Notes under the pieces: model-generated
What the model was told of the DNA's origin: nothing
Database searches by the model: none
Seen by the model: only the letters and a program-made list of their open reading frames with translations
In this document: positions 1-64,000 of the stretch, piece by piece
Layout: each line of letters starts with the position of its first letter
Numbering within the stretch: position 1 is the first letter of the stretch
Origin: Octopus vulgaris
Taxonomy: Eukaryota
Assembly: GCA_951406725.2 (NCBI GenBank)
Contig: OX597815.1
Location: forward strand, 187,302,001 to 187,366,000
Direction: 5' to 3'
DNA: 64,000 nt
Translations under genes and position numbers: made by a program

Positions 1-134
1 GTGCCACTGACACAGGTATCACAACTACTATTTCCATTGATATTTGTTTCGATGTTCGTGTACATGCACTTGACTCAACAGGTCTCCTCATATATGTGTA
101 TATATATGTATGCATGTATATGTATGTATGCATG

Positions 135-166
<32 letters not shown>

Positions 167-1258
167 TGTATGTATATGTGGTTGTGTGTTTATGTCTGTG
201 TTGTTCCCTTGGAATTACTTGACAACCAATGTTGATGTGTTTGAATCAGGGTAACTTAGAAGTTTGGCAAAACAGACTGATAGAATAAGTCCCATGTTTT
301 AAAAAAGAAATAAGTATTAGGATCTTCAAGGCAGTGCCCCAGCATGGCCACAGTCTAATGAATGATACAAGTAAAAGAACTTTTTTTTCTTAAATTTATT
401 TGAGTTAACGAGCCATTAAAGAAAGTCACCAATTATCGAATAATCTAAAATTTTAAAAAAAGGTGTAAAATATTTGCAGGGGGTGGGGGGCTTAAGTACC
501 AGTAGAAGATAGATGCGTAAAAGACATGGACTTTGAAAATTATGAAAACATATAAAAAAAAACATAAAAAAAGTTTAAATGATGCAGAGATTAACAATTT
601 CATATGCAAAAATTAAAAATAGTAAAGAAAAATTAAAGATAATTATAATAAAACTTAGGGGTTTTATGAATTTGCCAGAGATACTGGAGCAAGTAGATTA
701 TGAATAAAATTAAAGAAGAAAATGCCAAAATGAAGACAGCCTTACTGAATTTATTAAAAAAGCATGAGAAAGCTTGACCTTACTGTGAAAAGCACTTCTA
801 AGCAGTCAGACAATAGAACATATTTTTGGTGTCAATAACACAGCTCTTAAGAAACTAGAGCCAGTTTTGTAGTATCTATTATGTACAAACTGTTAAATAC
901 AACATTTAATTGTTTCTCTGAATTCACAATTGAAGCACTGATTTAGTTTTATTTGCCCATTATTACTATCATATTTTCAGATCTCTATTTTTTTTTTTTA
1001 TTAAACCGATATAGCTGGCCATAAAAAGAAAGATGAAAACAACCTTGTTATTATAAATGAAGTGTTTGAGTACAATAAACAAAATACTTTGTTTATGTGG
1101 CTCTCTTTCTAACCCTCCTCATCCACTCTCACATATTATATACACTATAAATAAATAAATAAATAAATAAATGTGTGTATAACATCACAAGAGCATTCAA
1201 AATCCATGTCACCATCTTGAACAGTATTAATGATTTTTATATGCAGTAAGTTTTAAAG

Positions 1259-1724
1259 ATATTAATTTTTAACACTAATGTAAAAGCGGTGTTATTCTAT
1301 GGGGCTGAGACATGGCGAACAACAGTTAAGTCAAATAAGCAAATACAATCATTCATCAACAGATGCTTGCGTAGTATACTTAAAATTAGATGGCCCGAAT
1401 ACACAAGTAATATGGAGCTATGGCAAAGAACAAATGAAGTTTCAATTAGGGAGCAAATATTTAAGAAAAAGTGGAAGTGGATTGGTAGCACAATTAGAAA
1501 AGACACACCAAATGTAGCGAAAAGTGCTTTACAGTGGAATCCGGATGGATATAGAAAGAGAGGTAGGCCTAAGAACTCGTGGCATAGATCAACACAAAAG
1601 GAACTAGAGAAAGGGGGACATTCATGGCAGAGTATAAGTACAGAAGTGAAAAATTATGCGACATGGAATTCAACTATAAGTGGCCTATACTCCGCGTTGG
1701 AGGGCTAAAGGCAGGAAAAAAAAA
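1259..1724 (+). mobile_element. 5'-truncated RTE-clade LINE, ORF C-terminus
   Basis: ORF 1289-1708 reads (IFNTNVKAV)LFYGAETW...RCLRSILKIRW...SNMELW...KWKWIG...ALQWNPDGYRKRGRPKNSW, typical of the post-RT region of RTE elements. A short A tail follows, with an imperfect flanking repeat aagttttaaag/aagtttaaaag. Confidence 0.9.
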
Positions 1725-1958
1725 GTTTAAAAGCAACGATCTTTCACTCTGAGTACATAAATAAAACAGTGAAAATCAAAGTGAAAAGCAAACAATCACA
1801 GTTTTCGTTTCATAGAAAGAATACTCGTGCCTTACAGTTGTAAAAATTATACCAGCTAAATTCTTGTAAGTAATCCAAGAAGAGACTGTCTGTAGTTCCT
1901 TGCATGATATGACATTCACCTTTGGTAAAACCCCATATCTCTTGTACTCATATATAAT

Positions 1959-2610
1959 CTTTTCTACTCTAGGCACAAAGGCCTGAAATTTTGGGGGAGG
2001 GGGCCAGTCGATTAGATCGACCCCAGTATGCAACTGGTACTTAATTTATCGACCCTGAAAAGATGAAAGGCAAAGTCAACCTCGGCAGAATTTGAACTCA
2101 GAACATAAAGACAGATGAAATACTGCTGAGCGTTTCACCCAGCATGCTAACATTTCTGCCACCCTGTACGCCTTATATAATCTCTTCTACTCTAAGCACA
2201 AGGCCTAAAATTTGGGGAGTGTAGGGCCATTCGATTAGATCAACCCCAATACGCAACTGGTACTTAGGATGAAAGGATGAAAGGCAAAGTCAACCTCGGC
2301 GGAATTTGAACTCAGAATGTAAAGACAGACAAAATACCGCTAAGCATTTCGCCCAGCATGCTAACGTTTCTGCCAGCCTGTGCGTCTTATATATTCTTTT
2401 CTACTCTAGGCACAGGGCCCGAAATTTTTGGGGAGGCAAGGCCAGTCGATTAGATCAACCTCAGTACACAACTGGTACTTAATTTATCGACTCCGAAATG
2501 ATGACAGGCAAAGTTGACCTCGGCAGAATTTGAACTCAGAACGTAAAGACAGATGAAATACCACTAAGCATGTCACCCGGCATGCTAACATCTCTACAAG
2601 CTCGCTGTCT
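1959..2610 (-). mobile_element. Three tandem copies of a tRNA-derived Nin-domain-like SINE (family B)
   Basis: Three ~215-bp units each contain ggatgaaaggcaaagtc.acctcggc.gaatttgaactcagaa. The trimer is flanked by tcttgtactcatatataat (1940-1958) and tcttgtgctcatatataat (2611-2629). Confidence 0.9.
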
Positions 2611-2811
2611 TCTTGTGCTCATATATAATGTGACATCAATGGGATCTACTGAACGAAGACTGATCTGACTACGGGGTTTCACAATCATTTTGTTTTCACT
2701 TTGTTTGCCATTATATCTTGTGTCTTGTTTCTTTTTTCATTGTTTCGGTCATTAGACTGTGGCCATGCTGGAGCACTGCCTCTAATTTTAGTTGAATGAA
2801 TTGACCTCGTT

Positions 2812-3222
2812 TACTCTTTTACTTGTTTCAGTCATTTGACTGTGGCCATGCTGGAGCACCGCCTTTAGTTGAGCAAATCGACCCCAGGGCTTATTCTTTG
2901 TAAGCCTAGTACTTATTCTATCAGTGTCTTTTGCCGAACTGCTAAGTTACGAGGACGTAAACACACCAGCATCAGTTGCTAAGCGATGTTATGGGGACAA
3001 ACACAGACACACAAACATATACACACACATACATATATATATATATACATATATACGACGGGCTTCTTTCAGTTTCCATCTACCAAATCCACTCACAAGG
3101 CTTTGGTCGGCCCGAGGCTATAATAGAAGACACTTGCCCAAGGTGCCACGCAGTGGGACTGAACCCGGAACCATGTGGTTGGTAAGCAAGCTACTTACCA
3201 CACAGCCATTCCTACGCCTATA
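2812..3222 (-). mobile_element. Full-length tRNA-derived SINE (family A, CORE-like, internal TA/CA microsatellite)
   Basis: On the minus strand: A/B boxes (tggctgtgtggt...ggttcagtccc), ccttgggcaagtgtctt core and tail gactgaaacaagtaaaagag. Partial copies flank it at ~2740-2810 and ~3240-3430, and a 3' part lies at ~160-380 (+). Confidence 0.9.
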
Positions 3223-3424
3223 GTACGCCCTGAGTACTTTTTTTAAAACTTAGTACTTATTTTATCAGTCATAAAACACACCATACACCATAAAACCATA
3301 AAACACACCAACACCAGTTGTCAAACAGTGGTGGGGACAAACACACACACACACACACAGACACACATGGCTGGCTTCGTTCAGTCCTAATCTACCAAAC
3401 CCATTCACAAAATTTTAGTCAACA

Positions 3425-3675
3425 CACCATTTGAACATGGTTGATGCCAGTGCTGACTGACTGACCATCCCTTCCATGCCAGGGAAATCTAAAAAGCACC
3501 CACTACACTCACGGAGTGGTTGGTGTTAGTAATGGCATCCAGCTGTAGAAACATTACCAGATCAGATTGGAGCCTGGTGTGGCCTCCTGGCTTGCCAATC
3601 CCTAGTCAAACCGTCCAACCCATGCCAGCATGGAAAACGGACATTAAACGATGATGATGATGATGATGATGATGT
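3425..3675 (+). mobile_element. SINE family C with (GAT)n tail
   Basis: aaagcacccactacactc...ggcatccagctgtagaaac...ccaacccatgccagcatggaaaacggacattaaac(gat)n. Confidence 0.85.
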
Positions 3676-3678
3676 TAC

Positions 3679-4557
3679 TCAAAGGAGTACAATGTTGCTC
3701 AAAGGTGTATGAAACCAGCATATACTGTCAGGCCCCGCTGTTGATGTTGGGGGTTGCGTCTTATGCCTTGACCTGAGCATAGAACAATGCTCGCCTCTTT
3801 GAGTTGGGAAATTAATGGAATGCCTGATGTGTGTCTTGTTGTGACTGCCCCCTCCTAAAAAAATGGGGAACAGGCCCGGGTATATGCATATGTATCTTTT
3901 GTGACCAATATAACATTCCAAACTTTTCCATTAGTCATTTGATTTTGGATATTTTTCTGTTCTTATAGATTGGCAATAGAATTACTGTTATGGTAGCTGC
4001 AGGAGGAATTACAACTGTGTTTCATGGTCTGCTACCACAACAGCTCCTTTATAGGATCCAGTTAGCTCAAGACATCATCACGAGGAACCACGTCCGGTTT
4101 CAGCCCCTACTCCTCTACCGTTTTGACGTGCCCCGCCCTTTCGGAGGTGTCTTCAGCTGTAGTGGTGGGTGCATGTCTTCTTTCTTCTTTCTTCTGTTCC
4201 CTGGCTTCTTCGATGTAGCTTCAATGAGTGTCAGCGGGCAACTGACTAGCTTGTCAAATTTTTCCCTTTAAATACCTGCCGCTAGGCTCCCGCAGACAGC
4301 TCCAGCTAGTTGTCACGTGACACTGTCTCAACTTTAACTGACCAATGAAGATGCATAGTCTTAGCCCACGCATTCTCTAAATGACCGTCACCTGTCAGTC
4401 AGCGAAGCTAATTCAGTGTCAGCTTGTCTCACCAAGTGATGTTATTTCCCACCAGCATGTTATGACTTTCAAGCCATTTTTGGTCTTCCTGCTTCAGCCA
4501 TATATAACTTGTACGATATTTAGCAAATTTGAAGTTACAGTTGAGGCCGTGTCTACA
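3679..4557 (-). mobile_element. Probable Ty3/gypsy LTR plus deleted gag relic
   Basis: The minus strand starts TGTAG at 4557 and contains ATTGG and a TATTTAAA box. A PBS-like ttggtcac lies near 3905, and the ORF 3679-3921 ends in ICWFH, resembling the CW(Y/F)H motif of invertebrate gypsy Gag. The segment is GC-richer than its flanks. Confidence 0.4.
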
Positions 4558-4566
4558 TGTGGTAAA

Positions 4567-5292
4567 TCTTTTACTTGTTTCAGTCATTAGACTGTGGCCA
4601 TGCTGGGACATTGTGTCGGAGAATTTTTAGACAACCAAATCAACCCCAGTGCCTATCTTTTTATTTCTTAAGTGTGGTACATATGCTATCAGTCTCTATT
4701 CTTGAACTGCTAAGTTAAAGGGATGTAAACACACCAACACCAGTTATCAAGCAGTGGTGTGGGACAAACACAGATACACACACATATATATATATTTACG
4801 TATATATACAATGTGGAGGTGCAATGGCCCAGTGGTTAGGGCAACGGACTTGCAGTCAGAGGATCGTGGTTTCGATGCCCAGATCGGGCGTTGGGTGTGT
4901 TTATTGAGCGAAAGCACCTAAAAGCTCCACTAGGCTCTGGCAGGGGGTGGTGGTGACCCCTGTTGTACTCTTTCGCCACAACTTTCTCTCACTCTCTCTC
5001 CCTGCTTCTTGAGTAACACTGCGATGGACTGGTGTCCCGTCCAGCTGGGGGGAACACATACTCCACAGAAACCGGGCCCATGAGCCTGGCTAGGCTTGAG
5101 AAGGGTGACGTTTATTGTTTTATATATACAATGGGTTTCTTTCAGTTTCCATCAACCAAATGTACTCACAAGGCTTCAGTCGGCCTAAGGCTATAGTAGA
5201 AGACACTTGCCCAAGGTGCCATGCAGTGAGACTGAACCCGGAACCATGTGGTTGGGAAGCAAGTTTTTTACCATACAGTCACACCTGTGCCT
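4567..5292 (-). mobile_element. SINE family A, split by an insertion in its internal (TA)n
   Basis: Tail at 4567-4800 and head at 5115-5292; tatatatacaatg is repeated on both sides of the insert. Confidence 0.85.
4813..5113 (+). mobile_element. tRNA-derived SINE family D nested in family A
   Basis: Head gtggaggtgcaatggcccagtggttagggc...ggtttcgatgccc; related copy at 62605-62960. Confidence 0.8.
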
Positions 5293-6231
5293 ACATGTCT
5301 AAATGTTTAACTTTTTCACAATGTTCTCGAAATGAAAGATCATCTACCATTTATTAGCATGGTTGGGGGAATAGATTCTGATGCTCTGAACTTCAAAATA
5401 AAAATCCAAATGCTATGATTTTTTTTTTTTTAAAACAAAATGCTCAACATTTTATGGTAGAGGTGGGGTTTCAAAACCTACTCTTAAACAAATGTGCAAT
5501 AATTTTTCCTCTTTGAAAGTTTTTTTTAAAAAAATTATCATTGTGGTTTGCAATTAAGGTGTGATATTTTGTTCTTCATTTTCTGTGATGCTAAATTAAA
5601 TTCAATAGTCCATTTAGTCCAGCATTTAATGATTCAGTGTCAATTCTCTATAGAGAATCATTTAGAATTTTTCCTGTTATTGCATCTCTGTTATGTTCTT
5701 GTTTAAAATGGAATATAAATTTGGGAAATGTTACTGTTTACTATACAATGACCACTTTGGCAAATATATTATTCACTTGACCTAGGGACCTTCCACCAGT
5801 AATTATTAACTGCCACTTTTGCTGTATTTTTCAGTAAATTTTTAACTTTCAGTTTCAACAATTTTTTATTTATTTAATAAAAATTCCTTTTAATTTTGTT
5901 TTTATGTGAAGATGTGAAATCCAATAACTTTTTTAACCATTTAATTACTTGCTCATACTAATTGTACAGCATAAAAAGCAAAACTATGATATAACCTGAT
6001 TGATATTATTCATTATCAACATGAAATCAGCAGGTATGATGAAAAAAACTCCTCACTTTACATTTAACCTATTATAATACAATTTGAAGTAATGCACTGG
6101 TGCCATATAAAAGGTACCTGTGCAGGTGTCACATAAAAATTACCTGTGCAGGTGTCACATAAAAATTACCTGTGCAGGTGTCACATAAAATGCTTCTGTG
6201 ATGTTGCCACATAGAATGCACCCAGTTCTCT

Positions 6232-7017
6232 CTGTGTACTGGGTGCATTCTATATGGCAACACCTGTATACTGGGTGCATTCTATGTGGAAACACCTGTG
6301 TATTGGGTGCATTCTATGTGGCAACACCTGTGCACTGGGTGCATTCTATGTGGCAACACCTGTGTACTGGGTGCATTCTATGTGGCTATACCTGTATACT
6401 GGGTGCATTCTATGTGGCAACACCTGTGTACTGGGCACATTCTATGTGGCAACACCTGTGTATTGGGTGCATTCTATGTGGCAACACCTGTGTACTGGGT
6501 GCATTCTATGTGGCAACACCTGTGTACTGGGTGCATTCTATGTGGCATCACCTGTGTAGTGGGTGCATTCTATGTGGCATCACCTGCATACTGGGTGCAT
6601 TCAATGTTGCAACACCTGTGCACTCAGTGCATTCTATGTGACATCACCTGTGTAGTGGGTGCATTCTATGTGGCATCACCTGCATACTGGGTGCATTCAA
6701 TGTTGCAACACCTGTGCACTCAGTGCATTCTATGTGACATCACCTGTGTAGTGGGTGCATTCTACATGGCATCACCTGCATACTGGGTACATTCAATGTT
6801 GCAACACCTTTGCACTCAGTGCATTCTATGTGGCATCACCTGTGTAGTGGGTGCATTCTATGTGGAATCACCTGCATACTGGGTGCATTCTATGTGGTGA
6901 CACCTGTGTACTGGGTGCATTCTATGTGGCATCACCTGTGTAGTGGGTGCATTCTATGTGGCATCACCTGCATACTGGGTGCATTCTATGTGGTGACACC
7001 TGTGTACTGGGTGCATT
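6232..7017. repeat. 32-bp minisatellite, ~24.5 copies, with 96-bp higher-order units
   Basis: Unit cacctgtgtactgggtgcattctatgtggcaa, period 32 (cacc at 6261, 6293...). Trimeric variants recur at 6549, 6645 and 6741. Confidence 0.95.
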
Positions 7018-7033
7018 TAGTCTTTTTTGCCAA

Positions 7034-7172
7034 TAAAGTGGTTGGCATTAGGTAGGGCATCCAGCTACTGGAGCCTTGCTACAACAGACAATTAGAGCCT
7101 GGTGCAGCTCTCCAGTTTGCCAGCTCCTGTGAAACCACCAACTTTTGCCAGCATGGAAAATGATGATGAGGA
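7034..7172 (+). mobile_element. 3' end of the family C SINE hosting the 32-bp array
   Basis: agtggttggcattaggtagggcatccagc...gccagcatggaaaa(tga)n. The 5' repeat units of the same element lie at ~6095-6227. Confidence 0.75.
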
Positions 7173-7263
7173 GGATTTCGTTTTGTTGCTTAGAAAGGGA
7201 AAATATTGAAGTAGGAAAAGATCAGCATCATGAAATGAAACTAAAATAATGTTCAGTGAGAGT

Positions 7264-7700
7264 CACGGGTGTGGCTTTGTGATCAGAAGTTTGCTTTTCA
7301 ACCACATGGTTCTGAGTTCAGTCCTACTGTGTAGCACCTTGAGCAAGTGTCTTCTGCTATAACCTTGGGCCCACCAAAGCCTTGATTTTGTAGACAGAAA
7401 CTGAAAGCAGTCTGCTGCATATATACATGTGTGTGTGAGTGTATGTGTGCATGAACATGTGTATATGCATGCGTGCATGCATGTGTGTGTGTGTGTGTCT
7501 TGGTGGTCTGTTTGTCCTAACCCACCACCACTTGACAACCGATGTTAGTGTGTTTACACTTCTGTAACTTAGCAGTTCATAAAAAAAAAGGAAAAAACGA
7601 TAGAAAGTAGTGAGCTAAAAAAAAAATTGAGTTCTGTAATCGATTTGTTTGACTAAAATTCTTCAAGACGGTGCCCCAGTATGACCATACCAAGTAAAGA
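7264..7700 (+). mobile_element. SINE family A (diverged)
   Basis: gtgtggctttgtg...gagttcagtcc...ccttgagcaagtgtctt...ggtgccccagtatgacc. Confidence 0.8.
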
Positions 7701-7909
7701 ACAGTTCTTGTCTAAATTCAGCAATTAAATGAAATTATAAGAATGTTTCTCTTTGGAATTTAACGTCTATCTCGAAACTGTTTATGCATAGAAGAAACGA
7801 CCGACCTTGTTTATACAACAAGCGCCTGAGAGAATCGTGAACAACATCATTAACATTGATGAGCTGACTGAAAGGAAATTGTGTCATACGTGATATTTGT
7901 GTTAATACA

Positions 7910-8318
7910 ATGAGCATTCAAAGTACAATTTACTCTCTTGCATCATTACGATTAATTCATAATTCAGTGGTGTGCTGTAATGAACCAAAGCATTTGGCGG
8001 ATCACCATGTACATTTAGATGGGAAAGTTTGGCTGTGTTTTGTATGGCAGGCATTTCCGAAGTATTAGACAATATTTTTTCTTCTCTGAGTTTCATTCAT
8101 GTCCCATTGCCGTGTAGAGCTTATGTATTCACAGGCAGCAGTTGACTGCAAACAGTATATTGTTATGGAGCAGGTTGGTGTTACCAGAGAAGCGATTAGC
8201 TAAGTGGTATATGACTATTTTAGAGATGTGTGTGCTACATGATATATCAACCATCCTACGCAAATTTGCAGAAACTGTATAATCATAGAAATTTGACAAA
8301 CTGAAGTTCATGCATTAT
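7910..8318 (+). pseudogene. Merlin / IS1595 (ISXO2-like) DDE transposase relic, N-terminal half
   Basis: Manual translation across frameshifts gives LRLIHNSVVCCNEP...LDGKVWLC...RSIRQYFFFSEFH...YFRDVCAT*YINHPTQICRNCIIIEI/DKLKFMH. This matches the Merlin pattern DGxxWRC...SIR.GSFF...FCRDVC...IGGPGxxVEIDESKF. Confidence 0.7.
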
Positions 8319-8597
8319 AATATTATCATAGTTTTTATCTAACTTTATTGTTCCAAACTAATTGCAAAACAAGTGATATGAAAAATTTATAATAAAAAAA
8401 GAAATAACTAGAACATAGTCAAGACTATTGAAAAGGTTGCAAGACGCAATGAAAATTTTAGGAAAATAAAAATAAGAAAAAAGTGGAAATTTTACCGGTG
8501 AGTGTGTTACACACAATAGAACATAGTTGTTTTTTTTTAAATAAAACTTATATAACAGTCAAAAGCTATTCTCCATATATACAAATATATATACATA

Positions 8598-8762
8598 GAG
8601 GTGCAGTATGGCTGTGTGGTAAGAAAGCTTGTTTCCCAAACACATGGTTCCAGGCTCGGTCCCACTATGCGTGTGGAACCTTGGGCAAGTGTCTTCTACT
8701 ATAGCCTCAGGCTGACCAATGCCTTGTGAGTGGATTTGGTGGACAGAAACTGAAAGAAGCCT
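8598..8762 (+). mobile_element. SINE family A, 5' half
   Basis: aggtgcagtatggctgtgtggtaag...ccttgggcaagtgtcttctactatagcc...aaactgaaagaagcc. Confidence 0.8.
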
Positions 8763-8860
8763 GTGTTACTTGTCCTGTTTTCAATTTGTTTGCGTATTTA
8801 ACTCGCTTGTTTTTGTATTTCAAGTTATTTACAGTTGGTGACACCCTGTACCCATATATG

Positions 8861-8947
<87 letters not shown>

Positions 8948-8948
8948 A

Positions 8949-9156
8949 CTTTATTAAAAAGCAGCAAAAATATCACGAAAACTGTTACTCAGAGTTTCAC
9001 ATTACTGTTCGTCGAACAAAACTGTCCAACAAACGGGAACATGAAACTCTGAGTAACAGATTTTGTAATTTTTTTGCTACTTTTCAATAAAGCATATTAC
9101 TCTACCTCTGGTATTCGAGTACCATTTTTTCCATATTTATGTGCTTACTCTGGTAT
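8949..9156. mobile_element. Hairpin + tail element in microsatellite (Penelope-like inverted pLTR relic), family H1
   Basis: Inverted repeat 8949-9092 (ctttattaaaaagcagc...gctacttttcaataaag) followed by the unpaired tail catattactctacc.ctggtatt.gagtac. It is flanked by (TG)n/(TA)n, and a sister copy lies at 14231-14397. Confidence 0.75.
9017..9065 (+). ncRNA. Decayed minimal type I hammerhead ribozyme motif (mirror copy on the - strand at ~8977-9017)
   Basis: ctgt-[CCAACAA; other arm TCGACGA]-acg GGAA cat-GAAA-ctctgag-TA-acag. This gives stem I ctgt/acag, stem II with a GNRA loop, a palindromic stem III actc.gagt and a GUA cleavage triplet. The core differs from CUGANGA by U4C plus CpG decay. 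Confidence 0.55.
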
Positions 9157-9739
9157 ACACACACACACATATATATATATATACATATATATATTTTATA
9201 TTATTATTTAATTGAACACCAAGCATCCATTTCCAAGTAAGTTTATCTTAACCTTTTTGATGTGACTCTACTCTATACTGTTTTCTCTCCCATCCTTCTC
9301 TAATTCCTTTTTAATCCACTTCACCGTTTCCTATTTCTCTCTCTCTCTCTCCCTTGCCATCTTACTCTTTTTCTCTCTTTCATTGCTCACACATAACCAT
9401 TGTCCATCTTTCTTTTCCTGCATGGATTTTCTAGGACTGGATGTCTTCTGTCTTTTCTCTCTTCAAAAAAAATATTTCTTCCAGCGTTCACTATCTTTCT
9501 CCTCTTTGTTTGTTTTCGTTCAGTTTCCTTGTATGTTTCCACTGTCCTGTTTTTGTTCCCAACTTTGACACTCCATAAAATCAAAAATTTATTTTGGAAG
9601 TCATGGGAGCAACTGTCTTCAAACTGTCCACTACTTTATTTGGCATTGTTTTCATTAAGGTATGGGCAGCCTTCCTATGACATGAAAATCTTCAGTTACC
9701 AAGTAACGATTTAGCAGATAATTTCCTTTCACTCTGTAA

Positions 9740-9890
9740 GTTGGTTGGTGCTAGAAAGGGGATCCAGCCATAAAAACTGCCAAAAACAGACAGTGATGTC
9801 TGGTGTAGTCTTCTGACTTGCTAGCTCCTATTGAACTGTCCAACCCATGCCAGCATGGAAAATGGACATTAAATAATGATGATGATGATT
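9740..9890 (+). mobile_element. SINE family C, 3' fragment
   Basis: ctgtccaacccatgccagcatggaaaatggacattaaataat(gat)n. Confidence 0.75.
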
Positions 9891-11889
9891 ATAATGATTG
9901 TTTTTAAATGATCATAAAACGAAAGATCACCAAAATGTTGAGTGAGAGGTTAAAAGTTACTTTCTTTATACCAATGTGTTTTTGCCTTTTATAAATATTG
10001 GATTTATTCCTTTTTTGTTTAAATCATATTTTAGGCTGCAAACTTTAAAATAATCAATAGAATTTTTTTTTCTCAATATATGTCACACATTCTTTAGAAT
10101 CTCGAATAAAAATAAAGCACTTTTGAAAGCCAAATTGGTAAGAATTTCAAGAGAAACAATTCTGACACTCAGCTACTTTCATTTGGAAAAAAAGTTACAA
10201 AATTTTTTTACAATTGAAAATTTTTCTTATTCAAAAACATTAAGACGAAAAAATTTAGAATTCCATTTTATTTACGCATTGATTAGATAGCTTATCATAA
10301 TGAGTTAATTCATAAAAATTAAAAAGGTGATCCTTCTGAGATGCTATCACTAAGATTAAAAGGAAAATCTGCAATTTGAGGAAATCTTTTTCTCATGTTT
10401 TACAATTTGCCCATGTTTATACATATGTATTTATGTGTGTGCATGTATGTATGTTTGTGTATGTAAGTATGGGCATGTATGTGCTTATGTGCATGTTTGT
10501 ATAAAATTAAAGAAATAGAATATTTTTACGGAAATTGCCGATGTTCACTTTCACGTTGGTGATACCATCTCCGAAGGATCGCCATAAAGAAAAATTTAAT
10601 CTTTGTTGTTCAGCTCTGGAACAGATATATATATATATATTCTTGAAGGCATTCCATCAATGACCACCATGTCTTGTTTTCAATTACACTACCTCATACA
10701 ACATTTTACCATATAACCTTTTTTTTTTCTTTTTAATATCGTAGGATGTGATTGTAGAGTTTTGGCTGCTCTTTCTAGCAGGTCGAGTGACAGCATAGAT
10801 GTCTGCTTGCTTAATAAAGAGTAAATGGTTAATGGCTGTTTTAGACTGCATCATTATATAAGAAATACAGCAGTCTCAATATGAAGCAATTAGTTATAAC
10901 AATATAAGTCATTAGCAAAAAAGTCGATGACTAATATTAATACTCGAGCGGAAAAACCTATTTTTTTTTAATTTGATGAAAAAAAATATTACTGTAAATT
11001 TATTTATTTTGTAGTTTGACCTAAACTTCATTGGTTTATATAATCACCGAATCTTGATGCGTTTATTTTTTTTATTCTTTCATTTAAAAAAATGATTTAT
11101 TAAAAATTGCTTCTGTTTCATTCTTATAATTATTAACGAGACCCCGCAAATATTCATATTTCCTGATAACTATGATGAAGTAGGCATAACTACACTTTCG
11201 TGCCCCACTCACTCCCCTTTTTTTTTCATCTTTCCAACATTCTAATTAATGTATATTTATATGAAATTTCGTAAAGGCACGTTTTCGAACATGTAGATGA
11301 TGATTATGTTGATGAAATTTGAGAAAAATAATTTCATTAAGTTTTATTTCTTATTTAGAAAAACTCCACACCTTTTAAACTAGTAACTTGCTTATAACCA
11401 TTACACAACATAAAAAAAATGTATGGCTTTATCCTGGTTGATATTACCCCATTATGAACATTAAATTGGAAGACACGATCAAAAGATCCCCTCCTAGATA
11501 ATGTCTAACATACAATAATACCAAAGCGAAGGTATTCAATGAAAAATATCTTCGATTATTTTTTTATTGTCTTTCAATTTCATGCTGATAGTGAATCAGT
11601 CTAATGTCGTAGATTGTTTTAAGCAATGACCATTAGCAAGCTATTGAATGGCTAAATAGGTGTGGATTTCTTTTCTTTCTGAGTAAAAAAAAAAATTATC
11701 AACATAATCGTCCGCTACACCATCGAAAACAGTGTTTAATTACGATTATGTCGATGCAAAATTTCATTAAAAAATATGAGGCGGGCATTTTACAGAGTCG
11801 TAATCTCCCTACTTCTATAAATTTATGACTGTGTTTTAGGTGCCATGGCCAGAATGTAGGACGGAGGCAATCATGTCCGGTCACAATTC

Positions 11890-12205
11890 TTTGTTCTTTA
11901 TTTTCTTTAACAATGCCTCTTTCTTCCGACCTTTCGTTGAGCTTGACACCTACATATCCTACTTTCTCTTATTTCCCCTTCAATCTTTCCCTCACTGCTA
12001 AATTCTCCTGGCCCTCTTTTCCCATTAAATGACCATGAAATCACAGTTGCTTGGCCCTTATCTCACAAAGCAGTTTCTTATTCATCGCAATGCATGCCTT
12101 AGACATTTTGTCCATCCATGCTATTCTCAGTATTCTCCTGAAGAACAGCATTTCACAGCTCTCCAAGCACCTTCTCACTTCTGATGTTGTAGACCATGCC
12201 TCACG
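11890..12205 (-). mobile_element. RTE-clade LINE C-terminal relic
   Basis: Minus-strand translation EAWSTTSEVRRCLESCEMLFFRRILRIAWMDKMS...KLLCEIRAKQL*FHGHLMGKEGQENLAV. Confidence 0.8.
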
Positions 12206-12897
12206 TCCATACTCGGGGTATCTTCGATTATATCATCTAATGTGACCATCTTTTTATGAAATGTTGAGGCGTGTGATTTGAGGGCACTTTGGCTTTAGCT
12301 TCTCGAAGTCTTCCTCCATTGTAAGTGAAATGTCGTTTGCTGAATATTGGTTTTAAAGATAATAAATTCCCAATCGTAATTTCCATGTTTTAAAAAGGAA
12401 GGAATGAAAAAAAGTTAAGAATTAAAAGCTTAATGGTAATAAAATTTTTTAAAAGCTGTTTCTCTCCACAAATTTTTCTTTTATTAGCAAAATCGTTAAC
12501 TTCGTTGTCGAGAATGAAGGAATCCAAACAAAAAAAATTTGGAAAATGATTTGATGGATGGGTCTCAAACACATCCACCAAATCGAATCAAGAAAATATG
12601 GAGAACCAAAATCAGTGGAGCACCAAACTGTAGTTTATACTTTGCAAGAAAAAAAATAGTTAGACATATCAATGAACCAATAGTTGACATTTCGCAATTT
12701 GATTGAGCAGACGATAATTCAATTAATGCTGTTTATAAAGGAACAATTTAGATTTACCAATTTAGACCGTTTCCAATAAGCTGGTCTCTTGCCATTTCAT
12801 TGAGCAGACGATTATTTAACGAGTATTATTTAAATTCTTTTATTTAAGCATTACAAATGCACACACAAAGAGAAAACAACAAATATCTGTTATATTT

Positions 12898-13258
12898 TAT
12901 TTGTTTCAGTTACCAAACTGCGGCCATGTTGTGGCATTGCCTTGACGGATTTCAGTCGAACGAATCGACCCTCAGTAGTTACCATTTTTTTTTTAAGATT
13001 GGTCCATGTTCTATTGGTTTCTTTTGCAGATCCACTAGATTTACAGGAACGTAAAGACACTAACATCGGTTGTCAAGCAGTGATGGGGTACAAATACACA
13101 CACAACAAGCTGCTTTCGGTTACCGTTTGCCAAAAACCACTGACAAACTTTAGTCGGCCTGCGGCTATAGTAAAAAAACCACTTACCCACGCAGTGAGAC
13201 CGAACCCGGGACCATGCGATTGGGAAAGCGAACTTCTTGCCACACAGCCACGCCTGCA
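12898..13258 (-). mobile_element. SINE family A (diverged but CpG-retaining)
   Basis: ttgtttcagt...ctgcggccatg...cgaacccgggaccatgcg...ccacacagccacgcctgc. Confidence 0.8.
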
Positions 13259-13934
13259 GTAGCTCTCCAATTAAACGAAAATTCTAGAACATGTTCGTAT
13301 CAACAGATTTCGTCATTTCAAAGAAAGAGAGGCCATAATTCCAGCCTAAAAGTATGTCAATGAAATTAGTCACGAAGCAATTTACAATAAATGATTATTC
13401 TTATTTTATTGACAAACAAAGTGATGCAGAAAAAAATTTCAAGGTAAGGAAGTTATTTGTATAATTTTGTTCGCCAATTCTTTTATATATTTCAATGAAT
13501 CAAGCACGACTTCATGATATTTTTCCCAATTTTTACCCATCATGGTTGCTGCAGTCGAATATTAATCTTTTGTTTGTCCAAACCATTTTTATAAGTTTGT
13601 CCTAAACGTCCTTGCTTGTTTTCATACATTTTAATTAGTGCTGTCTTCATCTATTTTTCTTTCTGAGTAATAATATAAAGTTTTCTTTTTCTTAGTCCCA
13701 AGTAATTCCGGCGGTTGAAAAAGAATTAGCAATGGTTATAATATATGATGCATGAAGGTGAGGGAAATATGTCAGGGTTTCTCTCATATTCTCAAGATAA
13801 CCTGCAAAAATTCAATCCAACTGTAATCACCACCAAATTATGTTTTTTAGCATTTAACCCAGTGGTTCCAACCTGTAGTCTGCAAAATTAGTACTGGGGG
13901 TCCGTGAACTAAATTCAAAATAATATACATATAT

Positions 13935-14184
13935 ATATTAAGGGAAAACCAAGAAGAAAATGGAGAATAAGATGGATATAATTATTTATTTATTTGCGTC
14001 AACATGCAAATAAATCAGTAATTACTTCCAGTTATTATTCTCCATTTTCTTCTTGTTTTTCCCTCAATATTAAGAATTTCAATAATCCTAAACATATACA
14101 AATGACTTTACCATTATATGATACGGATGAACCAGTGGAATACTTTGGATTATATAATCCCTAATGAGGACTTCCTCGAATTAA

Positions 14185-14188
<4 letters not shown>
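13935..14188. mobile_element. Hairpin + tail element in (TA)n, family H2
   Basis: Inverted repeat 13935-14070 (atattaagggaaaaccaagaagaaaatggagaataa...ttattctccattttcttcttgtttttccctcaatat) plus a ~118-nt unpaired tail, with (TA)n on both sides. Confidence 0.75.
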
Positions 14189-14230
<42 letters not shown>

Positions 14231-14231
<1 letters not shown>

Positions 14232-14397
14232 TTTATTTAAAGCAGCAGAAAATTCAACAAAACCTGTTACTCTGAGTTTCCCGTTGCCACTCAGAGTAAT
14301 AGGTTTTGTTGAATTTTCTGCTGCTTTAAATAAAGCATATTACTCTACCACTGGTATTTGAGTACTCTTTTTTACACATTTATGTGTTTACTCCGTA
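14231..14397. mobile_element. Hairpin + tail element, family H1 second copy
   Basis: Near-perfect ~47-bp arms at 14231-14335 with the same tail as 9093-9156. The minus strand keeps g-GCAA-cgg-GAAA-ctcagag-TA-acag. Confidence 0.8.
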
Positions 14398-14589
14398 ATA
14401 TATATATATATATATATAATTAAAAGGGGTCCTTGGTAGTGAAAAGGTTGGGTTAACCAATGCATTAATTCAAATAATTTTTGAGGGAATTGGTTAGCAT
14501 TTTCATTTCAATCTTTTGAGATAGATGAAAGGAAGTACATGAGCCTCTCTGCACACCAGGGTTCCCACTTTTAACCTTTACGTGCCCAT

Positions 14590-14790
14590 TGCCAGACTTG
14601 GGTGCCTAGGGATGCTTCAGAATATTCCGGGTGGACACTAATTTTTGTAAACTGTATTTTCTGAATCTGGTGGTGCACCATTGAATAATGGGGGGACTGT
14701 GCCGCCCAACGAACCCCCTTAGCGACGGGCATGGCACTTTATAATCCAAATCTAGCTTCTTTTTTCTCCAATACCTTTTCGCTTCATTTT
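14590..14790 (-). mobile_element. Possible R4/Dong-like (RLE) LINE 3' relic
   Basis: Frameshifted PVAKG/SLGGTVP...LQKLVSTRNILKHP* resembles the PxxxGALGTVP...LQKxxLLGTARILR terminus of R4-clade elements. Confidence 0.35.
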
Positions 14791-14861
14791 CTTTTAGTGT
14801 AGCATCAATGTTAATCCTTTTCTTTTGTGCATTTCCCCTGTTTATACAAAACATTAAAGAA

Positions 14862-15500
14862 AGAGATTTGTAACATGTATAAGTATACGCACGGCCTGTA
14901 CCTGACCAACCACCCCCAATTCAACTACTTCCAAGGCAGAAATACGAGAGGATGAAAGGCAAAGTCAACCTCGGCGGAATTTGAACGCCGCTACATTCTG
15001 AGTTCAAATTCCGCCAAGGTCGACTTTGCCTTTCATCCTTTCGGGGTCGATTGAATAAGTACCAGTTACGCACTGGGGGCGATATAATCGACTTAATTCG
15101 TTTGTCTGTCCTTGTTTGTCTCCTCTGTGGGCAGTAAAGAAATAAGAAATACGTGAGGACACAGCCTGAAATTGGAAAGATCACACTGCAGGCTCAACAT
15201 TAGAAGCTGCTTTTTCGCAAAGCGTGTGACCACCATCCGGAACAGTCTGCCAAATAGTGTGGTTGCAGCTCCCTCAGTCAATGCCTTCAAGAACAGGCTT
15301 GACGCATACTGGAGGGAGCTTCCTGCAAAATTTGACCGTTCTGTCGAAGTGTTGTCCCACATGTGACAGATTAATTGTACTAGTGGAAAAGGACCTGTGA
15401 ACAAGCTCGTAGGTGCTTCAACACGGAAACCATCCAGTATGCAGTAACATGTTTTGAACAGATTCGGTCCAGTTGACATTTGACTGTTCCATGTCCGCAA
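14862..15500 (+). mobile_element. CR1-clade LINE 3' end, interrupted by a SINE
   Basis: MYKYTHGLY...FQGRNTRG | SINE | T*GHSLKLERSHCRLNIRSCFFAKRVTTIRNSLPNSVVAAPSVNAFKNRLDAYW, the canonical CR1 ORF2 terminus. Confidence 0.9.
14950..15144 (+). mobile_element. 5'-truncated family B SINE with a 5' inverted duplication
   Basis: 14950-14986 is the reverse complement of 15002-15038. TSD agaaatacgagagga (14938-14952) / agaaatacgtgagga (15145-15159). Confidence 0.85.
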
Positions 15501-15654
15501 AGAAATGTTACAGTTTTAGACAGGAATAAATAAAAGTTATTGGGGAAAAAGTTACATTTTATTTAAATGATATAAACAATTAAAGTAATAAAACAAAAAA
15601 AAAAAAAGTCAAAATCGGTTATTAATTGATAGCGCATAATTTTTATATGATGGT

Positions 15655-15890
15655 GGCGGAAGTAAAGGACAGCGACCGCACCCATCTTTCGTTTTTTTTT
15701 TTCTTTACAGAAACCCACGTTTTCGACTGCGGAGATTCCGAGTCGGCAAAAAAAATCATTTCAGAATTTTAATTTCCCCCCCCCCCCCATTTTTACTTTT
15801 TTTAGAATTTTTTCTTTTGGCGAAATACGTAGAAAAATACGGAGATTATGATTATGAAAGGGGGTGCGGTCCATGTCCTTTACCTCCGCC
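15655..15890. mobile_element. MITE with GG termini, ~35-bp imperfect TIRs and 9-bp TSD (MULE/Merlin-like)
   Basis: ggcggaagtaaaggacagcgaccgcacccatctttc ... gaaagggggtgcggtccatgtcctttacctccgcc; flanks tatgatggt / tatgatgat. Confidence 0.85.
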
Positions 15891-16061
15891 TATGATGATA
15901 ACACAATGAAAAAAATTCTTTTATTCAATTTCTTTAGCGAAATTACACATTTTGTCGGTTATCTTTAAATACATGACTTGTACTGATTGAAAACATCTTA
16001 TTGTGGTATTAAATATATATTCAATGATTTTAATGGTGATGACTGAATCAGTTATTCTAGC

Positions 16062-16069
16062 TGACGTCA
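16062..16069. promoter_or_regulatory. Full cAMP-response-element palindrome TGACGTCA in a CpG-retaining region
   Basis: Exact motif in non-repeat DNA; function is not demonstrable from sequence. Confidence 0.25.
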
Positions 16070-16341
16070 CGAAGAGATTTTACCAAAGTCTCTTGTGGTT
16101 CTCCTGTCGAGCAACACACAAGTTTTGATGTCTAAAGTGTAACTTCAATGATTTTTTTTTTATCAAGATTCGACTGTTCCGTTACCAAGCTTTGCGGTAT
16201 TATTTTTCAACATTATCATTCTCACTTGTTTTACACGGTGCTCCACTGCCTTTTCCCACTTGAAGTACACTGTATTCATTTCAAATTTCGGCGGCACACC
16301 TGAACTAGAAATATAATTAAAAGTATAGGGAAAAAAATATA

Positions 16342-17644
16342 GGATCTTTTCTATTCTGAAGCCAGTTTTTTCAAATTTTTCCTACTGAACCAAACAATTT
16401 GAAACTTCGTATACTGGTAGAATGTGTCAAAAGTAAACTTAATTGTAAACCAGAATGAAAACGGAATTGTAACTTCTAAGTTTAACGTTGTTTAATAATT
16501 AGAATTTTAACCAATGATATTCCGTCATTCGGCGTTATTTTATTTACTCCGTCTCGACCACCAATTTCGTGACGTATTAAACATCTTAAATGTAAACATT
16601 TCGTTTCTAAGCTAATGCGTTTCATTTCACTTATTGTATTTATTTGTGCAAAAGGCAAGAAATTTAGGCGAAGTTTCGCTTGTCGTAGCACAAGTTTTCC
16701 GTCGATTTCCGTAAAAAACTTTTATTTTTTTACATAAGTAATGAGAGCGAAAGAGACTAAGAGGAAGCGATTTTATGACGAGGGAAGTTTGTCTTTGAAG
16801 TTACCGTCTAGGGGAAGCATTGATGTACATGTGTGTGTGTGTGTGTTTGATGGGGTGTGGGAGACAGTATGTTGTGTAAGTGAAGTGCTTCTGTTAGTGT
16901 GTGTGAAGAGACAGAGAGAGTAATGTGTGAAAGAGAGAGATAACTGAAATTTTTTACTCGGTGTATGTGTATATGTATGTCTGCATGTATGTGTGTGTAT
17001 GTATGTGTAAGTATGTGTGTGTGTGTGTATGTATGTATGGCCGATTCATACATACATACATAGATACATACACACACACACATACATGCAGACATACATA
17101 TACACATACACCGAGTAAAAAATTTCAGTTATCTCTCTCTTTCACACATTACTCTCTCTGTCTCTTCACACACACTAACAGCCTCTTAGTCTCTTTCGCT
17201 CTTATTACTTATGTAAAAAAATAAAAGTTTTTTACGGAAATCGACGGAAAACTTGTGCTACGACAACGCCGAAATTTAATATTAAAAAAGCAAAGAGCTG
17301 GCAGAAACGTTAGCACGCCGGGCGAAATGCGTAGCCGTATTTCGTCTGCCGTTACGTTCTGTATTTGTTTACAGTTTTCCGAACGTTAGGACGTCACAAA
17401 AGCGCTTTCTACGTCACACTAATAGAATGCAGTCAAGTTTTAAGTTTTACACATGAAAACAAACAATCTGATTGGTTAAAATTCGCAGTTTTAATCTACG
17501 ATTAAAGTCATAAAATAGATTTTTCTCAAATAAACTAGTTCCAACCTGTGTCTTGTTTTGCTAGACTCTATCAGCATACGAAGTTTCAGATTATTTAGTT
17601 AAGTAGAAAGATCTGTGGTCCTGGCTTCAGAATAGAAAAGATCC
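16342..17644. mobile_element. TIR DNA transposon, non-autonomous (Merlin- or MULE-like)
   Basis: Perfect 24-bp TIR ggatcttttctattctgaagccag (16342-16365 and 17621-17644) that extends imperfectly to ~80 bp, with an exact 8-bp TSD aaaatata. Confidence 0.9.
16680..17266. repeat. ~590-bp foldback palindrome with a one-sided ~127-bp bulge
   Basis: 16680-16763 pairs with 17182-17266, and 16891-~17040 pairs with ~17047-17181. Segment 16764-16890 is present only in the left arm. Confidence 0.95.
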
Positions 17645-17670
17645 AAAATATATTCAGGTTACACTGCGAC

Positions 17671-18098
17671 ATGGTCTCGTCACACACGAGTGTGCCGCGG
17701 AAGACTTAGCATCGTCTCGTGACACACGAGTGTGCCGCGGAAGACCTAGCATCTTCTCGCTGCACTCCAGGGTGCCGCGGCAGACCTAGCATCTTCTCGC
17801 GGCACTCCAGTGTGCTGCGGCAGACTTAGCATCTTCTCGTGGCACACGAGTGTACCGCGGCAAACCTAGCATCGTCTCGTGACACACCAGTGTGCCGCGG
17901 AAGACCTAGCATCGTCTCGTGATACACCAGTATGCCGCGGAAGACTTAGCATCGTCTCGTGACGCACGAGTGTGCCGCAGAAGACCTAGCATCTTCTCGC
18001 GGCACTCCAGTGTGCCGCAGAAGACATAGCATCTTCTCGTGACACACGAGTGTGCCGCAGAAGACCTAGCATCGTCTCGTGGCACACATGTGTGCCGC
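17671..18098. repeat. 40-bp CpG-rich minisatellite, ~10.7 copies
   Basis: Unit atcgtctcgtgacacacgagtgtgccgcggaagacctagc; period 40 (17701, 17741, 17781...). Confidence 0.95.
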
Positions 18099-18684
18099 TG
18101 TATACCGACTCCGGAGCACTGGTTTAACATATAGTTTACTTCATCAGACAAGGTAGCCCATTGAAGAATTTTGTTTCCAATTAACAGAAGAATTTCTGTA
18201 TATGCAAATATCAAGGCTGTGTTTCATTATTTAAAGTGAAACAAATCCACAGTTTATTGTTAATTGAAATGTTTTATAAAAATAATCAATTGAAAGGTTC
18301 CGGTCAAATGAAACATCAAAATGCAAACCAATACGTGGAACTTTTAGTGATTGTAAATCCTTTGGCAATGGATGTACAACTGTCGTCTCTTTGATGCAAT
18401 TTTCTGAGTACACCACCACTTAGCTAATATTGGTTAGATAAACAGTAATCCCTTGACTATCGCGAGTGTTACATTCCAACACACCCTGCAATAGGGGGAA
18501 ATCCGTGAAGTAGAAACAGTACTGTACTGTATATTTTAAAAAATTATTTTTATAATTTGTATATATTTATTTTATTATAAATGCAAAATAGCACCATGGA
18601 GGAATCAACGTAAACTTAAATAATAAACCGTGATAGGTGAACTGCCATATGGCAAGGGATTACTTTATATGTTTATATATATAG

Positions 18685-18923
18685 TGGCATGTAAAAAAAC
18701 ACCATTTGAGTGTGACCGTTACCAGTGCCGCCTGACTGACCCTCGTGCCGGTGGCACGTAAAAGCACCCACTACACTCTCAGAGTGGTTGACGTTAGGAA
18801 GGGCATCCAATTGTAGAAACTCTGCCAGATCAAGATTGGAGCCTGGTGCAGCCATCTGGTTCACCAGTCCTCAGTCGAATCGTCCAACCCATGCTAGCAT
18901 GGAAAGCGGACATTAAATGATGA

Positions 18924-18927
<4 letters not shown>
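18685..18927 (+). mobile_element. SINE family C
   Basis: gtgccggtggcacgtaaaagcacccactacactc...catggaaagcggacattaaa(tga)n, followed by (TA)n. Confidence 0.9.
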
Positions 18928-18972
<45 letters not shown>

Positions 18973-19089
18973 TTATATATGACAGTGCTTCGGAGATGAT
19001 CTCAGAAAAGTGTAACATATTTGTTTGGCAAGTTCCGTAAAACATTTTTATTTCTTCAGTTTCTTTTTCAGCTGACACACAGATCTCTA

Positions 19090-19400
19090 CATATATGGTG
19101 ACTGTCTACACTTTATGCAGTCTAACCACCTCTTCTTGTACTTACACCTTAGATCCATTATGGTGTCTGATGTGGCTTTTTAAACCAGACAATGTATTGA
19201 AAAGATACCCATATATCTGGTTTGGACCACCATGAGCTGCAGTTAAGTTCTGATCTTTGTGGATCTTAAAATATCTTTTTGAGACCTCCATTAGATTTGC
19301 AGACCTTATAGCATACACGGCATTGAAAGGTGTGTAGATATATAGGCAGACTAGTTGGTGGAGGTTTGTTTTCCATGGGTCCCATACATAGATGCACATA
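19090..19400 (-). mobile_element. RTE-type LINE 3' end with two degenerate C2H2 fingers
   Basis: FQCRVCYKVCKSNGGLK/RYFKIH...QIYGYLFNTLSGLKSHIRHH followed by a short 3' UTR ending in (AT)n; frameshifted. Confidence 0.6.
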
Positions 19401-19556
19401 GATACACATGTGCACAAAAATACATAATCAAGCGATTTGTGAACACAAAACCTGTCTAGTTATGTATGTATGTGCATCTATATATATGTGTGTGTGATTG
19501 TGTTTCACTGGTCAACTAGCTCGTGCAAATGAAAGACAATGAATGTGTGTGTGTGT

Positions 19557-19672
19557 TAAAGAAATAAAAAAAGTTTAACGGAAATTGCCGAGCAGATAGT
19601 TTCACTTTTCTGGTCTCAGAAAAGTGAAACTATTTGTTCAGCAATTTCCGTAATACTTTTTTTATTTCTTTA
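19557..19672. repeat. Hairpin element in microsatellite, family H3
   Basis: taaagaaataaaaaaagtttaacggaaattgccg...ttcacttttctg|gtct|cagaaaagtgaaac...gcaatttccgtaatacttt...atttcttta. Single-arm relatives lie at ~10505-10580 and ~18985-19075. Confidence 0.8.
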
Positions 19673-20271
19673 GTTTCTGACCTAGATACATACATACATG
19701 CATACATCCACACACATATATTCTCACGTAGGAAAGAATATAAGAGGTTTAGGGTGTTGAAAATGGAATTGAGTCTTAAAATGTGTAGTTTTTAAATTTT
19801 GTAATATATTATAATACCAAACAGGTTTCGACATCTTTATTTTCTGTTTTTCAGTGGTAAGTATAAAAAAAAAAGTTTAGGAGAGATTGAAGGTGCAAGG
19901 GAAAATTCGGAAAAACATGCTTAAAAGAGCAGATGTTCATACAAATTCCAATTTTCGATAAACAGTAATACAAGTTCAAATGTTCGATGAATTTCGTAGC
20001 AGTCATACATAACTGGAAGTTCAGTAACAATTGAGTTAATTAAATAAGGTGAATTTTCTAAAAGACTGAAACCATAAAACATAATATTGCTTCATTTTGT
20101 TATAATTTCATGTATCAACAACTGAAGAATATCGCAATATCAAAATACTTGTTCCCATTTAAGAAATATATTTGGCGAGTTAATGTTAAAAACCTGGTTT
20201 TTATCTTGAGCTTCATTTTTCTCAGTTTTGGTATTTTTTAGCCCACCCCCACATTTTTTTTAAAGAGTACT

Positions 20272-20530
20272 CCATCATCATCTTTTAACGTCCGTTTTCC
20301 ACGCTAGCATGGGTTGAACGGTTCGACTGGGGGTCTGGAAGCCATGGAGGCTGCACCAGGCTCCAGTCTGATTTGGCAGTGTTTCTACAGCTGGATGCCC
20401 TTCCTAAAGCCAACCACTCCATGAGTGTAGTGGGTATTTTTTACGTGCCACCGGCACAGGGGCCAGAGCAGGCTGGCAAATGGCCATGATGGGTTGGTGC
20501 TTTTATGTGTCACCGACATGGACGCCAGAA
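20272..20530 (-). mobile_element. SINE family C
   Basis: catcatcatcttttaacgtccg...ctggatgcccttcctaa...gtgtagtggg. Confidence 0.9.
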
Positions 20531-21134
20531 ACTCAGATTAAGATTTTAAACATAACAATACCATTTACAACTCACCTTAACAATAAACTGATAGAGATGA
20601 GATAATGTTTTTAAACATTAAAAATCGAAATTCCTGATCAGTAATCATCTCTTTCTTATGTTGAGGATGTCTAATTAAAGATATAAATATACATTTGACA
20701 TTTATTTTATGTTTCAATGTTGACTGCAGCTCGAAGCCATTCGGATAGAGATTCTCAGATAGTACATGGTCGAATAGTTTGACCTTCTAATTATACAAAA
20801 CTTTATCCAGACATGTTTTATCAGACGAAGTAGGAACAAATAATGGTAAAATTATACTACAGTTCGATTATTCCGTTAGGTTTTTACTCTGGGCAAAGAA
20901 ATTTTAGTATAGCTACAAATTTCCAGTTGTAATCATTTTATCTTTATAAAATTAGAACATTTTCAATCTTTTGAATTAATAACAGCAAAAGCCTTCCAAT
21001 CGTGGCCACCACTCCTTAAGCTCTAATCAAACCAGGAATAACCATATCTTTTTATCCTTTATCGCAGCTAATGCAGATTCGCACCTCACCTTGTGTGAAT
21101 CTGAATTAGCCCCCATTTATCTTGTTGCAGTCAA

Positions 21135-21495
21135 CAGATTGCGGCCATGCTGGGGCACTGCCTTGAAGAATATTTACTTGAATGAATTGACCCTAATACT
21201 TAGTATTTGTTTCTAAACCTGGTACTTATTTTATTGGTTTCTTTTGCCGAACTGCTAAGTTACTGGGATGTAAAGACACTGACATTGGCTATCATCACTG
21301 GTGGGGGGACCCCCCCACACACACACACATGATGGGCTTGTTACAGTTTCTGCATACTAGATCCACTGACAAAGCTTTGGTTGGCCTAAAGCTGCAGTAG
21401 AGGACACTTGTCTAAGGTGCCACACAGTGGGGCTGAACCCAGGACTATGTGATTTGGAAGCAAGCTTCTTACCACACAGCTGTGCCGGTGCCTAT
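21135..21495 (-). mobile_element. SINE family A (diverged)
   Basis: gcggccatgctggggcactgcc...gccgaactgctaagttac...aggtgccacacagtggg...ttaccacacagc. Confidence 0.8.
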
Positions 21496-23159
21496 AACCA
21501 ATGATAATTATAAATTGTATCAAATTTCATTGATTATTGTTGCAAAAATTAATCAGATCGTGTACTTATTTTGGACAGTAAAAGACCTAGAATCTCAAAA
21601 ATGTTTCTTCCCTCATTTCCTGTTCCAGTTTTACAATTTTTTTTTTTTTTACTACCAGATTTTAACCTTTTGTCAGGTTTGAAAGTAAAATTATTCATCA
21701 GCACCCATTGTGCTTTCCATTAAATTAGCATTCATCCCACCAAAAGAAACGTTGGCCTGTTCAAATACATTAAATTGCCCAGATTCGTTTCTTGATTTGT
21801 TAAGGAATCATGCTGCCCTATTGGTTTGGCCTTCAAGGAAATGATACTTCACTCATGTCGACGACCTACCACCTAAGATTCTCCACCTCTCAAAAAAAAA
21901 AAAAAAAAAGAAATAAAAGAAAGAAAACAAAAGAAGCAAACACGGATGTTGAGAGTACAGCAGTTCAGAAAAATATCCTGTTAACTATTTGGCTACATAG
22001 TTCATTCTAGTCTGGTGTTGTACGAGTGGGGGGAAAAAAGAACCTAAAGGCAGCATATGTAAGATGTTATTAATGGTTAATTTATAATTTTTTCTAACTT
22101 TGATTAAAATTTAAAATGTCAATGTCATCATGAAATAATGGAAATATGTGAAAGCATTTATATAAAAAAAAGATAGGGAGCAATTATAAAATAAAAAATA
22201 AAGAATTTATTACTAGTGTCCATAGTGAAAATCCGGTTTAGATGCAGTTATCCATTGTAAAAAAGTAAAAGATGTATTGAAAAAATGTTAAAGAAATCGG
22301 AAATGATGATATTGACTTAAGGATTGTATAGAATGTACAAAAAAAATATCTTGTATAGATTAACTTGTATTATTTTACAAAATTAAATTAGAAAATTGGA
22401 CAAAAGAGAACACAATTGAAAACAGAAAAAGAAAAAACCCAAAAGAATTCACTACCTTGGGTTGAAAAGTTGGGGGTGCTAGGAAACCTCTTTAATGGCT
22501 ATATACTTAATATAGCATGGAAACCAAACATTTTATATAAGATGAAAACAATCATGAAAACATAAGTTATGGATGCACAAAATGAGATTTGTGAATAGTT
22601 TTACACAATCCCTTAATTTGTTTTTCCATACATGCTTATGAAGGTATGATGTAAACAAATCATCGCTAGTCCCACATTGCTGCCTAAGTTTCTTCTTGGC
22701 AAGTATCAATTGCCTTCTTATGCAATGTGTATGGATGCAGTCATTATTTGGATCACTGAAATTCAGTGAATGAGCACAACTTCATGAGTATAGAAGTTAT
22801 CTAGACCCCCCCCCCCCCACGAATGAAGTCCAACCATCATATATCAAACGTGTTCCTGGCAATTTAACAGTGGATGAGTCATTTAGTAAAAAAAGTGTGG
22901 GCAGGAGAAGGGCATCAGGTGTACTATTGGCAAATTTCAGGTAATGTTGAAGATCTCTTTGCTGACAGTTTACTTTATCAGTACCGCTTGCCAACCCCTG
23001 TTATTTTTTAAGGGCATGTGCCCATGAAACAGATTTTTTTTTTTTTTGCGTAGAGATAGTTATGTAGTTGGCTGGTTCTGAGAAGCAGAGGCCATTTAAG
23101 ATGTAAAATAGGCAAACAGATGAAGAAACTGTATATGTGAGTTTTCACTAAGTTGAGTT

Positions 23160-23420
23160 CATCATCATCGTTCAACGTCCGTTTTCCGTGCTAGCATGAG
23201 TTGGACGGTTCGACCGGGGTCTGCACCAGGCTCCAGTCTGATCTGGCAGTGTTTCTACAGCTGGATGCCCTTCCTAATGCCAACCCCTCCATGAGTGTAG
23301 TGGGTGCTTTTTATGTGCCACTGGCACAGGTGCCAGAGGAGGCTGGCAGTGGACACGATCGGTTGGTGCTTTTTACGTGCCACCGGCACAGGTATCACAA
23401 CTACAATTTCCACTTGATAT
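23160..23420 (-). mobile_element. SINE family C
   Basis: catcatcatcgttcaacgtccg...ggcacaggtatcacaactacaatttcc; the same end sequence occurs at window start 1-40. Confidence 0.9.
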
Positions 23421-23619
23421 TTATTTTGTACCCAAGATATTTGTGTGAAGAATAGCAATCCCACCACCATCCCAATTAGGAGTAGTATCTTGTTGTTGAG
23501 TCTTATTTCGAACTTGCTGTATCAGCAGTTGACCAGACTACTGCTTGCTTGATGGGGCTGGGGGTCATCTCTGTTTAGTGGTCTCAGAGATGTCATCATG
23601 CTTATAGCCGTCCATGCCC

Positions 23620-23775
23620 ACCTGTACTCTCCATTGCTGGTGGTCCCATGCCTGCTCCTCAGCATCCTCCAAGTTGATGTTGAGCCTTTGGAGATCCTCC
23701 TTAATCATGTCCAGTCATCTGACGTATTTCCATTTCCTGGCCCAAAGAGCTTGTCTTTCAGATGCAGTTTTTGCT
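23620..23775 (-). mobile_element. RTE LINE extreme C-terminal relic
   Basis: R*LDMIKEDLQRLNINLEDAEEQAWDHQQWR. Confidence 0.6.
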
Positions 23776-24611
23776 AGGTTATGGATGTGACACTGTTCAA
23801 AACGCATTGATGGGAGATTGTGTGACCTAATATTGGTAGTGACTTTGGAAGACTTTGTTTATTTGATGCAGCTACACTCGTAGAACATATATGTGAATGC
23901 AGGGTAAAGATAGCGATAAAGAGAGAGAAACATGTGTTGATTTTCAAATGTTTATTGTTACTGAAGAGTGAAAACTTTGCAGAATCGGTGACGAATCTAA
24001 TTAAATGCCTGACAGCATTTAGTTCCATATACAATTACATGATTCTAAATGTGCGTAGTGTGATATTTTTCTAGATTGTTTTTAACAGATGCATCCATAA
24101 AAATTGTATTTAATGGCTAAACTGCTAAACGTATTCTTCATAATAAGTTCACACCCTACATATACTAACCAGATTTTCTTTTGACATGTATTTAGTTAAA
24201 AGCTTGTTCAAATACAGCAATTAAAACTTGTTCCAATAAATCATCATTATACATTTTTAAATATCATAATAATTTATCACTACTGAAAAATTAATTTGGT
24301 TTCTCATTAATGTCCGTTCCGTATTGTATATGTTTCTGTGAGAATAGTTTTATTAACTATAAAAATACAAATGTTGGGTTGATCATGGTAAAATAATATT
24401 TTTGAAGAATACAATTTATAAACAATCACATTTCCTTCAATATACCATAATTGATAAATTTATTTTGCAAGTACTGTGTTTTCATTATAATTTGTGAATA
24501 AATGATTGCTAGATGATATAAGTAAATTCTACTTTATTCTTTATTATACACCAAAGTTATTTTATATAGCATAATTTAGCTTGAAGATAATTTATCCTCC
24601 AGATTATAATG

Positions 24612-24649
<38 letters not shown>

Positions 24650-24652
<3 letters not shown>

Positions 24653-24868
24653 TCATCATCATTGTTTAGCGTCTGCTTTCCATGCTAGCATGGGTTGGAC
24701 GGTTCAACTGGGGTCTGGGAAGCCAGAAGGCTGCACCAGTCCCAGTCTGATCTGGCAATGTTTCTACGGCTGGATGCCCTTCCTAACGCCAACCACTCCA
24801 TGAGTGTAGTGGGTGCTTTTTATGTGCCACTGGCACAGGTGACAGACGGGGCTGGCAAACAGCCATGA
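24650..24868 (-). mobile_element. SINE family C
   Basis: catcatcatcattgtttagcgtctg...ggatgcccttcctaacgccaaccactcc. Confidence 0.9.
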
Positions 24869-24884
24869 TATATATATATATATA

Positions 24885-24977
24885 ATTCAAAATGGGGTGA
24901 TTACAATCAAAATAAGCAACAAGGATATCCAGAGGTAATGCAGTTACCTCTGGATATCTTTGTTGCTTATTTTGATT
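24885..24977. mobile_element. Tail + hairpin element in (TA)n, family H4
   Basis: 34-bp arms 24905-24938 and 24944-24977 (one G.T mismatch) around a 5-nt loop, with a 20-nt unpaired tail at 24885-24904 and (TA)n on both sides. Confidence 0.8.
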
Positions 24978-25248
24978 ATATATATATATATGTATGTGTA
25001 TATATATATATATGTATGTGTATATATATGTATGTGTATATATATATATATGTATGTGTATATATATGTATGTGTATATATATATATATGTATGTGTATA
25101 TATATATATATGTATGTGTATATATATGTATGTGTATATATATATATATGTATGTGTATATATATATATATGTATGTATATATATATATATGTGTATATA
25201 TATATATATGTGTATATATATATATGTATGTGTATATATATATATGTG

Positions 25249-25284
<36 letters not shown>

Positions 25285-25601
25285 TGTGTATATATTGTGT
25301 ATATATATGTGTATATATATATATGTGTGTATATATATATATGTGTGTATATATATATATGTGTGTGTATATATATATATGTGTGTGTATATATATATAT
25401 ATGTGTGTGTGTATATATATATATATGTGTGTATATATATATATATATGTGTATATATATATATATATATGTGTATATATATATATATGTATGTATATAT
25501 ATATATGTGTGTGTGTATATATATATGTGTGTGTGTATATATATGTGTGTGTGTGTGTATATATATATGTGTGTGTGTGTATATATATATATGTGTGTGT
25601 G

Positions 25602-25674
<73 letters not shown>

Positions 25675-25721
25675 GTGTGTGTATATATATATATGTGTGT
25701 GTATATATATATATGTGTGTG

Positions 25722-25776
<55 letters not shown>

Positions 25777-25997
25777 GTGTATATATATGTATGTGTGTAT
25801 ATATATATATGTGTGTATATATATATATATGTGTATATATATATGTGTGTATATATATATATGTGTGTATATATATATATATATGTGTGTATATATATAT
25901 ATGTGTGTATATGTGTATATATATATGTGTGTATATGTGTATATATATATGTGTGTATATGTGTATATATATATGTGTGTATATGTGTATATATATA

Positions 25998-26030
<33 letters not shown>

Positions 26031-26207
26031 GTGTGTATATGTGTATATATATATATGTGTATATGTGTATATATGTATATGTGTATATGTGTATATGTGT
26101 ATATGTGTATATATATATATGTGTATATGTGTATATGTGTATATGTGTATATGTGTATATGTGTATATGTGTATATGTGTATATGTGTATATGTGTATAT
26201 GTGTATA

Positions 26208-26240
<33 letters not shown>
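24978..26240. repeat. 1.26-kb compound (TA)n/(TG)n microsatellite
   Basis: Almost uninterrupted purine-pyrimidine alternation with drifting local units. Confidence 0.98.
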
Positions 26241-26386
26241 TGGCTCCCGTGCTGGTGGCACGTAAGAAGCACTCATTACATTCTTGGAATGGTTGGCATT
26301 AGGAAGTGCATTCAGCTGCAGAAACCATTGGTCAAACTGTCCAACCCATGCTAGCATAGACAACAGACGTTAAATGATGATGATGA
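26241..26386 (+). mobile_element. SINE family C (internally deleted)
   Basis: gtgctggtggcacgtaagaagcac...ccaacccatgctagcat...gttaaa(tga)n. Confidence 0.8.
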
Positions 26387-26856
26387 TATATATTTGTATA
26401 CTCATACGCACACACATAATTTATTCTCCAAGCTATTACACTAAATATTTCAGTCATGTTAATTATTTATTTCAAAAAAGATAAGTTGCAATGGCTGAGT
26501 GGAGAAGCTTTGAGGAGGCATGACTTCATGTTCTGTCACTGGGCATTAAACTCACCTGCTCTACTTATCTGACAGGTGTGGTGGAAAATACTAAACTAAC
26601 TGGAAAAACCAAGTAGTTTAAGTTGCTCACATGAAATGTTCTCATATGAGAATAGAATTTCCAAGAAAACAGTTTATATAAAAATATATCTTTGTTCTAC
26701 TAAAACCAATTGTATTAAGAATATTTTTTATTGTGGCTAAGATATTGTTACTAGTGAAAGAGTTACTTAGTTCATTTATAATTCTGTACTATTTCAAAGG
26801 AGAAAGTAACATTGTTAAAATGCTAGTTTTTACCTGGTCAGCATTAAAATTTTTTG

Positions 26857-27150
26857 AAATAGGTATAATAAATAGGTAAAATAGGTGCAGTTTCTTTGGC
26901 GCAATGAGTGAGCCTGATCATAGAAATATTTTTGTTACTATCATTTGTTGCTTATATCAGTTTATTCATATTATTCAAAAACATAAATTATGTTTTGTTG
27001 GAATTTAGCAAAAATTCATTTGCAATTAACAATTTGTCCTTGTTCATTTTGATTGCTTCAAGCTGCTAAGTAAAATAACAGAAATAGATTGTTTCAAGGC
27101 TTTTAATATGTTACATTTCAAAGACTTATCTTGTTCAAATCCAAAATCTT
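26857..27150 (+). repeat. Local duplication, copy 1 (copy 2 at 28441-28723)
   Basis: Shared gagtgagcctgatcatagaaatatttttgttactatcatttg...gttacatttcaaagacttatctt...caaatccaaaatctt. Confidence 0.95.
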
Positions 27151-27379
27151 ATTTATTTATTACATTTTTTTGATGAACAATATTTCCTTGTTTAGGAGTT
27201 ATCAGGACTTGTTTCTTCTGTTTAGTAGTTCTTTTTCTTCTTCTTAGTATATTATGTTTTGCATACTTTAGTGTGACTAGTTGACATTAGTAGCACTATC
27301 AGTTTTTAGATTCTTCTCTCTGCATTCTTAGTTAAAATTATGTTGAGAACACTTTTCATTTTACCAGAACTCTTTGGTA

Positions 27380-27637
27380 TCTGTGCCGTTGGCATGTGTA
27401 AAAAGATTCGAGCGAGGTCGTTGCCAGTACCGCCTGACTGGCCCCCGTGCCGGTGGCATGTAAAAGCACCCACTACACTCATGGAGTGGTTGGCATTAGG
27501 AAGGGCATCCAGCTGTAGAAACTCTGCCAGATCAAGACTGGAGCCTGGTGCAGCCATCTGGTTCACCAGCCCTCAGTCAAAATCGTCCAACCCATGCTAG
27601 CATGGAAAGCGGACGTTAAACGATGATGATGATGATT
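27380..27637 (+). mobile_element. SINE family C
   Basis: Near-consensus body and (GAT)n tail. Confidence 0.9.
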
Positions 27638-28351
27638 AATCTGTCAAATGTATTGCTTATTTATTCATGATGTTTTGAATTGATCATGCATTATCTCATA
27701 GCTTTGAGATTTTGTTAATGTGATTTTATATTTTTAAAATGACATTGTAGGATAGGTGTGAGAAGCCGGGTCTGGCCAGTTTGAATATAACATAAGTAGA
27801 ATATTTGGGCTAGATATGTCCAGTTTAAATGCTAAAGGGTTGAGGATCAACTGAATGAGCGCTAATGAAATTCTGTGGTTAGTTTTCAATCGACAAAAAT
27901 GAAAAACATGCACAAAAATTATCAAAGTCAAAATAAATTTCTTTTATGTTCTGCTTTATACTTTTTTAGAATTAAACACAAGTGTCACTTTATTATGCAA
28001 CACAATTATAGTCACTTAAGATGAATCAGCTCTTTTATTCATAACTTATCAAGCATAGCTGTTGTCTCATCGATCAAAAAAAAAGTGAAAAATTTGAACT
28101 ACAAAGGATTTTAAATTTAAGTAACTACTTTTATACTTTTGGCTTTTATACAAAAAAGACAGTCAGCTTTCTCTGACTCATCTATCCATTAGCTCATTAT
28201 TTGGACATAACAGTGCAGTAAGACTGAAGAAAGATACACTGAAAAATGTCGACATTTTCTCTTCAGTTTGTAATAATGACTGTTATATCTGAAAACCTTA
28301 AAAACTTAAGGAAATTTCAATTTTCACAGAAGAATGTCAGCATAATGTTGG

Positions 28352-28836
28352 CTTGAAATTTTGGAACGAGGCCAGCAATTTCTGGGGGAAGTAGCAAATT
28401 TATTACATTGACCCCAGCGCTCAATTGTTCTTATTTTTTAAAATAGGTATAAAATACCTGTAATTTCTTTGGAGCAGTGAGTGAGCCTGATCATAGAAAT
28501 ATTTTTGTTACTATCATTTGCTGTATATATCAGTTTATTTGTATTGTTCAAAAACATAAAGTAGGTTTTGGCAGAATTCAGCAAAAATTCATTTGCAATT
28601 AACAATTTGTCCTTGTTCATTTTGATTACTTCATGCTGCTAAGTAAGATAGCAGAAATAGATTGTTTCAAGGCTTTTAATATGTTACATTTCAAAGACTT
28701 ATCTTACTCAAATCCAAAATCTTGGATGAAAGGCAAAGTCGACCTCAGCAGAATTTGAACTCAGAGCATAAAGATGAACGAAATACTGCTCAACATTTTT
28801 GTCCAGTATGATCACTATTCTGCTAGCTCACCACTT
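28352..28836 (-). mobile_element. SINE family B split by a 283-bp copy of nearby DNA
   Basis: ...ttacattgaccccagcgctcaattgttcttatttttt | insert 28441-28723 | ggatgaaaggcaaagtcgacctc... Confidence 0.85.
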
Positions 28837-28994
28837 TAAAACATTAGCATAATTTTGGCAATATATTTTCACCAGTAAAACAATTCACAAATTTTCAAAA
28901 TATTCTCAGAGATCTTATTTTCTTTATGAAACGTGTTGAATTGCTGTTTTGAGCTATTTCTTTCATACAGTCATTTGAAATATGTTTCTTAGAC

Positions 28995-29382
28995 TCTATA
29001 TATATAAAGCTGAAGTTGTCTGTGTAGGGCAGGTTTAGTAGCCTTCAACTAACACTATCTCCTCTGAGACTGTGCGGTGCAAGTTGACCAAAATTGAGAG
29101 TATGATAGAAGAAGGCTTGCTTTTCCTTCGGTTGAAGAAAAAATTCAAATTGGACCATGTTAATACCAAAAGTTAATGACATCAAAAAGGTGCTTTTTTC
29201 TATGAAAATCCTTATTTTTTACGATTTTTGACTGCTGTGTCACCATTTTTCGGTGTATTTCAACCAGAAAAATGTTCACTTAAAGAGAATAACAAGCTAC
29301 ATAATACAAAATTTTTACTTTTCAAAAATTCCAATTCTAAAGGGTCGAAACAGACCCGAGCAAGGCTGGGCGATACTGCTAG
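28995..29382 (+). mobile_element. Non-autonomous Helitron
   Basis: 5' TCTATATATATAAAG, 3' CTAG followed by T, subterminal GC hairpin cccgagcaaggctggg and no TSD. It is absent from the duplicate at ~30222 (tttcttag|tatattat). Confidence 0.85.
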
Positions 29383-29463
29383 TATATTATAATGTTACTT
29401 TAAGATTTTCAATTTGCTACTAAATTTGATTACTACTGATTGCTGCAATGCATTCCAAGAAGA

Positions 29464-30005
29464 TCATCATCATCGTTTAACGTCCGCTTTCCATGCTAGC
29501 ATGGGTTGGATGATTGACTGAGGGCTGGCGAACCAGATGGCTGCACCAGGCTTCAATCTTGATCCGGCAGAGTTTCTACAGCTGGATACCCTTCCTAACA
29601 TCAACCACTCCGAGAGTGTAGTGGGTGCTTTTACGTGCCACTGGCATGGGGCCAGTCAGGCGGTACTGGCAACGACCTCGCTCGAATCTTTTACACATGC
29701 TACTGGCACAGGTGCCACTAAGGCAATGCTGGTAACGATCACGCTTGAATGGTGTCTTTTACATACCACTGGCATGGAGGCCAGATAGCCGCTCTGGCAA
29801 TGATCATGCTCGGATGGTGCTCTTAATACCCTTCTGGCATGGGGCTCAAGTGCCAGTAAGGCAATGCTGGTAACGATCACATTCGAATGGTGCCTTCTAA
29901 GTACCACTGGCACAGAAGCCAGTTAGCCGCTCTGTCAATGATCTCACTCATATAGTGCTCTTTGCACCCTGCCAGCACGGACGTTAGTCATCGAATTTGA
30001 TTTTG
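29464..30005 (-). mobile_element. Long SINE family C copy with internal ~50-55-bp tandem modules
   Basis: (cat)n end at 29464; repeated modules taaggcaatgctggtaacgatcac and tagccgctctg.caatgatc. Confidence 0.9.
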
Positions 30006-30009
30006 AAAT

Positions 30010-30304
30010 GAAATACTGCTCAGCATTTTTGTCCAATATGATCACTATTCTGCTAGCTTGCCACCTTAAAACATTAGCATAATTTTGGCAATATATTTTC
30101 ACCAGTAAAACAATTCACAAATTTTCAAAATATTTTCGCAGATCTTATTTTCTTTATGAAACGCGTTGAATTGCTGTTTTGAGCTATTTCTTTCATACAG
30201 TCATTTGAAATATGTTTCTTAGTATATTATAATCTTACTTTAAGATTTTCAATTTACTACTAAATTGATTATTAGTGATTGCTGCAATGCATTTCAAGAA
30301 GATC
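30010..30304 (+). repeat. ~295-bp direct duplication of 28780-29465 (minus the Helitron)
   Basis: gaaatactgctca.catttttgtcc...gaaatatgtttcttag|tatattataat...gcaatgcatt.caagaagatc. Confidence 0.95.
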
Positions 30305-33300
30305 TCATCATTATTTTGATATGCTGTGCTGTTGTGTTTCATACTTTGATGCTGTTCTAAGATATGAAGAAAATTATTCATCATTTTTCACAAATAATAT
30401 TAATAACCTGAAAGATGATGCAAATATATTTAATACTCAGCTTAAACTGCTGCAGATTACAGAAATGTGGAAACATCAAATAAGATAGATTTTTAAAGAA
30501 GAGTGTTGCTAGTAAAATAAGACTCAAATTGTATCTCTTGTATCAGCATATGTTAAAAAAAACGTTAAGTAAATTAAAAGGCTAAAGAGTAACAACTTTG
30601 ATGTATTAATTTAGAAGGATAAACATAGCAGAATTGCCAGAGGCTAGAATTCATTATGCATTGAGATTTTCCTTTGAAGCAAATATTTTTTTTCTTTTAA
30701 TCTTTGGTATTTTTTATAAGAGTTTCTTCTTTCTGAATATGGAAATGCTAATCAATGGTAGTTTTATTTGGAATGTGTTGAGAGATAATAGGGGCTGAAG
30801 TATTCATGTTTTAACGAAACATTAACTGAGCTATGAAATTTTCTGTAATAAACCTAATTAGATTTTAGTTAATAGCTGATATTTTACTTAATCTTATTGT
30901 TATTTTTTTCTGAGTGAAGTATATTATCCCTGTATTAGACGTGTAAAGACTACCTGTATTCTGTTCAAATTCATGTACTTCATTCTCAAAGGCATCCTAG
31001 TTTCCTTACAGTCTCCTCAGATGCTGTTTCAGGTCCATCTGCAGTAGACATTTTTTGATTCCATCTGTTGTCTTACTACCTCAACATAGGCTTCTTCCTG
31101 ACATGCTGTCCTCCACAATATAAAACCTGGCTTGGGTGTAACTAGATTTCCATTGCAACTGAAGCTATTCAAATTAGACCATGGGAATGGTAAAAAAAAC
31201 CTGATGGCATCATAATCTTCTTGTTCTGAAGTGATTCTATCAACTTGAAATATTTTACTATATGTTCACTCATGCAGAATTTTTCTCTTTAAAGCATCCT
31301 TCTGTATATTCTTTTCTACTCTAGACACAAGGCCTGAAATTTTGCGGGAGGGGGCCAGTCGATTAGATTGGCCCCAGTATGCAACTGGTACTTAATTTAT
31401 TTTTGAAGTAAATTTGCATTTATCTCATTCCATTTAGCAAACATTGTCAGAATGATTTAGAGTTTATCAGAGGAATAAAGATAGAAGGAACAGAAAAAGG
31501 AAAAAAGTTTGTTAATTCTTTAGGCTTACATTCTTATGTCCTTTAAGGTTCCACATGTGTGTACATTTCTTCAATTAGATGAATGGAGCCATAAGTATAT
31601 GTTTGTATGTATGTGTATATATATATATATATATATACATATATGTGTGTGTCTGTGATTGTCCCTCCACCATTGCTTGACAAATGATGCTGGTGTGTTT
31701 ATGTCTCTGTAACATAGCAGTTTGGCAAAAGAGTATGCTAGAATATGTACTAGGCTTACAAAGAATAAAAGAATATATTGTTGCTATTATGCTAAACTGT
31801 TGTATATCCAAATTTGGCCAAGTGTGTTTTTCTCAATATTTATTTTTGCTTGCAATAGCCTCTTCTTCTGGTGAAATTATCGTGTCTTCAGCTACTTCAG
31901 ATGCCAAGATATCAAAGATTGTCAAAGTGTAGTTCAATGGTTTTCCTATGGAACGGTGAAACTATTTCTTTGTTTTCTGAAAAGCAATGTTTTGGGCTTA
32001 AGACGCTTTTGCATAATAGCAATGATATATATGTACACACACACACACACACACACACACTTTTGATAAGCTTCCACACAGTCTTCATCTATGAAATTTC
32101 AGGAGGTGTCGGTCGACATTGCTCTATACTATAGTAGAAGACGTGATCAAAATACTGTGAAGTGGGATCAAACTAACTTAGAAGCACATGATAATGAAAC
32201 AAGCTTCTTAATCACACACTCATTCTTGCATCTATTAAATACATGAATAAGTTCAGTTTTATGAAACTAAATAGTCTTAGATTTGATATTAAATTTGTTT
32301 TCTGGACCCCATAATATCTCCTAACTGTAGCATTCAGAGAAAGCTTGATTTAGCTTTTGTTATATTTTTTGTTTGATAAATCTATTTTCCAGTTAGCATC
32401 AATGAGTTGTTTTAATCTAATTTTGAATTTCGCAAATACATTGATGGAGCAATTATTTTTACGACTGGATTCCTTTCTTAATACTAAACCTTTGTTTGGT
32501 GAACAGTGAAATATGAATTGGGAATGGCACCAATAGTCAACTTTCAGGCAGAATAGTCAGTCTTTATTAAAGGGACAATTCAATAATTGGACAGAAAGCA
32601 TATTACTCTCATGACTACAGTTCTGTTCCTGTAAGAGATTCTAATTTGTTGTAGATTGTTATGACCATTAAATGCTATAAATATCAGTTTGTATTAGAAC
32701 AGTAAAATTAACTACAATTAAAACCGTTCCAAGTTTGCTTAATAAGGAAATCTGTTGGGCATTAAAACATCATTTAATCTCTATTGAACCACTGTATTAA
32801 ACTGGAAATTGATTTCTCTGTTTGGCAAACTGCTAAAGTTCGATGGAATGTGATGTGATGTAATTATAATTGATCTGAGTATATAACTGGTACTTAGTTT
32901 ACTAACATTGGAAGAAATAAGCATTAAGACAACTTCAGGCTTTTAAACTATAAACTAGAGAGATGAAACTGTCTCCCTCCATTTCTGCTTTCTTTAGCAT
33001 CTTCAGTAAGCTGGAATAATATCTTAACTCTAAGAAATACTACAGATGAAATTCATATACAGAATATTCTTTTTGTGGGATTTTCTAGAATAGCAGCTTT
33101 GAAATAATTTTAGTATTTAATTTCCTCTTAAATCTATTTGATATGTTTAAATTTGCACAGTAATATAAACCATTGTAGGAAGTCTGTATTTACTGTCGGA
33201 ATGTGATGTCTAAATTCTGTTAATCTGGAAATCTAAAAGAATGGTATTGGCAAGCTTATGATAAAAGAGCATTTGATTTCAAGGTTATAGTTATTTTAAG

Positions 33301-33496
33301 AAATGTTTTATCTGTAATCGCATCACCATATTTTTTTTTTAATATTATCCAGTTTTATATATCAGTTATGTCTGTTTGATTGCTTCTTTTTATTTTCCTT
33401 GTTTTATCCATTGGTTCTATCAATCTCATATCTATAAAACCAGTAAACATACTTCCTGATTTTCTGTGACTTTTTTCATATTTATTATATCCATCA

Positions 33497-33777
33497 ACAT
33501 TTGGAAATTGTAGTTGTGATTCCTGTGCCGGTGGCGCGTAAAAAGCACCCTCCAAACGTGGCCGATGCCAGCGCCGCCTTGACTGGCTTCTGTGCCGGTG
33601 GCATGTAAAAAGCCCCTACTACACTCACAGAATGGTTGGCATTAGGAAGGGCATCCAGCTGTAGAAACTCTGCCAGATCAGACTGGAGCCTGGTGTAGCC
33701 TCCTGGCTTCCCAGACCCCGGTCGAACCGTCCAACCCATGCTAGCATGGAAAACGGACATTAAACGATGATGATGAT
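33497..33777 (+). mobile_element. SINE family C
   Basis: ggaaattgtagttgtgat...gtgccggtggc repeated twice...(gat)n. Confidence 0.9.
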
Positions 33778-33839
33778 TGAGAGCCATATGGAGTGTTACT
33801 TCATTGTTTTCTCTTACCTTTTTTATTATTATTATCATT

Positions 33840-34212
33840 ATCCAAATGGTTCCAAGTTCAGTCCCACTCCATGGCAACATGGCCAAGTGTCTTCTACTAT
33901 AAGCTCAGGCTGACCTAAGGTTTGTGAATGGATTTGGTAGATAGAAACTGAAAGAAGCCTGTCATATATACATATGTGTGTCTTTGTGTCTGTGTTTGTC
34001 TCCCACTGCTTGACAACTGGTGTTAGTATGTTTACCTCCCTGTAACTTAGAGGTTCAACAAAAGAGACTGATAGAATAAGTATCAGACTTAGAAATAAAA
34101 AAAATAAGTACTGGGATGGGGGCGGGGTCAATTCGTTTGACTAAAAGTTCTTAAAAAGCAGTGCCCCAGCATGGCCGTAATCTAATGACTGAAACAAGTC
34201 AAAGATAAAAGA
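33840..34212 (+). mobile_element. SINE family A (5'-truncated)
   Basis: gttcagtcccact...caagtgtcttctact...atgactgaaacaagtcaaagataaaaga. Confidence 0.85.
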
Positions 34213-34601
34213 CAGAATATAAAATGAAGCTAACATTGGTATTTTTAAGGAATCAAATCAGACAATTTTTCAATTTATTTTATTATCATTTGTGGTTTTT
34301 TTCAGGATGTTTTTGAACTTTAAAATGAAAGAAAATTTGAATGGAGTATCAAGTGAACTTTCAAATATAAATACTATCAATAAACAATATTAACTGAATA
34401 TATCAAACAAAAAGTATCATGTGAATTTTATCTAATCAGTTTATTCAGATGTAATTTTAATAAGATAAATATGTTTTAATTTTCCCAAGTCTAGTAACTT
34501 GTATTCAGTATCTCATTACGTGTATAACCTCTATACTCTGATGAAAGGTAGCTTTTCTCTATATAGAACTGTGTTTTCCCATTTTTAGCTTCATTGATGT
34601 A

Positions 34602-34850
34602 GTGGATACATGTGGCTTAGTGGTTAGGGCTTTGGACTCCTGATTGTAAGATTGTAGTTTCAATTCCTGGACTGGACAATGCGTTGTGTTCTTGTGTAAA
34701 ACATTTCGTTTCATGTTGCTCCAGTTTACTTAGATGGCAAAAATGAATAATCCTGCGACAGACTGGCATCCCATTCATTGGGGAATATATGCGCCATAGA
34801 AATTGAGAAACCAGCCCTTTGAATCTATATGATTTGGGAAGGAAAGAAGG
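34602..34850 (+). mobile_element. tRNA-derived SINE related to family D (diverged)
   Basis: gtggcttagtggttagggc...gtttcaattcctggactgg...ctgcgacagactggcatccc. Confidence 0.65.
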
Positions 34851-36654
34851 AAGGTTCAGTACTCCATAGATTATTTATAAAGGATCCGTAGCTCCTTTCT
34901 GGAGTTACTGAATGACTGACTATACACAACACTAAGATTTACAATTTCTATTTCATTTTACAACACCATCGTCTGTCATGAAATATTTAAGCTCAATCAT
35001 TGTAAATGTTTCGCTTTTGAATTTGGTTTGCAAGATTTTTTATATGAGGTCATGTGTTGAGCATATTCTGTTGTGTCTGGGGAGAGTCATTTTCTTTTCG
35101 TGCCTTATAATTTAACACTCACTGGCAAAATTTCCACTTATTTCTTAAGTCTTTTTACTCTTAACTTTATCAAATTGCAATAAAGTTAATAGTAAAATAC
35201 AATGTGAAGTAAATTTCATTGAATGTCATGTATAAGAATCTGTTTTTCCTTGTCTTACAATACAATCTTCATAGAAATATTTAAAAAAATAAAACAAACT
35301 AACTAATTGTGGTTATGCACTGTTGTATATGTTATAAATTTCATTTTCCTTTTTATGATGTTAAGTAATGTCATTATTATTAACAAGTTAATAAATATTT
35401 TCTTTCAGATATTTTATTATTTAGGTTGATTGATGTTAATATTCTTGGGGGTTAGTAGTTAAGACCAGTTTCACCAAATCTAAAATAAACAAATGCTGTC
35501 TTTCTATTTCTTATTTTTGTTAATGTAGCTTTGTTTTTATTGACCTGCCTTCCCAATCCTATTATCACTTGATAATTATTGATAATTTCTCCTGAAAAAA
35601 AAACAGTATTGATTTATAAATGCAATAAAGCATTTGATATCAGGTTTTTTTGTTTGTTTTTGTTTCTACAAGTGCTGCAGTAATGGGATACAATTATCAG
35701 TTGATACTTCTCTCCCACCCTGATTCATGAGTCTTACTGGTTTAATGCATATATTTTTCTACATAATAAATCATTAAAAAATCACTTATTTTTCCTAATA
35801 AGCACTTGTTATATTGAACCATTTTACATTGACACTATCAGTTTACAATCAATGTAACTTCAATAATAGAAATAAATTATGAATATTCGTATGTGCGCAT
35901 GTATATATTTATATGTGCGTCTGCTATGAATAGCATATATATTTTTTTTCACATTATTCATTTTATGATGAAAAATGCTATTTCTTTTAGCTCTATTGTA
36001 TTTGCTTCAAGTTTCAACTTTCCATATGATTTGATGAGCAATACTGTTATTTTTATATGTCATACATATTAAACGTGACTTGATATAAATGATAATATAT
36101 ACATATATTCAAAGGTTGTATTTGTTGGGTGTGTACATATTAATAGAAGTAGGAAAATAGGTAAGCAAAGTAGTCTGCCGTAACAGAAGGCAACATGATG
36201 ACATTTCTCTTAATTTACATCTGGACGTATGAGTGCAAATCACTTCTAAATAATGAGCTGCTTATTTTCTTAACACTATAAGTATTCACTGTATCCTTTC
36301 TATCAGTAAGAACAGTTGCTAACCCTAAGGGAATACTAAATCTAAATGTCGTTTATATAAATGTGAACCTGCATGCAATCACACAAACAGCTTTTATGTG
36401 CATATATATACATGAAAAACATATAGAGGTATAGAATTTAATTTCACATTTATAGGCTTATAAGCACATGCTTTCAAAACTTTAGAGGCAACTGGGTCAC
36501 TAATATATATAATTACATAATCATAAATATTTCTAAATGTATGCAAAATTGGCCCAAAATATTTATAGACATAAACAAAGAAGATCTGAAACATGTGTGG
36601 ACATATACAGAATCTTTTACTCTTTACTTATTTGTCATTATATTTTAGTCTTAT

Positions 36655-37007
36655 TTGTCATTAGACTGTGGCCATGCTGGAGCACTGTCTTGAATTTTTA
36701 GATGAATGAATCAGACCCCTGTACTTATTTTTTAAAAAAGTTTGGTACTAATTATGTTAGTTTCTTTTGCTGAACTGCTAAGTTACGAGGATGTAAATAA
36801 ACCAACACTAGTTGTCAAGCATTGGTGGAGGACAAACACACGCGCACACATGATGAACTTTTCATTTACATCTACCGAACACACTCAAAGCTTTGGTCAG
36901 CCCAAGGCCATAGTAGAAAACACTTGCTCAAGATACTAAGTAGTGGGACTGAACCTGGAACCATGTGGTTGGGAAGCAAACCTCTTACCACACACCCATG
37001 TCTGCAC
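36655..37007 (-). mobile_element. SINE family A
   Basis: gtcattagactgtggccatgctggagcac...gggactgaacctggaaccatgtggttgg. Confidence 0.85.
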
Positions 37008-37773
37008 CTTTGTAGGCATTTTTGAGGACAATCATAAAACATACATAAACATGTAAATAATATTTTCTGTTGCTTTGTCTTTAAAGTTCAGCAGCTGTTT
37101 AAATATTTAACTGAGTTGGGAACTTAATGAATGCATGAAATAACCTCTGTATGGTTGCTAAACTTGCTAGAAATTAAAGCCATGTCTTAAATCATACCCT
37201 GCTGTCTTGAATAAGAGAAGGGTACATTAGATGTTATAGATACCTCTTAAAAAGACAGAATTGTCATGCCTTTGGTGCCTTTGATTATATATCTGCTTCA
37301 TCAGGTTTGACTGAGGGATAAATAACTTGGTGCAATTTTTAAGGAATATTGTTACAGATTTCTCTTAACTGTTACACAGTTTCATAGATTTTGTTAGCTT
37401 CAAATAAATAGACACAATAATTGAGACACAAATGTATATATTAACAAGTAAAACAAATAGCTCGAATAGCAAAGTAAACCAACAAAAACAAGTTGTAAAA
37501 ATATTTTTAAAAAATATATAAAAAGAAAAAAAGCTGGTAGAAGATGGGTGGTTACCATTATATATGACCTGAATCTAACTGCTTTAAATAAGTCAATAAA
37601 CTACACATTAACAATCACATTTTGGCATACATAGTCAGAACCACAAAAATAAACAGATGAGCCCACAAACATTGACATGCTCACATGCATAATGACTAAC
37701 TTATATACACACACATTTATATCCAGACAATGCAAACATGAAAGACACATGCAATTCAGGGGATGTGTGTTTG

Positions 37774-37792
37774 TATACATACATACATACAT

Positions 37793-37850
<58 letters not shown>

Positions 37851-37853
37851 TAC

Positions 37854-37892
<39 letters not shown>

Positions 37893-38418
37893 TATATATA
37901 TATGTGTGTATATGTGTGTGTATATATGTGTGTGTATATGTGTGTATATATATGTGTGTATATGTGTGTATATATATATGTGTGTGTATATGTGTGTATA
38001 TATATATGTGTGTGTGTATATATATATATGTGTGTATGTGTGTGTATATATATATGTGTGTGTATATATATATGTGTGTGTATATGAGTGTATATATATA
38101 TGTGTGTATATGAGTATATATATATATGTGTGTATATGAGTATATATATATATGTGTGTATATGTGTATATATATGTGTGTATATGTGTGTATATATATA
38201 TGTGTGTGTGTATATATATGTGTGTGTGTATATATATATATGTGTGTATATATATATGTGTGTATATATATATGTGTGTGTGTGTATATATATGTGTGTG
38301 TGTATATATATATGTGTGTGTATATATATATATATGTGTGTGTGTATATATATATGTGTGTGTGTATATATATGTGTGTGTGTATATATATGTGTGTGTG
38401 TATATATATGTGTGTGTG

Positions 38419-38515
<97 letters not shown>

Positions 38516-38610
38516 GTGTGTGTGTATATATATATGTGTGTGTATATATATATATATGTGTGTGTATATATATATATGTGTGTGTGTATATATATATATA
38601 TGTGTGTGTG

Positions 38611-38691
<81 letters not shown>

Positions 38692-38700
38692 GTGTGTGTG

Positions 38701-38731
<31 letters not shown>

Positions 38732-38812
38732 ATATATATGTGTGTGTGTGTGTGTGTATATATATGTGTGTGTGTGTATATATATATATGTGTGTGTATA
38801 TATATATGTGTG

Positions 38813-38880
<68 letters not shown>
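37774..38880. repeat. 1.1-kb compound (TACA)n/(CA)n/(TA)n(TG)n microsatellite
   Basis: Directly visible in the sequence. Confidence 0.98.
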
Positions 38881-38882
<2 letters not shown>

Positions 38883-39441
38883 GTGTGTAATGTGCATTCA
38901 GAAAATTGTATACCCATATCTGTGTAATGTGTTATTAGGTGTGTGTACTAATAAGCTGAATATCCCTCTCTCTCTCCCAGTAAGAAAGATCTAAACAACT
39001 CAAAAGCATACTACTGTCCTTAATGCTTTGCATACTAATAACAATATCTCACTGACAGCTGTCATCCTGTTTGACTTTTTTTTTTAAATATTTTTTTTTA
39101 TGTATCTATGCACAACTTTCCTGAAAGTGACAAAGCACATAAAAGTAAACCATTTAATCTGTTCTAGTGACATTGATAAAAAAAAAAAGAAAGAAAAAAA
39201 AGAAAAAGAAATATGTAATGATTAAATGTGAGTAAAAATGGCATAAAATAATATTTCAGACTACCTAGCTCTTCAATATTTTTACACAGCTTGGAAGTGC
39301 ACTAGAATTATAAGGTTATGTTTGATGTACATTTAAGGGCACCTAATGCTTCAAGATGTTTACTACTGCCAAGAAGTAGCTTGCTACTATCCACACAACT
39401 TTGTCATTGAAGAGCCATATCAGCACTGCTTTAGAAAACTA

Positions 39442-39760
39442 CTGTGCCGGTGGCATGTAAAAGGGCACCATTCGAGTGTGATCGTTACCAACGTTGCCTT
39501 ACTAGCACCTGTACTGGTGGCATGTGTAAAAAGATTTGAGCGAGGTTATTGCCTGGCTGGCCCCCATGCTGGTGGCACGTAAAAAGCACCCACTACACTC
39601 TCAGAGTAGTTGGCATTAGGAAGGGCATCCAGCTGTAGAAACTCTGCCAAATCAAGATTGAAGCCTGGTGCAGCCATCTGGTTTGCCAGCCCTCAGTCAA
39701 AATTGTCCAACCCATGCAAGCATGGAAAGCGGACGTTAAACGATGATGATGATGATGATG
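39442..39760 (+). mobile_element. SINE family C
   Basis: Internal modules plus consensus 3' end and (GAT)n tail. Confidence 0.9.
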
Positions 39761-40289
39761 CTGATGAATGTAAGCAGTTACCATGGGCATGTTCTCCAAT
39801 TTAGGATTTAAAATTAGTTTAATTTGGTTCTTTAGTGTTCATGTGTAAGAATCCCTTTCTTGGTGAACAAAGTAACTACATATATTTCAAATGTATATGT
39901 TGCTTAAATTATCATCTCACAGGTTTTTCACTGTTTCTTGTGTCATATTTTCATTGTTTGAATGATATTTCAACTGTTATCTTGTCTTTTCTAGCATTTT
40001 ATATTCAACACTAACATTAATTTAAAACAGTAGTTTCTCTCAGGTTGCCAATCTTATGTTGTGTAGAAAAACATAATTATCAGAATTTGCCATTTTTTTA
40101 AATGGAATAATGCAAGAATCTGCCCTTTCATCTGCTATTTTTGTCTTAAAACCTTCCTATATCTTAAAATACATGTTTAGACTCATATAAAAGATATTTC
40201 ACTTTTTCCAACAAATACTTAACTCTAGATAGAAACTGGTTTCAGAACAGACCTTCAAGTAGTACTTATTAAATCTATTGCCTGTCTTG

Positions 40290-40955
40290 CCAAACTACTA
40301 GAGAACATAAAAGATGCACAACTGTTACACTCAACCACAAACAGTTGACAAAATTTCTAAGGGTTATATTCAACAACTCCACAACAAAACACTTATCAAG
40401 TACAGAGCAAAGTGGTAAAATGGTGCTTATGCTTAGAGTACTCATTTGAAGCACATTTAGTGAAGTGAAAGAAACAATAGTGTATAAACAGTACATTAGA
40501 TCCATTGTGAATTATGCCAGCTCTGCATGGCCTTATAATCATCATACCTCATATTATCAGAGGTTGCACTCCAACCATATTTGGAGATCAACTAGAAAAA
40601 TACTAAAACTGAAACAAAAATACTGAAAATGAGAGTGATATGGTTAACATGAGAAACAACCTCACAATCTCTTCTCTGCATGTAAAATTACATCCCTAAA
40701 CAACCCCCTTAAAACCTCAGAACACCGCGACCCTAAAATCATCTTTCCTACCCAACCTGGACAAGTACAAAGACACAGGTACACAGAAATAGTTGCAGTA
40801 TCAATAACCTGATTAGTTCCAGGAATTATGTTGGGATGCATACCAGTAAGGACATGAGCAGAAGAGTAGTAATTGTATTGGTCTGACAAAGTCCATCTTG
40901 GACAAAGAAATACATGTCCAAGTTGCAGCACTGCACCTTAAACAACCACTGTATA
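40290..40955 (+). mobile_element. I-group (Nimb/Ingi/I-like) LINE ORF2 3' relic
   Basis: LRVLI*STFSEVKETIVYKQYIRSIVNYASSAWP...ETKIL...NTCPSCSTAP, i.e. a post-RT thumb motif and a C-terminal zinc knuckle, with many stops. Confidence 0.65.
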
Positions 40956-43900
40956 ATAGTGTGGTGTGGTTGTTAACTTGAAATACATGGGATACTGCGA
41001 ATAATAGCTGTGTTAGTTGTACCCAGTTGTTAAGTCAACCCTTTAGCTTCAGATTTCTTTTTCAAATGTAATACCTCTTTATTCACATTGTTTTGAATTA
41101 ATCATGCATTATCTCGTAGTTCTGAGATTTCAATGTTGTGATTTTTTTTTTTTTTAGACTGACAATGTAGGGTAGGTGTGAAAGGTAGCATATGAGCCAG
41201 TTTGAACATAAAACATGTGAAATATTTGGTTAAATTCATATGATAATCTACTTGACTGAGCAGGGCTGATCTGGGACTAGTATTAGATTTTTACTGATTG
41301 TTTTCATAATTCAGTTTATTTTTGAAATTTGCCTTTCAAATCTCAACTTAACTTTCATAGCTTAATTTGCTTTGTATTATGCAATCATTTTTTCATTACA
41401 ACTTCTGTTATATCCATATAATATCATATAATTTTTTTTTTTAATGTTCTAAATAGTTACGCTTTATTCTTACTTTCTTTCTAATGTTCAGTTGTTGCTG
41501 TTATTTAATTCTCTGATATATATTATTTCATATTTAGTTCTGTAAAATAAATCTGTAAGATAATAGGCCTTGAAATAACTGCAGTGGATTAGGTTTGAAT
41601 GTCTTGTAAATGTTCATCAAATCATTGCCTATATTTAAGTAAGATTTTTAAAAAGCCTTATTCAAACAGATGAAAATGGTTAGATATCATTAATATAATG
41701 TTTCGATTAATCAATTAGTTTTTTCTTTTAATGCTTCAGAGATTTTATTTCTACACAATGTAAGTTGTTTTTAAGATCAAAAATTGTTCTATTTTTATCA
41801 GAATATCAATTTTCAGTGATCTTTTTTATCATATTTTTCACTTCCTCCTCACACAACTAAGGTAATGGATTTCTTACACTGTGTAGTTTTTCTATATCTA
41901 AAATTGAAATAAAAGTAAACACCTCTCATGCAATAGGTCACTTGTTCATTGTGAAGGATATTATATTTGAATTTTTATGCAATTCTGATATTTATTTTAA
42001 TCAGTTGTGCTCACTTCTGAGTCACGACTAGATCAATATAGAACCCTTATTAGCTCATTCTTATCAATTCCAGTTCTTCGTCACAAAGTTATATTCATAA
42101 TATGAAGCTGGCAAGATTTCCACTTGTGAACAATTTTTAATTGTCATTTTTATTTTAGCTTCAGAACAATTTCCATCTCCTGTTTTCTATAACTATATAT
42201 ATTTTCACATTAAATGCAACTGTTATTTTCTATACACTGTTACAAAAATAAATTAATTTGATCTTTTAATTATACTTATTGCTAATTTATCTAATTTAAA
42301 AAAAAAAAAATTACTTTTACTCTGTACAAGAAATGAGAATTATTTCCAGTGTAAATTTTTATTGGATTTTAACCTCAGACTCTTAACATATTTCATTTTA
42401 TTTTTTTATTAATATTATTATTATTATTATTATAGTTTCTAATCAGGAAAGTAACTTCAAGAAATCAATTATCTCTTTTGACAAGCCATTCATACAAGAA
42501 GCTTCTTCAAGCAATCTAAAATAGACATGACCAGTTTAATAAATCAAAATGTACTGAATACGATTCTTTTTACAAGAACCTACTTCCTTTATGTTAGAAT
42601 ATAAATGAGGGGAATGTATCATAGTAACATTTTCTCATTTGTGAATTTTTATAATTATTACTTTTTTTTTCTTTTCATCTCATAATTTCAGATTTATATA
42701 TTAAGATTCTCTGATCTGTCTTGTAAACAAGATATAATCTATATTTGCTATATATCTAATAGCATTTTTAGATAATCATATAATTTTTAGATATTAAAAA
42801 AAAATTCTTTTTTTTTTTTATATTATGATAATTTATCTGACTAATTTTTTGATTCGTATTTTAGTTTGGGAAATTTCTCAGCAAAACTCTAATTACTTTG
42901 TTCAATAAACAAGAAAGGCTGCTAAGGGAATGAATGAAATCGATCCATATACATTTTGTTGTGATCTGAAATTTCATATATGTGATGTTCTTTTCATATA
43001 TTTAGAGTAATCGATAGATAGTATTCAGAAACAGTAATTTTAAATCAACGAGAAGAGACTGAAAAATCTTTTTAGTGAGTTACATATTTGATATTCAGTG
43101 TTTTCCTTTTTTTCTTTCTTATTTCTTACTTTGTTTTTTTTTTTTGAATAATCAATATTTCACATTTAGTTTTTGATTTGTTTTTATCTCCCAACATCTT
43201 CACATCTGTTTAAGCATATACATTAGTTAGATGCATTCTAAATTTAAAAGTAGTATTTGATGTACTGAAGAACACTAGATGAGCTTTCTTAACTTGATCC
43301 ATTTTGATATCAATTATTTTCTGAAAAAGCTTCTTTGTTTATTTGCATTTTTTTTTCTTTCCTTTTTTTTTTTTTTTTTTTTTTTTATCTACTCTCCTAC
43401 ACTCATTTTGATGACTTATTCATGTGTTCTCTGTAACTTATAACTATATTATTGAATGTGTTACAATACTGCTAGACTAAGAATAATAATAATAATAAAC
43501 TTGGAAATGATACAAGAATCTAGTTCCATTAGAATTTCCAAATGAACTAAAAGCAAACAAAACTTTATTAGTGAAATTAATTGTTTCCTGTATTTCAATT
43601 CTAATAAGCATTTAATATATTCTATGTTATTAAATTATTTCTCAATGTTTTGAAAGAGTCTACATTGTTGAATAATTTGTAAAGAAAAGTCTATGCTATT
43701 TAGGAACATCAGATGAATAGAAATAATTACCAGTTGTTTGTTGTTTTTGAATCTAATTTGTTAATCATTTCTTGGACTTAAATAGTAGCTTCCATGAAAT
43801 CTTCAATACCATTATTTCCTAAATGTTTTTCAATTATACTTTTAAGTTTTGGCATATTTCTTTTAATAATAACAATGATGATTTAAAAAGAAAATCTTTT

Positions 43901-44265
43901 TAATCAGGTGGGAAGGGCTGTGCCCATATCCCTTTACAGAACCTCTGGCACTGATGGGATGGTGGGAGGAAGGTATCCTCAAACCAGAGACATATTTTGA
44001 ATGTTTGGAATAGAATGGACTCTGTTATCATTTAAACCGGCCATATCGGGTTCCAAATATTCATTTGTTTTTTGTTCAAACTGATCAGCTCCAGCCTCTC
44101 ACACCTACCCAACAATGTCATTCTAAAAATATACAGTCATGTCATTGAAATCTTGAGAATATGTGCATAATTAATTTAAAACGATCTAAATGAATAAGTG
44201 TTATATTTAATGAAGTAATCCGAATACTAAAAAGTTTAAGGCATTCAAGGGCCAGGTGGTGGTAT

Positions 44266-44696
44266 TAACTCTTTAGTTACCATATTTTTGTTGAAAAAAC
44301 TGCCTTTATTTCAATTAATTTTGAAAATGAAGAATGTATTAAAATAACTTTGTAGTTATTAAGATGGTATTTGGAATATAAATTAATATAAAATTTTGAT
44401 AAACAATTCACTTTAACCCTTGAGCATTTAAACTGGCTATATCTGGCCTAAATATTCAACCTGTTTTATGTACAAATTGGCTAAATCTAGCCTCTCTCCC
44501 CATCTCAAGTGTCATTCTAAAAATAAACAATTACATCATCAAAATCTTGAAGCTACATCATAATGTATGCTTAAATACTAAACAATATGAATCAATCAGT
44601 ATTACATCTGAATCCAAGTGCTTAAACGATTAAAACAGGAAGTTTGTATCATAGAATCAGGAGTGGTTTTTGGTGGGTTGATATCAAAAGGGTTTG
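44266..44696. mobile_element. TTAA-type MITE with a second TTAA MITE nested at ~44414-44633
   Basis: ttaactctttagttaccatattt ... gatatcaaaagggtt, homologous to 58731-58942. The inner ttaacccttgagcatttaaac family also occurs at ~27690-27842, ~41035-41230 and ~44030-44240. Confidence 0.65.
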
Positions 44697-47600
44697 ATTG
44701 TCTGTCTTTTGCATTGGCTGGGTGGGGCACAGATGTGTCGTTGGTCTTTGATATGTTTCATCTCCAAAGAGGATGAAAGGCAGAGGTTGCCTTGAAGGGG
44801 TTTGAGTTTAGAGTGTGGATGTATATAGGGGTCATAACTTGATACAGCAAGACATTTTTTCCAGTATGCTATCATTTCTGTGAACTCCTCTAAGAATAAT
44901 ATCATGAATGAAATTAATTTTTTATAGTTAAGTTACTACAGGAGACTAAACTAGAGTCAACTTATCTCTCAATTAGGTTTCTAAATAACCACCCCTTTAA
45001 GTATTTGGTGGAGGAACTTGATTTGTGATTTCTTCATTCATGATTATTAATTATAATCAGGTTTGTTATGTATACACAGTCTAATCTTTTATTGCTAAAA
45101 TAATTTGTCTATTTCTGTTATTTGTATCAAATAGTCCTTGAAATGTATAATTTGTCTGTTTTAGGCAATTTTTATCAAATTGTCCTTGAAATAGAAATTA
45201 TGTTGCTGAACTTTTATTTTTCCTTTAAAAAAAACACACAAAAAAACAAAAAACAAATGAACAAAAATCACATTCTATGGCTTCTTTTATGAGACAGGAT
45301 TGGCACTTATTTTCTTTGTAGGAAAAGTGAAGTAGAAACTGGTAGTATACACTTAGGAATGGTTATAGTTAATGATTCAAGAATCATGATGAATCATTTA
45401 AGCGTTTTTCTTTTCTTTTTTTTCTTTTTTTTTTTTTTGAGATTTATCTGTGTCTGGCTATGTATATAATCTAATAAATAACAGTGTAACTACTGAGGCA
45501 AATAAATTATGACTTACAAAAATTATCATTTGGATGTCAGCAAAACAATTTTCTTGAATTTACAAAATATGCGTATTCAGAGTCAAAATAAACATGACTC
45601 ATTTATTGTGGAATCTGTATAAGAATAATTCTGTTATAAACTTAATGGATCCTGTATGGTTATGACAACTTTGATAATGCTTGATAACCACGCTTGATGA
45701 GTACTGTATATTTGTCTATTGAAAGTTGTCTAAAGAAAACAGTTTCAGCCTGTCCTACTATTTATCATTGCTTTAACAGCTTGGAAAAGTTTAAAAAATT
45801 AGATGAATTGTAAAACTTGAGAATTGTAAGTGAATAATGGTTTTAAAGACGCATAAGCTTTTAAAAATAATGTAAGAAGAAAAATAAGAATTAAATCTTC
45901 TTCCGAAATATTAAATATCATGTACAATGATTGGAAGTGATGAAAAATTGATTCTGTTTCAACCATGAAGATAAACTACACTTCAAGATTTTAATAAGGC
46001 TTTAGTGAAAGTGTATAAATGTAATTGATAAGAAAAATTTTTTTTTTAACGAGTAGAAATATACTGCTAGCACATATAGTGCTTGAAAATTGGAAAAGTA
46101 TAAATCATGGAAGTTTTGTAAGATATCTGATAAAAGAAAAAGGATTCTTTTACATCTCAAGACGAGCAAATGCTGAAACTAATATAACATTTCATATCAT
46201 TTAAACATTTTTTTTTATTTGAAATTAAGTATCATCAAATTTATCTGACCCATATTCATTAAAACATTATTTGCATATCTTTGTGCTTAACAATCTGTTT
46301 CAAAATATACTTGTTGATTAATAACAGGTAATCAAGGACAAAAATGGAATGCAAATATTTACTTGTGAATGTTTTTTTTAATAAAAACATCTATTAATGA
46401 CTCAAAGAGCTATCTAATCTTATATATTTTGTGAGAACATATATATATTGTTACTTAATTTTTAAATAATATCAGGCCAATATAAACATCTATGCTTTGG
46501 CTAAGTGTATTTTAGTTATTGCTTTTGTATCGAGATTCTAAGTTTAAAAGCCAAATTTTGTCTTTATTCCTTTGATCTGATAAGATGTAATTACTGGTTT
46601 CTGTGTTCAGAGTTCTTATATGTGGTAGACATCAATTCATCACCTAGTTTACCACCACTATTTGGTCTGTTTGTGCTTTCAACAGAGTTCATTCTGTAAG
46701 TATTTGGTCCAGGTTTCTGGTTTGAAAACAAGTGCCTCTGTTTGGAAATCCAGCAAAAAGTCATGGGCACTGCTCTTCCCTACATGACCAATCAGTAAAA
46801 AAAAAATACATAAAGGTCAGCTTTATGAAGCAGACCTAGTTCGATATTATTCAAGCCACAATAATTCTATCTTTTATTTGGGATATGCACAGGTCAAATT
46901 GTTCTTTTATATTTTAAACTGTTAATGTAATTTGAGCGAGATCTGGCTGCTTTTGCTGTAGGGTATATGCATCATCAGTTTTATATTCTTTATAAATAAA
47001 AAATCCTTGTACCAAGAAACTAATATTAAGTAAGTTTGTTAAATAAGTGCATTCAAATTTCTACTGATAATATTTGAATCTAAAATTGATGTTTCTGTGT
47101 CACAAAGACACAACATCATTATCTTGGTCAGTCACAACCATATTACTTACTACTGCAACCTTGTTTCAATGAAATCATTCAGAAATTTCAAGTATATTTA
47201 CATCTTAGTAATCTTCCAAATTATTTTTATTCTTTTACAAGATTTAGTTGATGGCAAATAAATTAAATTTTGATGCTCTTGACCTTTTCTATTTATTTCA
47301 TATTTGATTAACACTCTGTTGGACCCGTAAGTTGTAACTAAATACTCTGTCAGCTAGTGAAATAATTAGTGTCACAAGCCAGCAAGAAAGGTTTTATGTA
47401 GTTGTTTGACCTGCTCGGAGTTGCAAGCAAAATCTCTCATCAAACTCCATACTGGCTTTTGAAATTGAAATTCACATAAACTTCCAAATCTAAGGATGTT
47501 GTGTCTATAGCAGGAGCATGTTAAACATAGTGAGAATGCTGATTAAATGAAGTGTAACTCAAACTGTTTCTCCAAGTGTCTCATATCTACACATTTTGTA

Positions 47601-48455
47601 TGCTTAAGTTACCCCTACTTGTTCTAACTCTACATCATACTCAGTTCTGCTTGAACAAATCTATCTTCTTAAAAACAACAGTGTCATTTGAATGTTTTTC
47701 ATTATTTTAGGATTACATGTAATTAATTTTGAGCAAAAAGACAAACAGATAAGTCTATTTCTTGGGAATATTTTCTCAACTGGAAAGCTGATACATTTAA
47801 ATTGTTATATTTTAAAAAATATATTCTGTTTGAAAGTATGTTCATTTTTAATGTTCAGAATTAGTTCAAAGCTTGTGAAAATCTTATTTTATGTTTTTTT
47901 TTTAATATTTGCTGCATTATATTCTTAAAATAAATGTTTATCATTCTTGAAAGTAATCAATTACTGTATAACATTTTTGTAAATAACTTAATTAAAATTC
48001 AATGAGCAACTGTAAATTTCTCTGCATTAACATTTAATATTTTTGTAAATACAGACAAAATGCTTCTTTGCTTACAAAACTTATTTGAAAGTTATAAATT
48101 ACCAAAGTAGTATATAAATTGCATGTAAACTGATACTTGAAATATTTGTATCATTCTGTTGGGAAAGTACTTTGCTTAAGCAGATCTAACTTTAGAATTT
48201 AACCAAAATGTAAAAAACTTCACTATAAATTTGAAGGAAACAAAATATAATTTTGTTCTTATCTAGAGTACTTTTTAGAATTGGTTGTAAACTATTCTGT
48301 TGAGATAAATATGTTCTATTGACATCTTGTTGATGTTAGGAGTAAGTGGCTAGAATAAGGATATGTGAGAACATGATACATTGGAATTGCTTCTTGTGAA
48401 GCAACTGTAAGTTTCTCTGATTCCATTTCTGTATATGTTGTATTCTTTATATTAA

Positions 48456-48668
48456 GGCGGCGAGCTGGCAGAAATGTTAGCATGCCTGGCAAAATGCGTA
48501 GCTGTTACGTTCTGAGTTCAAATTCTGTCGAGGTCAACTTTGCCTTTCATCCTTTCGGGGATCGATAAATTAAGTACCAGTTATGCACTGGGGTCGATGT
48601 AATTGACTTAATCTCTTTGTCCTTGTTTGTCCCCTCTATGTTTAACCCTTTGTGGGCAATAAAGAAAC
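48456..48668 (+). mobile_element. SINE family B
   Basis: ggcggcgagctggcagaa...gcctttcatcctttcggggatcgataaattaagtaccag...gcaataaagaa; flanking repeat tatatgttgtattctttatatt / tatattgtattctttatatt. Confidence 0.9.
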
Positions 48669-49964
48669 ATATATATTGTATTCTTTATATTATTAGGACA
48701 AATCATTGTATGAACATTTTCCTGAACATTTCATATAAACACATTGAATTATACGGTGCAATTGTGTCATGTTTACAATAATGCCTCTTGATTAAATAAG
48801 CCACATGTTTGATCAAATTCATTTCTAATTGAATTTTAATTAGTGATTAATATTTTGTGGATGATTTCACTTCAGTAGAAAGTAAGTTTGTTGTTTTTTT
48901 CTTGTAAAATTTGGTAATTTCTTATAAACTTTCATTTGCTTTCCGAGGATGTAGTTCCATCAGGTATTGTATCTTATTCAATTTCATTCAAATTAAATTA
49001 AAACACTACCTAAGAATTTATGCATGTCTTTACAGCAACCTTGTGTGCATAACATTTTTTGCTTCAGTTAACCAAGCGAATATGAGTCATGCCAACTAGC
49101 ATCAAAAATAATATTCAGCTGTTAAATATCTTTGTGAAGCATGTTTATATATCTTAGATATCAAAACAAATATTTTCGTAATTTACTTTAAATAAAAGAA
49201 ACAATTGACATTTGAATTTTTTTGTTTCTTTTGTAATTGTTTTTAAAAGTTATGAGGAAGATTAGAAATTACATTTATACAAAGATAAACTTAATTCTCT
49301 GGAAGCTGTTTAAAATGTCTGATAAGAGTGTTGGCCTGAGAATAATAAATATGAGAACCTATGAATCAGTTTTATTGGTTTTAAATTTCCTTGATTTGAA
49401 ATGTACTTACTTGCTACTACTACTACAAGTCAAAGCTGCAAATATATGTACGAGACAATCATGTTCCACAATTATTACCAGCTAACACAATTTAATTTGG
49501 CCTCTGAATTGGAAATTGCTATACAACCATGGAAAAGATTTACATCTGAATTGAGGAATTTGTGCAGCTACATTTTGTTATGTAGATCATGTAATCATGA
49601 ATATGATAAAATAGTAAATCAGCCTTTACTTTAGTTATACAACTACTGGAAAGATTAAAGTAAAAAATTGAAAATCAAAATTGACAATGTATTTGAGCAT
49701 TGGCACCTAGTTTAAGATACTGTGTGGTTGATAAAGGCAGATAATATATGCAACGATATTATCTGGTGGGTGTTGTATTCAAAGGAATAAATCTGACAGT
49801 ATAATGAAAATGCACTGACAAGCCAAAGATAGTAATTGGTAAGTGAAGGCATTAAACACATCTGGTGTCAATCGTGTGAAGTTATTTTCAGAGGTTCATA
49901 TGAGGGCAAGGAATGACCAAGGGATGTTTACAAAGAAATGATTCATATTAGCACTTTGCCAATA

Positions 49965-50320
49965 CAGGTGCAGGAGTGTCTGTGTGGTAAGTACCTTGCT
50001 TACCAACTATATGGTTCTGGGTTCAGTTCCACTGCGTGGCACCTTGGGCAAGTGTCTTCTACTATATCCTTGGGCTGGCCAAAGCCTTGTGAGTGGATTT
50101 GGTAGACAGAAACTGAAAGAAGTCTGTCGTGTGTGTGTGTGTCTTTGTTTGTCCCCCCACCATAGCTTGACAACCGATGTTGGTGTATTTACGTCCCTGT
50201 AACTTGGTAGTTCAAGAAAAGAGACTGTCAGAATAAGTATTAGGCTTACAAAGAATAAGTCCTGGGGTCGATTTGTTCGACTGGAGGTGGTGCTCCAGCA
50301 TGGCTGCAGTCAAGATGACA
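49965..50320 (+). mobile_element. SINE family A
   Basis: aggtgcaggagtgtctgtgtggtaag...ccttgggcaagtgtctt...gtgctccagcatggc. Confidence 0.9.
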
Positions 50321-51639
50321 ACAAAATCATGTAGATATCTGAAGAAGATGATATCTTGATCAGAATATTCAAATCATTGATGACTAGACACGGTCACTTT
50401 ATTTATATAAACCGAAAGGAAAAGACTATCCCTGTGACACAGACCACATGCAATACTGTGGGGTTAAGTGAACTCAGCATGTTGATATAAATATATTTGA
50501 AAACCTGTAAACAAATTGTTCTTAAAGGTGTGGTCATTGATTCCTCTCCTGTAATCTGAAGGAAAGATGAGATGGGTATAGATGTAAATTAGTAATCATC
50601 AAAATACACTACTGTTATTATTTGCTATAAGAGCAGATAAGCTGTGGAGTACATGAACAATGTTCATTGTATGTTCTATGAACCTAGGTTTTGAAAGGAA
50701 ATTCTGTTTGTCAATCTAATGCTGTTCGGCTAGAATAATGGATAAATAAATGATAATTGAACCATTCCTTTTTGACTAAACCTTGTTAAAAATGGGAAAA
50801 TAGATATCTTAGAGCTATTAATTGCATGACAGGAAGAAGATACATATTGCCTTCCATTATCTTTTAGTATAATTTTCACATCTCCCCCACTTTGAACTTG
50901 TGAATATAATAACAGTTTTGCTATAATTTTCTTTTAACTATCATTAAGTTTTGCAATAATACTGGGCTACTCTAGCCTTCTTACAGAGTTTGTAACTTAA
51001 GCAAAAAATCATTTTCTACCATCAGGTTCCTAGGATCCAAATTTGTAAACAGAAGGCTCATATAAAACAGATGGAGTATGTGACCTTGAATGACACTATG
51101 TGTGGAAGCATGTTCTAGAGAATTTCTGTTGATAAAACGATCGTGTATTTTAAGTTATATTACATATACCAGAAGTAGGTGATGCTGAAAAGTTTCATAA
51201 GAAAATATAATCCCCATGAAGATTAAAGGAAGCAACCTGTGATATTGAGCATAAAAAAAAACCCCAAATCATTTGATTGTCTTGGAATATGATTACTGTT
51301 TGTTTTCATTGAAGGACATCATGAAAACAAGTTGCAGTGAATTGAGACAGTTCTGATCAATTCAAATGGCTAATTTATAACTAAGCATAAAGGAGAGATG
51401 GTGTCAAAATAAATGATGGATTTATTTTACGTCAGACATGAGCTAAATTCCAGTATATACTAAATGAAATGTCTTATGTACCACTCACAATAAATATAGG
51501 TGTCAGCATGGGCATGTGGTTATGAAGTTTGTTTTGAAATTATGTAGTTACACTGTGTGACACCTTGGATAACTGCCTTGGTCTGATCAGTACCTTGAGA
51601 GCGAAATTTGGTTGACAGAATCTATCACTGAGGTTGACC

Positions 51640-51790
51640 CAAATTCCACTGAGGTCGACTTTGCCTTTCATCCTTTCAGGTCGATAAATTAAGTCCCGGT
51701 TACGCACTGGGGGGTCGATGTAATCAACTTAATCCCTTTGTCTATCCTTGTTTGTCCCCTCTATGTTTAGCCCCTTGTGGGCAATAAAGA
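51640..51790 (+). mobile_element. SINE family B (5'-truncated) inside a decayed family A head
   Basis: gaggtcgactttgcctttcatcctttc...gtgggcaataaaga. Confidence 0.85.
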
Positions 51791-52592
51791 GATGAGAAGC
51801 TATACAGAAGCCTGTTTTTTTGTGTGAATGGTTGCTTTTCATGTGTTTTTACATTGAAATTGTTTGAGCAATGGTGATGTTTATGTTCTTTGTATATAAT
51901 GCTCCACAAGCTGATGGCTTCTTCAGTTTTGACATGTGAAGCCCAGTAGAATAAGAATAATTTCAAACTTGAAAAAGAAGGTTTGGCAACACATGAAAGG
52001 TATCTGACCATAAAATACTACCTTAGTAATATTTGTTCAGGTTATGTCTTCATAGAAAAAGTGGGCATAAAAATGATAATAATGTGAAAATGTTTGTTTC
52101 CATTATTTCTTTAATATTTCAACATAGACAGAATATTGTCTACTATAGGACAAAAATTCTGATTTTGAAGATAAATAAAAACACAAAAATATAGTCATTT
52201 GTAATTTCTTTGGAAGATAAATATTTGCTGGCAGCCGTTGATTTATTTGGAAAACTTTAATTCTCCCAAATGCATTTATTATTAATCTGATTACAAAATA
52301 CTGGAAAAGGAAAATGAAATCAAAAAACTCTAGAAGGAAGAAGAAAGAAGTATCTACAAAACAGATACAGCATCAGTATTACTGATAGTGTTATGATAAG
52401 TACTAATGACACCAAGCCAGAAGTTAAATACAAACATTATAGTTTGAACGATAAGTATTAATACTAATAATTTTATAGTATTTGTATGTAGATATATGTT
52501 TAGACTAACACAATTATGTATGTGAATGTATTTGTGAGTCTATTCTTGTGTTTATAAGATTTAGTATTTCACTTCCTTGTCTGCACATGTTT

Positions 52593-52630
<38 letters not shown>

Positions 52631-53739
52631 AACTTCATATAGAAAATTATGAAAATAATTATCTTTTGATTACCAATTTTATTTTTAAAATTCTTTGAAC
52701 TAATTCTTAGATTTTGACCTTGAGTCTTTTATGCTGTCTATTGAATTTGGCATTCATTCTCTCATGAAAGTTATTAATATTTTGGATTTTTTTTCAACCA
52801 TTTTCATGCTGCTTCAAAAGTTTTCTTATATAGTCTATAATTTTTTAGATGCTTCAGCTATACAGTGTCCACTTAAAACAACTAACACGTTCATTTTCAT
52901 ACATAACAAAACATGTAAGCTAGACTTGGCTTGAAAATCACAATTTTTGTATCTTAATTGCTCTCATCTGTTTGTTATTGAGACTTTATCTTCAAGACCA
53001 ATTAAATTTGAAGAAACCATATATATTCAGTTCTAAATATGTAAGATGAGCTGAGAACATTTAAGCTGAAAAGTGACTGAGCACTGAAAGCATTGATTAC
53101 TCTATGTTGAAGAGATAACTGTTCGTATGGACATATAAATTAGATATATGATGTAGGAGGGTTAAGAGGTGTTTACATTATAGAAAAACCAAAAAAGAAA
53201 AAAAAAGTTGAAATAGTTCTGACTGAAGAATGATGAACCTTATAGATTGACTTATACCAGATGGAATTGTTTGGAGTAATCCATTGCAGACCATTCCAAT
53301 ACATACTAGAAAAACAATAATAGTAACAGTGATGATAAAAATAAATTACATTAAGTATTGGTTGTTAGTAATTCTGTGTTTGTGGTGTGCATGCGTGTAT
53401 GATTGCACTTGAATACTAGCGAGTCTCATAATGAATTAGCTCATAGGTAAGCTGGATTAAGACTCTAAGAGGTCCTAAGTACTTAGAAGATTTTGCTGTC
53501 CTCATATATATGTAATTCAAAATATAAACAATTATAAACCATAAAATAAATTTTGATGTTCAAAATGAAACAAAACTAACAGTAAAATGGAAAATGTTTA
53601 TTTTTGTATTTTTCCACTTAATTTATATTTGTATTTGTAAAATTTTTTCCTACATTTTATTTTTTAATTGCAAAGTCTTTGATCAGATTCTCACTATGAC
53701 ACCATGAACACTTTGAAATTATATTTTCAATCATATAAG

Positions 53740-54095
53740 CATCATCATCATTTAATGTCTGTTGTCCATGCTGGCATGGGTTTGACAGTTTGATTGGGCT
53801 GGCAAGCTGGAAGGCTGCAGCAGACTCCAATCTAATTTGGCATGATTTCTATGCCTGGATACCCTTCCTTACACCAAAAGTGCAATGGGTGCTTTTACAT
53901 GCCACTGGCACACGTGCCATTTGCGTGACACCGGTATCTGCTATGACTGCAATTTTGCTTGGTTTGATGGGTCTTCTTCTTAAGCATGACTCAATGCCAA
54001 AGGTATCAGTCATTCCTCTATGAGGCCCAACACTCCAAAGGAACTCAGCCACTTTGCCTCCATGATCCCCAATGCTCGAAAGGTGTTCTGCCACT
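53740..54095 (-). mobile_element. SINE family C, diverged subfamily
   Basis: catcatcatcatttaatgtctg...ctggatacccttcct...gggtgcttttacatgccactggcac. Confidence 0.7.
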
Positions 54096-55115
54096 TTGAA
54101 TATTATTTTAGCAAGTTTAAAATGATTTCTTTTCTGCTATAAAACATTTACCATTTTTGTGGTGCTCCACTTCCCTTGATACCCCAAGCTCATGCTTATT
54201 ATGTTTCGTGGTTAATCCAACATTGCTCATAGGGGCATAACTGGAGGTGTTATCTCATTTTCATATGAGTTAGCCTGGTGATTCTCAATAGCTCTGAGAT
54301 GAATAAAAACTACATTGTAAGCTAAGAAAACAATCTTTAATTTTGCAGTATTCTGTTCCCTTACAGCTGTAAACTTTACCATGGTGAATAATATATTTAC
54401 AGCTGGGTGGATTAGATTGTCGAGGATTAAGTATCTTAGTCATGAAGGCAGGGTAGCACTTGCGACAGATTGTAAGCTATTAGCATTTTAACTAGATATT
54501 TGCAACATTGCTACCTACAGCTGTCTTGTGTAATTAGACATAAATATATGCATGTATAGGTAAAATCTCAAATAGCCTATAGTACTTATCTAGTTGCATC
54601 TAAATACAGGAGTTGATATAGGAGCACACATGTGCACACGTCCTTCTGCACACATGTTCTGATATGTATTCAGGCTTAAAATTAAACTATATCTTAAAAA
54701 TTATCATAATTGATCAGCTCTTCTTGCACTTTGCTATGCATGAGGTAGTTACATGCTATTGCAGTTCTCTGTCTCTTCATATCAATTCATTATCTGTTTA
54801 ATCAAGTAGAAATCTCTTTCTGCTGTTTGATATCAATTTATTTTGAGACTTCATCCAGTTACATGAAGATTCAGTGCATGGTATAGCTAAATATAGATAT
54901 TATTTCATATGGTTACCGTATATTAGTTGCTGTTGAGTTGATCTCCATATTTTATGCCTTGTATTTTTCTGAAATAATTCTGGAAAAAGGTATGTCATCC
55001 TCTTCATCATCATCAAGCGTCTGTTCTCCATGGGTTAGGTAGTTAGTCTGAAACTGGTAAGCCGGAGAGCTGTTTGAGGCTCTAGTAGTAACTTTAATAT
55101 ATTCATTCTCAATTA

Positions 55116-55560
55116 AGGCGACAAGCTGGCAGTATCATTACTGCGCTCGGCAAAATGCATAGTGGCATTTCATCTGTCTTTGTGTTCATCATCATCATTG
55201 TTTAACGTCTTTTCCATGCTAGCATGGGCTGGATGGTTCGACCGGGGTCTGGGAAGCCAGGAGGCTGCACCAGGCTCCAGTCTGATCTGGCAGTGTTTCT
55301 ACAGCTGGATTCCCTTCCTAACGCCGACCACTCTGTGAGTGTAGTGGGTGCTTTTTATGTGCCACCGGTACATGTGCCAGGGGAGGCTGGCAGCGGCCAC
55401 AATCGGTTGGTGCTTTTTACTTGCTTAATTTCACTAGGGTTGACTTTGCCTTTCATTCTTTCAGGATCAATGAAATAAGCTCCAGTTGAGTAATAGAATC
55501 AATGTAATCGACTTATCTCCCGCCTCGAAATTGCTGGCCTTGTACCAAGATTTGAAACCA
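55116..55560 (+). mobile_element. SINE family B with a family C copy (55187-55420, -) inserted
   Basis: Head ggcgacaagctggcag at 55116; the body resumes with gggttgactttgcctttcatt at ~55436. Flanking repeat attcattctcaat. Confidence 0.8.
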
Positions 55561-55658
55561 ATAAAATTCATTCTCAATGTGCTCCAGCAGATTCAAATGT
55601 GAATATTGGATTACTGATTTTTTTTTTTTTTGTCATTAGAAAACATCTTCCTTTAAAC

Positions 55659-56051
55659 CAGTAGTTCTCAACCATTTTTCTTTTTAACCTACATACCCCT
55701 TTCTTCGTTATTTTATTCTTGAGATCCCCTTAGCCATTCCATGTTTATAAACTAGTTTTATAGATACTTCTTTCAAAATTCCTATTTTGATTTTCATACA
55801 TTCACTTGTATAGGTTCACAATAATACTCTCTGAGAGAACATATCTCAGGAGTTGAAAGCATGTTAAACTATGTAAAATGTTAGAGAAAGAAACATCCCA
55901 GTTTCTTACAATAAATACACTGACAGCAAAATTTTTACATGGACCCTTAAAATACTACTGAGGATCTCTAATTTATATTTTTGCTAGTGTGGCCCATCAG
56001 AAATCTTGTATCAGCCTCGGGGATCACATGAACCTTAGTTGAGAATCACTG
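55659..56051. mobile_element. hAT (Charlie-like) MITE
   Basis: Termini cagtagttctcaac ... gttgagaatcactg; the TSD is degenerate. Confidence 0.6.
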
Positions 56052-57147
56052 CTTAAGGCAATGTGTATTCATATCACTCATGATTCACTGGCAGAGGGGA
56101 ACTTTGGGACATTGCAGTGTCTTGACCTTATTTCATGTTTCCTCAGTCGAGGCTAACCCATGGACTGATGAATCTAACAAGAGTATAGACCACTGGATTA
56201 ACCTTTAAGCGAAATAAGTATGTGCTTAGTGCATCAAAGGAAGTGGTGGCGAAATGATAAATGGTTTATGACACAAAAGAAATCACTTTCAATTTGTTAA
56301 AATAATATTTGGGATGCCTTATCTCATATCTAAGTATAGATGCAGATGTGTTATGTTAGATTAAATATGAGGATCTCATCAAAGACTTGGCAATTAAAAC
56401 AAGTAGGAGAAAACTTTTCAAATATAAATAAAGTGGAAGTATACAAAAATAAACATTTCCCATCTTATTGTTAGTTTTGTTTCATTTTGTAAAACAAAAA
56501 TTTATTTTATGGTTTATTATTGTTTATATTTTGAATTACATATACATGGAAGCAGCAAAATCTTTTTAAGTGTTCAGGGTCTCTATGAGTCTTAATCCAG
56601 CCCTGAGTGCCGGCTTTTGTTTATAGTAATACACAAACAAATTACTTGCAGATACATGCTGAACTTCCACTGAGGAGTCACAATAAAGTCGAAACATTGT
56701 GCATATGTTATGAATACATGTTGAAAGGGAAATGTTTTCTCATGGTGAAAGTCAACAATAATCAGAGGTGAATGTTTGAATCTGTCAGATCATATGGAGA
56801 ACAAATAAATAAGTTATTGTTTGGATTCTTGCTATTCATATGTAACTTTCCTTTTCATTTTCTCATACTGAAAGTATGTTTTTTTATGGTTTGATCATAT
56901 TCCTGCAAAGGTGGAGTATTTTTTACTTTTTAAAAATTGTTATTAGTTATACAAAACAGTGTTATAGTAGCTAGTATCTTAGGAGTCCAACAACATAAAT
57001 TCACTTCCATTGTACCTCATAGTGGTTTAATTAGCTAGTGTAATTGTCAGGTTTCACTGTTATAAAATTGTGTATGAAAGAATACAGGAAAAAAATTCAG
57101 TAAACCAATAAATGTATAACTTCTCACAATATAAAAACATTTCTTGA

Positions 57148-57325
57148 GGCACCAGCAGACAGAATGGAAAGGCTGTTGTTCCATGTGATAGTGAGGGAGA
57201 TGTTCTGGAACAGTCACTCTGATTTGCAGAGCTTGCTACATGTAGACAGCAGTCTCTGCCCTGATAGCAGTGAGCAGGGATATGGTCCAGGGACCAAGAA
57301 TGCCAGAGGTCTCAACAAGAGCAAC
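57148..57325 (-). mobile_element. CRE-clade non-LTR retrotransposon RLE C-terminal relic
   Basis: VETSGILGPWTISLLTAI/QRLLS...SE*LFQNISLTITWNNSLSILSAG, matching the CRE motif PVAVETxGxxG...WLFQRISLAIxRGNAxSIL. Confidence 0.7.
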
Positions 57326-58390
57326 TGAGCTTTAGTGCAGATGACATTCATAGAAAATAAAAACTGAATTTTTCTTGAAGCCATTTTTCTTGAAGCAATG
57401 GAAGTAAAATAATTTTTATCATTGATCAGTTTGTGCTTTTCTCTTGTGTTTGAGGAGCTAGGACAAAAAACACATTTACTATAGCTGTCCCCATTTAAAG
57501 CTTTGATGCTTTTGATTGTTGACAGGTTTTTTTTTGTAAACTATTGAACTTTTGCCTTCTCTAGAACAATGAATTTGATCATGAGGGAGTGGTAGTAATT
57601 TTTCCTACAATTATCTTTATTATTATTATTATTTTAGGTTGTTGCTAGTTTCATCTATTTTGTTCAGGAAAGTGATAAAAAATTTACTGGGATGGGAGTA
57701 AGATTAATAATCATTCATTTTTAGGCTTTACACCAAGGCATTTTCTGTATTGGAAGGAAAACAATATCCTGATACTACCAGTAGTTTTGGGGGTGATTAA
57801 AATTATATCAATTTATATCATGTCTACTGTTATACTATTATCAGATTCAAGCTATTTGTAGCTTTTGAAATTATTGATGACATTGTTTATTTTCCTATTG
57901 TATTGAATGGGAGCATATGTGACAGTTACCAACCTGAACTGCATATTTTTAGGTTTGTTGAGTTTTCTCTATTTAATTGCTTTAATCCATTTTCTCCCTC
58001 ACTGATTTCGACCTTGTTCTTAGTGATTTCAAATAGTTTGATTGTTTGGTTGATGAGTCACATATCACTGCTTGCTTTTTCCTAACCACTCCTATCTGAT
58101 TCTTTCCTGAGCAGAGAGATATCTACTACAGACCTATTGGTAGTAAGCCTTGAATTCAAAGACAATAGGGGGTCTTTTGAGAGATTTTTTGTGCTGTGCT
58201 ACAGTGAACTGCTCAGTTGAACAAGTGGAACATATTTAGCTGTATAATTAGGGGCTCAATGGTGATAAATCTGATAAAATCCACACAGTGAATGATTTAG
58301 GAGTTCTTCAATAGTTTTTTGTTATTTCAGTTTCATTTTTCTGTGTAATTATTTTGTCTCGTGACAAAAATGAACTATTTCTCAGTGATC

Positions 58391-58583
58391 TATTTCTTCC
58401 AGCCTGTAGCATTTGAGACATTTGGAGGGCTGGGCCGCTAATGATGACGTTCTTGTCATCGTTGGCGGTTTGCCTTACTGTGGTGATACCTGCGAGGGTG
58501 CTTGACTGTTCCAATGCTTTAGCCTCGCCATCACTTGTGGTAATGCTATGAGCATATTGGCTTGTTTCAGTAGGTTCTGTTGA
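58391..58583 (+). mobile_element. CRE-clade non-LTR retrotransposon RLE C-terminal relic
   Basis: YFFQPVAFETFGGLG/MTFLSSLAVCLTVV/GDTCEGA*LFQCFSLAITCGNAMSILACF; the R-to-C changes are consistent with CpG decay. Confidence 0.8.
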
Positions 58584-58730
58584 GCCTTGTGGTGTATGAC
58601 CAGTTGAGGCACTTGGTGTTAAATTTTTTTTCCTTTTCTCCTTTTTTGTTTTTTCTCCTTTTTTGTTTTTCCTTTCCTTGTTCCTCTTTTTTTCCACTTT
58701 TTTCTCCTGGTTTTAGATTTATATTTTTAA

Positions 58731-58942
58731 CCCTTTTGCTACCATATTTCTGTTGAGATGTTCTGTGTTTCTTTCAATTGATTTTCAATATAATTAAGAA
58801 TTTAGTAAAATAGCTTAGTTATCATTAAGCTAGTGTTAGGAACATAAATTTTGATTCAGATTTGGTGGAAGATTTTCGTTCAGAACAGGACATTTGTATT
58901 ACAGAGCAAGAGGTGGTTTCAGACGGGTTGGTATCAAAAGGG
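58731..58942. mobile_element. piggyBac-like MITE
   Basis: TTAA on both sides; TIR cccttttgctacca / tggtatcaaaaggg (13 of 14 match). Confidence 0.85.
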
Positions 58943-59814
58943 TTAATGTGGTTTTGTATTATATATGTATCATATACCTATATGTATCATATTCCAATAA
59001 AGTACACTATAGATTAACTGAAAAAAAAGCAAAAATTAAAAAAAAGGTTAAAAGACATTATGGAGACTTTCTGAAGAGAAATAAGTGAAAAATAATCAGA
59101 TTGGCCACCCCATGTGGATATTCTTTCTCTTGTTTCAATCACTTGACTATAGACAGGCCTTGAAGGGTTTCAGTTGATAACGTCAATGTCAGTACTAACT
59201 TTATGTATGGTACTTATTTTAGCAATCTCTATTTATCAAACCCCTAAGTTGCAGAACATAAACAGACATTTCCTTTGTTTTTAAATGGTGCCAGTATAAA
59301 GAACATAACCGTAACTAGTGCACACATATATATATATGTGTGTGGGCATCTACCCACCTATCTGTTTGTACACACACACACACACACTTTCTCTCTCTGT
59401 CTCTCTCTCCTTCTCCAGATGAAATCCTGTACAATTTCTTTCTACTAACTTCACTCACAAGGCATGGGTTGGCCTGAGGCCACAGTGGACGGCACTTGCC
59501 CTGTGAACTTCATTCCCCACAGCCATGTCTGAACCATCTTCACTGTCAAATATGTTAGTCATAGGTATATTATCTATTTATTATTCAAAAATATAATAAT
59601 TTCATTATTGTCATATCATTAAATTAGGGTATCATGAAAAGCCTGGCTGGAGGCCCAACCTTCCAAGTTCTTTTACAGGGCTTAGAAAAACTGAAGGACC
59701 ACTGCAATAAGTATGTGAATGTGAGAAGGGGAATACTCTGCATAAAATCCTAATTACCTGATTCTCCTGCAATTTCTTTTACCCAAAGCCAAGAACTTTT
59801 CAACATTCCTTCGT

Positions 59815-59974
59815 ATGAGCGGCTGTGTGGTAAGTAGCTTGCTTACCAATCACATGGTTCCGGGTTCAGTCCCACTGCATAGCACCTTGAGCAAATGTCT
59901 TCTATTATAGCCTTGGGCTAACCAAAGCCTTGTGAGTGGATTTGGTAGATGGAAACTGAAAGAAGCCCATCGTA

Positions 59975-60019
<45 letters not shown>

Positions 60020-60215
60020 ATGTGTTTGTCCCCCCAACATCGTTTGACAACCGATGATGGCGTGTTTACGTCCCCGTAACTTAGTGGTTTGGCAAAAGAG
60101 ACCGATAGAATAAGTACTAGGCTTACAAGGAATAAGTCCTGGGGTCAATTTGCTCAACTAAAGACGGTGCTCCAGCATGGCCACGGTAACATGACTGAAA
60201 CAAGTAAAAGAGAGA
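59815..60215 (+). mobile_element. SINE family A, near full length
   Basis: ggctgtgtggtaagtagcttgcttacc...atgactgaaacaagtaaaagag. A decayed opposite-strand copy lies at ~59125-59530. Confidence 0.92.
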
Positions 60216-62371
60216 GAGTATCTAACAGATGAAATGTTGGCTTCTTCTATATTCTTGGCTAATGTCTCAACAGAAAGTCAAAAGCAACTCATAAACTCAC
60301 TTTCTCAATGACCTGTCTGGAGCAAAGCTAACATCGTTCTTAAATTTGGCCAATTTTTGATTTCCTGGTGCATTATCATACACTTTGAATAAACAAACTC
60401 TAACTAAATTCTTGGGTTACAAATTTGGAACTGCGAGAAACAAAGCAGAGTATTGTTAATTATGTAGTTTAATGTTCTATTACTGACGTTTATTGTCATA
60501 AAACAAAACTATTTCAATTAAATTTTTTCATTTTATTTTTTTTTTTAATTATATATCACTAAATTCATTTCATTAAAATCAATGTTATCAAAAAATGTAC
60601 AAACATAAGTTTTATCATTTCCAGAACATATTCAAATAAGTAATTATGAAATAAGAATTAAACTGGAATATTAGTCTGATATAAACACAATTTGTCTTTA
60701 TATCTAATAGGCTATTTGATTTTTTTTTTATTTAGTTTTGAAAACAGCTTCATAGTATTGTTATTTTTTTAACCAGAGCTTTAACAATTTACAAGTAAAA
60801 ATTAAGTTGTAGTTGCCAACAGATATATTAATTTTAGAAAGAATTCAGTGCAAAGTAGTTATATTCACCGCACATGTTTATTGGTATGTCATATAATTTG
60901 TGGAGTTAGATAAATAGCGTGAAGGAAATATAAACAAATACAACAGCAAATTGAACAAGTAATTCTTTGTCAAATATTGAAAGAAACATAGAACTTGTGG
61001 AAATAAATACATAAATGGCTGCTGAATGTTAATAAAAAAAAAAAATTACAAAAAAAATAACCATGCTTCTGAGAACAAGATTATGGAAGATTAAATTAAC
61101 TTCATTGATAACTTAAAATTACAAAACAGAATATTTATGGAATTTTGGAAAATTGAATGTCTTATTGATCGATTGATGTTGATGATGTATTTATATTGTA
61201 CTGCTTTTTTCTCTATTAGTCTATCTTAACTCATAAAGCACTGGGAATTGCACTTACATAGCATAGACTTCTGAGCACATTTTATGAAAATGAGACTACC
61301 ATGCACACATAAAAAACAAAAAAGTAGTTTAAATATCTTAGTATATAATGGTGGCAAGTTTTACATAATCTGAAAAGTCACTAGTTGAACTATTAATCCT
61401 CTTGCATTCTGGTGGATATCGGAGCATTTGAGTGACATTAGACCCCAACAAACACCCATAAATTAAATGCATCTATCTGGGCCACGATTGCGGCCTGTTG
61501 ACCTGTGACGGCCACGATCATGACCCGTTGCGCTTTGTGTTAATAGTGGTGTCGGAGTACTGTTCTTAACATGTTATTTTAGCTTGAGGAAATGAAATTC
61601 TAGGTCTGTGTTTGTGTGTGTATGTGGGGTGGGTAGGTGTATGTGTTTGTTTCTTTTTAAAGTATGAAATTTCCCAAAGACTATTGAAAGTGTATCCTAT
61701 ATTTTGTGAGCATAATTTTTCATGCATCTTTCCCCATGACCAAAGCTAGCTTATACTTATGTAAGATGGAACGAGATTCTTAGATAATGAGATAATGATT
61801 GGAATAAGTAAGTTAAGGAAGACAGGAACTAAAGCATTAATCGTTTTAGGGATCAACATTTTCTTTAAAGCTTATTACTCATTTATTGGCATATTTCTCA
61901 CAAGTAATAGCACTAAACACCATTGTTGTGTATTTAGATTGCAATAATTAATATTGGAAATTAAACTCAAAAGAATGGAATTCCTTCAGTTCTCTTATAT
62001 TTTCAGGTTGAGATTTTGACAGCTTGGATGCTCTATTAGAAAGAGATGAAATCTGTTACTCCGTGAAAGAATAATGTTCAATAGAGATGTGAGAAGTTTA
62101 AGGAAACTACTTCTTTCTTTTGGTAACTGAATCTTTCTCCCTTTCCAATGTAAAGCAGATTATATGCGGTACATGAGTCATGCCATGTGACAAAATAAAG
62201 AGTTGTGAATGCTGCGGGTTTGTAGTGATTAGTGGGGACAACTTAGATGTGCTGTGATATTTTGTGCTTTTGAAGCAGTTACTCTGTGATTTAAAATGTA
62301 TAGGAAAAACACTCTATTATGAACTTGTCATGTTGATGTTAATACAAAAAAACTTGTCATAATAAATACAT

Positions 62372-62590
62372 TGGTTTCAAATTTTTGCACAAAGCCAGCA
62401 ATCTTTTATGGAAGGTGGCTTGGTGATTACATTGACTCTAATGCTCAACTGGTACTTATTTTATCCACCATGAAAGGATGACAGGTGAAGTTAACCTTGG
62501 CAGTATTTTAACTCAGAATGTAAAGCTGGTAGAAATGCCATAAAGTATTTTGTTTGGTATGCTAATGATTCTGCCAGCTTGCCACCTTCC
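62372..62590 (-). mobile_element. SINE family B (diverged)
   Basis: ggtttcaaatttttgcacaaagccagcaa...ctggtacttattttatc...ttctgccagcttgccacc. Confidence 0.8.
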
Positions 62591-62604
62591 TAATAGTTAT
62601 AATG

Positions 62605-62960
62605 TGGATGTGTAATGGCCCTGTGGTTAGGGCAGTCATAAGATGGTGGTTTTGATTCCCAGACTGGGCATTGTGAGTGTTTATTGAACAAAAAAACATC
62701 TAAAGCTCCATGAAGCTCTGGCAGGGGTGGTGGCGAACCCTGCTGTACTCTTTCACCACAACTTTCTCTTACTCTTTCTTCCTGTTTCTGTTGTACCTGT
62801 ATTTCAAAAGGGCCACCTTGTCACGCTGAATCTCCCAGTTAAGGGTACACATGTCTGTGGAGTGCCCAGCCACTTGCACATTAATTTCAGGAGCAGGGTG
62901 TTCCGTTGATCAGATCAACTGGAACCCTCATTGTTGTAACTGAAGGGGTGCCATGACAAA
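62605..62960 (+). mobile_element. SINE family D
   Basis: taatggccctgtggttagggcag...taaagctcca...ctgtactctttcaccacaactttctct...(aat)n. Confidence 0.8.
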
Positions 62961-62980
62961 TAATAATAATAATAATAATA

Positions 62981-63180
62981 GTTTCGAATTCTGGCACATG
63001 GCCAGCAATTTCAGGGGAGGAGGTAAGTTGATTACATTGACCCCAGTGATTAACTTGTGTTTATTTTACCAACCCCAAAAAGATGAAACGTGGAGTTGAC
63101 CTTAGCAGAATTTGAACTCAGAAGTTAAAAACTGATGAAATTCCTCCAAATATGCTACTGATTCTACTAGCTCACTACCT
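62981..63180 (-). mobile_element. SINE family B (diverged)
   Basis: gattacattgaccccagtg...gttgaccttagcagaatttgaactcaga. Confidence 0.8.
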
Positions 63181-63229
63181 TCTTAATAATAATAATTTGT
63201 TATTAAATAATGCGGAGGCTTATTTCTTA

Positions 63230-63630
63230 TGGTGGCTGTGTGGTAAGTAGCTTGTTTACGAACTACATGGTTCTGGGTTCAGTCCCACTGTGTGACACCT
63301 TGGGCGAGTATCTTCTACTATAGCCTCAAGCCAACGAAAGCCTTGTGAGTGGATTTGGTAGATGGAAATTGAAAGAAGCCTGTCAGATATATGTATATAT
63401 ATATGTGTGTGTGTGTATGTTTGTGTGTGTGTTTGTCCCTCTAGCATCATTTGACAACCAATGCTAGTGTGTTTACGTCCCCGTAACTTAGCGGTTTGGC
63501 AAAAGAGACCGATAGAATAAGTACTAGGCTTACAAAGAATAAGTCCTGGGGTTGATGTGCTCGACTAAAAGCGGTGCTCCAGCATGGCCACAGTCAAATG
63601 ACTGAAACAATTAAAAGAGTAAAGAGAGTA
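63230..63630 (+). mobile_element. SINE family A, near full length
   Basis: gtggctgtgtggtaagtagcttg...ccagcatggccacagtcaaatgactgaaacaattaaaagag. Confidence 0.92.
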
Positions 63631-64000
63631 ATACAGTTGTTTTGCAGTTCTAGAAAGTATCAGCTAGGAACACATGCATATATGTGGGTATGGCAGAGGT
63701 TAACCTCAACCTGTATTGCGTCTTAGAGAACATTTATTACTGCCATTGGAGGATTTGAACCAAGCACTGCAAGCTTATGAAACATCAATTTTATAGTTTA
63801 GCTCATTTTAACTCAAAGCAATTGACTTCATCTCCCTTCTGTATCTGCCTAGATCTTTGTGTAGTTGGCCACTGAAAGTGAAACGACCATAGACATACAG
63901 CAATTTAGCTAACCATGCAGGCACATGCACACAATCACACAAACATGACATGAAATATCAATAAGTATAGACAGAAATAGACACAACACTTCAAATAATT

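Follow-up and report, generated by a model that had tools for sequence, protein, structure and literature searches.

A decayed head-to-head insertion in an Octopus vulgaris microsatellite, probably derived from a Hydra-clade Penelope-like element with a minimal hammerhead motif

Penelope-like elements (PLEs) of the Hydra clade are characterized, in the available text of Craig et al. (2021; PMC8557442), by RWK and DKT motifs, a CxCx5C linker, CxxC and CxH motifs, the absence of CCHH, TA-repeat targets and a 3′ hammerhead. The minimal hammerheads of PLEs are mostly single truncated motifs, and pairs on opposite strands occur sometimes, 100-700 bp apart (Cervera and de la Pena, 2014; PMC4209133). 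Inverted head-to-head pLTRs with palindromic junctions and one tail are also known (PMC3846280, PMC8557442). Concerning the insertion reaction, the PLE of the green anole nicks and extends both strands in vitro, starts reverse transcription (RT) at two internal sites bounding the tail and inserts without hammerhead cleavage (Frangieh et al., 2024; PMC11167929), while in D. virilis the transcription of Penelope begins inside the pLTR (PMC2377424).

Here, we analyzed a stretch of 64,000 nucleotides of Octopus vulgaris (contig OX597815.1, positions 187,302,001 to 187,366,000), hereafter the window. It harbors an imperfect palindrome at 8949-9092, which is complementary at 114 of its 144 positions and whose RNA fold has a z of -10.5, equal stability being reached in 0 of 200 shuffles. 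An earlier note on this DNA, made from the letters alone, had pointed to a hairpin lying between microsatellites with an AATAAA and a shared tail, and these features are real; the tail at 9093-9156 is common to the window copy and to a sister copy (Table 1). The locus is very probably a decayed insertion of a Hydra-clade PLE, in which a 5′-truncated 3′ end and a head-to-head inverted copy of it lie in a TA/CA microsatellite. The palindrome likely formed in a single insertion event. Its right arm is identical at 127 of 139 positions to an arm of an older subfamily and at 116 of 138 to a young arm, and no ORF remnant of the element is present in the window itself. The sister copy is flanked by TA repeats on either side and its forward arm is identical at 103 of 105 positions to an arm of an intermediate subfamily.

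Table 1. Features of the palindromic locus and of the sister copy (positions in the window).
Feature	Position	Strand	Remarks
CA/TA/TG microsatellite	8861..8948	none	Upstream flank, insertion target; basis: sequence
Left arm	8949..9018	-	Inverted, tail-less, 5′-truncated copy of the PLE 3′ end, with hammerhead remnant
Left-arm core	9015-9009	-	UCGACGA (C3U, U4C)
Left-arm stem II	9008-8999	-	ACA-GUAA-UGU
Left-arm GAAA	8998-8995	-	
Left-arm stem III	8994-8988	-	Identical to that of the right arm
Left-arm GUA	ends at 8986	-	
Head-to-head junction	9015..9018		3-4 letters common to both arms (microhomology), by comparison with long copies of the same subfamily
Right arm	9015..9092	+	Forward, 5′-truncated copy of the PLE 3′ end
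Right-arm hammerhead remnant	9018-9063	+	Predicted cut site after 9055
Right-arm stem I	9022-9025	+	CUGU; pairing partner ACAG beyond GUA
Right-arm core	9026-9032	+	CCAACAA
Right-arm stem II with loop		+	ACG-GGAA-CAU
Right-arm GAAA	9043-9046	+	
Right-arm stem III		+	CUC-U-GAG
Right-arm GUA	9053-9055	+	
AATAAA	9086-9091	+	In the right arm
PLE tail	9093..9156	+	~64 nt; 10-nt deletion relative to other copies
CA/TA microsatellite	9157..9196	none	Downstream flank
Sister copy, inverted arm	14231..14288	-	Younger subfamily; begins at the GCAA loop; no catalytic core
Sister copy, forward arm and tail	14289..14393	+	Begins inside stem III; no core or GAAA

The earlier note had read both arms, as well as the sister copy, as type I hammerheads. 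For the arms this holds as far as they are remnants of a family with that topology, but their cores are broken. Specifically, the right arm has lost G5 and G8, while the left arm carries C3U and U4C and, although its core, GAAA and stem III can be recognized, the 5′ strand of its stem I is clipped by the junction to 3 letters. For the sister copy the reading fails, since neither of its arms includes the core. The core that had been reconstructed from the two arms was confirmed in the genome, which contains 186 exact 42-nt matches with CCGACGA (control, 0). The aca/tgt pair of one stem II, which could pass for a compensation, corresponds to two CpG-type decays, with no evidence of selection. 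A relaxed hammerhead descriptor, loosened only after the cores had been seen, gave exactly two matches in the window, namely both arms (mean of 0.07 in 30 shuffles). Against Rfam, neither the window nor an intact young element gave a hammerhead match at E ≤ 10, and the matches returned were only sub-threshold, microsatellite-driven ones to miRNAs.

The note had also proposed a ribozyme on each strand, and in its strongest form the palindrome would be a functional two-strand device, each transcript cleaving itself at its own GUA. Both arms of the window do retain GAAA, stem III and GUA, and an isolated young arm forms stem I (pairing probability of 0.83) and a 2-bp stem II (0.78) in an RNA fold, without stem III, as is expected for a motif that needs a dimer. 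However, the hammerhead helices reach at most 0.04 in the isolated window arms folded singly and 0.0 inside the whole window palindrome, as they do in two less decayed palindromes. Together with the lesions of the two cores, the coreless sister copy and the 38 loci with junctions inside the motif, which show no pile-up at the cut site, this makes such a device most improbable, and the opposite-strand motifs are better described as a by-product of inversion. A precedent is offered by Penelope-13_HM, which also has a 5′ inverted copy and for which the motif is listed on each strand (PMC8557442). An intact core together with foldable helices is absent from the window copy, and by its sequence this copy is decayed, with a broken hammerhead motif, and likely inert today.

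Genome searches showed that the window arm is the terminal 150 nt (3′ end) of an autonomous PLE with RT and endonuclease, present in thousands of copies. The PLE origin proposed in the note is upheld, as are the palindromic stem III, the inverted pLTR with a tail and the CpG decay, but the palindrome is very probably derived, by truncation, from the end of an autonomous 3.4-kb element rather than from a tiny stand-alone, non-autonomous or retrozyme-like family. The genome also holds intact relatives, which comprise a pLTR, an ORF for a 711-aa TERT-like RT and endonuclease, a 3′ UTR of ~1.1 kb, the arm and the tail, with a repeat unit of ~3,364 bp. When the right arm was used as query, 9 of the 29 other copies continued far upstream in shared sequence and three of the copies reached the endonuclease C-terminus, ~1.25 kb off. 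Conversely, a search with the C-terminal piece of the endonuclease (8,047 candidates, 150 scored) placed the arm within 1.5 kb of that piece in 23 of the 30 returned loci. A frame of 720-760 codons with the arm ~1.05-1.1 kb downstream was present in 8/8 loci chosen for long frames, several of which are arranged as pLTR-ORF-pLTR or with a long inverted copy. In full elements the upstream pLTR continues through its tail into the 5′ UTR, and ~210 nt separate stem I from the first ATG downstream. Partial tandems, the inverted 5′ copy, the optional tail and the pLTRs all agree with a PLE. The link to an RT and endonuclease ORF that the note had called for was found, the family also keeps the core and GAAA, and none of the contrary outcomes that it had named was seen at the sequence level.

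The genome search for the element yielded 4,021 candidates, of which 40 were scored. Thousands of copies, a short palindrome and a TA context would also suit a MITE-like DNA transposon with terminal inverted repeats and a TA target, and the 3′ flanks are indeed TA-type in ~90 of 100 young arms (4 run into the element's own 5′ UTR and 4 were left unread). Nevertheless, the tail is asymmetric and sits on one arm, the 30 aligned copies have arm and tail in common around a centre of variable length, and an RT-encoding element has the arm as its 3′ end; the linkage to the RT-endonuclease ORF refutes a MITE, whose probability we regard as negligible.

For the particular older subfamily to which the window copy belongs, no master that is both intact and full-length was found in the genome; U4C cores were seen only downstream of broken RT-endonuclease remnants (L073, L244). 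The region C6:122.577-122.581 Mb was considered as a full-length tandem of the old subfamily and rejected, being a local duplication across an assembly gap without an ORF. At this locus (L242, C6:122.5755-122.5815 Mb) a stretch of 2.1 kb is repeated at 97.7% identity across an N gap, probably an assembly duplication.

The 711-aa protein has more than 1,000 relatives and bears the RWK, DKT and YRDD motifs and a CxCx5Cx5C linker. Its endonuclease end contains CxxC-E, N-R-E and CRH as well as a degenerate GIY-YIG pair that lacks the CCHH cysteines, and Y..G, R, E and N are kept across 118 aligned proteins. Searches of Pfam and of PDB sequences, with the 711-aa ORF or with a 118-row profile, gave nothing useful, and because Pfam gave no match the endonuclease assignment rests on motifs. 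A structure model built from the protein and 117 relatives reached a pLDDT of 93.7, and its best fold match is TERT (E-value = 1e-9). Judging from the motifs and from a by-eye comparison with the published alignment, the element is an EN+ PLE of the Hydra clade. It shares with that clade RWK, DKT, the CxCx5C linker, CxxC and CxH around E/N, the lack of CCHH, the TA targets and the 3′ hammerhead (PMC8557442). The octopus unit of ~3.36 kb, with its 1.1-kb 3′ UTR, is longer than the clade members, which are generally <3 kb, a tendency rather than a criterion; furthermore, U4C is found in the older octopus subfamilies, whereas each of the 26 Hydra rows in File S2 begins with ctga (PMC8557442). The nearest motif is that of the coral element Hydra-2_aMil, which agrees in stem I (ctgt/acag), in stem III (actc-n-gagt) and in the cut site (PMC8557442). 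An identity with Hydra-1_Obim, an octopus family in that supplement, was rejected, as its listed motif differs and its protein is by eye only a homologue (PMC8557442). In relation to the minimal PLE hammerheads, the octopus motif is likewise of type I, and its helix III is so small and palindromic that a dimer is predicted to be required, but its opposite-strand pairs are typically <60 bp apart, it has no G10.1-C11.1 pair, and a U4C core is not mentioned in the available part of that article (PMC4209133). Among the literature searched, only Craig et al. was found to bear on a description of this family, which may already be in Repbase or Dfam.

A very young subfamily of the element has many near-identical open frames of 710 aa, with pLTRs or inverted copies 98-99.8% identical. 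Examples (L094-L101) are located at C24:6.27 Mb, C1:63-66 Mb, C1:172 and 194 Mb, C3:146.6 Mb and C11:31.9 Mb. This Hydra-clade subfamily has likely been active recently or is still active. In one of these examples (L101) an 817-codon endonuclease-RT LINE frame, at 5582-8032 on the plus strand, adjoins a full-length PLE copy. Another locus (L062) holds at 1957-2703 on the minus strand a 248-codon remnant with a CxxxxCxxC linker, which presumably resembles a Neptune-type PLE and had no match in Pfam.

Short palindromes like that of the window are numerous, and two strict patterns retrieved 683 young ones and 283 with the old core in both arms. By eye, ~25 junction forms were distinguished in the first 50 of the 683 young palindromes, three of them making up ~23 of these 50, and short self-complementary words are hot spots for the junctions. 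Identical junction forms are found again in the 283 old-core loci, both arms of which have that core. The first 100 exact young arms of contig C1 include 27 head-to-head pairs, of which 25 have exactly one tail, and one junction form can carry the tail on either side. Since the junctions vary and one tail is found in 25 of the 27 pairs, head-to-head palindromes are probably formed afresh with every insertion. The green anole element Poseidon PAc (PMC11167929) and the Penelopes of rotifers (Arkhipova et al., 2013; PMC3846280) belong to a different clade. The same head-to-head inverted pLTRs, palindromic junctions and single tail are described for them, along with an optional tail between two RT starts and AT-rich targets, but the octopus tail is ~67 nt long compared with 30-40 nt in those elements (PMC11167929, PMC3846280).

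It could be argued instead that the short palindrome moves as a non-autonomous unit in its own right, namely as a PLE-dependent or retrozyme-like mini-element copied whole by the PLE protein. The abundance of the short palindromes, the dominance of three junction forms and the occurrence of tandem or nested palindromes at some loci (L011, L026, L033) would fit such a unit. Rotifer pLTR sequences can act in trans (PMC3846280), and animal non-LTR retrozymes, which like the octopus palindromes are non-coding with a type I hammerhead, derive from pLTRs (10.64898/2026.07.22.740005). However, retrozymes are head-to-tail tandem units with an intact motif each, whereas the octopus copies are head-to-head pairs with broken motifs (10.64898/2026.07.22.740005), and the tandem arrays typical of retrozymes were not seen. 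Against the mini-element also stand the many junction forms, recurring per subfamily with that subfamily's core in both arms, and the tail on either side of one form; additionally, its transcript would fold into one long hairpin. We therefore consider this reading improbable and retain that of palindromes formed anew at insertion.

The 5′ ends of the arms are informative about how the palindromes were made. In the first 100 exact young arms of contig C1, the arm begins 0-11 nt upstream of stem I in 37, 12-59 nt upstream in 7 and further upstream in 56; an earlier, palindrome-enriched sample was left out of these counts, and in it truncation points >150 nt were unreliable because of UTR variants and were pooled as long. 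Two older sets showed a stop just upstream of stem I in ~20/30 and 19/30 arms (a script had counted 21/30 and 20/30, and one false call was removed from each on inspection). In many arms, including solo arms joined directly to TA repeats, the first letter is the A of CCATTC or CTATTC or lies right behind it. Junctions within the hammerhead motif are far rarer, being found in only 38 loci. The self-cleaved RNA was rejected as the template, given the missing pile-up at the predicted cut site among these 38 loci, and so was splicing to an acceptor immediately before stem I, of the kind known in D. virilis, as AG is present there only in younger subfamilies. The sequence pattern suggests that the stop upstream of stem I corresponds to a fixed RNA 5′ end. 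For Poseidon PAc and the rotifer Penelopes, the available text of those studies reports no such accumulation of 5′ ends close to the upstream side of the hammerhead (PMC11167929, PMC3846280).

A mechanism can be proposed, which as a whole we judge about equally apt to be right or wrong. The element protein would nick both strands of the TA repeat, and two cDNAs would be primed at two internal start sites, one at the tail end and one just after AATAAAG. If priming took place on the RNA within its 5′ pLTR, both cDNAs would terminate a few bases upstream of stem I, and this fixed site resembles an RNA 5′ end (the A of the initiator-like CCATTC). Their ends would anneal by 3-4 letters of microhomology and give a short palindrome with one tail. 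The hammerhead would be inherited as pLTR cargo, for which cutting is predicted only in dimers or when a protein assists, and its canonical form would apparently not be needed for spread. The upstream pLTRs of full-length copies end 65 to ~970 nt upstream of stem I and not at the proposed start, so a linear start-site model does not explain them. Moreover, in young subfamilies stem I is predicted to be extended and to have its 5′ end at this same stop, which makes RT stalling or fold-back a live alternative. It is a tentative and rather unlikely idea that the palindromes record a "strong-stop" route of PLEs, in which two cDNAs primed on opposite strands reach the 5′ terminus of the RNA, 9 nt upstream of the hammerhead, and become joined head-to-head, and that the spread of U4C is a natural experiment. 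If true, tail/no-tail priming in the 5′ pLTR would have seeded thousands of near-perfect hairpins of 150-170 bp, the lineage would have spread through several U4C subfamilies before it went back to the canonical core, and the purpose of the PLE hammerhead could be tested within one family.

Concerning the history of the motif, the youngest subfamily has the canonical core CUGAUGA (3,184 exact 42-nt matches; control, 0) and a stem II of 2 bp closed by an A-A mismatch; stem II measures only 2-3 bp throughout the family. A core-free pattern excluding the young form gave 2,855 matches, and in the first 100 listed, read by eye, position 4 is C in 93 and U in 7, while G5 has changed to A in 5, as is expected if the masters carried a CpG there. 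The U4C core pointed out in the earlier note is a trait of the window copy's subfamily but not of the family; older subfamilies amplified with a U4C core and the youngest has the canonical one. The family consensus conforms to CUGANGA...GAAA...UH in the young subfamily, and the older ones deviate from it by U4C. The family carries a type I minimal hammerhead motif by its sequence, for which self-cutting is predicted. In 27 distinct rows, many of them chosen by the motif, 96% of the cells of the helices are paired, stem III is invariant, and the three two-sided changes are all CpG-type, so that covariation support for the helices within the genome is essentially absent. The literature searched describes neither the U4C history nor the pile-up at the stop site, though some supplements may list U4C variants, and both details look unreported.

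The motif might no longer be a ribozyme and be kept as an RNA structure or sequence bound by the RT, the return to CUGAUGA being a CpG decay in the master. This is a real possibility, if on the doubtful side, and it is compatible with the preferred reading of a decayed PLE insertion, as both can hold. U4C masters were amplified to thousands of copies (2,855 matches), both C-to-T steps fall at CpG, and position 11.1 drifts among U, G, C and A without compensation. In seven old copies aligned against the young master, the tail is as conserved as the motif or more so (identities of 0.87-0.96 and 0.78-0.87, respectively), and insertion of the anole PLE without HHR cleavage points the same way (PMC11167929). 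On the other hand, G5, A6, G8, A9, GAAA, stem III and GUA are fixed across subfamilies, although the upstream UTR of the same seven copies is only 0.53-0.80 identical, and the motif matches that of the coral Hydra-2_aMil. Furthermore, U4C lowers activity in vitro yet allows viroid infectivity (PMC3088659), and a 10.1-11.1 mismatch is common in the listed Hydra-clade motifs (PMC8557442).

The locus itself is an ordinary fossil of a known element type. Its family is young and abundant, with 3,184 exact copies of the motif and many open full-length frames, and is part of a PLE clade that has been little studied and escapes both Pfam and Rfam. It provides a handle on the formation of PLE inverted repeats, through a sharp and countable stop site, and on whether the hammerhead matters, through subfamilies that differ at U4. 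The hairpins, where transcribed, would supply double-stranded RNA.

Other repeats of the window were also recorded. A hairpin of ~90 nt at 14950-15038 lies within a common interspersed repeat, related direct copies of which are present in many of the examined loci, and it looks like a fold-back form of another repeat family. Short palindromes at 19575-19654 and 13925-14070 lie in an AT-rich or microsatellite context and are unrelated in sequence to the PLE arm. An inverted repeat at 16891-17181 has 135-nt arms that are 93% complementary and is partly microsatellite. Tandem arrays are located at 6099-7017 (26/32-bp units), 17670-18098 (40-bp units) and 1951-2595 (214-bp units). Finally, a 152-codon frame at 1250-1705 on the plus strand resembles what we take to be the C-terminal part of a LINE reverse transcriptase.
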